63,837 nt of DNA. It comes from Antechinus flavipes (Eukaryota). Below, in pieces: positions 1 through 63,837 of this stretch. The stretch lies in contig NC_067398.1 of assembly GCF_016432865.1 (NCBI RefSeq), positions 703,266,001-703,329,837 of the forward strand. Reading direction: 5' to 3'. A program made the translations under genes and the position numbers. Under the pieces are notes generated by a model, which saw only the letters and a program-made list of their open reading frames with translations, had not been told where the DNA came from and did no database searches. Within the stretch, counting starts at the first letter, position 1. The number at the start of each line of letters is the position of its first letter.

Positions 1-261
1 GACAAGGAACATGACAAAAAGGCTGTTTTTAGGCAGCAAAGCATAATAAGTTATGATGAATGCAAAGATGTCTGAGTCTCCTTGGTCATTTTTTCCTCTA
101 GCTGTCAACCTGTTGTCAAAGTTCCTCAATAGATCATCAGTGCCCAAGAATGATGGCTAGGGCTGAACCTTACCATACAAAACAACATCAATTACTTACA
201 TATTTATTCCCTAGAACCAGGTTTATGGATCTAGTTGCATGAGCTGAAATCCCCTCAATGC

Positions 262-263
<2 letters not shown>

Positions 264-299
<36 letters not shown>
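264..299. repeat. (GT)18 microsatellite
   Basis: Perfect GT dinucleotide run read directly. Confidence 0.98.
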
Positions 300-301
<2 letters not shown>

Positions 302-1299
302 ATTTTTTTTTAAATTAAGCAGCTCTACTGTATTTAATGCTTTGCAAGTTAATTACCCATGGAAGAACAAAGGGCTAAAGTGAAATTTCCATGCTGAGTC
401 ATTCTCTAGAATTTACTGCCCGAGTGGATCTGGTAGAGAGTGATAGATGAGTTAAGGGGGCTGGACATGTTCCTTGGTCAGATTTCAGAAACCTGGCACC
501 CCTGGATTTGGGCAATGAATGATAGATGAGACAAGTACTCAGATGTTTAGTGACTGGTTGGGTGAAATTCAGTCTGTTTTAGACCCCAAAATGTGATTTA
601 TTCTGATGACCCACAGTTCTTAAGGAGGACACTTCTTGAACTAAATAGTGTAACTTTCCATAACTCAAAACAAAGAAAGGGTATCTCTGGACCAAGATAC
701 TTTTTCCTCCGAGTCATTTCCAAAAAAAAAAATCCTGGGGTATAAAACTATTACCCCCAAAGTCCTTAACTATTGCCCCCAAAGTGTCTCGGGTCAAAGA
801 TTCATTCACATCGAATGACATATTTTGCCTTAACCCAGTAGGGGAGATGTATTCTGTTCTGCAACCATCAGGGGAGAATGCCTTGCAGAAAGTTTAATAA
901 AAAATTTTAATAATAATAAAAATAATACTTAATAAAAGTTTAGTGAACTGAAATGACCAGAAAGATATGTGAAGAAGCTGAAAGCTATAGAAGTCAGGAT
1001 CATCAGACTCAGACTTACAAAGTTGTCCATCTGCCTCATTTAAAAGATGATGAAACTGAGTCCTGAGAATTGAGACAACTCCCTTAAAGGGATTAAATTT
1101 TAACCTTACAAAGTGACTGAATTACCTCCATTCATTCTTGACTTTATGATAACAACAATGGGTCAGTAATTCCAATGGCTGAGGGCAAGGGCTGAGAGCA
1201 AGGTCTGGGATAGGGGAATTGGCAGCCCTCTACAAAGGTTAACCCAAAAGGATGGATCTGTGCCCTCAGTACTGATTGGGGGAGATACTGGATAGAATT

Positions 1300-1480
1300 A
1301 CCAGTCTCACCTCAAGCTTATTTGCTGTGACCCTGCATGAATCTTAACTTTCTTAAGTTTTACTTTTCTCATTTGTAAAATAGGGATAAATTGTTAACAC
1401 CTGTATCAACACATATCACAAGGTTGTTGAGAGGATCAAATGAAAAAATATATGTTAAGGACCTTGTAAAACTTAAAGAA
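1300..1480 (+). mobile_element. MIR/CORE-SINE fragment
   Basis: CORE-like ttctcatttgtaaaatagggata followed by aaggttgttgagaggatcaaatga, typical of the MIR 3' half. Confidence 0.7.
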
Positions 1481-1493
1481 CCATCTAAAGGCC

Positions 1494-1683
1494 ATCTCTT
1501 CTTTCTCTCCCCCTCTTCCTTCTTTCTCCTTTCTTCTCCTCCTCCTCCCTTCTCTATTTCTTTCTCCTCCTCCATCTCTTTCATCTTCCTTATCTTCTTC
1601 CTACATCTCTGTCTACTTCCTCCTTTTCTTCCTCTTCTATCTTTGTCTCCTTCCAATTTTCTCCTGCTTTTCCTTCTTATTAT
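1494..1683. repeat. Polypyrimidine (TCC/TCT/TTC) low-complexity tract
   Basis: Almost purely C/T on the + strand; explains ORFs 1369..1803 and 1391..1810. Confidence 0.9.
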
Positions 1684-2904
1684 TATCTGGATTAACTTGG
1701 GTGTGAAGGTTATGGAGACTGTAGACTCTAGTTCCTTTCTACATCTCAAGCATTCAGCATTAGAATCCTTGATTCTTTCACCTCTGAGTATTACTTCATC
1801 CACAAAATGAAGTGGGAATAGCCTAAAGGACCTCTAAAGTCCCAGTCTAAAGTCAATGATTTCATGACCTCTTTCCATTCCTGGTTCATGAATCATCAAG
1901 GAAAACAGGGACTCCAAGTATTTGAACTTTGGCAAAGTAACTTCCAAAGTACTGACATCAGGATCTCTAAAGGCTAGATAAGTCTGTAAAGAGCTGCAGA
2001 ATTAACAACTGTTTAGGAGTGGGCCTGATTAATGAGTGTAATCAGAGTCATTTACAAACCTCTCTTCACTCCTCCACCTGTCCGCCATCCCTACATTGAG
2101 CCAGGCCATGAATAGGACCCTCATCCATCAGTACCTTGGACCCCGCCCTCCTTCCTTTTCAAAGTGCCAGGCAACTTAATGATGGATTTGTTCAATGTGC
2201 TCATTCCTACTTATGCATGAAACAAAGAGGGATTGATGAATGATGGAGACACACGTCAGTCTCTACTCTTTACTGAAGAGCAAACAGGACCGCCTCCTGA
2301 TGTGTCAATAAGTTTCATCTTCTGTCAATAGGGTCTTAATTCCTACAGATTGAAAAGGGGCTTTGATGGTTGCTGTTTACAGCCTGCTAAGGGCTTTCTA
2401 AGGCACCTGAGTGAGGTCCTAGGATTTCATGTCTAAATAGTTCTTTTCATCCAACCGAAGATGCCATGGGCATAATGGCAGGCAGAATGATCCAATTCAA
2501 AAAAAAAAAAAAAAAGCATGACATGGTTTAAAAAAAAGTTCTCAATTTGTAGTCAGAGAAATTGGTGCTTGAATTTGGGGACCATATCTGAGGAGCAAGA
2601 CTTTAGAACTAGGAAGATGTCAAAGGCCATCTGGTGTAATCCCTTCATTTTACAGATGGGGAACTGGGAGGTCACACAGATAGATAGGATCATCACAAGT
2701 GGAATTTTCATCTAGGTTCTGATTTGAGAGCCAGTACCCTTTCCACTATTAATCCACCGATGTAATCTTAGAAAAGTTACTGAAGCCCTCTAGAACTGTT
2801 TTCTTATTTGAAAAAAAAAATAGTCATTGGATCTAGAGTCCCTTCTGTGGCTAAATCTATGATCACTGAATTCCCAGGACAGATTTTAACCATCTGTTAT
2901 TGAA

Positions 2905-3460
2905 GAAATTAATCAACAAGCATTTAATAAATAGGTACTATAGTAATAAACATTTATTAATCACCTACTACATGCTAGAAATTGTACTAAGTGCCTACTG
3001 TGTAATAGACCTTGGGAATCCAAAGATATAAATAAGAGTCCCTGACTTCAAGGACCTTATATTACAAGAGTGGGGAGGTTAAACAGTATGTATATATATA
3101 AAATAGTCTAGAGGCAAAGAAATTGAGGGGAGAGCAGCATTAGCATTTGGGCAATTAGGAAAAGGTGTCATGTAGGTTCAGAACCACTAAGATAATCAGT
3201 CTAGACTGATTATTGATTAGGTCTAGACTGGACAGATTTTGGTGTTGACCTGGAATTCCAAAACCTGAAAATGCAAGAGACTCCCTGCTCCTACCTCCAG
3301 GCAAAACTTGGGAAAAATCAGTTTGGACTGGAGAAAATTTTGCAAGCTTTTGTTCCCCAAAATAATGACTAATCTCCACTTCATTTAATGGACGAAGTAT
3401 ACTCAGAGGTGAAAGAATCAATAATGACACTTTAAAGTTGAAAACATGCTTCTCATCCAT
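2905..3460 (-). mobile_element. L2 LINE 3' fragment
   Basis: aatcaacaagcatttaataaa...tgtactaagtg...gggaatccaaag...gtccctgacttcaaggacctta is the antisense reading of the L2 3' end. Confidence 0.75.
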
Positions 3461-4466
3461 CTTCTCATATGATACTATAAGGAAATAATCTGTTGACATA
3501 GGTGTTTTTAATTATCATTATTTAAAGGGTATGAGAATGGAGACTCAAATTAAGTGACTTGCCCAGAGACACACAGCTATAATATTGGAGATAAGACCTC
3601 AATCCAGCTTTTGATGAATCCAAGTCCAATGCCCTCCAGGCACTCTCTTATTAAGCCCTCCAGGAAAGAAAGAAAGTTTCCTTTCCTGAAATACTGTTTT
3701 AGCCTCTACTCAATGAGCACATAAGCAGTAGTTAAATGAATATTTGTTGACTGAGTGACTGATAGACTGATAGATTCATGAAAATATCATTGGCCCATTC
3801 GGGCTAAAATGCATACCATGCTGTTATTTTTAAGTGTACCTCTTCCTAGGCACAGTCATGCCCTGAATCAGCCTGCCCTGCTAATTTGGGGTTCAGATTA
3901 GAAAGGATCACACTTCCATGGCAGAGATGCCCATCCTGAGATGCAGATCCATCACTTGCGAGGTGGAGTTTTACATAAATAACAAGTAGACTATTATGAA
4001 GTAACAGGGGAAAGCACAGCTGGAGTCAGAGATCCTGGGTTCAAATCCTTGTTCTATCACTTATTGTCTGTGAGCCAGAAGCAAGTCACATGGCAGAAGC
4101 TACACATCTGGCTCTTAGGTCTGTGAAATAAGAGGGTTGGAATAAATAACTCCCAAACAGATTTCCAATTTGAACTCTAAATAAATACATCTCTGGGGTA
4201 CAAAGGAGAACATTTTTAAAATCTATAATATCCCTCAACCCCGGACCCTTCCTCTTCTTCATAGTGATCCCATTTGGGTGCCTTTCTTATTCTTCTTTTC
4301 TGCGTCTCCCTTCCACATCATCCCCCTACACCTTCTAGATCCCTTTTGTATGTTTTCACTCATTAGCTTGTAAACTTCTTTAAAGTAGACATACCCTTCA
4401 CACTTATATCTATATTCCTAGTACTTAGGACACTGCCTTACACAGTAAGGGCTTAATAAACGTTCC

Positions 4467-4630
4467 ATCTATCCATCCATCCATCCATCTATCCATCTAA
4501 CCATCTATCTATATCTATCTTACAAATCCATCTATCAATTCATCCATATGTCTTTTGTTCCATCCATCTAGCTATCCATCCAATCTTTTCTGTATCTTTC
4601 TGACTGTCTCTACTTGCCTGTCTATCTATT
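4467..4630. repeat. Degenerate (ATCC/ATCT)n tetranucleotide repeat
   Basis: atccatccatccatccatctatccatct... read directly. Confidence 0.85.
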
Positions 4631-4986
4631 TTATGGAATGATTTAGACTATGGGATTCCCTAGACTCATCACTAGCTGTGATACCTGAACCTTAGTTGAG
4701 GAGAAAGGGAGAGCCTGAGGACTGTTTAGAAAATTATATCTAGTTCAACCACTGGCATTTTACACACTTAGAACTCAGGTCCCATGAAGTCACATGACTT
4801 GCCCAGAGTCCCCAATAGTAAGTAGCAAAACCAGAATTGGGACCCAGACTCTCTGATTCCAAATACAGTTCTTTTTTGTACATGCTGTGACTTATTGTAT
4901 GTATAGATAGAGACAGAGGTATGTCTATATATCTCATATCCCCTAATACCACTTCAGAAAGAGACAGACAGGAAAATTGGACATTT

Positions 4987-5090
4987 TGTGTGTGAGTGTG
5001 TGTATGTATATATGTATATATGTATAATGTATGTATATACACTACATGAACATATATTATCTACCTATAATACATGTATGTACATCTAGA
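4987..5090. repeat. Degenerate (TG)/(TA) dinucleotide repeat
   Basis: tgtgtgtgagtgtgtgtatgtatatatgtatata... read directly. Confidence 0.85.
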
Positions 5091-5216
5091 GAAAGGAAGA
5101 AAAGAGGGAGGTATTATAAAGAAAGAGGAGTGTTCTAAAGGCTCTCCTCCAACAGAACAATCTCCAAAGGGCACCTAGGGATAGGACTAAGGCAAAGACT
5201 CTGGCTCTCCCCTCAC

Positions 5217-5508
5217 AGTTTACTCATGAATCCCCAAGTCTTCTTCAGAGAGTTCTGGTATATAGAAGAAGCTATTGTGAAGAGAAGAAGCCACCAGGGC
5301 AGCTTTGATCGACAAAGAGGGTGACAAAAGCCAAGTATTGCAATGACAGAAGACAAAGCAGATGTGACCCTTGCAGGCTCCCAAGATGACAGGTATGACA
5401 GGAAACTTGGAAGCTCTGATGCCAATGGCGGCCTCCCCGGTGAATGAAAACTGAGGCGGTGACCCCCAGCCAGGCAACATGAAGTCCCCCATCCTTGGCC
5501 ATGGTTTC
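5217..5508 (-). other. Unique repeat-free segment; candidate 292-nt exon or enhancer (unassigned)
   Basis: Minus-strand acceptor cactcacattctag|G and donor ACT|gtgagg; one frame open across the whole segment; 4 CpGs. No protein recognised. Confidence 0.25.
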
Positions 5509-6184
5509 CTAGAATGTGAGTGACACAGCTAGTGCAGCACTAAGACATGCTTGTCTCAGAGTCTAGCTTCCAAACTTGCTACAACCCCTGGGTCTGAGCT
5601 TACTAGTAGAGAATTCCTCCTCTATCCCTGAGAAACTCACAAGCATTCAGGAAGCAGAAATTTTAGAAACAGAGTCTCTGTGGGATAATGAAATGATGAC
5701 ACTGAATTCATACCCCACCCATGATTATTACTATGTGACCTTGACCATGTCACTCTGTGAGCCTCAGTTTCCTCACCTATAAAATAAGGTTTTTCTTTTT
5801 ATGGGTTCTGATGTCACTTCTAACAAAATGTATGACTGTAACACTCGTTTTCAAATCCCATTTCTTTCTCTTACTCCAGTATGGCTCTGAGCAAGTAACT
5901 GAACTTCCTTGAAAATTAAATGTAAAATAAAGCAGTTCCTTTGATAGTGTGGGGAAGAATCAGATAACCACTGAGGCTCCTTTTATTTCTAAATCTATGG
6001 TCCTAAGCAAACTGGCATGGACAAGGTGGAACCAGAGGAACTCTGGGCCAACTCCACCCCTTCAGTTAAGTAAATCTCATCTCTGTTGACAGAAGTTGAA
6101 CAAGAGTTAGAAGCTTCCAGAATCTTAGAGTTAAAATGACCTCAGAAGATTTCATAGTTTATATTGGATTAAATATTCTCAATA

Positions 6185-6848
6185 AATAACTATCCAGAAT
6201 TGTGAAATGATCCATTCATTCTGGAGAGCAATTCAGAACTATGTCCATATCCTTTGATGTAGCAATGTCTCTACTGGGTCTGTATCCCAAAAAGATCATA
6301 AAAGATGGGAAAGGACCTACATGTGCAAAAATGTTTGTAGCAGCAATTTCTGTAGTGGAAAGGAAATAGAAATTGAGGGGATGCCTACCAATTGGGGAAT
6401 GGCTAAATAAGTGAATGTAATGTAAATAAGTGAAAGTAATGGAATATTATTGTTCTATACAAAATGATGAGTAGACTGATTTCAGAAACGTCTGGAAAGA
6501 CTTTCATGAACTAATGCTGAGTGAAGTAAGCAGAACCAAGAGAACACTGTACACAGTAACAACAAAATTATGTGATGATCAACTGTGATGGACTTGGCTC
6601 TTCTCAACATCATGGTGACTTAAGGTGATTCTAATAGAGTAGATGAAAAATGCCATTCACATCCAGAGAGAAATTGATGCATAGTATTTTCACTTTTTGT
6701 TTGCTTTTTTCTTATGATTTTCCCCTTTTGCCTTGATTTTTTTTGGTATAACATGACAAATATGGAAATTTAAAGAGTTTACATATTTAACCTATATCAG
6801 ATTGCTTGCTATTTGGGGAAAGAATTGTTTGATAATTAAAAAAAAAAC
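6185..6848 (+). mobile_element. Marsupial L1 3' end (ORF2 C-terminus + 3' UTR)
   Basis: ctactgggtctgtatcccaaaaagatcataaaagatgggaaaggacctacatgtgcaaaaatgtttgtagcagc... ending in an A-rich tail at 6838-6847. Confidence 0.9.
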
Positions 6849-8490
6849 AGTCAGCCTCTGCTTGAGGATTTCCAGTTCTGGAAACCCATTTTCTCCCAAG
6901 ACATCCCTTCCATTTTTGGACAAGATTAGTTATTTTTTTCCTGATGTAGATCCCCAAATTTACCTCTGCCACTTTACCAGCTACTCTTGGTTTTTTGTCC
7001 TCTGGAGTTGTGTGGAACAAAGCAAATCTACATTCCCCATGATGGTCTTTCAAATTCTGGGATCATGATAAACTGAGCATGTCTCCCAGGATCTATTTAT
7101 CTCCCAGGCTTTTCATGCTGTTCCACTTTCCTTGTTATCCTCCTACTTCTCTGATTGTTCCTTCTCAGTGTCCCATTGCACAAACTGCAAAATGCATATT
7201 ATCAAAATTTTTGCCATTTAAAGTCTCTGACAATCTAGCTTCAATCTATCCTTCCTGATTAATTTGCTTTTTTAATCTTTTAAAAAGATCCAAATTTTTT
7301 GCTAATATAGACTTTTTTTTTTTAACATTTTAACCTTCATTCTGAAGAAAATTAAAATCATTGACATACAAAAAGTAATAGAAGGTAAGGTCTTCTGTTG
7401 AAACCCATTGGATCCTACTTAGATCTTGTCCTATTTCTCTGAAATGAGACAACCATTTGGGGGTCCCCTCTGTGAATACACTCATTAGAGCCCAGAATGA
7501 AAATGAAGTAGACTCCCAAAATAGAACTTTCTCCAAAGGAACATCATTAACCTTCATACATGTTGCATTCTGGTCAAAGGAGCCCTAGATGTGTTCTTTC
7601 CCTTAATAGAAGGTAATCTTCTTGAAGACAAGGACTTTGTTTGCTTTGTTTTATTTATTTGTATTAATTGATCCCTAAATTGTTAGCACTCCCTCTCAAG
7701 CTATTAATTGGTATATTTACTTTACATGTATTTGTATTTAATTACCAGAGTGCCTATGAGTTCTCCATTATAATATAATCTCCATGAAGGCAGGGACTGT
7801 TCTGTTTTTGGCATTATATCTCTAGCATCCACAATAATTGCCTAGCCCAAAGTAAATACTTAAATGCAATTGAATGAATTAATTAGTGAATTAATGAATG
7901 AATAAAAAATTAAGAATTGACTCAATCAGAAGACCAAGATTCCTAGGCTGTGCAGAAGATGTCTCTGTGGGTGGGCCAATCAAGAATCTAGTTCATTATC
8001 TGATAAAAATGAGGATTTAATGGTGCTATTAAGAAGGAAATAATTGTGCTCCTTGAAAAGGGAACTTAAGGAAAGATAAAAGAGAAAATCATTGACACTT
8101 TGGAGAAAGGCCCTAAAATAATCTTCCTTAGGAGCTCCAGTGTGTTAAACCGTGAAAACATGGAGAGGAGAAAATGAATCAAATAGACTCCAATGTAACC
8201 TTTAATTTGCACCCATGAAATAATTTTGATGGTCACTCATAACTATTTAACGGATGTTTATTCTCGAAATGTCATCCCTGCCTATGAGATTGCTCGGATA
8301 TGCACCAAGCATTGACTCTCTATTAATATGTACATGTGGAAAGACACGCCGTCTGTTTCATGTCCTGACATCTTTTTGATGCATCCAGACTCAGCTGGAA
8401 TTTGATAAGGGATTATACAATTCAGGCAAAGTGTGCCTGGGGTGCCATGATCCCATCCAGAACTCTAAGTCATGTTGTCTTCAAGAAACT

Positions 8491-8638
8491 AAGGGGTCCT
8501 CAAACTTTTTAAATAGGGGACCAGTTCACTGTCCCTCAGACTGTTGAAGGGCCGGACTATAGTAAAAACAAAACCTTTGTCTCGTGGGCCTTTAAATAAA
8601 GAAACTTCATAGCCCTGGGTGAGGGGGATAAACATCTT
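8491..8638 (+). mobile_element. hAT (Charlie-type) non-autonomous DNA transposon, OC1/OposCharlie1-like, right end missing
   Basis: Starts (c>a)aggggtcctcaaactttttaaatag (hAT TIR) and follows my recollection of the OC1 MITE: ccagttcactgtccctcagactgttg...gggccggactatagtaaaaacaaa...gggcctttaaataaagaaacttcatagccctgggtgagggggataaac. Confidence 0.7.
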
Positions 8639-9084
8639 CCTAGGACATGCCTGGACACATTAATGCCCATGGATGTGAAGGACATAGCAGTGAGGCAATT
8701 GAAAAGGCTAGAAAGATTATAACTGGTGACTTTCTGCTCATCCAAGTGGTACTGAGTGGCCATATTTCCAAGTGACAACTGTAGAGAAGGACGTATGGCC
8801 CCAGGGATCTGAGTGGAACAGGGAGTAGAACAGTCTTACCATCTCTGCCATTTATTACCTATATGGCTTTAGATAAATCATTTGACTTCTCAGCATCTTC
8901 ATCTATAAAATGAAGGATTAAACTAAATGGCCTCTAATTGTGAACCTTGGAGAGCAGATGCCGTTCATCACCGAGACTTCTCAGAACTTTTATTGCTTGG
9001 CATCTTTCAGAACCTTCAGAAATTTCAGAAATTGTATTCCATGGTCATAGGCTTCAAGAATTCAGGGGCAGGAATACAAATAGC

Positions 9085-9322
9085 TAGCATTTATAAAGCA
9101 CTTTATGGTTTGCAAAACTCTTTACAAATACTATCTCATTCAATCTTTACAACAATTCTAGGAGATAGGTGCTATAATTCCCATTTTTCAGATAGGGAAA
9201 CTGAGGCAGAATTTAAGTGATTTGGTCAGAATCACACAGCTAGTAGGTGTTTGAGGTTCAATTTGAACTGAGGTCTTCTTGATTCCAGATCTAGTATTTT
9301 ATTCACTCTCCCACTTAACTGT
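9085..9322 (-). mobile_element. MIR SINE
   Basis: cccatttttcagatagggaaactgaggcag...aagtgatttggtcagaatcacacagctagt (antisense CORE). Confidence 0.85.
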
Positions 9323-9344
9323 TTCTCTTTGGTAAGGGCAGGTA

Positions 9345-10090
9345 TAAAGAAATACAGCTGACATACCACATCTAAACAGATCTAGAAAATAAAATCAGGA
9401 AATCTAAGAAAAATCATAGAGTCAAAACCGAAGAGTCAATCTCATCTGAACTGATCAAAGGAAAGAAAGACACACATCCATACACAGTTATATACAGAAA
9501 TATATTTCATTCAACAAGGAAACTAAAGGGAGAAGAAAGAAGGAGAAATAAGAGACAGTATAAATTAAAGAAAGGATTTGTCCTAAGCAAAGCAAAGTTT
9601 AAAGGTGTTAAAAAATGTATAGAAATTATTTTTGTGGGGACAAAGAATTGGAAACAAAGTACACATTAAATTGTGGAATGGATGGTATATAAAGGCGATG
9701 GAATATCATTGTGGTATAATAAATGATGAAGAGGATAGTTTCAGAGAAAAACTGAAGCAGACTGAAGTGAACAGAACAAGGACATTATGTGAGAACAACA
9801 ACACTGTAAAGACTTTGAAAGACTTTGGGGATTCAGACTGATCCAATTAACAGCCGTGATTTCAGAGGACACGTGATGAAACAAACATGTTACCTATCCT
9901 CTGATAAAAAGGTCATGGACGCAGGGTGCAAATTAAGACTGTTTTTGACTCGCCAATTTGGGGATTTGTTTTGTTTGACTATATATAAACAAGGATTTTG
10001 TTTCTCTTCACATTCTTAGTGGAAGAAAGAGGCAAGTTGGGATGGGGAGAGAACGTAGAGCTAAAAATAAAATTTAAACAGAAACAATAT
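9345..10090 (+). mobile_element. Old L1 fragments (internal piece joined to 3' end)
   Basis: aaagaattggaaacaaag...tggaatggatggtatataaaggcgatggaatatcattgtggtataataaatgatgaa...actgaagtgaacagaacaagg, typical of L1 3' ends. Confidence 0.75.
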
Positions 10091-11289
10091 GTTCATAATA
10101 ACTATTAAAATACATAGTTTAAATATATTTGAAATATATCTACAAAAATAAATTTTAATTTTAAAAGATGTATTTGTTTGAACATGGTCAATGTGTGAAT
10201 TTGAGGAGGGGGGGAGCTTGACACAGGCTTATAATTAGAAGTTGGTTTTTCTTTCTCACTGTGATGGTGGCATGTGAGGAAGAGAAGACAGATTTCCATT
10301 GATTGAAAAAGTTAAAATTTAAAAGGTTAAGATTTAAAAGGTTAAAATCTTAAAAAGATCAACTGTTTTCCCTAATATGGCATCATCAATCAAAATTCAA
10401 GATAATAAGAAATCTCAACTTTCAAAGTGTCGATCAGTTTTTTCTCCCCTAAGTGATCAGGAACATTAATCATGGGATTATAGATTTTTGAATTGGAAGT
10501 GATAGGTCTTATAGTTCATCTTGTCCTTCATTTTACCAATAAGGAAACTGAAATTCGGAAAGATGACTTTGGAAAGGTCACACGGGTTGTGAGTGACAGA
10601 ACCAGATTTTAACCAAGATCTCAGGATGGCCAATCCTCTGTTCTTTTTTTATGGTACTACATTAATTCTTTTCGTCTGCTTATTAAGCAGTAAAAATCAA
10701 TTTCAGGTTTTGAGATCTTAAGTCAGGTATCTCTCTAGCTGGGAGTCATCCAAATGAGATCTGGCCTGGAGGCAGGGGCATGGATCAGATGGCTTCCAAA
10801 TAGAGCTGTTGATCTTTGGGATTCCATCATCGCCTCTAAACAGAAAGGGGTGTTCTGGGCACTTCTGATTTGCATATTCCCTTGCAGTGGAATTTTCAGT
10901 CAGTGACATTTGTCTGGTCTAGCACAAAAAAATATAAACCTGTTATTACTCACACACTGTATGTCACTTGAGGAAGAAAATACAAGGGCTGATGTGTAAA
11001 AGCATACTGGAAGACTGAAGCCCTGGGTTTTGCTCAGTGAATGGATGAGTCTTCTGAGGAAATTCACTTTTCTTTCCCTTCCCTGCTTCTATTTCCCTCT
11101 CCCCCCACCCCCAACTTACTCCATAGTGAAATCAAAGACTGGACAAGTGAAATGGGGAGGAGTATTGATCAAGAGAGTTCCCTAATCCCTTGATAAGCTC
11201 ACCATTTCTTCTCTGGTATTTTAAGAGTTGAGAGAGACCTAAGTGGTTATTTTATCCAACTGAATCTTTCATGGCACTTTCATTGTCGT

Positions 11290-11480
11290 CCAATCATTTT
11301 TCAGTTGTGTTCTATTCTCTGTGACCCTATTTGGGTTTTTCTTGCCAAAGATATTGGAGTAGTTTCCAATTTCAATTTACACCTGAGGAAACTGATGCAA
11401 ACAGGTGAAGTGCTCAGGGTCACAAGCTAAGTATCTGAGGCCAGATTTGACTTCATGTCCTACGCTTTGTGCCACCATAA
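11290..11480 (-). mobile_element. MAR1-type marsupial SINE
   Basis: ttcagttgtgttctattctctgtgaccctatttgggtttttcttgccaaagatattggagtagttt (antisense of the MAR1 3' tail) plus CORE. Confidence 0.8.
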
Positions 11481-11489
11481 AAGTATCCA

Positions 11490-11690
11490 AGAGCACGTTC
11501 CACTACAATATACCTAACAAGTGGTCAACCAACCTCACCTTGAAGACCCTCAACAAGGGTTCTGAGACATCCTATTCCACTGAAAAAGAGTTTCAATTAC
11601 TTATTTTTTCCCGTTTGTGAGTCTAAAGTTATCTCTTTGGAACCTCTTCATATTGGTTCTGATTATGTTCTCTGCTATCCAAAAGACAGA
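11490..11690 (-). mobile_element. L3/CR1 3' fragment
   Basis: aacaagtggtcaaccaacctcaccttgaagacc...ctattccact... is the antisense of the L3 3' end. Confidence 0.6.
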
Positions 11691-11732
11691 TAATGTAGAA
11701 TAGTGGAAAGATCATTGGATCTAGAGTCATAA

Positions 11733-12000
11733 ATTGTTGTTGTTGTTCAGTCATTTCAGTCATGTACAACTCTTTATGAGCTCATTTGGAGTTTTCTTGG
11801 CAAAGATACTGCAGTAGCTTTCCAGTTCCTTCTCCAGCTCATTGTACAGTTTAGGAAACTGAGGCAAACAGGATGAAAGATATTTGCCACAGGTCACCCA
11901 CCTGAGTGGGTGAGGCCACTAACCTCAAGTATCTGAGGCCAGATTTTAACTTAACAAGGTGAATCTTCCTGACACCAGACCCAACCACCTAGCTGCTCAA
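11733..12000 (-). mobile_element. MAR1-type SINE
   Basis: ttgttgttgttcagtcatttcagtcatgtacaactctttatgagctcatttggagttttcttggcaaagatact... Confidence 0.85.
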
Positions 12001-12489
12001 AGGTCATAGGATCTGGGTTCAAAATTCACTACTTATGTTTTCTAATTATGTGATCTTAGATCAGCCTCCTGGTACCTCAGTTTCCTTACCTATTAAAAAA
12101 AATATTGCACTAGAAGGCATCTGAGGCCCTTTTCAACTCTAAAATTATATCTTCTGACACCAAATGTAATCCTTCTTCTAGGTAACAGACCTTCAAATGA
12201 TTGAAGATATTTAACATTTCATTCTAATTTTCTCTTCTCCTGAACGAACTTTAGGGAACTCTCTTTAATTGGGTACTGGTTTCTTTCCTTATCTGTAAGA
12301 TGAGAGTGTAGACTCAACAACCTATGAAGTTCTTTCCAAATTGAAGTTTGGGATCCTTCAAGCCATATTCATGACTATTTGGAGTAAAGGATCCTTCAAT
12401 TGATTCTCAAATGATATCATGCTCCTTCTGTCCTTCCTTTTTTATCCTCCTCCCCTTCTCCTTTGCCTCTCCAATGCCTTAAGACAAAA

Positions 12490-12930
12490 ATGTAAACTTT
12501 TTTGCCTGACATTTATGGATCTGTATAACTGACTCCAGCCTATTTTTCAAGGCTGATTGCCCATTACTCCCCTCCTGTATTCCTTGCTCTAGTTACACTG
12601 TCCTATTTACCATCTCCTACCCCAGTGCCTTTGCCTAGACAGTACCCCATGCCAGAAATGCAATCCCTTCTCATCTCTGCCTCTTGAAATTTTGGCTACT
12701 TTGGAGACTCAGCTTAAGTGCTACTTTCTCCAAGAGGTCTGTCCTGATTCCCTTAGGCACCATGAAATCAAACTCTCCTTTTCTTCATTCATTTTTCCTC
12801 ATTCATATAAACCTGTATTTACCTATTAGTGAAATGTTTTATCTCCTACTAAAACGGAAACTTCCTGAGGTCAGAGATTGTTTCATCTTTACTTTTGTAT
12901 CTCCAGCTAATAGCATTTAGCAATGCCTTT
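12490..12930 (+). mobile_element. L2 3' fragment
   Basis: cctttgcctagacagtaccccatgccagaaatgcaatcccttctcatctctgcctc...ttttgtatctccagc. Confidence 0.75.
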
Positions 12931-12963
12931 TTCCACAAAAATGATTTTGTCAAGTTAATTCAA

Positions 12964-13420
12964 TTGTTGTTATCTTTCATTTCAAAGAGAACCAATGATA
13001 TATTACAGATGATGTGAATTGGATAAAAGAGGAAGAGTTGCACAGAGAGTGGATTAACCCCACTCTCTCTTCCAAAGTCATTGACATCTAATGGCAGGAC
13101 AAAAGTCAATATGGCTGCCAATGGCATGAGATGCAGTAGATGACCTTGTCATTCTCAGCGGATAGTCAAATTCTAAGTGATCAGCAGCCACATTCATGGC
13201 TGTTGACACAACTTATTCTCATCTGCCCATTCTGCCAGTGGAAGTACTCCCCTATCTCACTGATGGGTCGAGACCCTTTAATTCCTTTCATCTTTCTTTA
13301 GCCGTCTGCCCAGAAGGTTTTCCTGGGAGGTAGGAATAAGGGGTGGATATTGCGCACACTACAGCTTCTTGCAGTCACAGGTGAGAATTGGGGAATAGGT
13401 GAACACCAAAGGAGGACAAT
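12964..13420 (-). mobile_element. RTE-related non-autonomous element (WALLSI4/RTESINE-like)
   Basis: Begins with the antisense RTE-type tail ttgttgttatctttcatttcaaagagaaccaatga; second copy at 30068-30560 shares ctgcccattctgccagtg and cacag/cacaa...gagagttgggt motifs. Family name from memory. Confidence 0.75.
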
Positions 13421-15289
13421 CTGTTACTGTTGTTTCTGCTGCTCCTCTTCCTTCCCCCTACTGCTATTCCTTAACATTTATTAAGTACTTGCTATCTTCC
13501 AGGCAATGTATTAAGCTCTGAGGGATTGAGGGGGAAAAACAATAACAGGGCTCCCGCCCTCAAGTAGAACAATATGATGGAGGAAGATAACATAAAAAGA
13601 ACTGTGTACAAATAAGACCTATATGGTATAAATATGGAAGGTCATCTCAGAGGGAAGATTCTAGTAGGAGGGTTGGTGGTGGAGTCTCCTGTAGGAAGTA
13701 GGATTTAAGCAGGAGGATGAAAATAGCATTGATTGTTCCATTCTGCAGGTAGAATCAAAACTTAAGATGAAAACAACTCAGGAAAGGTAACCCACTGCCC
13801 AAAAATTTCTTCAGCTGTGTCCTTTCTTCTCATCATAATGAAAAGGACACTAAATAATAGAAAAGAATTAAAAATCTGAAGGGCCATAAAGGAGGAAAAA
13901 GGCACAGAATGGAAAGGTTGTGAAAACAAGTTGACTACTTCAAAATATTACCATGACTTCATATTTATCTTCCAAAGGGTATTAATAAATATAGCACATC
14001 TCCCAGAACAACTTCTTTCTAGAACACTTAAGCTTTCTGGGGGGAACTATTAATGTGATCATATGAAATTTGATTTATTTAAGGAAAATGTTCAGAAGGG
14101 AGTGTCTCAAACCCATCTCCTTGGAGACAGAGATGCAGGTAAAGTAGTATTTATTTTGAATTCACAGACAATTTAATAAGAAGAACCCCCAAAACATTCA
14201 TACACAAAACTTTAAACTCCTCTGCATAGGAGCCTATGAGCTCAAATAGAACTAATATCTCCAGTAGGAAGAAATAATTAGCAAATTCAAAAGTATTCTG
14301 TTTACATTTCTATTCCCAAACCGAATTGTTTAAGAAAGGAATGGTACATTATTTATAACCATTAGCAATTGAAAGTGTTTAAATTTTCATAAATTTTGCA
14401 TTTGACATTAGAAAGACAGTTTAGGTCAATATTTTTATGCTTTTGCAGTATAATTTTTAATCTTTTATTTTTATTCATATTTGTTGTTTTATTTATTAAG
14501 TATCTTAATGTGTGCTGGGCATAGTGTGAAATGATGGTAATACAAATACGATAAAGACATGTAGTTCTTCCCTCAAAGTATTTATCGTATAATCGTGTGG
14601 GGAAGATAACATATAATACACAGAAAAGGGAAGAGCAGACAATATCCTAAAAGAAGCTGAAAAGTCAGGGAGGGGATGCATCAAAGGGTATGAGGTTCAC
14701 TGGACTCAAACCATGTACAGTTGCCTGTACAATTCTGATCTGAACCCTCCATAAAGGAAAACTCTGAGAGGAGTTTATTGCTCCATTCGCCAACTCTCCA
14801 ACAAGAAAGGAGAAACTACTGAGGGAGTTGTCAAAGTGTTAAAAATCAAAAGCTTAGTCAATTAGCAGGGTAATGAGATTTTAGGTTATCAGATCATCCA
14901 GGGGGAGATATAATGTTCCTTGGAGTTGGAAACCAAATAGAACTGCTGATAGAAAATGGAATTTCTCTCCTGGAGAGCTACTAGGAAGAAACTTCTCCTA
15001 CAAAGGCAGGTCAGCACTTTCTCTGCAACTTAAAACTTGCGTAGAGTCCTGAGAAGTGAAATAAATTGCCCCAAATCTACTGTTTGTCCAAGGTAGAACT
15101 GGATTCTGGGATTGATGTGTTTTCACCGTCATCTTGCTTTTCATTAAGCAAATAATGAGCACTTCAGAAATGCTTCTGGTTGAGAGGTGGACCAGTGTCC
15201 CTGAAATTTAAAGTCTGCACTGGACTATGTTGATTAAGTGTCTACCAAAAATCCAGCAGCCATCAGCTTGCCTAAGGAGGAACAAGTTG

Positions 15290-15520
15290 TTGTTGATTGT
15301 TATTCGGTCATCTATAACTCTTCATGACCCCCTTTGGGTTTTCTTGACAAAGTTACTGGTGGTTTACCATTTTGTTCTCAAAGAATTGGGAAATTGAGGC
15401 AAATAGGGTTAAGTGACTTGCCTAGGGTCACATAAGTAATAAGTGTCTGAGGTCAGAATTGAATTTGGATATTCCTGACTCCAGGCCCAGAGCTCTAATC
15501 CCTATATCACCCAGATGTTC
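15290..15520 (-). mobile_element. MAR1-type SINE
   Basis: tcttcatgaccccctttgggttttcttgacaaag...tgaggcaaatagggttaagtgacttgcctagggtcac. Confidence 0.8.
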
Positions 15521-15999
15521 TACAGGGGCAAGAACAGATAGGAATCAGGAGCAAGCCAAAGCTCCTGTACCAGTAGGAGTGGAATCTAGTCTGTGAGTAG
15601 CCTCAGTACTTCCAGACTGGCTGAGATGAGGAAATCCAATTAAGAAAATAAAACTTGTAGGATAACTGATTATTTGGTCCTGCTGTAAAGGATCTAGATC
15701 ACTGTCTTGCTTTGTTTTTTAACATCCAATTTGTATGTAGGACTAGTTTTTTCTCAAAGGGAACATCTCCATCTCCTATATTATTCCAAATCATCCCAAA
15801 TGGAGAGCCTAAATATATTAATGGATGTTCAGGAAGTAAGATCTAACAGAGAATCAGTTTCAAAAGCAAGAGGAAACCCAAACTCTGGGATGTGATTTTT
15901 TTTTTTGGTATCAGTTTAAATCTGAATTTCCTGTGCTCTATTTTACGTGTGTAATGAGAAAGCTCCAAGAAAGTCAACACTGTCAGAGCTGAAACTCAG

Positions 16000-16420
16000 C
16001 CTTCGCAGAGTCAGTCATCCCAAACATCTGGGAAGCCAAGGGGAGAAGCTATTCTCAGAGCCTCTCTTTGATAAGAAAACAAAACTTCCTTTATTAAAAC
16101 AGCATCTCATTGTTCTTGCTTGATGATTCTGTTTATACAGCTGGAGTGTCAAGTTCGCGCAATCCATTATATTCAAGGTGGCTTTTTTGTCTTCCCCTTC
16201 CTCCCAGACAGACAAGGTCAATTAAGATGAAATATACAATAAAGTCGCTTCCTTGCCTTGAATGAAAATATGAAATTGTGGCCAGTCATGGCAAATGGAA
16301 AAGCCTATCATAGATCTGTGGGAAACCTTGAGGCGCAGATACCATAGAGCAGTCAGGTCAATTACAATTAGGCAAAGTTTAATCAACTGGAACCCACGCT
16401 TATTAGGAATCCTTTTGCAT
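16000..16420. promoter_or_regulatory. Candidate enhancer (nuclear-receptor half-sites + homeodomain sites)
   Basis: Repeat-free, several retained CpGs; AGGTCAATTA at 16215 and 16355; TCAAGG-type sites near 16173 and 16325. Confidence 0.35.
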
Positions 16421-16559
16421 TCCGTTTTTAGAGAAAAGATGGATATGATGGTTGTACATATGCACATACACACGCACACACACGCATACATACACAGAGC
16501 ATTGTCTTTGTCAAGATGACTTCTCCCCTGGCTCTGGAACACTGGATTAGGAACCAGAA

Positions 16560-17120
16560 AACTCTTTTATTTCCCCCCGCCTTGTCACCTCACTTTCTAA
16601 TTTGACTATTTCTGCTGGTGTTCTTATTCTTCCAGTCACCCACGTTTGCCATGGATCCCTCACTTTCCCTTACCTCTTTCTCCAACATCCAATCACTTGG
16701 CCAGTCTTGTTTTTACCTCCACAACATCATTCCCATCCATCCCCTTCTCTCTGATCACATAGCAATACATGGCTCGCCTCCCTCCTCCAGCTGAGGTTTT
16801 TATCACCTTTTATTTAAACCATGGTAATAGACTCCTAGTGCTGTCCCAGCCTCTATTCTCTCCTCTCTCTATTTTGTCCTTTACATAATTGAGCAAATTG
16901 ATATTTCGAAAGTACAGGTCTCACCATGTTACTCTTTGACTCAAAAAGCTCTCTGCTAAATATAAAATTAAGAACAAGGAATTATTCTAAATATAACATG
17001 CAAATTCATCCGTTTATCATGGAAACTCCATAATCTGCTTTCAGATTGTTTGTTTCTCTTCCTTAATTTTCATCTCCCATCTCTGTCTCTTTGTATAGGT
17101 TGTCCCCCATTCCTGTAATA
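16560..17120 (+). mobile_element. L2 fragment
   Basis: ccaacatccaatcacttggccagtcttg...acctccacaacatc...aaagtacaggtctcaccatgttactctttgactcaaaa. Confidence 0.75.
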
Positions 17121-17124
17121 TACT

Positions 17125-17385
17125 GGCTGTGAGACAGCTGGATTAGACAGTGGACCTGGAGTCAGGAATATCTGAGTTCAAATCCAGCCTCCAAAACTTG
17201 CTAGTCCTGTGACTTTAAGCAAGTCACTCAATTGCTATTTTCACTTTCCTCAACTGTAAAAAGGGGATTGCAATGTACCCACCTCACAGGGTTGCTATGA
17301 GGATCAAGTGAGATGATTTTTGTAAAAACAAAACAAAAAGAAACTACTTAGCACAGTGGCTGACACACAGTAGGGGCTATTTAAG
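17125..17385 (+). mobile_element. MIR SINE, near full length
   Basis: ggacctggagtcaggaatatctgagttcaaatccagcctc...ctcaactgtaaaaagggg...cagggttgctatgaggatcaagtgagat. Confidence 0.85.
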
Positions 17386-18936
17386 TATTGGGGGGGATTG
17401 CTTTGTTGTCCCTTCCCTCTTCACTTCCATGTCTTGGAATCCCCAGCATCTTTCAGATGTTGCTTCCTACAAAAGACCTTTGAGATCCAGATAAATGTCA
17501 GCTTTTTCCAATTCCCCCACTTAACATTCCCCCTTCCTTAAATTACTTCATATATAATTCGTATTTATTCATTTGTTTGTTTATTTATATAGATTTTCTT
17601 TCTCTCTTTCCATGCTCTCCCAAAGGAAAAAAAATGTCACTAGAACTGACCTGTAGTCCAGAATCTGCTTTTAATGCCCTTTGTGACCTCACAGAGGTTA
17701 ATGTGGAGTGATGGACAAACTGCTAAAGTTGGTACCAGGAAAATCTAAGATCATATCTGTCTTTTATCATGAGCACCTGCAGAAGTTTCAACATAGACTC
17801 ATGGAATAATGAATCTGAAAGTGCAAGAGATCTCAGAGGCCATATTTTTTAAAGCTAGCATATTTTTGCAAAATATTTTACAAATATTAATCCATTTGAA
17901 CCTCATGACAACGCTGGGAGGTAGGTGTTACTATTATCCCCATTATACAGATGACAAAACTGAGGCAGACAGCAGTAATGTGACTGGCCAGAGTCACACA
18001 GGTAATAATGGCTGGAGGTTTTTCAGACTCAAGGCCTAATGCTCTATCCATTGTTCTTAAGTTCCATCTCCCTCATTTCATAAATGACAACCAGATCTAG
18101 GGATGTAAAGTGACCTTTGTCAAGTGCCACAAGTAGTAAGTGTGAGAGCTGATATTGAGAGATAACATAAATAGTAGAAAGAGTCAGGTGATCATGGGTG
18201 CAAATCTTGCCTTTGTCAAGTGTAAACTTTTCTAATCTTTCTGACATGGTTTCTCCATTTATGGTTGAGGAAGTTGAATTAAATCGCTTCCTTCCAGCTT
18301 TGGATCTATGATTCTATAATCTCTCTGGGTCTGTTTCTCTTTCTAGAAAATGAGAAGGATGTACTAGATCTCTGAGGCCTCTTCTGGCTTCCAGGCTATA
18401 TAACATGGTGTCTCTCAGTTCTTTGACTTCCTCCAACTAAATGATCTTGAGGATTCCCTTGGTTTCCAACTTCATGACTACATGACAATCCCTCACATAA
18501 AGGTACCTATACCCAGCAATCCACATGGAATTGGTCCTATCTCCTGCATTCTCTCCACCACAGCACTGCTAAAAAAAAATCTATATTCCCTCACCATATC
18601 CCCTTCTACCTCAACTTGGTTCCGCCATGTTCTGCTCAACAAGGCAGAAAATGGACTAACCTATTTTAGAGAGAGTTTCAACAACAAAGACTCAAGGAAA
18701 AGAGTTTTCTGATTAATGCTCAGTTAGCCAGAAAATTTAATTACTTTAAATTCTCCCTGCCTCTCAGTTAGTTTTCCTCTGCTACAATTATTGGGAAAAA
18801 TCTGATTCTATTTTTTTCTTCTCTTATGCTTCAAGGTCTCCCTGAACCAAAGATCCAAGAGAAGAGAGTGAGATACATTGGGAACAAGGAAACCGGGTTC
18901 AAATCCCAGATCATAACATGACTAGTTTATATAATC

Positions 18937-19583
18937 CTGGAAAATCATTTCTTTTTTTTTTTTGCTTTGATTGCCCAGTATCTACTTTAATATTTCTCCA
19001 AGGAAAATCCACTATATTTTAATACAGGGTATTCTTCTTTTTGGATAATTACAACTATTTTTTTAAATAACTTTTTATTGCTAGAACGCATGCCAGGGTA
19101 ATTTTTTACAGCATTATCCCTTGCATTCACTTCTGTTCCGATTTTTCCCCTCCCTCCCTCCACCCCTTCCCCCAGATGGCAAGCAGTCCTTTACATGTTG
19201 AATGAGTTGCAATATATCCTAGATACAATATATGTGTGCAGAGCCGGACAGTTTTCTTGTTGCACAGGGAGAATTGAATTCAGAAGGTATAAATAACCCG
19301 GGAAGAAAAACAAAAATGCAAGCAGTTTATATTCATTTCCAGTGTTCTTTCTCTGGTTGTAGCTGCTTCTGTCCATCTTTGATCAATTAAGGCTCTCTTT
19401 ATCGAAGAGATCCACTTCCATCAGAATACATCCTCAAACAGTATCGTTGTTGAGGTATATAATGATCTCCTGGTTCTGCTCATTTCACTCAGCATCAGTT
19501 CATGTAAGTCTTGCCAGTCCTCTCTGTATTCATCCTGCTGGTCATTCCTTACAGAACAATAATATCTGGAAAATCATTTCTTT
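18937..19583 (-). mobile_element. Young 5'-truncated L1 (~510 bp) with 94-bp 3' transduction, poly(A) and 15-18 bp TSD
   Basis: TSD ctggaaaatcatttc(ttt) at 18937-18951 and 19566-19580; T12 at 18952-18963; non-L1 segment 18964-19057; L1 AATAAA (minus) at 19074-19079; L1 3' UTR with many intact CpGs. Confidence 0.88.
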
Positions 19584-19988
19584 CTCTCAGTTCCCATTTT
19601 CTTCTCTTTAAAATGACTCAGAAGGCAGAGACCTAGATTCAAATCCTCTCTCTAATGGGGACTACTTTGGGCAAGTAACCCAGAGCCTTGGTGTCCTTCT
19701 CTGAAAAATCAGGAGCTTAAACTTAATGGCTTCTGTCATACCTTCCAGTTCTGGGGCTAGGATCCTGTGAGCCCATTAGCTCTTCCAGAGTCTTAGGAGG
19801 GAAATGCTCAGCAAAACAGAATGATTTTCATTTCTCCAATTCTTTATTATGATTCTTCCATTAGGAAAAACCCACCCAAAGACTAAGAAAAACATGTGAG
19901 AAAATAGTGGAACCTAAAGTCCCTTATAGGCTCTTGGATAAACAGCCCTTAAATGAATTTGTGGGTCCATGACCAATTCAGAGTTTCT

Positions 19989-20120
19989 AGAGCTGGGGGA
20001 GGTCTTACAACAGGGGATGTCAGAGCTGGGAGAGGTCTTAGATAGGGGAAGTCAGGGCTTGGGTAGATTCTAAGAAGAGGGGATATCAGGGCTGGGAATG
20101 ATTTTAGAGATCACCCCAAT
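19989..20120. repeat. Minisatellite, ~4 x 32-34 bp
   Basis: Units begin agagctggg/agggctggg at 19989, 20022, 20054, 20088; the last unit runs into a MIR3-like end. Confidence 0.75.
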
Positions 20121-20975
20121 AAACCCCCTTATTTTATAGAAGTGAGTCCTAAGAGCCATCAAACAAGGAGCAATGACTTGTCCAAAGTCACAAGGGCAAC
20201 AATGTTGAAAACTTTAAAACTATGATTTCAAACCCACTAGGGTTTCCATTGCTCCAAAGTGTTCCTATCCTCTCTCCCAAAGAAGTTCACTCTCTGATAG
20301 AACCAGACTCATTACTATTTCCCAACTCAGCTCTATGTTTCTTTCTGGATCCAATAAAACGTCATCCTTGATGAAATAGCCAAGTTACTTTGGGATAGAA
20401 GGCATCATCCAAACTTGGGTGACAACACAGACAGAGGCAATGGCAAGTTTAAGCATAACAAAGATGCAACCCTCAGTCACAGCATTGAAAAGGAAATTTG
20501 ATTTTACCCAATTCCATTCAATTCAGAAAAAAACTTATTAACCATCTACTCTAAGCAAAGAATTGTGCTTCACTTGAGGGATACAAAAACAAAACAAGCT
20601 GCCGCTCTCCTCAAAAATCTAAGACATTAAAAAAGGTAGGTGAAATGGAGGAGATACAACTCAGATACAGAAGATCACAGAGCTAGGGCAGAGGAACCTC
20701 AGAAATAATTTAATCCAGCACCCTTCACTTTACTGAGGAGAAAACTTTACTGGGAAAGATAAGTGAATTTTCCAGGATCATACAGGTAGAAAAATGTAAA
20801 GGTGAGAAGTGAAGTGATTTGCTAATGATCACTCAGATATATCAGAAGTAAATTGTGCACCCTGGTCTTCTTGATTCTAGATGCTATTATTATCCAATAG
20901 TGCCACAACTCTGAACTCTCCGTCTCTAAGAAGCTTACAACCTCTGGACTCACTTAGGTGTAATATGGAGTCATG

Positions 20976-20976
<1 letters not shown>

Positions 20977-21008
<32 letters not shown>

Positions 21009-21143
21009 CAGCAACAACAACAATGACAAAAGCAGCATTAGAGTAGTAGTAATAATAAAGTAGTTGTAGTATAATAGTAGTATATTAGTAGTAGTAATAG
21101 TATAGTAGTGAGTGGTGGGGTTGGTTGGAGGAGGAGGAGGAGG
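20977..21143. repeat. Compound trinucleotide repeat (AGT)10-(AGC)-(AAC)...(TAG)-(GGA)
   Basis: Read directly; gives poly-Ser/poly-Leu ORFs. Confidence 0.9.
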
Positions 21144-21144
21144 G

Positions 21145-21630
21145 AAGCTTTTGTATGGCATTTTACTGTTCTGTAAAAACAGCATCTTATTTGACACTTT
21201 ACAACAACCCTGGAAGGTAGATGCTATTCTTATTCCCATTACACAGATGAGGAAAATAAGATAAGCAGAAGTGAAGTCCTTTGCCAAGGATCACACAAGA
21301 AGTAAGTGTTTGAGGGCAGGTTTAAACACAGTTCTTCCGGACTTCAATTTCAATACTCTTATCAATTGCCCATCTAGCTGTCTAGTAGAAAGAATAATAA
21401 TAATGTATACAGCATTTATATGTGTCAGCTAAATATAAATATCTCATTTGATCTTTAAAACAACTCTGGGAGGTAGTGTTATCCCCATTTTACAGATGAG
21501 AAAACTGAGGTAGATAGAGATCAAATGGCTTGTCTCAGGTTACACAGCTACTAAGTGTCTAAGACTGGATTTGAACTCAGTTCTTTCTGACTCCAGGCCC
21601 AAAACTACAGGCACCATACCACCTAGATGC
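21145..21630 (-). mobile_element. Two tandem MIR SINEs
   Basis: Two cccatttt(t)acagatgag(g)aaa...aagtg/aaatggcttg...cacac CORE blocks (about 21145-21375 and 21410-21630). Confidence 0.8.
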
Positions 21631-21839
21631 TTAGTAGAAAGAATATTTGATCTTGATTGGGAGGACCAGGTTTGTATCTACCTTACCTGTGACCTTGGGG
21701 AAGTCATTTAATTTCTCCAGATCTCAAATTTCCCTTTTGTAATACTAGAGTAATGAAAGAAGATGACCTCTGAGGTACTTGTAGTTCAAAATCTATGATC
21801 CTGCTTTTGAACTCCTTGTTCTTTATAATCTATCACAGA

Positions 21840-22070
21840 ATCATAGAACCTGACAGCTGGAAGGGATATCAGAAGTCATTTAATCCAATCCATACCTGGA
21901 AGGGATTCCCACCACATCCTATCCAACACGGAATCCCTCCAGTCAACACTTGAAGACTTCCAAGAAGAGAGAAGCTATCATCTCCCAATGCAACTCATTC
22001 CATTTGGGGACAGTTCAGATTATTAGGAATTTTTCAATGTAAATTTGCTTCATTTTACAATACTATGCTG
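21840..22070 (-). mobile_element. L3/CR1 3' end
   Basis: atcatagaacctgacagctggaaggga...acttgaagacttccaag...actcattccatttggggacagttc. Confidence 0.65.
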
Positions 22071-22364
22071 CTTCTTACATCTCATGATCTGATCATAATG
22101 TCAGAAGGAGCATGGTATAATTGAAAGAGAGCTTGATGTATTTAGAGACAGAGGTCCTGAGTTCCAATCATATTTCTAATTCTTACTACCCATGACTTTA
22201 GGGAAGTTTCCATTTCTTCATGTGTAAGATGAAGACCAGAAAAACTCTGACATTCCCAGATCTCAATCTGTGAATTGAGGTCTTGCTGATGACAAATCTA
22301 GTATCCTACTCACTATAAAATGCTGCCTCTCACTAATGACTCCTGTTTATGTAGACCTTCAGGC

Positions 22365-22605
22365 TTTGTGGCTGTTCAGTTTCCTTTCTGTCCAATTCTT
22401 CATGACTCCGAGAATATTCTTGGCAAAAATACTGGAGTGGTTTGCAATTTCTTCTCTAATGTGTCCTCATTTTCCAGATGAGAAACTAAGGCAAATAGGG
22501 GTTAAGTGGTCACACAGCTGGGCAGTGTCTGAGGCCAGGTTTTAATTCAGATTTTCCTGACTCCAAGCCCAGTGTTCTCTCCACTGCCTCACTTAGCTGC
22601 CACGC
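22365..22605 (-). mobile_element. MAR1-type SINE
   Basis: ttcttggcaaaaatactggagtggtttgcaatttcttctc...cagatgagaaactaaggcaaatagggg. Confidence 0.8.
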
Positions 22606-22719
22606 TTCAGGATTTACAAGGTCTTATCCTCACAATAATTCTGTAAAGTCAAAGGTACCATGAGCAATATAAAAAATACCAAGTTCAGAGACAAAGGACC
22701 TGGATTTAAATCCTGTCTC

Positions 22720-24595
22720 ACATAATAAACAAAACTAAGACCTGATTTTTTGAAGGCTTACAAAATCAATAAACCATTAGAAAATCTGATAAAGCAAAAG
22801 AGAGGAAAATAAAATTACCAAAATAAAAAAATGAGGAGAGTAAATTAATAAAAAAAATAAAGAGGAAACAAAAATAATTATCAGAAATTACTCTACATAA
22901 CTATATATCATAAAAACTTGGGATTCAAAGGAAATTGATGAGTATCTACAAAAAACAAAATGCTAAAACTAACAAAACAAGAACTAAATATCTTAAATAA
23001 TACAATCTTGGGAAACTAAATTGAGCAAGCCATAAATGATTTGTAAGATGAGAGAAGAAAAACCTGAAACATATTGATTTATAATTGAGTTTTATCAATT
23101 ATCTAAAGATCAATTAAAACTTTTATTGTTTAGAACTCCAAAAAATAGAAATAGAAAGCATTCTGCCAAACTTATTTTATGAGATGAATATAATCCTGAT
23201 ACCCAAACTAGGGAAATACAAAGATAAAGAGAATTATAAACCAATCTCACTAATGAATGTTAATGAAAACTTTTTTTAAAAATTCTTCATGTGGGGGCAG
23301 CTAGGTGGCACAGTAGATAGAGCATCAGCCCCGAAGTCAGGACCTGAGTTCAAATTTGGCCTTAGACACTTAACATTTCCTAGCTGTGTGACCCTGGGCA
23401 AGTCATTTAACCCCAATTACCACAGCAAACAAACAAACAAAAAATTCTTCATGTGGAAGTTACAGAAATATATGGAGAAAAGAGTTCACAATGACCAAGT
23501 TAAAGTTATGGCAGGGATTAAAAAATGATTAAACAATAATAAAATAATTCATGTAACTAATCATGTAAACAGCATAATTACATAAATACATAATTATTGG
23601 TAAAATTCAATGGTCATTGTTATGGAAATGTCCTTCTTTAATATGAACAAAAGCATATATTTAAAACTACTGTTTATAAAGTATAAAATTTGAAAGGTTT
23701 CTAGTGTGAAGTTGGAGAAAACCAAAAATGCCCTCTTGTCTTTTATCATGATACTAGAAATTCTGACTATAACATTATATCAAGAGTACAAAATCAAAAA
23801 CATAAAAAGTGGACAAAGTGAAAAGAAAACCTTTTCTATTTGCAGATGATTCAATGTTGCACTTAGAAAACCTCAGAGAACTAGCAAAGTAACAAATTAA
23901 GATGATTAATAACAAGGCTTCTGGATATAAAACATTTGAAAATTACTAGCATTAATTTATATGCTACATTAAGAAAACCAGCAATAAAAAATAAGAGAAA
24001 TTCAAAATACCTATATAGTTATTAATATTATTCTGGTTATATAATTCAAACAAATACACAGTTATTCAAAACTAATATGGTTATTTAATTCACTATGTAA
24101 TTGCTCAAAATGCTTATTAAATATATAAAGTTTCTGAGAATTATTTCTAAAACACATAAAATTGATATAAAATGCAACTAAAAACATTACTAAAATAAAG
24201 AGGAACATAAACAACTGGATACATATATAGTTTTCAAAATTGAAATGTGTGCCGATATAATAGCTAAGACAACACTATCTAATCATTTTACAGATTTAGA
24301 GTTACACTGATCAGAATACCTAGGGAATTTTTTTTTTTTAGAATTATACAAGATAACAACATAATTCATTTTTTAAGAACAAATGGTCAAGTATATCAAG
24401 GTAAATAATGAGAAAATGTGTGAATCAGAGAATCGCATCACAAGACATAAAACTATTATTTGGTGCTGATTAAAAAACCCAGAAAATTATATTAGTAGAC
24501 CTGATCAGAGAAGCAAAAACCAGAAGCATTGTAAAATGCAGACCACTGTTTGATAAAGCTAAAAACATGAGTTACTAGTAGGAAATGGACTCCAT
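22720..24595 (+). mobile_element. Old degraded L1 ORF2 fragment
   Basis: A-rich decayed ORF2: aaaatcaataaaccattag...aaagcaaaagagaggaaaa (KINKPL..LIKKKRE-like), ctatttgcagatgattcaatg (LFADD), tttgataaagctaaa (FDK). Confidence 0.85.
23294..23439 (+). mobile_element. WSINE1-type tRNA-derived SINE inserted in L1, 17-bp TSD
   Basis: ggggcagctaggtggcacagtagatagagc...gacctgagttcaaat...(caaa)n tail; TSD aaaaattcttcatgtgg at 23278-23294 and 23440-23456. Confidence 0.92.
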
Positions 24596-24604
24596 TTTAA
24601 TTTA

Positions 24605-25085
24605 CAAGAATTATTGAGAAAATTGGGCAAAATTTGACAGAAATCAGGATTAAACCAGCATGCAATTTATCCAGATGACTTGCATTCACTGATGTCGAAA
24701 GAACTGGCAGGTGTGATTTCTGAGCCACAGTCAGTAATTTTTGAAAGGTCATGGAAAATGAAAAAAGTACCACAGATAGAAGAAGGGCAAATGTTTTGAG
24801 AAAGAGAGAGAGAGAGAGAGTCCATAAACTATAAAAATTAACTTTGATTCCCAGAGAAATTCTAAAATCAATCATTAAAGAAATGGCACACCAGCATCTT
24901 GAAATGAATGTAATAATTATAGAGCCAGCCTGGCTTCAACAAGAATAAATCATTCTGGTCTAGCCTAATTTCATTTTATGACAGAATTACTAACTAATAA
25001 TTAAAGGGAATGCTATAATATGGCTTATCTAGATTTTAGTAAAGTTTTGGATAAAATATTTCATTCTACTCTTATAGAGAAGGTA
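24605..25085 (+). mobile_element. L3/CR1 reverse-transcriptase fragment
   Basis: Decayed PD.LH...LKELA.VI.EP.S.IFERSW and YLDFSK..DKI motifs (tatctagattttagtaaagttttggataaaat). Confidence 0.85.
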
Positions 25086-25114
25086 TTTTTATGCCAAATA
25101 CCCCATTCTATCGA

Positions 25115-25330
25115 CTGTTTTTGTTCAGTTACTTCATTCATGACTTACTCTTTGTGACCCCATTTGGGATTTCCTTGGTAAAGAGACTGGAGTAATTTGC
25201 CATTTTCTTTTCTAGCTCATTTTGCAGATGAAAAACTGAGGCGAATAGGGTTAAGTGACTTGTTCAGGGTCACACACAGATGAAAGCAGATTTGAAGTCA
25301 GAAAGATGATACTCTACCAGCTAGCTACCC
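25115..25330 (-). mobile_element. MAR1-type SINE
   Basis: ctctttgtgaccccatttgggatttccttggtaaagagactggagtaatttgccattttcttttctagctcatttt. Confidence 0.8.
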
Positions 25331-26159
25331 CACTCTACTATACAACATAAATTCTACTAACAAATACACATTAATCCGAGGGAGAAAGGGATGTACTAGA
25401 ATCTGAGAAATAGAATTGGGGAAAAGTTTCATGTATGATTTGGAAAGAATTGTGGATTGAATTCTAGAATAAGGTCCTTCTTGACTTTAATCTTATTAAA
25501 TCTCTCTATGCCCCAGTCTCTGCATCCATAAGAAGAAAGAAGGTAGTAGAGATGACCTCTGGAGATTGACTCAACTCTATTTTTACTGACTTTGTGTGAG
25601 ATAAAGACATTTGGTTCCCAACAACAATCTACTCTAGCTTGGGGCTCTGTTTTGTATTTGTACTTAGTATTTATTTATCTGTTTATATATTATAGCCCAC
25701 CTTGCTCTTCTCCGTTCCCATACAACTTGAGTTCTTTGGGGTCAGAAACTGGATTTTTGCCTTTGTCTATTTAGAACCTAGGACAGTGCCTAGCACAACT
25801 GAATGAATATTGTATCCCACAGAATGTAAACTCTTTAAAAGGCCAGAGTATTTTTTTTCTTTTGATAGCCAGTACCTATAGCCGAATCTTCAATATAACC
25901 AGTCAATCAACAAGAATTTATTGAGAGTCTAGGAGCTAGGGATACAAAAACAAAAAATGCTTGCTGAAGTCAGTTGAATTAGTTATAGTCAGCAGTTTTA
26001 AACCCTTCCTTTGGGAGTGATCCTTTTATAGATGAAAGGTTTTGTTTTGCTTCGTTTTACCATTTAGACCTTTCCCTATGCTGTGGCCTGTAATCCATTC
26101 TGAAGAATTAGAATTTTGCTTCTTACACACAACCCTCCATCCACCCCCTTCCTTCAACT

Positions 26160-26580
26160 CCACAACTGCAGGTTGCTGCACCTGAACAGATGTCCCCATT
26201 TCAGCCCAGCTGAAGATGTACAAGAAATAGTGGGTAATCTGACAGTAATTGATGTTTCTGTAAGCAAAAGGGGATGGGGGTGAATTATGAGCTCAGTGGG
26301 TGTCCCAGCACCTGCAAGTCACATGGCAGAATGTTCTGGGAAAAGGGTCTGTCTTTGATTTGTTTGAGATGAAAGGGAAACTGGTGCTGATACAGAATCA
26401 GTTGGAATTTGGCACAAATTCCAAAGCAAGAGCTACTCAACCATACAATGATTTGGGTTCAGACCCCAATTCCTTCCAACATATGGGCAACTACATATCC
26501 CAGCTCTCGTGTTTACTGTTTGGGTGATGATGGAAAAAATCCCATAGCATCTGCCCCAAGAGAATGTGACTCATTTGAGA
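26160..26580. promoter_or_regulatory. E-box cluster (10 CANNTG) + AP-1 site; candidate bHLH enhancer
   Basis: CANNTG at 26163, 26179, 26187, 26207, 26309, 26320, 26399, 26480, 26548, 26572; TGACTCA at 26567. Confidence 0.35.
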
Positions 26581-27489
26581 ATAAGGAATATTTTATTTTT
26601 GTCTTTGCATTAATAGAGGATTATAAACAATAGGTACCTAATGTTTGCAGAGCAGTAATATAATAAAGACCTAGACTTGAAGTGAGGAATATTTGACTTC
26701 AGATACTGCTTTTAGTATAATAGCTCTCTTAGCCTTGGTTTTTTCCTTTTAAAATGAGAGTAGGGGTTGAATTCTATGACTTTCTAGGACTAAATCTATG
26801 ATCCCTGAAATGCTTTAATCTTGGTCAATTATAAAAGCACCAGGAGCAATATCCATGGGAAGAAGGAGGTCAGATTAGTTCATGACTAGGGTCTTAGTAG
26901 CTCAGATGACTTGTACACACTGTAGAAGCAACTTGAAAATGTTCCTTAGCTGGAATCCAGCCAGCATACAACTACCACCACACTACAATGGCCTCCAGCT
27001 TCTAGCGACCAGATGTGATTTGCAATTCCAAAAATCGTTTCATCATTAAATATGGCATCATGGCACTCTCCTGCTCTCACTCATACCTTCTAACCCAAAG
27101 GTCCTACCTAGGATCATAGAACCATAGAGTCAGAAATAGAAGGGCCCTCAGAAATCAATCAGCCAACCTACAGATGAGGAAACTGAGTCCTAAAGTCCTA
27201 AGTCCTAAAGAGTTGAAGTGGTGTTCCGTTAGAATTTAAGCTTCTAGAAAATAGTAATTGCTTCATTCTTCATCTTTGTTACATCCAGCACTTGGCATAG
27301 TACCTGGAACATTAGGAAATGCTTAGTTAATATTTGATAGACTAACAGATTGCCACAGCCATATAGATAGAAGTGGAATACAGTATGTTAATGCCTTTCC
27401 TTCTTATAGTGCTAAACTCTAAGACTTCTTTGACCATCCTTCCAAAACCTACCTGTTCACAAAAACATGGTTTGTGAAGATAAATGTTT

Positions 27490-27890
27490 AGAGCAGGTAG
27501 GTGATGTATAGAGTGCATAGAGTGTTGTGCCTGCAGTCAGGAAAATCTGGGTTCAAATATAATCTCAGAAACTAGCTAGATGGTGCAGTGAATAGAGTAC
27601 TTAACTTGAGTCAAAAAAAATCAAAGTTCAAATCCAGCCTCAGATACTTTTTTGCTATGAAATACTAGGGAAAGTCATTTAAAACTCCTGAAACAAATGT
27701 AATCTCAGATATTTAATATCTATGTGACCCTGGGCAAATTACTTAATTCTGTTTGCCTCAGTTATTTCATTTCTAAAATGAGCTAGGGGAAAAAATGGAA
27801 AACAACTCCAGTATCTTTGCCAACAAAACCCCAAATGGGACTACAAAGAGTCAGACATGACTGAGAAACTACTGATCATCAAGAACAAAA
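27490..27890 (+). mobile_element. MAR1-type SINE with a second SINE head nested inside
   Basis: Two tRNA-like heads; aaatataatctcaga / aaatgtaatctcaga flank the inner element; MAR1 tail tccagtatctttgccaacaaaaccccaaatggg. Confidence 0.7.
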
Positions 27891-28554
27891 TGTGTAGGTG
27901 GGAAAAAGGAGATAGATGCTTTAGTTTCTGCTAAAAGGTTGTTGTCTCCCTCTGCCCTCCAAACTGAGATGGAGCAGCAGCAAAGATTTCCAAGAATTGA
28001 AACTCTGAGATCCTGGGGAGATTAGGATTGGAGGAGGGTTGCTTTCCAAACGAGGATGCTCAATCATGAGGAAATGTAATAATTAATCCCAGGAGCAAGG
28101 AGGAAGAGTAGCTGACTGCCTCACCCGCTTTGCCATCTTATTTCCCAATCCACAGCAGTTTTCATATGCAAAAAAGAAGTGTTCTTGTTCACAGAACTGA
28201 GCACAGCAAGGGTGCAAAGAGAAGGGATTCATGGAAATTCCTTAAACTCCATGAGACAAAGATAGCACTTATCACTTTTCCCTAAAGCCAGGTGGTTCCC
28301 CCTTCTTTTTAGCTCTTTACCTGTTGTCCTTCCCTATTAGAATGTTAATTCCTAAAGGACAGAGACTGACTTATTTAACTGACAAAGAATATGCATTTAA
28401 TAAATGCTTTATCTTTCTAAGTAAGAAACAGACTGGAATAAAGTAGTACACTTAAAAATCTTTTTCAGCTGGCAGGGAGGTACCTGGTGCATCTGAGGAT
28501 GAAATAATGTATTTCAGATTCAAAAGCAATGAGTAGAAACTTCAGCTAGTTTTT

Positions 28555-28865
28555 AGTGTTGTTCAGTTGTGTATGATAGTTCATGACCTCATTTGGAGTT
28601 TTCTTGGCAAAGATACTAGAAAGGATCCCTATTTTCTTTTCTGGCTAATTTGACAGATGAGGAAACTGATGCAAACTGGGTCAAGTGACTTGCCCAGGGT
28701 CATATAACTATAAGTATCCAAGATCAGGTTTGAACTCAGGAAGATGAGTCTTCCTGACGCCAGACCCTGTGCTTTATCCACTGAGCCACCTCACTGCTAG
28801 GCAAACCATACCAATATCTTTGCCAAGAAAACTCCAAATGGGATCACAAAGAGTTGGACATAACT
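28555..28865. mobile_element. MAR1 (-) followed by MAR1 tail (+), forming an inverted pair
   Basis: Perfect 26-bp inverted repeat at 28590-28615 and 28815-28840. Confidence 0.8.
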
Positions 28866-30067
28866 AATCAATCAAAAAAGAGAGAATATATCTCCATTAT
28901 TGTTACTAGGAAAAGTCTCCTTTCAAAAAAAGAGGGAGATGGGGAGGGAATGGCTCTTTGAGGGAAATAGAGGCTACTGATAGGTGGCAGCTCTGTGGTC
29001 TTATGCCAGTCTGGAACTTCAGGACCAGATCTATGGGTCCCAGAGTAGAATCTTTCTGGCAGGGGGAAGTCATCCTCAAAATAATCTCCTTCAGCTGCTC
29101 AGCAGAATGGTGAGAAAGCCAGAGGGATGAGAAAAGAAAGATAGGGTCCAAGGATGAGAAAGAAGGGTTGGCAAACTACAAAGAGAGCAGTGTCTTGCAT
29201 TTGCCATTCACTTTCTGTGTGACTGAGCCAAGCCATCTCTGGACCTCAGTTGTTTTTCGGTAAAATAAACCAGTTGGATTCAATGATCTCTGAGTTCCCT
29301 TTTCAGTCTAAATCTACAATCCTTGGTAATCCCTTTACAAAAATTCCAAGTTACTTTTTCCCTGATTTTGAAAAAAAAAGTATCCCTTTATTCTATGCAA
29401 CTTTTTTCAATTAACAAGCATTTTTTCTCCCTCCTCCTTCCCCTAATTGAAAAAGAAAAAAAAAAGGAATAAAATGAACTGAGGCAGAGTGAAGTGAGAA
29501 GAATTAGGAGAATAATTTATATAATAAATATACTGTAAAGATAGATAACTTTGAAAGACTCAGGGTTTTTGACCAATGCAATGACCAACTACTATTGCTC
29601 TCCACTTCTGTTAGAAAAATAGTGGGGAAAAAATAAAAACAACAACAATCCTATTAAGAATGCATTATTAGGCCTCTTAAGGACTAAATAAAAAAGAGGG
29701 GGGGAAAGAAAAATAGTAATACATATAAATGAGAATTCAGTTCATAGAATTGAAAGGTCACATGGGCCAATGTCCTTATGGATAAGGAAACAGATCCAGA
29801 GAAATGAAGCTTCTTTCCCTAAATCACACAGATTAAAGAGGCAGGATTTGAATTCAATTTAAATCACTCTAATTACAATTCTCCCCACTAGCATGGTTTT
29901 CACATGCCTTTCTTAGCATTGGATTAGACACTAACTGGGTGACCCTGGGTGAAGGGAAAGCAAGGAAACAAGCCTTTATATTATATCTACCGTGGGTTTA
30001 TATGGCATCTACATTATGCTGAGCACTTTGCCAATATTATTTAATTCTCAGAACAATCCTGTGATGT

Positions 30068-30560
30068 TTCATTTTTGTTTGACCTTTTGAAGATGACCAA
30101 CAGCATCACAGGAGACTGTCTTAACTTATTTATGAATTCAATTTAAGTGAGGCAGAGTTGCACATGATCATCAACCTCAATCTCTCTTCCACTGCCATAG
30201 AAGTCCAGTGGTAGGACAAAATTCAGAATGATTGGCAATGACCCAGGATGCAGTGGATGACCGTGCCATCTTCAATGTTTGACTAAGCTCCAAGAGCTCT
30301 ACACCGCCTGCTTCGGCTACTTTCATGGCTATCGAAACAAACTGTTCTTGTCTGCCCATTCTGCCAGTGAGTCTTGACAGATACTCTTAACTCATTGACA
30401 GGTTTGAGATCTGTCAGTTACCCCATTCTGGTTTAGATTATCTACTGAGATAATTTTACTAGAGTGTGGCTGCTGAGCAAGTTACAGCTTCTTGGAGACA
30501 CAAATGAGAGTTGGGTGGCAGGTGCAGACCAAAGGTGAATGAGCAGCCCTGAAAACCTGA
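30068..30560 (-). mobile_element. RTE-related non-autonomous element (second copy)
   Basis: gaattcaatttaagtgaggcagagttgcac...ggatgcagtggatgacc...ctgcccattctgccagtg; homologous to 12964-13420. Confidence 0.8.
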
Positions 30561-30775
30561 TATGTAGATGCTGGTATCACTGCCATTTCTCAAATGACAC
30601 AAAGAAAGGTTAAGTGACTTGCCCATTTATAACTGAGATGGATTAGAATTTAGGAACTATACCACCTGGAAACCATTTAACCTCTATCTGGTCTGGTTTC
30701 TCATTTGTATAATAAATATAATAATAGGATCAAATGAGATAATATTTGTAAAGTAGATGCTTAATAAATACGTGT

Positions 30776-31024
30776 TTCCTTTCTCCATTCCTTCTTTCTT
30801 TTCTTCCTTCTTTTCTCCCTCCTTCCTTTTTCTTCTTTCTTCTCTCCCTCCCTTCTTCCTTCCTTCCTCTTTTTCCTTTTTTATTCTGCCCACTCTCCTT
30901 CTTCCCTCCCTCCCTTAATCCTTCCTTCTGTCCTTCCTTCCTTCCTTCCTCTTTCCTACCTTTCTTCCTTCTTTTTTCTCTCCTTCTTCCTCCCTCCCTC
31001 CCTTCCCTCTTTTCCTCCCTTTTC
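30776..31024. repeat. (CCTT/CTTT)-rich polypyrimidine tract
   Basis: About 250 bp of almost purely C/T. Confidence 0.92.
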
Positions 31025-31324
31025 AATTTACATCCTTAAAGATACTATCATGTCTTTCCCACTCCCTCCCCAAGTCTTCTCTTCTCTAACATATGCACCC
31101 TCATTTTTTAAAATTTCCTAATGACAAGACAAGGTCTCTGCATGGAGAGACCAGAACAGCTGGTAAAGAAGATTAGTATTGGGAATGAATTCAAGTCTTC
31201 CTGACTCTAATCCCAGGGCCCTAACCACTGTACCACCTAGCTACCTCAAAGGGGATAGGGCTTAAAGTTGTTCCGCTTACTTCAAAAGGCAGAACAGGAA
31301 TACTGGTGGAAATGTAAAAATCCC

Positions 31325-31500
31325 AATTTAGATTTGCAATTACAGAAACACACCTAACAAATAGAACTGTTAAAAAACAGAATGGGAAGCCTGGGAGGTG
31401 ATAAGTTTCCATTCTTTGAGGGCATTCAAACAGAAACTGGATGATCATTTGTCAGGTGTATAATGGCATGGATTCCTTTCAGGCATGAATTGAAGTGGAG
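31325..31500 (+). mobile_element. L3/CR1 3' end
   Basis: ctaacaaatagaactgtt...gaatgggaagcctgggaggtgata...ttcaaacagaaactggatgatcatttgtcagg. Confidence 0.7.
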
Positions 31501-31760
31501 GTAGCTGGATCTCTCAGTGAACAGAGCATGGAGTCTAGCTTTAGAAAGAACTGAATTCAAATCATCTCAGACTTTGAGCTGTGTGACTTTGGGCAAGTCA
31601 CTTCATTTTGTTTCCCTCAGTTTCCTCATCTGTCAAATGAGCAAGAGAAGGAAATGCCAAGCCCATTCATTATCTTTGCCAAAAATACAACAAAAACAAA
31701 TACAATGAAAAATAAGGTCACCAGGAGTTTGGACATGACTGAAATGACAGAATAACAAAA
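31500..31760 (+). mobile_element. MAR1-type SINE
   Basis: tRNA-like head, CORE (ctcagtttcctcatctgtcaaatgag) and tail tatctttgccaaaaa...ggacatgactgaaatgac. Confidence 0.75.
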
Positions 31761-32619
31761 TAGATTGAACTAGAAGGCTGCTTACTTCACCTAAAAGCTC
31801 CTAGAGGGACTGTTTTCCCTTTTGTTTCTGTATTCCCAGTGTCTGACATTAGGCTTATATTCTGAAGGTGCTTAATCAGTGTTTGTTGGACTGAATAAAA
31901 CCTTCCGTTTGACTAGAGAGACCTTCTCCAGTCACCTAAACTTAGAAGCCAACCAGAGACTACGGCCCCATTTCCATTTGTCTTCCTTCATTCTTTCCAC
32001 TCAACCATGTTACCTCCCCAGTGAAGGGCTTGCTAAAGCCAATTAATCCCATAAATAAGATTGCAGGGGGGAATATTAAATCCACTTAAGAAAATAACCT
32101 TTTTCAAAACACTTGGCAGTGTTCATTCATATACCAGTAATTAATGTGCTAATTACAAATGCATACCATCTATTAAAGTGAGCCTGGCAGGACCTGTACT
32201 TAGCAGGGAGCTTAGATGGAATTATTTATGCATTCTTAGAGAAACATAAATAACATCTTAAATAAAGTTGCACTTATTTTTTAAAAGATGTATAACATCC
32301 ACTTGAGAAGCCACACAGTAACATGAGTAGATAAGGAATAAATTAATAAATTAGTGAATGTAAAAAGTATTGATTGTTTATTTCATACCAAGCAATAACT
32401 TTAAGAAGGACTGAGTTTAAGTTCTTTCCCTGAGGCATTAACTAGTTGTGAAATGCTGGGTAGATCCTTAAATGTCTCTTTGACCTCAGGAACCAGACTA
32501 ATATTTAGCTAGTATTTATGTAGATCTTTAAGGTTCGAAGGACTATGCACACAAACACATCTATATCTATCTGTCTGTCTGTCAGTCTGTCTATCTGTGT
32601 CTGTCAACATGTCTTTCTA

Positions 32620-33300
32620 TCCTCTACCTAATCTGACTAAAATGTGGCCTATCTCATTTGGTCTAACAAGTTGCAAATTTGGAGGTATAATGTCCTTTGG
32701 TATATCCCCAAATCATCTAAAATGGCCTATCTCATGTGAGAGATACTTAGGGCATAGAAGACCTAGTATGTACAAGAACACTCTTGTGCAAACCTATCTT
32801 GTGATTGGGAGGGGTCTATTTCAGAGGGCTCTGGAACTCTGGAAAGGTATACTTGAATTCCATTGGCTGTACAACCAAAAATAGTTGTACCTTTAAATCT
32901 TCCCTGGCTAAAGTACAGTGTGTCTTACAGCAGTACCCTGGGTGATGGACTGGTTCAGTTGCATGTAATAAAAGGAAGAGAGGGATTCTAGGGCCATATA
33001 TCTCTCTTCTTTAATCATGTCAGCTTAAGAAACTGGCTTAGGGTTTTGGCCCATCTCATTTGTCTTGCTCCAAATTAGCAGTTTGGGTTATGGCAATCTT
33101 GGAACCCAAGCTGTTGCAGCTAGCCTACCAGGAAGACCTTGAAGTGCAATGGTTTGAGACACTAGCCTTGTGAGGCTTTGGATTTAAACTTAGTGGAACT
33201 AATGCTGTATAAGAACTGAGTTAATCTGTCAGCCTAATTCTCCTTCCTTCCCCAAAGACTGAAGTGGTTTAGGAAGAATTATGCTCCAAAAGGACTTCAC
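32620..33300. mobile_element. Possible solo LTR / unclassified repeat
   Basis: Internal motif TGGCC(T/C)ATCTCAT x3, two ATTGG boxes, AATAAA near 32967; no family recognised; ends uncertain. Confidence 0.3.
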
Positions 33301-33639
33301 CCTAGGTTGTGAGTCTATGACTTCCTGCCTCTGTCCTAGTACTGCACCAGTTTCCAACTATTTCTAGCACAAGGAAATTGCCTCTTCTTGTGGCTGAACT
33401 GATCTCCCAAGAGGGATGTGGAAAACTCCAATGCGACAAGAAGCAACCTTCCCTCTGATGGCAGGCTTTGCAGCTTTGCCTGTCTCTTGAGGGAAAAAGA
33501 AGAAGAAAGTAGGTGAGATATGGGATTTTCTTCTTCTGTGAAGGTTCAAAATTTATATCTCCTACTACTATCTCTTCTGCCTGATCTCCAGCCTTTAGAA
33601 GGAACAGGAGGAGTAAAACATGGCTTCCTCTTTGACTAT

Positions 33640-34045
33640 CTGACCATGTGCCTTCCATCTTTTGTCCATCCTGATCTCCAGCTTCCTTTGAAGAGTGACA
33701 TCTCTCATTCAGTGATCAACCTTCTCATACCCTACACATCCCAGTGAATCTGAACATCGTTAGATCATCATCCCAGAAAGATATCATCTCCATGTTCAAC
33801 TATTCCAAAATCCACTTCTCTGACCACCTTCTCTTGGCTTTTCACTTCTCCCTCTGCCTTCCCTTGCCAAACCCTTGCTACTACACTTTCCCAAATGACT
33901 TAAATTGGATTTTTTCCCTATTTATTGTCTCTTCCCTTGTAATGTGAACTTCTTGGGAACAGAGAGACTCTTACCTTCTTATCTATATCCCCAGCACTTA
34001 GTACAGTGCCTGGAATATAGTAGGTGTTTAATAAATGTTTCACTT
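33640..34045 (+). mobile_element. L2 fragments including 3' tail
   Basis: atccccagcacttagtacagtgcctggaatatagtaggtgtttaataaatgttt. Confidence 0.7.
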
Positions 34046-34963
34046 ATTTATTCATTTATTTCAAACTCAGATGATCCCTAGAGATGCTATAATGCCCTAG
34101 TGAGTTAGCATGAAGTCTGAGCAAGGACAACCTTACTGCAACTTCATATACTCATATTGGAACACCGGCAATGATGTCTGAGCAAAGATGCTGACAGTGT
34201 ACTCTGGGGGCAGAGTAATTAAATGACTAGAACATGGGATTGGAAGATAAGAGAACCAGGTTTTCATCCCAGCTGTGCTACCACCTCACTGTGAAGTGAA
34301 TTATTCTGAAACTTGGAGATTCAGGATAATTCACTTTACCATTTGGGGTTTTGTTATATTCTTATAAACAATGGGAAATAGACTAGATGGTCTCTGACCT
34401 CCATTTCCCCATTCTGCCCCCTCCCTCCCTACCCCATACACTCCCTATTCCAAGGCCCTTCTCAGCCCTGACATTCACTGTTCTAAAACTCTCTTGCCCC
34501 TCCCTCCCTGCTAACAGCACATCATGAGTGAACACAGTAGTTCCTGCAAGATCTTAAAGTGGAACCAGGGGGTAGGAGAGCCACAAGGGAACAGACAAGT
34601 TAGCGCCAGTCTTATGATATTCTCCTGCTACAGATTCTATTACTTCAACAAAGGACCTTTCCGGGACATTATTAAGGACTTGGAAATCCCCATAGAACAC
34701 ACATCATCCAAATACCCTGTACCGTGCCAACCAAACCTTCCAAACTTCCCTTCCCAGATGAACCGGTTTGCCAAAGATGAATTTATCTACTGAGAGAGGG
34801 CTAAGATCTTGTATGCAAATGGGGAAAATTTCAGAGCAAACTAGGGGTAGAACAGAGACAGGACTGCAACCAGTTACCTCTTTTTCTTTCTCCTAGACAG
34901 AAAAACCTCCTAAATGAACCCTGGAGTGGGTGTGGGTGTGGGTATGTAGAAGACAGGGATAAA

Positions 34964-35093
34964 NNNNNNNNNNNNNNNNNNNNNNNNNNNNNNNNNNNNN
35001 NNNNNNNNNNNNNNNNNNNNNNNNNNNNNNNNNNNNNNNNNNNNNNNNNNNNNNNNNNNNNNNNNNNNNNNNNNNNNNNNNNNNNNNNNNNNN
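34964..35093. other. Assembly gap (130 N)
   Basis: Run of N. Confidence 1.
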
Positions 35094-36879
35094 CATTTCA
35101 TGTTTCTGGGGTCCAAACTTTCTAGCGACAGCCCTGGATTTGTGATCATATATTTACTAATGAAGCTCAATTAAGAATGTAAGCTCAAGAGAAGGCACTT
35201 TTTATATTTTTGTTTTGGGGTTTTTTTAGTTGTTCTTTTTTTTGCCTTTGCTTTGTGTGTGCTCAGCATTTTGCACAATGCCTGGTGAATAGTAAATGTC
35301 TAAGAAATGCATGTTGACTGACTGTCAAACCAAAACATATTCGGGATTGACACGAACTCAGCCAAAATCCTTGTGATTGTTTTTCCCTCTTGTCTCAACA
35401 AGACTATTCCCGTTCAGTAATTCTACCCAGAGAGGTTATTTTGCAATTAGACATGATTTTCCCTCCTGTATCCATTGGCACCCCTGCAGCTGTTGGCACT
35501 TGTCTTCATCAGTGCCCATAAGATTTAAAACCAAAAATAAAAATGTAAGAAACCTGAACCCAGTGGCTTCTGGCATCTTCAGCTGTGGGGTGCAAGAGGA
35601 GCCGCTGATCCTTCCGATGGAAGCTGGAGAACTGGAGGAAGATGAAGGTAATTGTCATCAAAATCCCTAATGCCAGGGAACAGTATGTCCCTGGGCTCAC
35701 AGGCAGGGCTGTTTGGATAGTTTGGGAAGCACTTTGATTGCCTTTGAGTGCTCTATCCTTTGCATACACCGTGTTCCAAGCAATTTTCACCAGTTGCAAT
35801 TCCAGCAGGAAAACATCATAGCTAAGAATTTTAACCCATGCTGAGCTCAAATTATCTTACCAAGGTCAGGTTGGCATTTTACAGAAGGATCAGAGAATGA
35901 TAATGAACAGAAAACAAAAAGAAAGGCTATCCGTGAGACCTACCATTTACAGAGCTCTTCAAAGTTTGAGGAAGCCACTTTACATACGTGATCTCATTTG
36001 GCCATTACAACAACCCTGGGAGAGACATATTGTGATAATCCCCACTTTCCAGATGAGAAATGATTAAATGAATTGCCTAGAGTTTTAAAGCTGGTGATTC
36101 CAACTCCATGCTCTATCCATGGTGCTACTTAACTGATGGTAAATTATACAAATATATACATTGTTTTCCCCATAGAAAATATAAACATATTAGGGATGAG
36201 GACTGGTTTTCTATATTAACAAAACCTAGCACAGGGCCTGGGATATAGAAGGTTCCTAATTAAAGAGTTCTTTCTGATGAAATTTTATCTCCTAGGAGAG
36301 AGTACACTGCAAAGTACAGGTGAGGTTACTTTACTAAGCCATCAGAGAATCAAGGGATCCTAAGTCTAGAACAGGAAGGCACTTTTGAAAGCCCTTGAGA
36401 CCAAGCCCTTCTTTTTCAGATGAAGAAATAGAGGCACAGGAAAGTTTAATGACTTGCTCGGGCTCACTCACCTAGTTAATATCTAAGTAAAAGTTTGGAC
36501 ACAGATATTCCTGACTCTTTGCTGGATTTGGCTCTCAGGCACATTGTTTCCTTAGTCACACAGCCTCCAAAAACATTTTGTATGGCACAATAGGAAAAAT
36601 AATAAATTTGGGATTAAAAGTCTTGGACTGTGACTTATTACCTCTGTGACCAAATACTCCTCACTCTGGCAGTCTCAGTTTGCTCACCTGTAGAATTTTT
36701 CTCAGGATCAGAAGGGACTTTGGCAGTTCAACTTTTGTCTAAACTGGAAGTCTCTATAGTAGTCATCCAATTTGAAGTCCTGACTGGTTCTTTCCTTCTG
36801 ATTCTACCATCCATGGTGGGACTTTCATGGCCATATGCCTCAACTATCTCTTGCCAATAGATTTGCCTGCAGTACTTCT

Positions 36880-37400
36880 CTCCCTTCCCAGTCTATCTCC
36901 CACTTATTGGTCAAACTGATCTTAAAGTACAGCTCTGACTATGTGAACCCTCTGCAAACCCCAAGTCAAATGCCACTGACCCCCTATTAACCTCCAATAT
37001 CAAAGTCCTATTTTTGGCAATGAGGACTTGTCATAATCTTGCCCCTTCCTACCTTTTTAGTCTTCTTATACCTTACAATCCACCAATAATAATACTATGC
37101 TTTGATCCAAAGACACGGGCTTCCTGACTGTTCCTCACACAATATGCCATATCTGAACATTTTCACTGGCTCTCTTCCATTCCTGGAAGGCTCTCCCCCT
37201 TCATCTCCATCTCCTGGCTTCTTTTAAATCTTTTAAATCTCAGCCAAAATCCCACCTTCTACAAGAAGCCTTTCCCAATTCCACTTAATACTCATGCCTT
37301 TCCTCTGTTGATTATTTCCAATTTATCCTGCCCATATCTTGTTTATATATAGTTTGGTGTATATGATATTTCCTACATTAGACTGTGAACATCTTAAGAG
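36880..37400 (+). mobile_element. L2 3' fragment
   Basis: aaagtacagctctgactatgtga...ctcagccaaaatcccaccttctacaagaagcctttccc...cattagactgtgaacatctt. Confidence 0.8.
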
Positions 37401-37407
37401 AAGGGAG

Positions 37408-37410
<3 letters not shown>

Positions 37411-37452
<42 letters not shown>
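37411..37452. repeat. (TG)21 microsatellite
   Basis: Read directly. Confidence 0.98.
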
Positions 37453-37459
<7 letters not shown>

Positions 37460-40400
37460 TTGCCTTTTTTTCTATCCCCAAAATTTAATAAAGTACCTGG
37501 CACATAGTAGGTGCTATTAAATGCTTTTTAAAACTTGACTCAATTCTCACTTCAGCCCCCTTTCAGGACCTAACAGAAACTATCCTGACATGGGATTTTG
37601 GTCCCTAAGATCACAGATTTAGAGCTGGGAAATATCTCAGAGACCAGTTAGTACAACTCTCTCATACCACTCATTTAGAACCTACTATCAAAATGAGATT
37701 TGATTATAAGGCCTCTCATTTCCTTCTCAGTTCTAAAACTTGTGCTCTTTAGTCATTTAGTCACTTAGAATCTCAGTTTCTACATCTTTAAAATGGAAAT
37801 AGTCATACTTGTATTACCTAACTCCAAAGGTTGTGACAGGGGTATGGGGATCCATTAATTCAAACTTCTGTTTACATGTGCAAAGTCCATACTTCTAGAG
37901 AAGGGGGCCAGAAAGAAAGAAATGGCATGGCTTTACCAAATCACTAAGCAGCCCAGGAATTTTCCCAGCCTGCTTAGGGAAGAAAGGACAAACCGGTACC
38001 TACATCAGGATGGCTGATTCTTAAATACCCCTACTCAAACCTCCTGCAAGAATATCCCTCTAGGCAAGGTAGCACCTCTCTAGAGAAAAGACAAAATAGG
38101 GTGCCTGAGGCTCTGGTCTTAAAGCCAGAGGATCTGAATTTTAGTAACAGCTCTGACAAATGTTCTCAGCTGCTTTTATATTCCTTGTTTGGATCCATAC
38201 TAGTTAATATGAGAGCTTGAAGGGGGAGTAGGAGGCAAGAAGGGGGAAAGGAATAGTCAGATAAATTGCATTTGACTCTGTTCCCCTTGTCTGAAATGCC
38301 TGCTTCTGACTCCTACTTCTTCTTTCCTCATTAGAAATTCTCCCCACTTTTCAAGGTCCATTCCATCCTCCCAGCTCTGACATCCTCCCAGTTTTCTGAG
38401 GTCCCTCCAGCTCTCATAATCTATTTTTAAGGCGTCATCCAAATTTGATAGTTATGTTCTAAGACCCCTTTGGCTTTGACACTTTCAGTTCTAAAACACC
38501 TTCCACTTATGGCATTCTCTCTTCTACAATTCTGACATTTCCTGTTCTCAGGATTCTTCCAGGCCTATTCATCTCTTTTAACAAAAATTTCCTACACCCC
38601 ATTCCTAAATCCTCACCCCAGTCAAAAGGGAAATGTCTTTCTTCGAGAGTATCCAAAGAATTGACTGTGTTCTGTTTTGTATTATAGATAATTCTGTATG
38701 TCATTTCACTCCCAAGACTTTATACTATGAGGTATTAAATTTCTAAAGGGCAGATAGTTTCTTACTCATTTTTGTGTTCCCCCTCCCCCCAGCACCTAAT
38801 TTTACACACAATATGTGTTTAATAAATGTTTGTTGGAATGAAATACCGTGCCTATTTATGTAACCTTATTTAAAGCTGAGAAAAACCCCAGAGATCACTT
38901 AATCTAACCCCTTTATTTAACAGAGAAAAAACTGAGGCCTAATTAACTTGACTCCAGACTGTTGAGAAACAATGACCCCTTAACGTGCTCCCAAAATGAA
39001 ATGGACTACTTCTGGACAGAGTGACTATTCAATTAGATGATCCTTTGCTGAAGCTATTGTAGAATATATACTTCTTGAGGGCAGGAGTTATTTCATTTTT
39101 GTCTTCATGTTTGTAATCCCTAGAGAGAATATGGCACACAGTAAGTGCTTAATAAATGCTTAGAGGATTGTCGAATTAATTGGGCTATATTCTATATCTA
39201 AAATTCTGTGGTTCTGAAATTAAATTATAATACCCTCTTGTTATTAAGCATTGAAGCAGTAGATAATCCGCCTCAAAGCCAAAAAGACCTAGATTCAAGT
39301 CCAGTCTCTGACACATTGTGACTGTTTGACCCTGAGTGAATCATTTAACAACCCTTCAAGACCAAAAGCTCTGAAGAAGGTGTCAAACTTCATCAGTAAG
39401 AGTTTCCCTGTAGCAAAGAAATCATAGAGCATTCCTATTTCAATTCTCTCATTCGTTTTAACTGTTTAGCTGCTTATCAAGCAGATTTTTATGTTTATCT
39501 GCCCAGAATAAAAAGCATATTTATCTATTTATGTTGAGAGCCAAGGTATCCGTGATTACGGTTTATCAAAGGAGATCAAGGTCAAAATGGACAGATGTTT
39601 CACCAGTGGAGAGGGCCTCAGGATTGATTTGCAATTGGGTAAATGCACAAATACACTTTCTTTTTGACAGTGAGTCAGTGCTGTCCAACAGAGAGAGGCA
39701 GAACTGAAAAAGAAAAAGTAACAACTTCTCAGGAACATAATGAGCACAGTTCTTACTCAATATTTGTCCATAACAGATAAGCACAAATCACCAGGGTTAG
39801 AACCGGCCTCCTCTGGACCAAGATGCTCTTTAATGAACAGGATCAAGTGAGTGACTATCGATTCCACCTAGTGGTTGGAAAGTTATTTGGCCTGGTTTAT
39901 ATAAATAGAAAGTAATTTTTAAAAAACACCCTGTTGAAATTTGATGCTCAATTCAATCACATTAGCTTCTCAAATATATTTTAATCTAGGATCATAACCA
40001 TCATTCTATAAAAATCAATTTAACACAAGAAAATTTATTAAGTACCTATTATGTTCCATACGAGGCACTGGGAAAACAAATACAAAAATGAATCAGTCTC
40101 TGGATACAAGGAGCTTACTTTCTTTTGAATGGAAAGAGTGGAAGAAGGGAATGGTTCATTAAGTTCAGAAGCAAGTAATATTAAGTCATTCCAAGAGGGA
40201 GAGAATGTTGATAGGTCAAGAGATCAGAAATCTTGTATAGGATGTGATTCCGGAGCTGTGTTTTAAAGGAAGCTGGGATTCTAAGAGGCAAAGGTGAAGA
40301 GAGAGTATATTCTAAGCATGGGGGTGACTTTGACAAAGGCAGGCAAGGAAACAGCTAGCAAGTCAATTTGACTAGAATGGACTTGGGGGAAAGGAGTATT

Positions 40401-40618
40401 ATTAAATAAGTTAGTTAAATATAGGGCTTTAAAGCAAACAAGATTTATCAGTATCTCTCTAATAATAAGGCATCATTATTTGTTTCTGGGTCTACAATAT
40501 ATTAGTGCTCCTGAGATTGGGGTAATAACTTCAGAGCAACATAATATAGTGAAAGTTGCCTGGGTTTGATTTAGGAAGACCTGGATTCCAAATTTACCTC
40601 TTTCTCTTATGTAGGACC

Positions 40619-40852
40619 ACAAATTTAGAGCTAGATGATAATTGGAGAAATAGATATAGAAGGATTATATATGTTTAACATATATTGGGTTACTTGCCAT
40701 CTAGAGGAGGGGTGGGGAAAGAGAGGGGGAAAAATGGAACACAAGGTTTTGCAAGGGTTTGTATTGAAGATTATGTTTGCATATGTTTTGAAAATCAAAA
40801 GTTTTAATAATAAAAAATTAAAACATAGGAAAAAAACAAATTTAGAGCTAGA
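40619..40852 (+). mobile_element. 200-bp L1 3' end with 17-bp TSD, inserted in a MIR3-like end
   Basis: TSD acaaatttagagctaga at 40619-40635 and 40836-40852; same L1 family as 54119-54840. Confidence 0.88.
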
Positions 40853-41249
40853 AGGAGGCTCTATCCATCCTGTTCATTTTATAGATAAAGAAATTGAGAT
40901 ACAGGATAGTTAAATGACTTGTCTAGGATCATATAGCTAGTAAGCTTACAATGCAGAATCTTAACCCTGGACTTCTGACTCCTAATCCAGTCATGTTTCC
41001 ACATTTGTATTCCATGTAACTAAATAGGTTACCTCCTCCTTCCCCTTCCAACCATAAGCCTCTGTTTATTTTCAATCTGTAAAATGGGGGGGAAACATTC
41101 TTTCTCTCTGCTTTCTGGGGTCTTGAGAATCCAGAGAGATGGAGCAAAACTTTCTATAAATGAAAAACGTTATTGGAAAACATGAGCCCCAATCACCACC
41201 ACTGGGCTAAAAGTAAGCGTGAAAGGACCCTTCCTGTCCTGAGGAGGAT

Positions 41250-41410
41250 GACACCATGAGTCAGGTTGGTTGGCAGGCTCTGTAAACAAGAACACTTATA
41301 ACCTCAAGCTTCTATCATTCCCAGGCAGCTGCAGCAGGAAGATGGCAGTCAGGGAATTCCCAAAATAGATGAAGCCCTTCTTACAAACACCCTAAAATGA
41401 CTCAGTGCCT
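41250..41410. promoter_or_regulatory. Candidate NF-kB/AP-1/FOX enhancer
   Basis: TGAGTCA 41257, TGTAAACA 41281, GGGAATTCCC 41352, TGACTCA 41398. Confidence 0.4.
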
Positions 41411-41604
41411 TGAGATTCCAAGGGGCCTCCAGTATGCTGGAGAATCTGCAAGCTTCTGTCTCCAAGGGTTCTTGTTTCTCACTAATGAGGCAGCCTATCA
41501 CCACTCTTCTAGGGGTAAGCCTGGTACCCACTCTAACTAATGGGCAGAGTTCATCCACATGGGAGGGGATCTGTCTCCAGGGACAGACTCCCCAACTTGG
41601 TAAT

Positions 41605-42120
41605 AATAAAAATAATTATAATTATAGATTTTAATTCACAAATATTATATCATTGGACCCTCACAACAATCTGGTAGATAGGTGCTATTATTATTCCTAT
41701 TTTATAGATGAAGAAACTGAGGCAAATAGGGATGTGACTTGTTCAAGGTCAGACGGTTAATAAATGTCTGAGGCTGGATTTGAATTTGTCTTCCTAATTT
41801 GAGGTTCAGTGCTCTCTCCACTTCATAGCCTAGCTGTCTCACCTAGCTTGATGAGGATTAATTGTATCTTTGGCTGCCTGTTATTGTTGTCTGGTCATTT
41901 CAGTCATATCCACATCTTCGTGATTCCAGTTGGTCTTTTCTTGGCAAACATATTGGAGTGATTGGCCAATTCCTTCTCCAGTTCCTTTTACATATGAGGA
42001 AACTGAGGCAAACATAATTAAGTGATTTGCCCAGGTTCACACGGCTAATAAGTATCTGAGGCCAGAAGATGAGTCTTCCTGATTCCAGGATTAATACTAT
42101 ACTCACTGTGCCACCTGAAA
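41605..42120 (-). mobile_element. MIR followed by MAR1-type SINE
   Basis: CORE blocks ttttatagatgaagaaactgaggc (41700) and catatgaggaaactgaggc (41992); MAR1 tail ttcttggcaaacatattggagtg. Confidence 0.8.
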
Positions 42121-42391
42121 GGTAAACCTATCAATGGTTTTGTGTATGTGGACCCACAAAGAATACTTGAATTATCACAGATAATTTTCTGGGTTTCTAG
42201 AAGATCCAACTTTGGAAGTATGAGTTGGTGGAGAGTAAGGCAGGTACCACGGTTAATAGAAAATATTAACAAATGAAACACCAAGTAATTTTGGAGAGAG
42301 AAAATTGAGAAATTAGAATCTCAGGAAATGAATTGTCCACAAGCTCTTACAAAGCTGTCATGTGGAAGAGGTATTATTATGCTTGTTTTGC

Positions 42392-42652
42392 TTGGTGTAG
42401 AAGGCAAAACTAGGAGCAATAGGTTAAAAGTTTTGAAGAATGCAGCTGAGATTTGACAAGTTACCTAACAATCAGTCATTCCAAAGTCGAATGCACTGCC
42501 TCATTAGGTAGTGAGCTCTCCATCACTAGAGATATCTAAGCAAAATCTGCCTGATCACTCATCTAGTGTATTATAGGAGAGATTTTGTTTCTGATGTAGA
42601 TGGTTCTACATGGCTGCTAAGACTCCTTCTACCTCAGAATTCTTGTGATCCT
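42392..42652 (+). mobile_element. L3/CR1 3' end
   Basis: gaatgcactgcctcattaggtagtgagctctccatcactagag...aagactccttctacctcagaattcttgtgatcc. Confidence 0.75.
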
Positions 42653-42665
42653 TTACTATGGGATA

Positions 42666-42916
42666 GAGAAGAAAAAAAGGAGGAGGAGGAGGAGGAAGAG
42701 AAAAAGAAGGAGGAGGAGGAGAAAGAAGAGAAGGAGGAGAAACAGGAAGAGGAGAAGGAGACAGAGGAAGAGTAGGAGGAGGAGGAGGAAGAAGAGTAGG
42801 AGAAGGAGGAGGAAGAGGAAGAGAAGGAGGAAGAGAAGAAGAAGGAAAAGGAGGAAGAGGAAGAAGTAAAGGAGGAGGAGGAGGAGGATAAAGAAGAGCA
42901 GGAGGAGGAGGAGGAA
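42666..42916. repeat. (GAG/GAA)n polypurine triplet tract
   Basis: About 250 bp of almost purely A/G. Confidence 0.95.
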
Positions 42917-43769
42917 AATTCTAGATACATATAACAGCCCCCAAGCTGCAGAGCCCTGAAGTCACTGTTTGGAAAAGGGTTCCTACATCGGGTTCCCAAG
43001 TCTAATTGTTCACAGTGCCTTATTACAGACCTAGAACACCCTTTAGAGTCATATACTCCTCTGTCAATGCTTACATTTACATTGCTATTGAGCTCCTTAC
43101 TAAAAGATCTGTGACCACTTCCCAGACAGTGGACTCCTTGTAAGGCTCAGATCAGCATCAAAAAAATTGTCCTTGTGCCTCCAGCAATGAATAAGTAGCA
43201 GTCATAATGATAACAGCTGACTTTGCTGTAACCCTAGCAGGGTTTAAGTCCCAACTAAAATCCCATCTTCTTTGGGAAGGCTTCTCCATTCCCTTTTATT
43301 TCCAGTGCCTTCTGTTAATGATTTCCTTTTTAGCCAGTAGGTATAGCTTGCTTTGTATATTTGTTTGCACCTTATCTCCATCCTAAAATTGTAAGCTCTC
43401 TGAGGGCAGGGACTGTCATTTGCTTCTTTCTATCCCCAGTGCTTACTTAGCATAGTGTCTAGCACATAGTAGGCATTAATAAATTTTTTTTGATTGATTA
43501 ATCCTCACTAATTTGTCAAGTAAAGGCAGCATAGAACTGATGTAGAGCAAGAAAACCTGAGTTCAAATTCTAAATCCACAATGTGATCATGGGTAAGCCT
43601 CTACATACAGCAAAACAAGCATAATAATAACAATACCTATTCCACGTGATAGCTTTGTAAGAACTTGCAGACATTCATGAGATCTCAATGTCTCAATATT
43701 CTCCCTCTAAAATGCCCTGTCTGGACTTGAGTTTCCTTATTTCTAAAAGGAGTGCATTTCACAGATCTA

Positions 43770-44001
43770 AGTTCCCTTCCATCTTGAAATCAAGGATTTT
43801 ATTATTAGGAAAAGGCTACTAGCAGGAACTCCTTCTTTGCCAAGCAGCCCAGAGGCTCTGGGGAATGAACAGGCTGGTACATGGGACTATCAGTCAGGTC
43901 TCCTCCCAGCCTCCCAGCTGCTAAACTTAAGAATCATCACCATTCTTCTACTCCTGCTTCCAAATATGTTCTACAGCACACTTTCAGTTTCCATAACAAA
44001 A
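43770..44001 (+). repeat. Local dispersed duplication, copy 1 (putative donor)
   Basis: About 90% identical to 45197-45431. Confidence 0.92.
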
Positions 44002-44019
44002 AGCCCACAGGGAGCCCCC

Positions 44020-44440
44020 AAGTAGATTCAAATCGATTTAAAAAGCATGTATTACAAGCTTGCTATATGCCAGATAGTGGGAGTGCAGAAAAAATAAATA
44101 GGTCTTGCCCTCAAGGGATTTACATTCTATTGGAAGAAAATAACTGTTCAAAACTACAAATAAGAGCTCACTTGAAGAAGTTACCAATGCTAAAATCTGG
44201 AATCAGAAGGAAAACATAATAGGTTTCCTAGAGGAGGTGTCTTAAATGTGAGTTGAGGTAAATCTTAAAGGATGCTGAGGCAGAGATGAGGAGGCCATAG
44301 CTTCAGGGTATGAGGGATAACGTGGACAAAGACATGGAGGTAGGAGATGGAATGACTGAATGTGGACGATCCAATGATCAGTCTATGAGAAATCCAAAAG
44401 TCAAAGTACATGAGAAGTTCAAAGAAAGGAGGAAGAGGAT
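44020..44440 (-). mobile_element. L2 3' fragment
   Basis: aagcatgtattacaagcttgctatatgccag...ggtcttgccctcaagggatttacattctatt...gcagagatgaggagg. Confidence 0.75.
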
Positions 44441-44510
44441 CTTGTTGGGCTAGTCAGTTCTACTCACATATTTGAGATGGAGTAGCATAGGAAGGGTTAA
44501 ACTACTTTTT

Positions 44511-44644
44511 NNNNNNNNNNNNNNNNNNNNNNNNNNNNNNNNNNNNNNNNNNNNNNNNNNNNNNNNNNNNNNNNNNNNNNNNNNNNNNNNNNNNNNNNNN
44601 NNNNNNNNNNNNNNNNNNNNNNNNNNNNNNNNNNNNNNNNNNNN
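44511..44644. other. Assembly gap (134 N)
   Basis: Run of N. Confidence 1.
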
Positions 44645-45089
44645 TTTCTCCCCTCCACAGAAAAATCATTGATTCTCTGGAGTAAAAAAAAAAAATGAGT
44701 TCAAAACCTCTCTGATATTTAATATTCATGTGACCTTGAACAAATAGTTTAACCTTCTTAGGCTTCAGTTTCCTCATTTGTAAATCTAGGGAGTTGACTG
44801 AGTTGTTCTCTAAAGAACTATCCAGATCATGACTCAACAATCCCACTTAAAAGCAGCTCTGGGGGTCCCCAAGACTTCTTTTTCCAGTCCTGAACAGAGC
44901 ACAAAAGCAAATCAAGAAACTCTGCGCCAAGTTATTGACAATTCCAGGCAAGGTAATAGCCAGTGAAGAGTCATGGATGCAGCCCACTTACCTTCCTCTT
45001 ACAGGGAATTGACTACCTCTCCCCACTTGTCTCTCAAGCACTTAGCACATTGCCGGGCATACTGCAGGTGTTTAATAAGTGTGTGTTGA

Positions 45090-46540
45090 TGAATCCATTG
45101 GTTGATTATGAGGGAATGGATGCTTGAAAAAAGAGGATGTATATAAGATATCCTAAAGGTAGAAATGACAAAATTTGGGAACTGATTGGATAAAAGAGTT
45201 CCCTTCCATCTTGAAATCAAGGATCTTATTAGGAAAAAGCTAACTCTTTAGTTAGGCAGGAATTCCTTTGCCAAGCAGCCCAGAGGTTCTGGGGAATGAA
45301 CAGGCTGGTATAAGGGGCCATCAGTCAGGTCTCCTCCCAGCCTTCCAGCTGCTAAACTTAGGAATCATCACCATTCTTCTACTCCTGCTTCCAGATATGT
45401 TTTATAGCACACTTTCAGTTCTGATAACAAAGAAGAGGTAAGAGTGATGAGTTGAGGATGACCTAGGTTTGAGTATGGGCGACAAGGAGTTAGTTTTGCC
45501 CTTAACTATGAGGAAGAGGAGAAAGATTTTTGGGGGATAAGGGGTTGGCGGAGGGGAAGAATAACAAGTTCTGTTTGGGGCATGTTGAATTTACATTTTA
45601 TATAGGACATCCAGTTTGAGATGTCCAATATGCAGTTGGAGATGTGACAACAAAAGTCAGATGAGAAGTTAGGGCTGAATGAATTGATGGAAGGATCATC
45701 TGCAAAGACATGATAATTGAATCTATAGGAACTCTGAGATCCTTAAGCAAAATAGTATGAAAGGAAAAAAGAAGAGTATCTAAGTGAAGATGATCTTGAG
45801 GGACACTGACTCATGTTAGAGGGAACAAGTTGGATGAAGGTCCAGCAAAGGTAGGAGGAGAATCAAGAAAGAGAAGTGCCACCAAAAAAACTAGAGAGAA
45901 GAGGGTGTATGACAGTGTCAGAAAGGACAAGACAGATAGAGATTGTGAAGGTCATTGGATTTGCCAATTAAGAGAACAGGTAACATTCAAGAAAGCAGTT
46001 TCAGATGAATAATGAAATTAAAAGCCAGCCTTGCAAAGAGTTTAGAAGGTGATGAGACAATGTAGAGGCCCTTGGGGTGTCTAACAGTGTTAGACACACT
46101 TATCAAGGAGTTCAGCCATGAAAGCTAAACCTCTATAAAAGAGAGGAGAAATTTAGAACAATAATTGGTCAGGATAGAAAGAAGAAGAGAGGGTTTCTGG
46201 AGGATGGGGGAGAATCTTCATGTCTCCATTTTTTGTGTGTGTTTCTAGACAGTAAAGAAGCAGTCAATACGAAGGGAGAGACTGAAGATAAATGAGAAAA
46301 TGGGGTTGACAGAGAAGATAATTTGCTGGAGGAGATGAACTGGGATGGGTGTTGCTTCTCCATGCAAAGGGGGTTGCCTTGGAAAGGAGAAGGACCACTT
46401 CATGTTGTGAGATAGGGATAGAGGATAAGAGAACATCAGAAGGCATCCGAGTGATGTGAAAATGTAGAAAGAAGAGGGAACTCATAGCAACTGGCCTCAA
46501 CTTTCTCACTAAAATATGAGACAAGGTTTTCAGCCGAGAA
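45090..46540 (-). mobile_element. L2 fragment interrupted by the 45197-45431 insertion
   Basis: ggtagaaatgacaaaatttgggaactgattggata || gagtgatgagttgaggatgac...tttgggcatgttgaattt...ggacatccagtttgagatgtcc (antisense L2). Confidence 0.8.
45197..45431 (+). repeat. Local dispersed duplication, copy 2 (inside L2)
   Basis: agttcccttccatcttgaaatcaaggat...cacactttcagtt..ataacaaa shared with 43770-44001. Confidence 0.92.
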
Positions 46541-47159
46541 AGTTAGACAGACATATCCCTGGAGGCAGCCTTATACCCAGGACTTTGCTTTTGGCACAAA
46601 GAGACAAAAGCCGCTCCAAACATTTGGTCTTTTCAAATAGAGGCAGGTTGGGAGAGCTGAGAGATTGGAAGGAGGGACCTGAACAATAAATAAATGGAAA
46701 TGCAGGATTTGAAATCATGAAATTCCCTTAAGCTGGGAAGATAAGGAAGAATTAGGGATTTAACATTTTGAATGTAAGATTTCTCCATTCTTTTGATATG
46801 GTAAAGCACATGAGCATTGGTCATATCCCAGAAGACAAAATACAGACACATACATGTATACAGACATAAGACATTGGTGCTAAAAGGCAGATGGTTACTG
46901 GAGAACAGATGTTTTCCTCAATTCCACTGTAAATTTCTCAATATTCTTAGGGGACCTGGGACAGGAAAGGACTGTTTTTTGTTCACAGTGATACAGAGTT
47001 CAACTACATTCGCACAATATTCAGGAAGACAACAAATAAAACAGGCATCAGAGATGAGCAGAACTGGGAAGAAACCAGTGGTGTTCTTACCTCCCAAGAT
47101 CTGGATACTATGCAGCTCTGAATGCAGCTCAAGACCACATTAGTTCTTTTGGTAATTAC

Positions 47160-47600
47160 ATTCTATGAAAAACTCATTAAGCTTGCAGTCCATTTAGCAA
47201 TTCCCCTTTCTCCACCCAGATCTTCTTAGACAAGTTACTTAGCCACATTTCTCCCATTCTAGACTTTGTAAAGCTGATTATTTTTTGTAGAAAAGGCTAA
47301 GAATTCATATTGATTCTGTTACCTAATTCTATTTGACCCAAATGCCTTTCAATATCTTTTATATCCATTTTCAACCAGCATTTTAGCCAGCTCTCTTAGG
47401 TTTGTGCCATCTGGAAATTTGACAAATACGTCTTCTATCCCTTTATTCAAGCTACTGATAAAAATATTTAATGGTACAGAGTCAAGTACGCATCCTTGGA
47501 TCAGTCCTTTCATGATAACGCTGGACTGTAAATGACTAGTCTTTATGTCCAATGATTGAACCAATTCTAAAGCTACCCTACTGTGCATCCACATTCATCA
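47160..47600 (-). mobile_element. L3/CR1 reverse-transcriptase fragment
   Basis: ORF 47349..47594 reads GLIQGCVLDSVPLNIFISSLNKGIE..FVKFPDGTNL, matching CR1 GVPQGSVLGP.LFNIFINDL...KFADDTKL. Confidence 0.88.
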
Positions 47601-48930
47601 CTTTAAACTACTCCGTGTTCCACTCTCATTTTTTTTCCTTTCTCATCAGAATTGCTTCTTTTGTGTCTTCATAATCTAATTATTGGGAACTTTCCATTCC
47701 TTCTGGATGAATATTTTTTCTCCAGAATTTTAGGACACAGAATGCTCTCTACCATTCTAAATCTAAGGGCCATGTCAGACACTATCTTTCTTATGTAACA
47801 AATACCAAGGTGTCATGAATATCTGTCAAGATACCCATTGTTTCTATTCCAGTAACCAATTCTTCCTTGTAGGTGGAAATCAGATCCATGATAGAAATTC
47901 CCTCATTAATAGCATCTATCTCAAAGGCTTGTTGTAAAGATCAAATGAGATATTTGTTATAATCACTGGTACATACTAAGGGTTTAATAAATGCTTATTC
48001 CCTTGCTCTTCTCCCATTGATTGAGTCTATGAATGTGATGGAAAATACTATTGTTTTAAAAAAAAGTCTAAGAAAAGGTGGCTGAACAGAAACCTGGGAA
48101 GACTTGAAAGAAGTGATACAGAATAGAGTAAGTATAAAATCATTTTCTAAGATCTTAGGTTTCTTGGTTGTTGCTGCTGTTGGTGCTGCTGGTGTTGTTT
48201 TTATGTTAAAGGAAGCCAGTTTTTATATTCTCCTCTTCCACCCTCATCTAGAGGTTACTTACAGTAACCCTCTGTAGCATCTGCCTTGGTGGCTGTATAT
48301 AAGCAATTTTCCCCTCTCCCCCTCCTATTTTGGTCCTTTGAATTTGATTTGCAAGGCCCCAAGTCAATATATTTTTACCAACCCTTATTAGTTATACTCC
48401 AGAATTTTTCATTCCCACATATTAAGCTACAATCCAGAAGGCCATTCTCAAATATCTTCTTAACAAATTGCTCATTTCACTCTTTGTCCTTATTGACATT
48501 GGCTGCTCCATTAAAGCTATGTCCTTATGACTATTCTTATGCCCTCCAGCAAGTTCTAGGTTATATGATTCAATATTTTCTGAGGCATTAAAAGCAATGT
48601 TAAATTGTATTATTAATAAATAAATTAAAAACAACAGTGTTAATAAGAATTATTATTCCTTATCACAACCAATTTACACATCAGATTCTTTCTTGTGCAT
48701 GTGAGTTCCTCATGAAGATGAACTAACAGACCCTTCTGTATTTGGTATTTAAAGTTTGCAAAACAGACTTCACATATATGATCTCAGAACTTCACCTGCT
48801 TTTCCTCACTTTACAAATGAGCAAACTGAGGTATAAAGAGGTTAAATGACTCATAGAGTTGTATATCTGGAACCGAAAGGAATATCAAAGGACATCTAAA
48901 CCAATCCCCTCATTTTACTGATGAAGAAAC

Positions 48931-49150
48931 AGAACTCCAGATCCTCCAAATGTTTTTTTTTCCATAATCATACAACTAATGAATCTCAGAAACAGAATTT
49001 GAATCTACATGGACTTTAATACTTTGTCCACTATAACAGCAGAACTCCAGATCCTCCAAATGTTTTTTTTTCCATAATCATACAACTAATGAATCTCAGA
49101 AACAGAATTTGAACCTACATGGACTTTAATACTTTGTCCACTATAACAGC
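48931..49150 (+). repeat. Tandem duplication, 2 x 110 bp, 1 mismatch
   Basis: 48931-49040 and 49041-49150 differ only at gaatctac vs gaacctac. Confidence 0.97.
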
Positions 49151-49619
49151 GCTAGCTCACTACAAAACTCACAAAGGAAGGATCTTACTTCTCTACTTTA
49201 AGCAGTGGACACTAACCTTTCCCAGAAGTCTTTGAGGGTTGGGGGTGGAGAAGCACTCACTACCAGCTCTCACTAACAGAGAAAGATAAGGCAGATTAGG
49301 GACTAAATGCACCTCTGAGATGTTGAAAGGCATGATACATGCTGGCTTGCTTTTCAAATATAAATTCTTTTAATCATTCTGGATATTAAGAGGCAGAAAG
49401 AGCAGAAAACAAACAACAAAATAAAGCTCGGCACTCTGAAGCCAAAATAGTACTCCTTTAACCCATTAAGTGTTTATCTCTGTCTCTCTTTTCCACCTGC
49501 AGTGAGCCAGCTAGGAACACTCAGTAATGATAGCTGCAATTCAGCCTTTCAAGCATCAATTTTCCCCTCTCTTCAAAACAATCCAAAGAAAGACAGAAAC
49601 CCAAAGGGGAGGAAAGGAG

Positions 49620-49990
49620 CACCTGATGATACGTACACCATCCTCAGAAGGCGGTTTAGAAGCCTTAGAGAGAAAGCCAAGAAAAAACGCACCTGGCTGA
49701 GAGCGTCAGCCACCCCCGCCTCTGCTCAGCCTCTCTGGCACTGCGGGTCCCAGGTTTCTACAGAGGCTTGGCAGAGTATGGAAACTGAGGCAAGGGAAGG
49801 GAAGCGGCCCACCCAGAAGAAGGGCAGACCAAGAGCTGGCCGCCCTGTGGCCCCTGTGACTTACTGGTGGAGAAGTTGGCTTCGGGATGGACCGGAGGAG
49901 TGGAAGGAAGGAAGGGTGGGTAGCCCACGAAGAAGGACCGCAGAGAACGCTCGGAGAGGAGGGGAGAGCGCTGCGATGGGATGTTCTCAC
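49620..49990. promoter_or_regulatory. CpG-enriched, GC-rich patch (mini-island-like)
   Basis: I count 16 CpGs in 49631-49976, the densest in a strongly CpG-depleted window. Confidence 0.5.
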
Positions 49991-50358
49991 AGCTGCCCAC
50001 ACTGTTATGAATCTTCAGGTTCAGGGGCTTGTTCCTTTTTTTGACCCTGAGAGGGAAAAGGACAGAAAGGAGAGTAAAATAATAATCACAGCCACAATAA
50101 CTATGGTGAGGACAGGAGTCTAGCAACAAACATTTATTAAGAGCTTACTATATGGCTAAGAGTGGGGACACTTACAAAAACAAAAATGATAGCCTCTGCT
50201 TTCAAGGAGCTTGCATTCTACTGGAAGAGACAAAAATCAACCAACCAGAAAGCTTTGAATAAGTGTGGGCTATGTTCTAGACTCTGTGGGTATGAAGACA
50301 AAAATATAACAGTCCCTGTCCTTGAGAAATGTATGTTTTATCTGGAAAGACACCATGA

Positions 50359-50655
50359 ACACACACAGAGACAGACACAGAGAGAGAGACAGAGACAGGG
50401 ACAGACAGAGACAGACAGAGATGGACAGAGAGACAGAGATACAGAGACAGAGACAGACAGAGACAAAAAATAGACAAAGAAACAGAGGACCAGAGATACA
50501 GACAGAAAGAGACTTATGGACAGAGACAGAGGGAGAACCAGAGATACAGAGACAGAGAGATGGGAAACACAAACAGACAGAGAAAGAGAGAGAACCAAAG
50601 ACAGAGAGAGCAGAGACTCAGAGACTGAGATAGAGAAGAAGGGAGAGGAGAGAGA
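50359..50655. repeat. (AGAC)/(AG)-rich compound microsatellite
   Basis: Read directly; explains ORFs 50270-50633. Confidence 0.92.
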
Positions 50656-51289
50656 TTAAATTCAAAATAAATGCAAGATGATTAAAGAAGAAAGATCACT
50701 CAAAATCAGGGGGATCAGCAAAGATTTCATATAAAACAGGAAAAGAGCTAGGAGACATCCTGCTCTAGTACTGAGGACCACTGACCTTTAGAGAGGGAAA
50801 CTGTGAGGGTCCAAGTGATACCAAGGACACATCAGGAAAGGTACAGAGAAAAGTGCTACAGAATTGAACTATATTGCCATCACCATTGTAAAGCCCTGTT
50901 AGTTTTGCAAATAGACCACAATTTCATTATCAGTAGAATGACAGCTCCTTGAAGGCATGTATCATCTCACTATCTGGACTCCCGACTTCCTCACTTGGGA
51001 TGAGCATATCATATTTTTCAGAGTTCAGATTTTAAAATCTGAGATCCAGGTTCAGACATTAACCTGCTTACTTTCTTCAGGGTCCCAGGAGTTATCATTG
51101 ACCAAGTTTTCCCATTAATTTCTCCCAAAATAATGGTGCTAGCCAAGAAGAAGTCTCTAAAAGAGCCGTGCACTTCAGTGGCTCTAAGTAACTGAATGAT
51201 TCACCTTGTGTTGGGCCACCTGAAATGCTCTTCTTTCTGATTTGCACTATATAGAGTACCTCTCCTACTTGCAGGCAAAACGCCATCTT

Positions 51290-51500
51290 CAGTCAACCAA
51301 TCAATAAACATTTATTTAGTGCCTATTATGTGTCAAATACTGTGCTAAGGGCTGAGAATATAAGAGGCAAAAGATAGTCCCTGCCCTCAAAGAGCTTACA
51401 ATCTAATAGGGGAAAGAACATGCAAACAAATATATACAAAGCAAGATACATACAGGATAAATAGGGAATAATTAACAGAGGGAAGATACTAGAATTATGA
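51290..51500 (-). mobile_element. L2 3' tail
   Basis: agtcaaccaatcaataaacatttatttagtgcctattatgtgtc...atagtccctgccctcaaagagcttacaatctaat. Confidence 0.8.
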
Positions 51501-53149
51501 GAGACTGAAATTTTTCCTGATCTCCCTACCCCTGAACTGCTAGTTGTCTCAATGGTTATATGGAATATAATTTCCTGTAGTCCTTAAATAATGCCATTAT
51601 CAACTACTGAGCAGTTCAATCTGCTTAGGACCTCTCTTCCCTCTGACTCCGGGGTCCTTTCTGGCATTCTCTTTATAGCAGGAAGTGTTCAAGATAGATT
51701 CCTAGCAAAACTCTTTGAAATGCTCAAATAAATGATTGCTAAAAATGTAACTTACTGCATCTTTCAATTCAAGAACAGATTTGTTTTTAAAAGGCTTGTT
51801 TCTATTTTACTTAGGGATCAGTGTTCTTTTTAAAAAAATACTCGTGTAAGATTGGAGGGGAAAAAAAGAAATGCCATTCATGGAAGGTTTTTTTCTCTGG
51901 TGAGCTAAGGCAACTGTCTGATTTGTAGAGAAAAAATGCTTTCATTGTTGGAAAAGAAGCGAGCCTTCCACAAAGAAATTGTGGGAGAGATGCTCTATAG
52001 TTTGTCCTCAATTACCTTGGGATAGATTTGCTCCCCTCCTATCTATGTGACATTCTCCCCCCACTCCAGGCCACTGACTCATCTTGGATCCCCAACAAGG
52101 TCAGACCAGGTAAATCCAAGTGAACTTTCTTTCCAAAGAACAAAATAGTGGTCGTGCCATGAAAGTTAATACATGGTTTTGGACAAGTCACTCCCTGACT
52201 AGTGTCATCTTCTAATAACCACCTGAACCTTTTTGATCTGCCTTCAAAAAAAAAGTTAATATGTATCAGATACTGTTTTAGGTACTCGGGATACAGGGAT
52301 AAAAAATGAAAATAGTCTCCCCTCAAGGAACTTAATTATAATCAAAATATATACAAAATAATTAGAGGGCAGCATGGACATTTAGAAGAGGGGCTGATCT
52401 TGTGCAAGAGATGGCCCTCGAGCTGAACTTTGAAGGAAGGTAGGAATAATAAGTGTGAGTGAATAGGTATTGGAGCAGATAGAGTATTGGAATTGGAGTC
52501 AAGAAGATTTGAATTCTGATTCTGCCTCAGACACTTACTAGCAGTGACATAGATAAAACTCAAATATGACCACAGCGTTCTGTTAGTCAAGAATCTCAAG
52601 TTCTCTAGGATAGAACCTTCTTGTCTCTAGGATCAAAAATACAAATATAGTTTTTTGGTTTTCTTTTTAAAGTTTAAAGTCCCTTCTAATATGGCTTCAT
52701 TCCAACTTTCCAGGTTCAGTCCTTACTAGTGCCCTTCATGATCTTTATGTTACACGATGTCTCATAGACTACTTCCAAGGTGTTCCCCATGCTTGGAACA
52801 ACAACCAAGATTTCTCTGGCACTTTCAGCACAGTCCATTTCTATAGCACATTTTTTTTTGCCAAGTGCTTTACCTATAGCGGTGCCTTTGTTTCTCATTA
52901 ACAACCCTGAGAGGTAGATGCATTTATCCCCTATTTTGCAGATAAAGAAATTGAAGTCGCTCAGAGAGATGATATCGCTTCTGGTCACACACCAGGAAAC
53001 TGAATCATTTCCATTTGAATTGTCTTAGGAAGATTCTGAAGATCATCTGGTAAGATAAAATATTGGACACTGAGGTCCTTTAATGAGCTGAAATGCCAAA
53101 CTTTACTGCAGAGGGTATAACTCTAATGGGCTGGCCACATGGTTTGAAT

Positions 53150-53540
53150 GTCAAATGTACATTTGTCTAAAAGGCTATTTTACAGAGAACTCACCCAAGT
53201 CGTGTTCAGATGGAAGTGATACAAGGACCCTCTCGAGGTTTTTCTGAAGAACTTTGGGATCGATGTTGAGCCATGGAAGACATTGGCACACCCAGCATGG
53301 CGTGCCCTCATCAGAGAAGCAGCCATGTTCTAGGAGCAGAATTGCACTAACTCAAAAGGAAGAGATGCATAAGTTTAAGCATCTCTACTCTGAATGTTCA
53401 CATGGATTATATGTGTCCGACCTGTGATAGTGCATTCCAAGCTTGTATTGGTCTGATCAGCCACAGTCAAGACACACTGTACCTGGACCCCAAAATAATG
53501 ACCTCATTTTGGTCTTCTTTGAACACATAGGATAATCAAC
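53150..53540 (+). mobile_element. RTE LINE 3' end
   Basis: ccagcatggcgtgccctcatcagagaag...tgtccgacctgtg...gtattggtctgatcagccacagtc (C2H2-like tail)...cattttggtcttctttgaa. Confidence 0.85.
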
Positions 53541-54165
53541 CATTTATATGTATTTTTTGGTAACTGTTTTTAATAATTTTTTTAAATAACAGTATAGTTA
53601 TAGAATTGATTTCTTTTGTAATCTTCTATATTTTATTTTATACTCTTAAGGGGGAATGAACATTCATTAAATACCCATATTTCAGGCATTGTGCTAAGTA
53701 CTTTATAATTATTATATTGTTTGATACTCGACTACTCTAGGTGTTATTATTTTTCCATTTTACAGATTAGGAAATTGAGGCAGATGGTGGTAAAAATGAT
53801 TTGCCTAGAATCACACAGCTAGTAAATATCTGAAGTTAGAACTCAACTCTTCCTAAACCTAGACCCAGTATTCTATCCACTATTATCATCTAACTGTCAT
53901 TTAAAAAAAATTATCTGGAAAAGAGATTTCTAGACTTTATCAGATGGCTAATGGGCAGAAATTGGGAGAAGAGGAAGGCTATAACACAAAAAATATGAAG
54001 AACTCAAACTCTACACTGTGGTCTCTCTAACTCCACAGAAATTGACAAGAAGTACAGGTGCCCCAAGGAACAATAATAAATATCTAGCTATCCTCTGGAA
54101 CTATTCAATGCTACTTTTTTTTCTTTGCTATTTTTAAGTTAATTTTTTATTAGAGCTTTTTATTT

Positions 54166-54307
54166 TTTTTCCTGAGGCACTTGGGGTTAAGTGACTTGCC
54201 CAGGGTCACACAGCTTGGAAGTGTTAAATGTCTGAGATCAGATTTGAACTCAGGTCCTCCTGACTTCAGGGCTGGTGCTCTATCCATTGAACCACCTAGC
54301 TGCCCCA
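54166..54307 (-). mobile_element. WSINE1-type SINE nested in L1
   Basis: Antisense ...ccacctagctgcccc; TSD agctttttattt / agccttttattt (54154-54165, 54309-54320). Confidence 0.9.
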
Positions 54308-54475
54308 CAGCCTTTTATTTTCAAAACATATGCATGGTTAATTTTTCAATATTGATCCTTGCAAAACCTTGTGTTGTAAATTTTTCTCTCCCTGCCCTCC
54401 ATCCTCTTCCCTGATGGCAAGTAATCCAATATATGTTAAACATGGGGGTAAAAAAATATATTAAATCCAATATAT

Positions 54476-54621
54476 GGGGCAGCTAGTTGATGTAGTGGAT
54501 AGTGCACCAGCTCTGAAGGCAGGATGACCTGAGTTCAAATATGACCTCAGACACTTAACACTTCCTATTTGTGTGATCCTAGGCAAGTCACTTAATCCCA
54601 ATTGCTTCAGCAACAACAACA
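54476..54621 (+). mobile_element. WSINE1-type SINE nested in L1
   Basis: ggggcagctag...(caa)n tail; TSD aaatccaatatatg at 54463-54476 and 54622-54635. Confidence 0.9.
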
Positions 54622-56424
54622 AAATCCAATATATGCATACATATTTATACAATTATCTTGCTACACAAGAAAAATCAGATCAAAAAGGAAAAAAATAAGA
54701 AAGAAAACAAAATGCAGGCAAACAACAACAAAGAGTGAAAATGCCATGTTGTGATCCACACTCAGTTCCCACAGTCCTCTCTCTGGGTATAGATGGCTCT
54801 CTTTATCACACGATCATTGGAACTGGTCTCGATCATCTCCCAATGCTACTTTTAACAAAGGAAGAAATGACCAAACTGCATTTGTAAAGCATCTTTGGTG
54901 TAGCAGGAACCATATTAGGCAAAGGAGATAGAAAGACAAAAACTAAAACGCCCTGTGCTCTCAAGGAGTTTACATTCTACTAGTAACTCTGGCTTGAGGC
55001 CAGTCCTTCATCTACCCTTCCACTGATAGTTCTGCAGCTCTCAATTGCTAGTCTTCCCATCTCTTCCATGAGAAATCTTTCCAAATGCAAGCACACTGCT
55101 CTATTTTCTCTTTCCTTAATTACCCATGCTCTCCTCTGAAAAAGCAGTACCATGCCGTGAAAAGAGCAATGGATTGGAGGGTTCAAATCCCAGCTTTGCA
55201 ACGTAGTACCTGTGTGACTTTGGACAAATCTTCATTTCCCTGAGACCCTCATTTCCCTTCTCTTCAAAATAAAAGGCTCAGACTGAAATATGTCTAAGAC
55301 CCCTCTCTACTTTAAACGAATAATGGCCACAAAGCCAGCAACAGGAAGGAAAAAGAATAACAATGGAAGATTAGAGTGGCAAAGTTCTTCAAAGATCATC
55401 TCATTAGTAGGGTAGATAGAGCACAGGCCCTGGGCTTAAGAAAACATGATTTCAAATCCTATCTCAGATAATTAATACTTTCAGTTGTATGACCCTAAGC
55501 AAATCACTTAACTCCTCAATTGCCTCTCAAAAAAAAAAAATCATCTCATCTAACCTCTTCCTTTTAATCCATAAGGAAACAGAAGAATCATAGAATCAGG
55601 GATGGGGACATGGTAGTGTGGAACCTCAGAGGCCATCTCATCTATCTCTCCATTTTATAAATCAGGAAATGGAGGCTTAGGAAGGTGATTTGCCATTTAT
55701 TAGATGAATCAGAGTTCATCTAATGTAACCTACATGTTCACAAAGAAGAATTTACTTGCCCAATATCACAAATATGGTAGCAGAACTGGTATTCATATCC
55801 TGGGCTTTTGCCTCACAATACAGTGCTATTTCCTCTGCAATAGGGGCTCAGTGACTTATCCAAGATTTATGAAGCAAGAGGTCTGGCTTATACAGAAATT
55901 GGCTCACCAAAGGATCCAAATAATGGAGAGTTGGCTACGTGCAAAGTTGCCCTTTACAAAGAGATCAGACTGATTTTAAAAGGATTTTCTCCCTTTCCCA
56001 GTCAACTTCTGGGGATCACTGAGTACTTCGGAAACCTGGCAACAAAGGGGGACGTGGAGAAAAAAAAAAACAAGCAGCCAAGAACAAAAGTTCTGTTTCA
56101 CTCAGAGAAGTTGGGGCAGGAGTTTGATGGCACCCTCTTAAGACAGCTCAGGATGCCCTCTTGTGGAAGAAAAAAAACAACTGGTTTCCACAAGCAACTC
56201 TGGAACATGAAAACCATTGGGTATATACATTTACAGGATCGTGGATTTAGATCTAGAAGGGAACTGAAAAGCTATCTCATTCAATCCTTCCCTGCTATTA
56301 TAGTATAAATATAGTCAGTCAACAAGCATTTAATTGCCTACTGTGTGCTGGATCTAGGGGATGTAAAAAATTGAACGAAGGCACAGTGCCTCTGAAAGGA
56401 AGCTTCTAACTAATGTGGCATCTC

Positions 56425-56569
56425 TATGAGTAGAGACAGGCAGCTGGATGCTGCCATAGTGCACAGAGCACAGGCTTTGGAATCAAGAAGATTCGTCTGC
56501 CTGCGTTCAGATTTGGCCTCAGACACTTACTAGCTGTGTGGCCCTGGGTATCACCTAATTGGTTTGCCT

Positions 56570-56617
<48 letters not shown>

Positions 56618-56720
56618 ATTCTTCATCTATATATTAACTGGAGAAGGAAATTGCCAATCACTCCCATTTCTTTACCAAGAAAACCCCAAATGGATCTCAC
56701 AGAGTTGAACATGACCGAGA
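56425..56720 (+). mobile_element. MAR1-type SINE interrupted by (TATC)11
   Basis: ggcagctggatgctgccatagtgcacagagc head; tail tttaccaagaaaaccccaaatggatc. Confidence 0.8.
56571..56614. repeat. (TATC)11 tetranucleotide microsatellite
   Basis: Perfect run read directly. Confidence 0.97.
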
Positions 56721-58659
56721 GAACTAAACCACAAATGAGTGGAGAAAAGGGGATAGATTTGATATGGTAACAGTAAAAATGACAACATTTGACAACAGAT
56801 TGTGAGTGTCTATGAGAGAGATAGAGACAGAAACACAGAGATAGAGAGAATTGACAATGAAACCAAGATGGAGAAGTTGAGTTTCTGGAAGGGTGAGGGC
56901 ACCCCTGACCGAAATAGGATGCGGGGTAGATTTGAATGGAAAGGACCATGAGTTCTGTCCTTCCCAGATTCTGTGTTCCAGCCAAACCAGATTTCTCTAC
57001 CCTCAGGACTTGTTCTATTTGGCCTATGTTTTATGTGCTTTTCCTACTCTAATATGTTATTGTTCCCCCATTCTCTTTCTCTCAAATTATCTTGTATTTA
57101 CTTATTTATTTAACTTTTGTGACCCCTGAAGACCATAGACTCTTTAAGGATGGGGACTATTTGGAGTTTTTTGTCTACATATTCTTAGGGTCTTGGAACA
57201 CAGTAGATCCCCAATAAAGGCTCACTGAATTGAGTAGGAATGAAAGATTAACTACAAGCTCAAATAATTATACAATAATAGTAACTAACATTGATATCAT
57301 CCATCAATAGGTGTTTATTAAGTGCTTACTTGTGCCAGGCACTATAATGGGTGCTGGAGATGCAAATATAATCACAAACCTCTTCCTGCTCTCAAAATGC
57401 TTCCATTCTACAGTGGAAAGCAATGTAAACACATGTAAAGTAAACAGAAAATACAACACAATGAGGATATGGGGTTTCTACTCTTAGCATTAAGCCTCCC
57501 TCCATCCCCACCCAAGAATCAACAGAGGATGGAAAAAAAATGATAAAAACTGATTACAGTCAGTAGCCCCTGATTCATTTCCCAGTTCATCCCAAAAATG
57601 AAACAATTTGATTAAAAAGAACACCATTTCCCACAAGCTTTGGATCACATTAGATATCATTTTAAAGTGACTGGAATTATGGTTATTTCTGGAAAACAGA
57701 TACAAGGTATGTTCAAAAGACAAAATGATCTCTTTTCTCAGTTGCCCAAACTCCTGGTTCATAGATCCAGAGCTAGAGTTGACCTTGGAAGCCCACTATT
57801 TCAGTCCCCTCATTTTATAATTGAGGAAATCAGGGCAATTGAGAGCTAAAGTGATTTGCTCAAGATTACACTGCTAGTAAGTGGCAGAATTTAGCATTTA
57901 AACCCAGTTCTGCCTCTAAATCTACTGTGCTTTTCACTGTAAAGTACTTATTCCTATCTGTCTGACCAATTTCTCTGGACCATCAACATCATCCATAAAA
58001 ATCATCATAAAACTACCATTTATATAGGGCTTTAAGGTTTTCAAAGCACTTTAGAGCTATCTCATTTTCTATCCTAACTTTAGAAGGTAAGGGCTCTTGT
58101 GACCCTTATTTAGGAAACCGAGGTCAATAACCAAGTGGCTTGTTCAGGATCACACAACTAATAAGTGTCTGAAGTCAGATTTAAAGTCAGAGCTTCCTAA
58201 CTGTAGATTCAGTGCCCTAACTACTGTACCATCTATTCATGAATTATCATACTTGGGTCCTCTCATCTCATCTCTATAATCTCTCCCTGAGAAATCTCAT
58301 CTGTGTTCATAGGTTCAACTGTCCTACCTCCCAAGGATTCTCTGTACCTCTTAGATTAAAAAAAAAAGTGATCAAATGACTGATTGCAGCTGTCTTGCAA
58401 AATCGAATTCAAAAGAGATTATAAATATCAAATCAGAAGAGATTTTAGCAATCAGAGACTTACAGAACCTGAGAATTGGAAGGGACCTCGGTGGACATCC
58501 AATCCAAATCGTACCCAAAGGAATCTCCACTGTAACATCAGAATGTACAATTTCATATTGCTTTTTGATTTACAAAGTGCCTTTCTCGGCACAGCCCCAA
58601 GAGCCATTCGCATATTACCTTTCTCATTTTACAAACTAAAGACTGAGGCTGAGGAGTGA

Positions 58660-59070
58660 CTCTTCCTGGGTCCTCTCTTTTCTGGATTTCTATGATATCA
58701 CTCCCTCTTTTTTCTTCTCTTTTCTCCCTGACCATTCTTTCCCAGATTCCTTTACTGGATCACCAGATCCAAAGCATTATTTATTCTATCTCACTTGATG
58801 ACTTCATTTGTTACAATGGGTTCAAGTTCAAGCTCTGTACAAATGATTTTGAAATCTATAAATCCAGCCTGAATCTCTCTCCCAAGCTCTAGTTTCTCAT
58901 CACCAAGTTTCCCATCAACCTCTACATACTCCAAAGCATCTCACAGCGACGTATCCCCAAATGAATTCATCTTCCTGCCCCTACATCTGTCCCCAGTCCA
59001 AACTTTATTGTATTGCAGTATTATCCTTATCTCTTCCTTTTCACTCACCATCTAAAAAGTTACTAAAGTC
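58660..59070 (+). mobile_element. L2 internal fragment
   Basis: tcacttgatgacttcatttgttacaatgggttcaag...ctctgtacaaatgattttgaaatctataaatccagcctg. Confidence 0.7.
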
Positions 59071-61096
59071 CCTGGGACCATGATTTTTGATCCCTGCTGT
59101 TTCCCTCCCTATCACTGCTGCTGTTTCACTCTCCAAGGTGGACCTCCAGAGACCAGGCTTAGGAAACCCTAAACCACTCAGGCTGTAACCTTCCAGCCCT
59201 TGGGATCATGCTTTTCACCTTGGTCTTCTTACTAACTTCCCTTCTAATCCCAGCTCCGATAACATACACCTGATTTCTACTTCCTGTTCTGAGGACGCTA
59301 ATCGGATCAATACTACCACTGATTCTGGAAAGAGTCTCTCAGTAGGCTATTCTATTGTTCTGCTTTCCTGTTACTTTTTTTGGCTAAAACAAATTTCCCT
59401 GACCATCCTTTCTCTATTTCTGTTGTCTTTTCCATTTGAATCTAAGTTCTTTAAAGGGCTGCCTTTGCTGTTTATATTTGTATCCAAAGTGCTTAGAACA
59501 ATGCCTGAAAATCCCAATAAATTCTGGGTGGAAAATACACTATTTTTACCCTTATTTCTTCTTTTTTTTCTTTCTGTTGCTTTCCCTCTTTTGTTCTGAT
59601 CTTTCCCTCCCAATCTGATTCATTTGGAAATATATAAAAACTGAAGGTACATGTATAACCTAAAAATAAAATGTAAAAAAAAGTATCTGACATATAAGTG
59701 CTTAATGAATGCCCTTTATTCATTCATGCATACATGCATTCACTCATAGTTTTATCAGTCATGGCTCTAAAACATGATTTGTTTCCATCTCCCTAGGTTC
59801 AAATTTTAGATCTGTTTCTTACTGCATTGGGAAATGACTTAATATTCTTATCTACAAAATGGGCTGGTGGGGAACAAATAAGCGGCCTCTAAAGTTCCTT
59901 CTCTAAGCAGTTTTTGTTTTTCTTTGTGTCCCAGTTCTTAACATGGTGCCTGACACCTGAGTAGTGTCTGATTCATATTTGTTGACTCACTAATTCTATG
60001 ATCTTACTTCCTAACCAAAGGACCACCTCTTGGGACCTCAGTTTCCTCTGTAAAAGGGAGGGTGATTATCTTTGCATGTGCTAAGAAAAGTGCTTAAAGT
60101 GCTACAGAAATATGAATTTTCTCCTTCTCCTCCTCCTTTTCTTCTTCTTCCTCCTTATTACTATTATTTCCTTGACCTCTTGACCAGCAGAATTACATCC
60201 CCAGGAACTCTGAAGCCCTCACCCGGTCAAACTCTTCAGTTCCACATTAAGGATGCCTGGGGCATCTGGATGGCCCAATTGAGAGGAAATGACTCTGGCA
60301 CAAGGGGCCAAACATGCCCCAGTCATCTTCAGGACATGGTGTAGAGAAAGAAAACAAACACACAGGCTGCCCACAGCTCTCAACAAGAGCTAATTCAATA
60401 ATTGTTTCCTAACACAGGAAAAACTGCTTCTTTGCCTTGGATATTGTGGGAAGGAGGGGGCACTGCAGTTTCATAAAGTGCCCTCCCTCCGATTCATTTG
60501 CACTTGGCCTGATCTGATTAACCAAATAACCCACCAAGGCAGACTAGGGGCCCCGGGCATCAGTGGCTCTGGTTCAAAAACAAGTGGGAACAAAAGGTTC
60601 TATGGCTGCCTTCTGGACTCTGCAGATCCATCACCTGGAACAGGCTGTTAATGGGGTCAAGGTTGATTCCCTACAGCCAAATTAACCCGGCCAAAATCAT
60701 AATGCAGGAGATATGAAATATAGTCAATAGAAGAAGCCGGGGGTTTTCAGACACCTACTAGTTATATTCTAGGAAAGTCACTTAAGTTAACTGTGTCTCA
60801 GTTTCCACATCTGTAAAATAAAGAGTTTGCACTCAATGGCCTCAATAATCCCTTCTAGAGCAAACTATATGAGTCTTTAAGGAAATATACATCCATACAC
60901 ATATATTCATGCACACATACACACAAATATTCCTGTCTAAGAATCTCATAAAGAAAAACAAAACCATCAGTCGAGGTAACAGAATTATTACTAGGATTCT
61001 ACTCCCTAGGAAAATACACTCAGGGCAAGTATTTGGGTTGGGGAGTAGGAAAAGATTTAATACTGCAGAACATGAGACACTGTGGAGAAGAGACTT

Positions 61097-61284
61097 TAGA
61101 TTCTTAAACTTTTTCCACTCCCGACACCTCTTCTCCTGAGAAATTTTTATGTGTGGCTGGCTATACAGGTATATAAAATAGGTATATCAATCAAACATAT
61201 ACTGATAATAAATCATCATTTCATGACCTCCACATTCAGTTAGGAGACTCCATACGGGGTCATGAACCACAGTTTAAGAAGCTG
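61097..61284. mobile_element. Old hAT-type MITE with both TIRs (~188 bp)
   Basis: Left tagattcttaaact (61097-61110) vs right agtttaagaagctg (61271-61284, revcomp cagcttcttaaact); no clear TSD. Confidence 0.7.
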
Positions 61285-62529
61285 GAACCTAGAATACTAG
61301 CCTATGTTGGTAAGAGAAACTTTCTTATGGATAACAGTTCCCATGGACAGGAAACTAGGGAAGCTACTATCTGGAGAGGGGGACAGTGAAAGGAGAATCA
61401 GGAAGGGAGTTTTCACTTAGATTTTGGTCAACTGGTAGCTTCCTACTTTAACTAGATATTTCCCCCATCTAGCAGCTAAGAGACAAGTAGAATCAGCCTT
61501 GAAGAAAGAAGGATGGGAGCAAGTTCAATGCAAGTGCTACTTCATTTTCTTTAGATTGCTAGCACCTGACACAAAGTAGATATTGAATCGATGCTTCCTG
61601 AATTGCTTAATTAGGATCCCCTTTCAAATTTGAGCTCCTGTCATTCTGAGATCATTACAATTCCCTGTGTTTTATTATTATTTAATGGTATCGTGAATAG
61701 AAAGTCGGCCTTGAACAATAAAATCCCACCTCCACCACATTCTGGCTGGATGACTGAGAAGGGGCTACCCTGAATTGGTAGAAGGAAGAAATAGAAAGGA
61801 AAAGGCATTCATTAAGTGCCTACTGTGTGTCAGACACCGTGCTAAGCGCTTTACAAATATTGTCTCATTTGAAGAAGTGACCTCACTTGAAAGTTCTCTA
61901 TGTCAAAGAAACCACAAGTCCAATTCCTAACTATTGAGCTGTATGGTCACTGTGGAGTGAGCTCCCTCTAAATTCCAGTCTTCTGGAAAATATTCTCAAT
62001 TACTTTGTTTTATTTTTGGCTCAGTAAATAAGGGGCTTGGATGGATCCAGTCACCCCAAGAGTAATATGCAAAAAACAATTCAGCACAAATCCCCTACTA
62101 ATAGTGAGTCATAAAGACACAAAATTTGGACCTGGGAGGGAAGCAACAGATACTCTGGCAATGTCTTGAATTTTGCTAGTGGGAAAATTGAGGCCCCAGA
62201 GGGTTAAGCGATTGGGACAAGTTCACACAGACAGTATGTAGCAGAGATAGCTTTCCTTGTCAAACCAATAAGTTTCATTAGGGGAAGCAAAATGGTACAA
62301 TGAAAAGAGGATTTAATTGGGAGTCAGAAAGCCTGGGTTCAAATCCTTGCTATGTTACTTGCCACAATCTTGGTCAAATCATTCCATCTCTCCGGGCCTG
62401 TTTCCTGATCTGTAAAATCATAGAACTGAGCTAGATGACCTCTGGAGTCCCTTCTAGTTCTAGAGCCATGATCCTGTGATCAATAATCAGGTGGAAGAGA
62501 TAGTTGATTTCGAATATTTGGCTCCAGAA

Positions 62530-63390
62530 GACAGAACCAGGGACAATTGGTAAAAGCTGAGAAGAGGCTAAATTATTCTAGGTGTTGGGAAAAACTTCCT
62601 CCTAATTAGAGTTGTTCCAAAGGAAGAATGGGCTTCCTCTAGAGATAACTGATTCTTGAAACCTGAAGGTCTTTATCAGAAAAACATTTATCCTGTAGGG
62701 AGGGAGGTTCTGGTGGAGGATTCCTTTTAAGAGTGAATTAGACCGGGGACATTAAATTAAAGTCCTTTCTAACTCTAAAATGTTATAATTCTGTGATTTA
62801 GTGCTGAAAAGGATCCTCACTTTGCAAAGGGTGCAGGCCAAGAGATGGGAAATGACTTACCAATTGAAATACTGTGCTCAGATCTAGGTGATAAAGTTTA
62901 GAAAAGACACTAGTGAGTTGGAGATTGTTCAGGGGAGGGAAGAAATGTTTAGCTTAAAATGTAAGCTTTTTGAGGACAAGATATTTAATAAATGCTTGTT
63001 AGAAGGGAGGAAAGGGAGAAGAAAGAAGGGAGAAGAGAAAGCTAGAAGAAGAGACGGGAGAGGAGAAAACAGAATAAGACTAGTCAGCTTAGAAGCCTTA
63101 AGGGATATGAATGCTATCTTGAAATATTTGAAGCATTCTGTTCAGTTTCAGAGAGAAGGACCAAGATCAATGAATAGATATTCTAAAAAGCTAATTAATG
63201 TCTGATATAAGAATGAACTTCTTACAACGACAGCTGATCCAAAAGAAAGTGGGTTGCTTTAGGAGGTCCCATCTGAGGCCCTTCAGCAAAGGCTGGACAG
63301 CCATTCATCAGGCACTGCAAATGGCATTCTTGTTCAGGGCCAGGCTAGCTTTAGTGATCTCTGAGTCCCTTCCAACTCTGACTTTCTGTG
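62530..63390 (+). mobile_element. Two L3/CR1 3' fragments
   Basis: ggaaaaacttcctcctaattagagttgttccaaag...; tgatataagaatgaacttcttacaa...ttcagcaaaggctggacagccattc...gagtcccttccaactctg. Confidence 0.75.
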
Positions 63391-63837
63391 GTTCTTGAAT
63401 TCCAAATCCCCCCACGCCATCTATCTGGATGGTAAGTTTTAAAAGACAACGCTCTGTCAAAATAGTATCCATTCTTGTGTATTCAAGTGAAATGAGGCAT
63501 CTATGTATCATTAGATCATCCAGCTCATTTCCCATCTTTGAGGGTGTTCTTCACACCCACTGAATCTACAACTAGCTTCCTTGCCCACTGCTACAGATGC
63601 CTTCCTTTCTGTCTCATTGATTGAAACCACAGACATTAAAAGTATGAAGTATACGTGTGTTGTGGGGAGCAAAAAAGGAAAGATTCCTTCCTTGCCCTTG
63701 ACCTTCCTTACCCTAACCATAAGTACACAAATGTACTTCAAGTTTAACGCCCTAACCCGCTTGAATTTCTGGGAAAAGGATATAAATTAGTAAAGAAAGA
63801 AAGAGGAAAGAAAAGAAATAGGATAAGGAGAAATGAA

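What the first reader, a model, noticed from the sequence alone, without database searches (positions are those of the whole stretch)
18937..19583. L1 3' transduction: 94 bp of foreign flank carried by a young truncated L1
Seen, reading the minus strand: TSD (19566-19583), ~510 bp of L1 3' end with many unmutated CpGs, the L1's own AATAAA (19074-19079) and A7, then 94 bp of non-L1 sequence (18964-19057). That segment has an ATTAAA (18986-18991) exactly 22 nt before an A12 tail (18952-18963), followed by the matching TSD ctggaaaatcatttc. The sense-strand TSD starts AAAGAAA, compatible with L1 endonuclease nicking. Established: this is the signature of read-through of a source L1's weak poly(A) signal followed by TPRT. 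Inference: the 94 bp tags the specific source L1 locus, so a recently active master element in this lineage could be mapped.
Basis: partly seen in the sequence, partly recalled or inferred. Interest (0 to 1): 0.72.

Follow-up and report, generated by a model that had tools for sequence, protein, structure and literature searches.

The report
Truncated L1 carrying 94 bp foreign tag
A 629-bp retrotransposon insertion (the tail end of an L1 plus 94 bp of single-copy DNA copied from elsewhere in the genome) is real and is absent from the same site in a related species, but this is an ordinary, well-known by-product of L1 copying, and the L1 that made it does not lie beside the 94-bp original in the two relatives where that place could be seen.

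Summary
On the minus strand there is a TSD, 508 bp of L1 3' end with its own AATAAA and A7, 94 bp of non-L1 DNA, ATTAAA 22 nt before an A12 tail, then the same 15-bp TSD.

Contigs of public runs add four points:
- A more distant relative (organism A, flanks about 3.9% diverged) has the exact empty site, with one TSD copy.
- Three close species (E, F, G, under 1% diverged) carry the insertion.
- The L1 part is piled with tens of thousands of contigs, while only one or two single-copy contigs lie on the 94 bp. It is therefore not L1 consensus.
- A parent copy of the 94 bp sits inside single-copy contigs of 4.6 kb (A) and 2.1 kb (G). These match only 18968-19059, with neither the A12 tail nor an L1 beside it.

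The best reading is an L1 3' transduction that is "parentless" in the relatives seen (about 0.72). The main rival is a template-jump chimera of a cellular poly(A) RNA end with L1 RNA (about 0.18).

The insertion predates the split of three species, so it does not mark a currently active master element. First readers of this scan flagged many similar cases elsewhere in this genome. Known kind, low interest.

The parts
19566..19583 (-). 5' target-site duplication (15 bp certain, 19566-19580; three more As, 19581-19583, are ambiguous with the tail)
   Evidence: The contig of organism A joins 18936 directly to 19566, so the empty site holds one copy (record 1).
19058..19565 (-). 5'-truncated L1 3' end: ORF2 C-terminal 47 codons (19564-19424), stop 19423-19421, 3' UTR 19420-19065, A7 19064-19058
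   Evidence: Translation. The first 158 nt are 75% identical to an old L1 at 6444-6601, whose upstream frame matches human LINE-1 ORF2p residues 1166-1204. About 87,000-130,000 contigs per run lie here. The loose-end consensus behind 19565 continues as ..WYMNVME, the L1 ORF2 upstream of the truncation point (table 7).
19074..19079 (-). The L1's own AATAAA polyadenylation signal, bypassed or followed by only A7
   Evidence: Two older L1 copies in the window end at the homologous point.
18964..19057 (-). 94 bp of non-L1, single-copy DNA copied from a parent locus elsewhere
   Evidence: No other copy in the window. In one search only one or two single-copy contigs lie on 18995, 19017, 19018 and 19029. 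Parent contigs: X1 record 2 (4630 bp) and X18 record 25 (2147 bp), both matching 18968-19059 only.
18986..18991 (-). ATTAAA polyadenylation signal used for the composite RNA
   Evidence: 22 nt before A12. It is 18 nt before the CA at 18969-18968, where the match to the parent stops. Chance is 3.5-3.9%.
18952..18963 (-). Untemplated A12 poly(A) tail
   Evidence: It is not present in the parent contigs of organisms A and G, whose match ends at 18968.
18937..18951 (-). 3' target-site duplication

Best explanation
This is a partnered L1 3' transduction whose source element is missing from the parent locus in the relatives that could be examined, that is, a 'parentless' transduction.

Proposed sequence of events:
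1. An L1 once sat directly upstream of the sequence TAGTTGTAATT... at another locus.
2. Its transcript ran past its own AATAAA and its short genomic A-tract (now A7).
3. The transcript was cleaved and polyadenylated about 18-22 nt after an ATTAAA 70 nt into the flank.
4. The L1 machinery nicked the target at an A-rich site and primed on the new poly(A) tail.
5. It copied the 94-nt flank, the A7 and 508 nt of L1, then stopped early. A 15-18-bp TSD was left.

Shown here: single event, TSD, empty site, untemplated tail, PAS, and the foreign single-copy origin of the 94 bp. Inferred: that an L1 stood next to the parent copy when the RNA was made. That L1 was probably a segregating insertion that was never fixed.

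The insertion arose after the split from organism A and before the split of organisms E, F and G.
For: - Anatomy.
- TSD is beyond chance and the PAS placement is rare by chance.
- Empty site: a 1136-bp contig of organism A runs 18300-18936 then 19566-20032 with no letters between (record 1).
- Insertion present in E, F and G: contigs 18300-18996 and 19541/19542/19580 onward.
- Foreign origin: the 94 bp carries only single-copy contigs, while the L1 part carries tens of thousands. Parent contigs in A and G match 18968-19059, showing that A12 and the rest of A7 are not templated there.
- The parent match includes two As before TAGTTG, as expected if an L1 once integrated at an A-starting target.
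- Literature on typical transductions: 72% of partnered transductions have two poly(A) tails, 71% are under 100 bp, and 79% end 10-30 nt after a PAS (PMC13009371).
- Literature on missing sources: 17 of 18 dog transductions map to a place with no adjacent L1 (PMC7980453).
- L1 3' transduction is documented in Tasmanian devil genomes, a dasyurid; this window's own species was not identified here (10.1101/2022.05.27.493404).
Against: - No L1 3' end lies next to the parent copy in organism A or in organism G. G itself carries the insertion, and its parent contig has full single-copy depth and runs on for 2 kb of unlike sequence (record 25). The defining adjacency was therefore not observed anywhere.
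- A7 is short for the tail of a recently inserted, active source element.
- The internal junction (94 bp / A7 / L1) is not bridged by any listed contig and rests on the window's own assembly.
Confidence: 0.72

Rival explanations
1. Template-jump (or RNA-ligation) chimera. The L1 reverse transcriptase primed on the poly(A) tail of a short 3' fragment of a cellular polyadenylated RNA. It copied the 94 nt to that fragment's 5' end, then jumped onto the poly(A) tail of L1 RNA and copied A7 plus 508 nt of L1. No L1 ever stood beside the parent locus.
For: - The parent copy has no adjacent L1 in organisms A and G (records 2 and 25).
- The match to the parent ends at a CA 18 nt after ATTAAA, a canonical cleavage site.
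- The parent shares two As with the A7 junction, which could serve as microhomology for a jump.
- The A tract at the junction is short.
- Template switching and RNA ligation are accepted routes to L1 chimeras.
Against: - All catalogued L1 chimeras have the non-L1 part on the 5' side of the L1. None has it on the 3' side (10.1101/2025.02.02.635956).
- This route needs TPRT to start in trans on a cellular RNA, which is much rarer than cis action.
- Parentless transductions are common, so the missing L1 counts for little.
- No evidence here that the parent locus is transcribed.
Confidence: 0.18
2. Two independent insertions at one spot: a small poly(A) retrocopy of the 94-nt RNA end, and separately an L1 fragment landing exactly at its 5' edge.
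For: Both parts are missing from organism A. That alone does not prove a single event.
Against: - Only one TSD pair exists, and it brackets the whole 629 bp.
- The sequence after A7 (TAGTTGTAATT) does not repeat the sequence before the L1. The 94-bp part has no TSD of its own.
Confidence: 0.03
3. The 94 bp is a subfamily-specific extension of the L1 3' UTR after an internal A-rich tract.
For: L1 3' ends vary. An older copy in the window (40674-40835) has about 25 extra bases after the canonical end.
Against: - At 18995, 19017, 19018 and 19029 only one or two single-copy contigs are laid, against tens of thousands on the L1 part.
- A parent copy exists inside unique contigs without L1.
- Two older L1 copies in the window end at the AATAAA region.
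Confidence: 0.02

Closest known systems
Partnered L1 3' transduction (Moran 1999; Goodier 2000; Pickeral 2000; as summarised in PMC13009371 and PMC7980453)
   Same: L1 3' end with its own signal and a short A tract, unique downstream DNA, a second PAS 10-30 nt before a second untemplated poly(A) tail, one TSD around everything, and a length under 100 bp as in most cases.
   Different: The source L1 was not found beside the parent copy in the two relatives where that place was seen. The endonuclease site matches the consensus only in its A-rich half.
'Parentless' transductions in dog and 'proxy elements' in human (PMC7980453; PMC13009371)
   Same: A truncated L1 carrying a transduced tag whose original locus has no L1 in the genome examined. 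This is taken to mean an unfixed or lost source element.
   Different: Those cases are polymorphic or somatic. This one is fixed across three species, so the source was active before their split.
U6/L1, Alu/L1 and mRNA/L1 chimeric insertions (Buzdin and others; Law and Burns 2025, 10.1101/2025.02.02.635956)
   Same: Two RNA-derived parts in the same orientation inside one TSD pair, with a poly(A) tail.
   Different: In every catalogued class the non-L1 part lies 5' of the L1. Here it lies 3' and carries the terminal poly(A) tail.
Somatic L1 3' transductions in Tasmanian devil tumours (10.1101/2022.05.27.493404)
   Same: Shows that L1 read-through transduction operates in a dasyurid genome and can tag source elements.
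   Different: Those are somatic events traced to existing source loci. This is an old germline event with no source seen.

Membership tests
LINE-1 (L1) 3' end | Sequence continuous with the ORF2 C-terminus and 3' UTR of L1, high copy number, ends at AATAAA plus an A tract | tested here: met
   - The 47-codon frame ends in a stop.
- 75% identity to an old copy, whose upstream frame matches only human LINE-1 ORF2p chains, residues 1166-1204, E = 0.008.
- About 87,000-130,000 contigs per run laid on 19058-19565, with loose ends at 19565 continuing the ORF2 frame.
- Pfam and PDB searches with the 47 aa alone gave nothing.
L1 3' transduction | One TPRT event: a TSD brackets L1 plus extra DNA, and the orthologous site is empty | tested here: met
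   15-18-bp TSD. A contig of organism A joins 18936 to 19566 (record 1).
L1 3' transduction | The extra DNA is unique genomic sequence, not L1, with an original copy elsewhere | tested here: met
   Only single-copy contigs lie on it. Parent contigs are X1 record 2 and X18 record 25. There is no copy in the window.
L1 3' transduction | The extra DNA ends in an untemplated poly(A) tail 10-30 nt after a poly(A) signal | tested here: met
   ATTAAA lies 22 nt before A12. The parent match stops at 18968, so A12 is not templated. Chance is 3.5-3.9%.
L1 3' transduction | The original copy lies immediately 3' of a source L1 | tested here: inconclusive
   No L1 is adjacent in organisms A and G. Absence is common for true transductions (17 of 18 in dog).
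L1 3' transduction | Target resembles the L1 endonuclease site TT/AAAA | tested here: inconclusive
   On the sense strand the possible sites are ag/aaag, ga/aaga, aa/agaa and aa/gaaa. The A-rich half fits 3 of 4, and the TT half fits 0 of 2.
L1 chimeric insertion by template switching or ligation | The non-L1 part is a copy of an expressed cellular RNA | not testable with these tools
   The parent contigs were reported only as coordinates. No genome-wide or RNA search was left (caps).
L1 chimeric insertion by template switching or ligation | The non-L1 part lies 5' of a 5'-truncated L1 that carries the terminal poly(A) tail | tested here: not met
   Here the non-L1 part lies 3' of the L1 and carries the terminal tail. 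The catalogue is described.

The most novel reading that the evidence does not exclude
The insertion is a reverse-order L1 chimera. ORF2p began on the poly(A) tail of a 94-nt 3' fragment of a cellular RNA and then jumped end-to-end onto the poly(A) tail of L1 RNA. That would be a class with the non-L1 part on the 3' side, which current catalogues of L1 chimeras do not contain and which would routinely be misfiled as a short 'parentless' transduction.
Probability: 0.15. Interest if true: 0.5.

Novelty: already known. Interest (0 to 1): 0.15.

Why it matters
As a single case it matters little. Short 3' transductions are a routine product of L1 activity and have been described in many mammals, including devil genomes.

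Its modest uses:
- It is a clean, homoplasy-free presence/absence marker that groups organisms E, F and G apart from organism A.
- It dates L1 activity to the interval between those splits, in a marsupial group where the persistence of functional L1 has been debated (PMC5010896).
- Together with the many similar notes of this scan in the same genome, it could feed a genome-wide count of tags that have, or lack, an L1 at their parent locus. That count would show how much of past L1 activity came from elements that were never fixed.

Tried and rejected
- Pfam scan and PDB sequence search of the 47-aa ORF2 remnant: no hits, because it is too short. L1 identity was shown indirectly through the old copy at 6211-6601. 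Pfam on that copy's pieces gave only sub-threshold noise.
- BLASTN of the 94 bp against the window: no second copy.
- Exact-pattern scan of metagenome contigs for 32 nt of the tag: 0 hits, as expected for host DNA.
- Earlier findings by place and by sequence: blank.
- Szak 2003 and Pickeral 2000 are not held in the library. Three literature calls failed on term syntax.
- The short-sided joints (18968-18972 to L1 positions) were considered as possible sibling or deletion forms. They were set aside as probable chance fits of A-rich tails, with only 21-26 letters of low complexity on one side.
- Depth figures from contigs were not used as copy numbers, as the tool warns. Only the positions where contigs lie were used.
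- The N runs at 34964-35093 and 44511-44644 were left untouched.

Full report
**The observation**

- AAAGAAATGATTTTCCAG (19583-19566).
- 508 bp that begin in frame with YYCSVRNDQQDEYREDWQDLHELMLSEMSRTRRSLYTSTTILFEDVF-stop and run through a 356-nt untranslated region.
- AATAAA (19079-19074), AAGTTATTT and A7 (19064-19058).
- 94 bp (19057-18964).
- ATTAAA (18991-18986), then 22 nt, then A12 (18963-18952).
- GAAATGATTTTCCAG (18951-18937).

The direct repeat is 15 bp exact, or 18 bp with the three ambiguous As. In the whole 63.8-kb window only one other place has a 15-mer repeated directly at 400-1000 bp distance. A poly(A) hexamer 10-30 nt upstream of an arbitrary base occurs at 3.5-3.9% of positions. 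The CpG claim is modest: 6 CpG in 508 bp, o/e 0.31 against 0.115 for the window.

**Is the 508-bp part L1?**

Pfam and a PDB sequence search with the 47-residue remnant gave nothing. Other evidence supports L1 identity:
- Its first 158 nt align at 75% to an older element at 6444-6601.
- The frame just upstream of that element (6211-6366) hits only human LINE-1 ORF2p chains, residues 1166-1204 of 1275, E = 0.008.
- Two further old copies in the window (54476-54313 minus strand, 40674-40835 plus strand) end at the homologous AATAAA region.
- When contigs of four public runs were laid on 18300-20200, 87,000-130,000 contigs per run fell almost entirely on 19058-19565.
- The consensus of the loose ends behind 19565 reads, in L1 sense, WYMNVME. 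This is the ORF2 sequence that precedes YYCSVRND.

The element is therefore a 5'-truncated copy of a very abundant L1 family, cut at 19565.

**Is the 94 bp foreign?**

It has no second copy in the window. In one search the positions inside it that appear in the difference tables (18995, 19017, 19018, 19029) carry only one contig per run, two in X18. Each is at the depth of the unique flanks. The high-copy pile stops at the A7.

Two contigs are the original copy:
- In organism A, a 4630-bp contig matches only 18968-19059, at its own positions 2491-2580.
- In organism G, a 2147-bp contig matches 18968-19059 at its positions 1-90 and then runs on for 2 kb unlike the window.

Both differ from the retrocopy by a 2-nt indel at 18995 and a substitution at 19018. 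Organism A has three more substitutions. The matches stop at the CA 18 nt after ATTAAA on one side and two As into the A7 on the other. The A12 tail and the rest of the A7 are therefore not templated at the parent locus.

**Empty site and age**

A 1136-bp contig of organism A covers 18300-18936 and continues without a single extra letter at 19566-20032. This is the exact empty site with one TSD copy.

Organisms E (probably the source species, 0 differences), F and G have contigs running from the flank through the TSD and A12 into the 94 bp, and from the L1 5' end into the other flank. Flank divergence from the window is about 0.75-0.78% for F and G and 3.9% for A. The insertion therefore arose after the split from A and before the E/F/G radiation. 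It is 'young' only in that sense.

**Mechanism**

The structure is that of a partnered 3' transduction: L1 end, short A tract, unique DNA, a PAS, a second untemplated tail and one TSD. Recent long-read work shows how typical this is (PMC13009371):
- 72% of partnered transductions have two poly(A) tails.
- 71% are shorter than 100 bp.
- 79% end 10-30 nt after a PAS.

The one defining feature that I could not confirm is the adjacency of a source L1 to the parent copy. In A and G there is none. In G the parent contig has full single-copy depth, although G carries the insertion.

It counts little against transduction itself:
- In dog, 17 of 18 transduced tags map to places without an adjacent L1 (PMC7980453).
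- Human references contain 'proxy' truncated elements whose source is absent.
- Active L1s are mostly segregating insertions that are lost.

The insertion contig ends at 18996 in all three species. That is exactly where the retrocopy (tatttcTCca on the plus strand) and the parent (tatttc--ca) part. This suggests a parent-like copy exists there too, in pieces too short to be laid. Whether an L1 stands beside it in the reference species remains open.

**Rivals**

- *Template-jump or ligation chimera of a cellular poly(A) RNA fragment with L1 RNA.* This explains the missing L1, the canonical CA cleavage site, the two shared As and the short A7. It requires trans priming and an order of parts (non-L1 on the 3' side) that no catalogue of L1 chimeras contains. 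I give it about 0.18.
- *Two independent insertions.* Excluded by the single TSD pair.
- *Subfamily-specific UTR extension.* Excluded by the contig evidence.

**Comparison with the known, and verdict**

This is a member, or at the least a look-alike, of a long-known class. L1 3' transduction has been shown to operate in Tasmanian devil genomes, with 35 source elements traced in DFT2. First readers of this scan flagged some 25 notes of the same kind elsewhere in this genome, which I did not test.

Its value is as a clean phylogenetic marker and a dated trace of L1 activity. That matters somewhat in a group where functional L1 copies were reported to be scarce (PMC5010896).

Novelty: already known. 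Interest: low.

**Limits**

- Read laying and the look-up of sequencing runs allow one call each, so the parent contigs are known only by coordinates and their flanks could not be read.
- No listed contig bridges the internal 94 bp/A7/L1 junction.
- Short-sided joints at 18968-18972 remain uninterpreted (note 2).
- The N runs were left alone.

Noticed in passing
window 40619-40852 (+): Another 5'-truncated L1 3' end (about 40674-40835) is bracketed by a perfect 17-bp TSD, ACAAATTTAGAGCTAGA (40619-40635 and 40836-40852). After the canonical end it carries about 25 extra bases (aataataaaaaattaaaacatagg) and A7. This is either a degenerate tail or a micro-transduction. It is only about 74% like the L1 of the finding, yet its TSD is intact.
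   Followed up: partly
window 54160-54476 (-): An old L1 3' end (54476-54313) stops right after its AATAAA-like signal. It is directly abutted by a tRNA-like SINE (ggggcagctaggtggttcaatggatagagc...), which ends in A8 and a second aataaaa.
   Followed up: no
window 6211-6850 (+): An old 5'-truncated L1 whose broken ORF2 frame (6211-6366) matches human LINE-1 ORF2p residues 1166-1204. It was used here as the bridge to show that the finding's element is L1.
   Followed up: yes
window 19964-20091: A second repeat 400 bp from the insertion, made of about 40-bp units of the type AGAGCTGGGGGAGGTCTTA..ACAGGGGATGTC. It attracts a heavy pile of contigs in all four runs and shows 'goes back' joints in X17.
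   Followed up: no
window 18968-18972 joined to 19058, 19061 and 19470 (table 5): Single contigs at single-copy depth in E, F and G, but not A, join the T12+GCTTTG stretch (21-26 letters) to L1 positions. These are probably chance fits of A-rich tails of other L1 copies, but the same joint appears in three species.
   Followed up: partly
window 11429-11448 and 11927-11946: The only other direct repeat of 15 bp or more at 400-1000 bp spacing in the window (20 bp, AAGTATCTGAGGCCAGATTT). It may be two copies of a repeat family or another TSD pair.
   Followed up: no
window 18495 (organism A contig, table 4): Organism A has 26 extra bases (CATGAAGTCTGTCAAGGCTAAAATTC) behind 18495 relative to the window. 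This is an indel difference in the unique flank.
   Followed up: no
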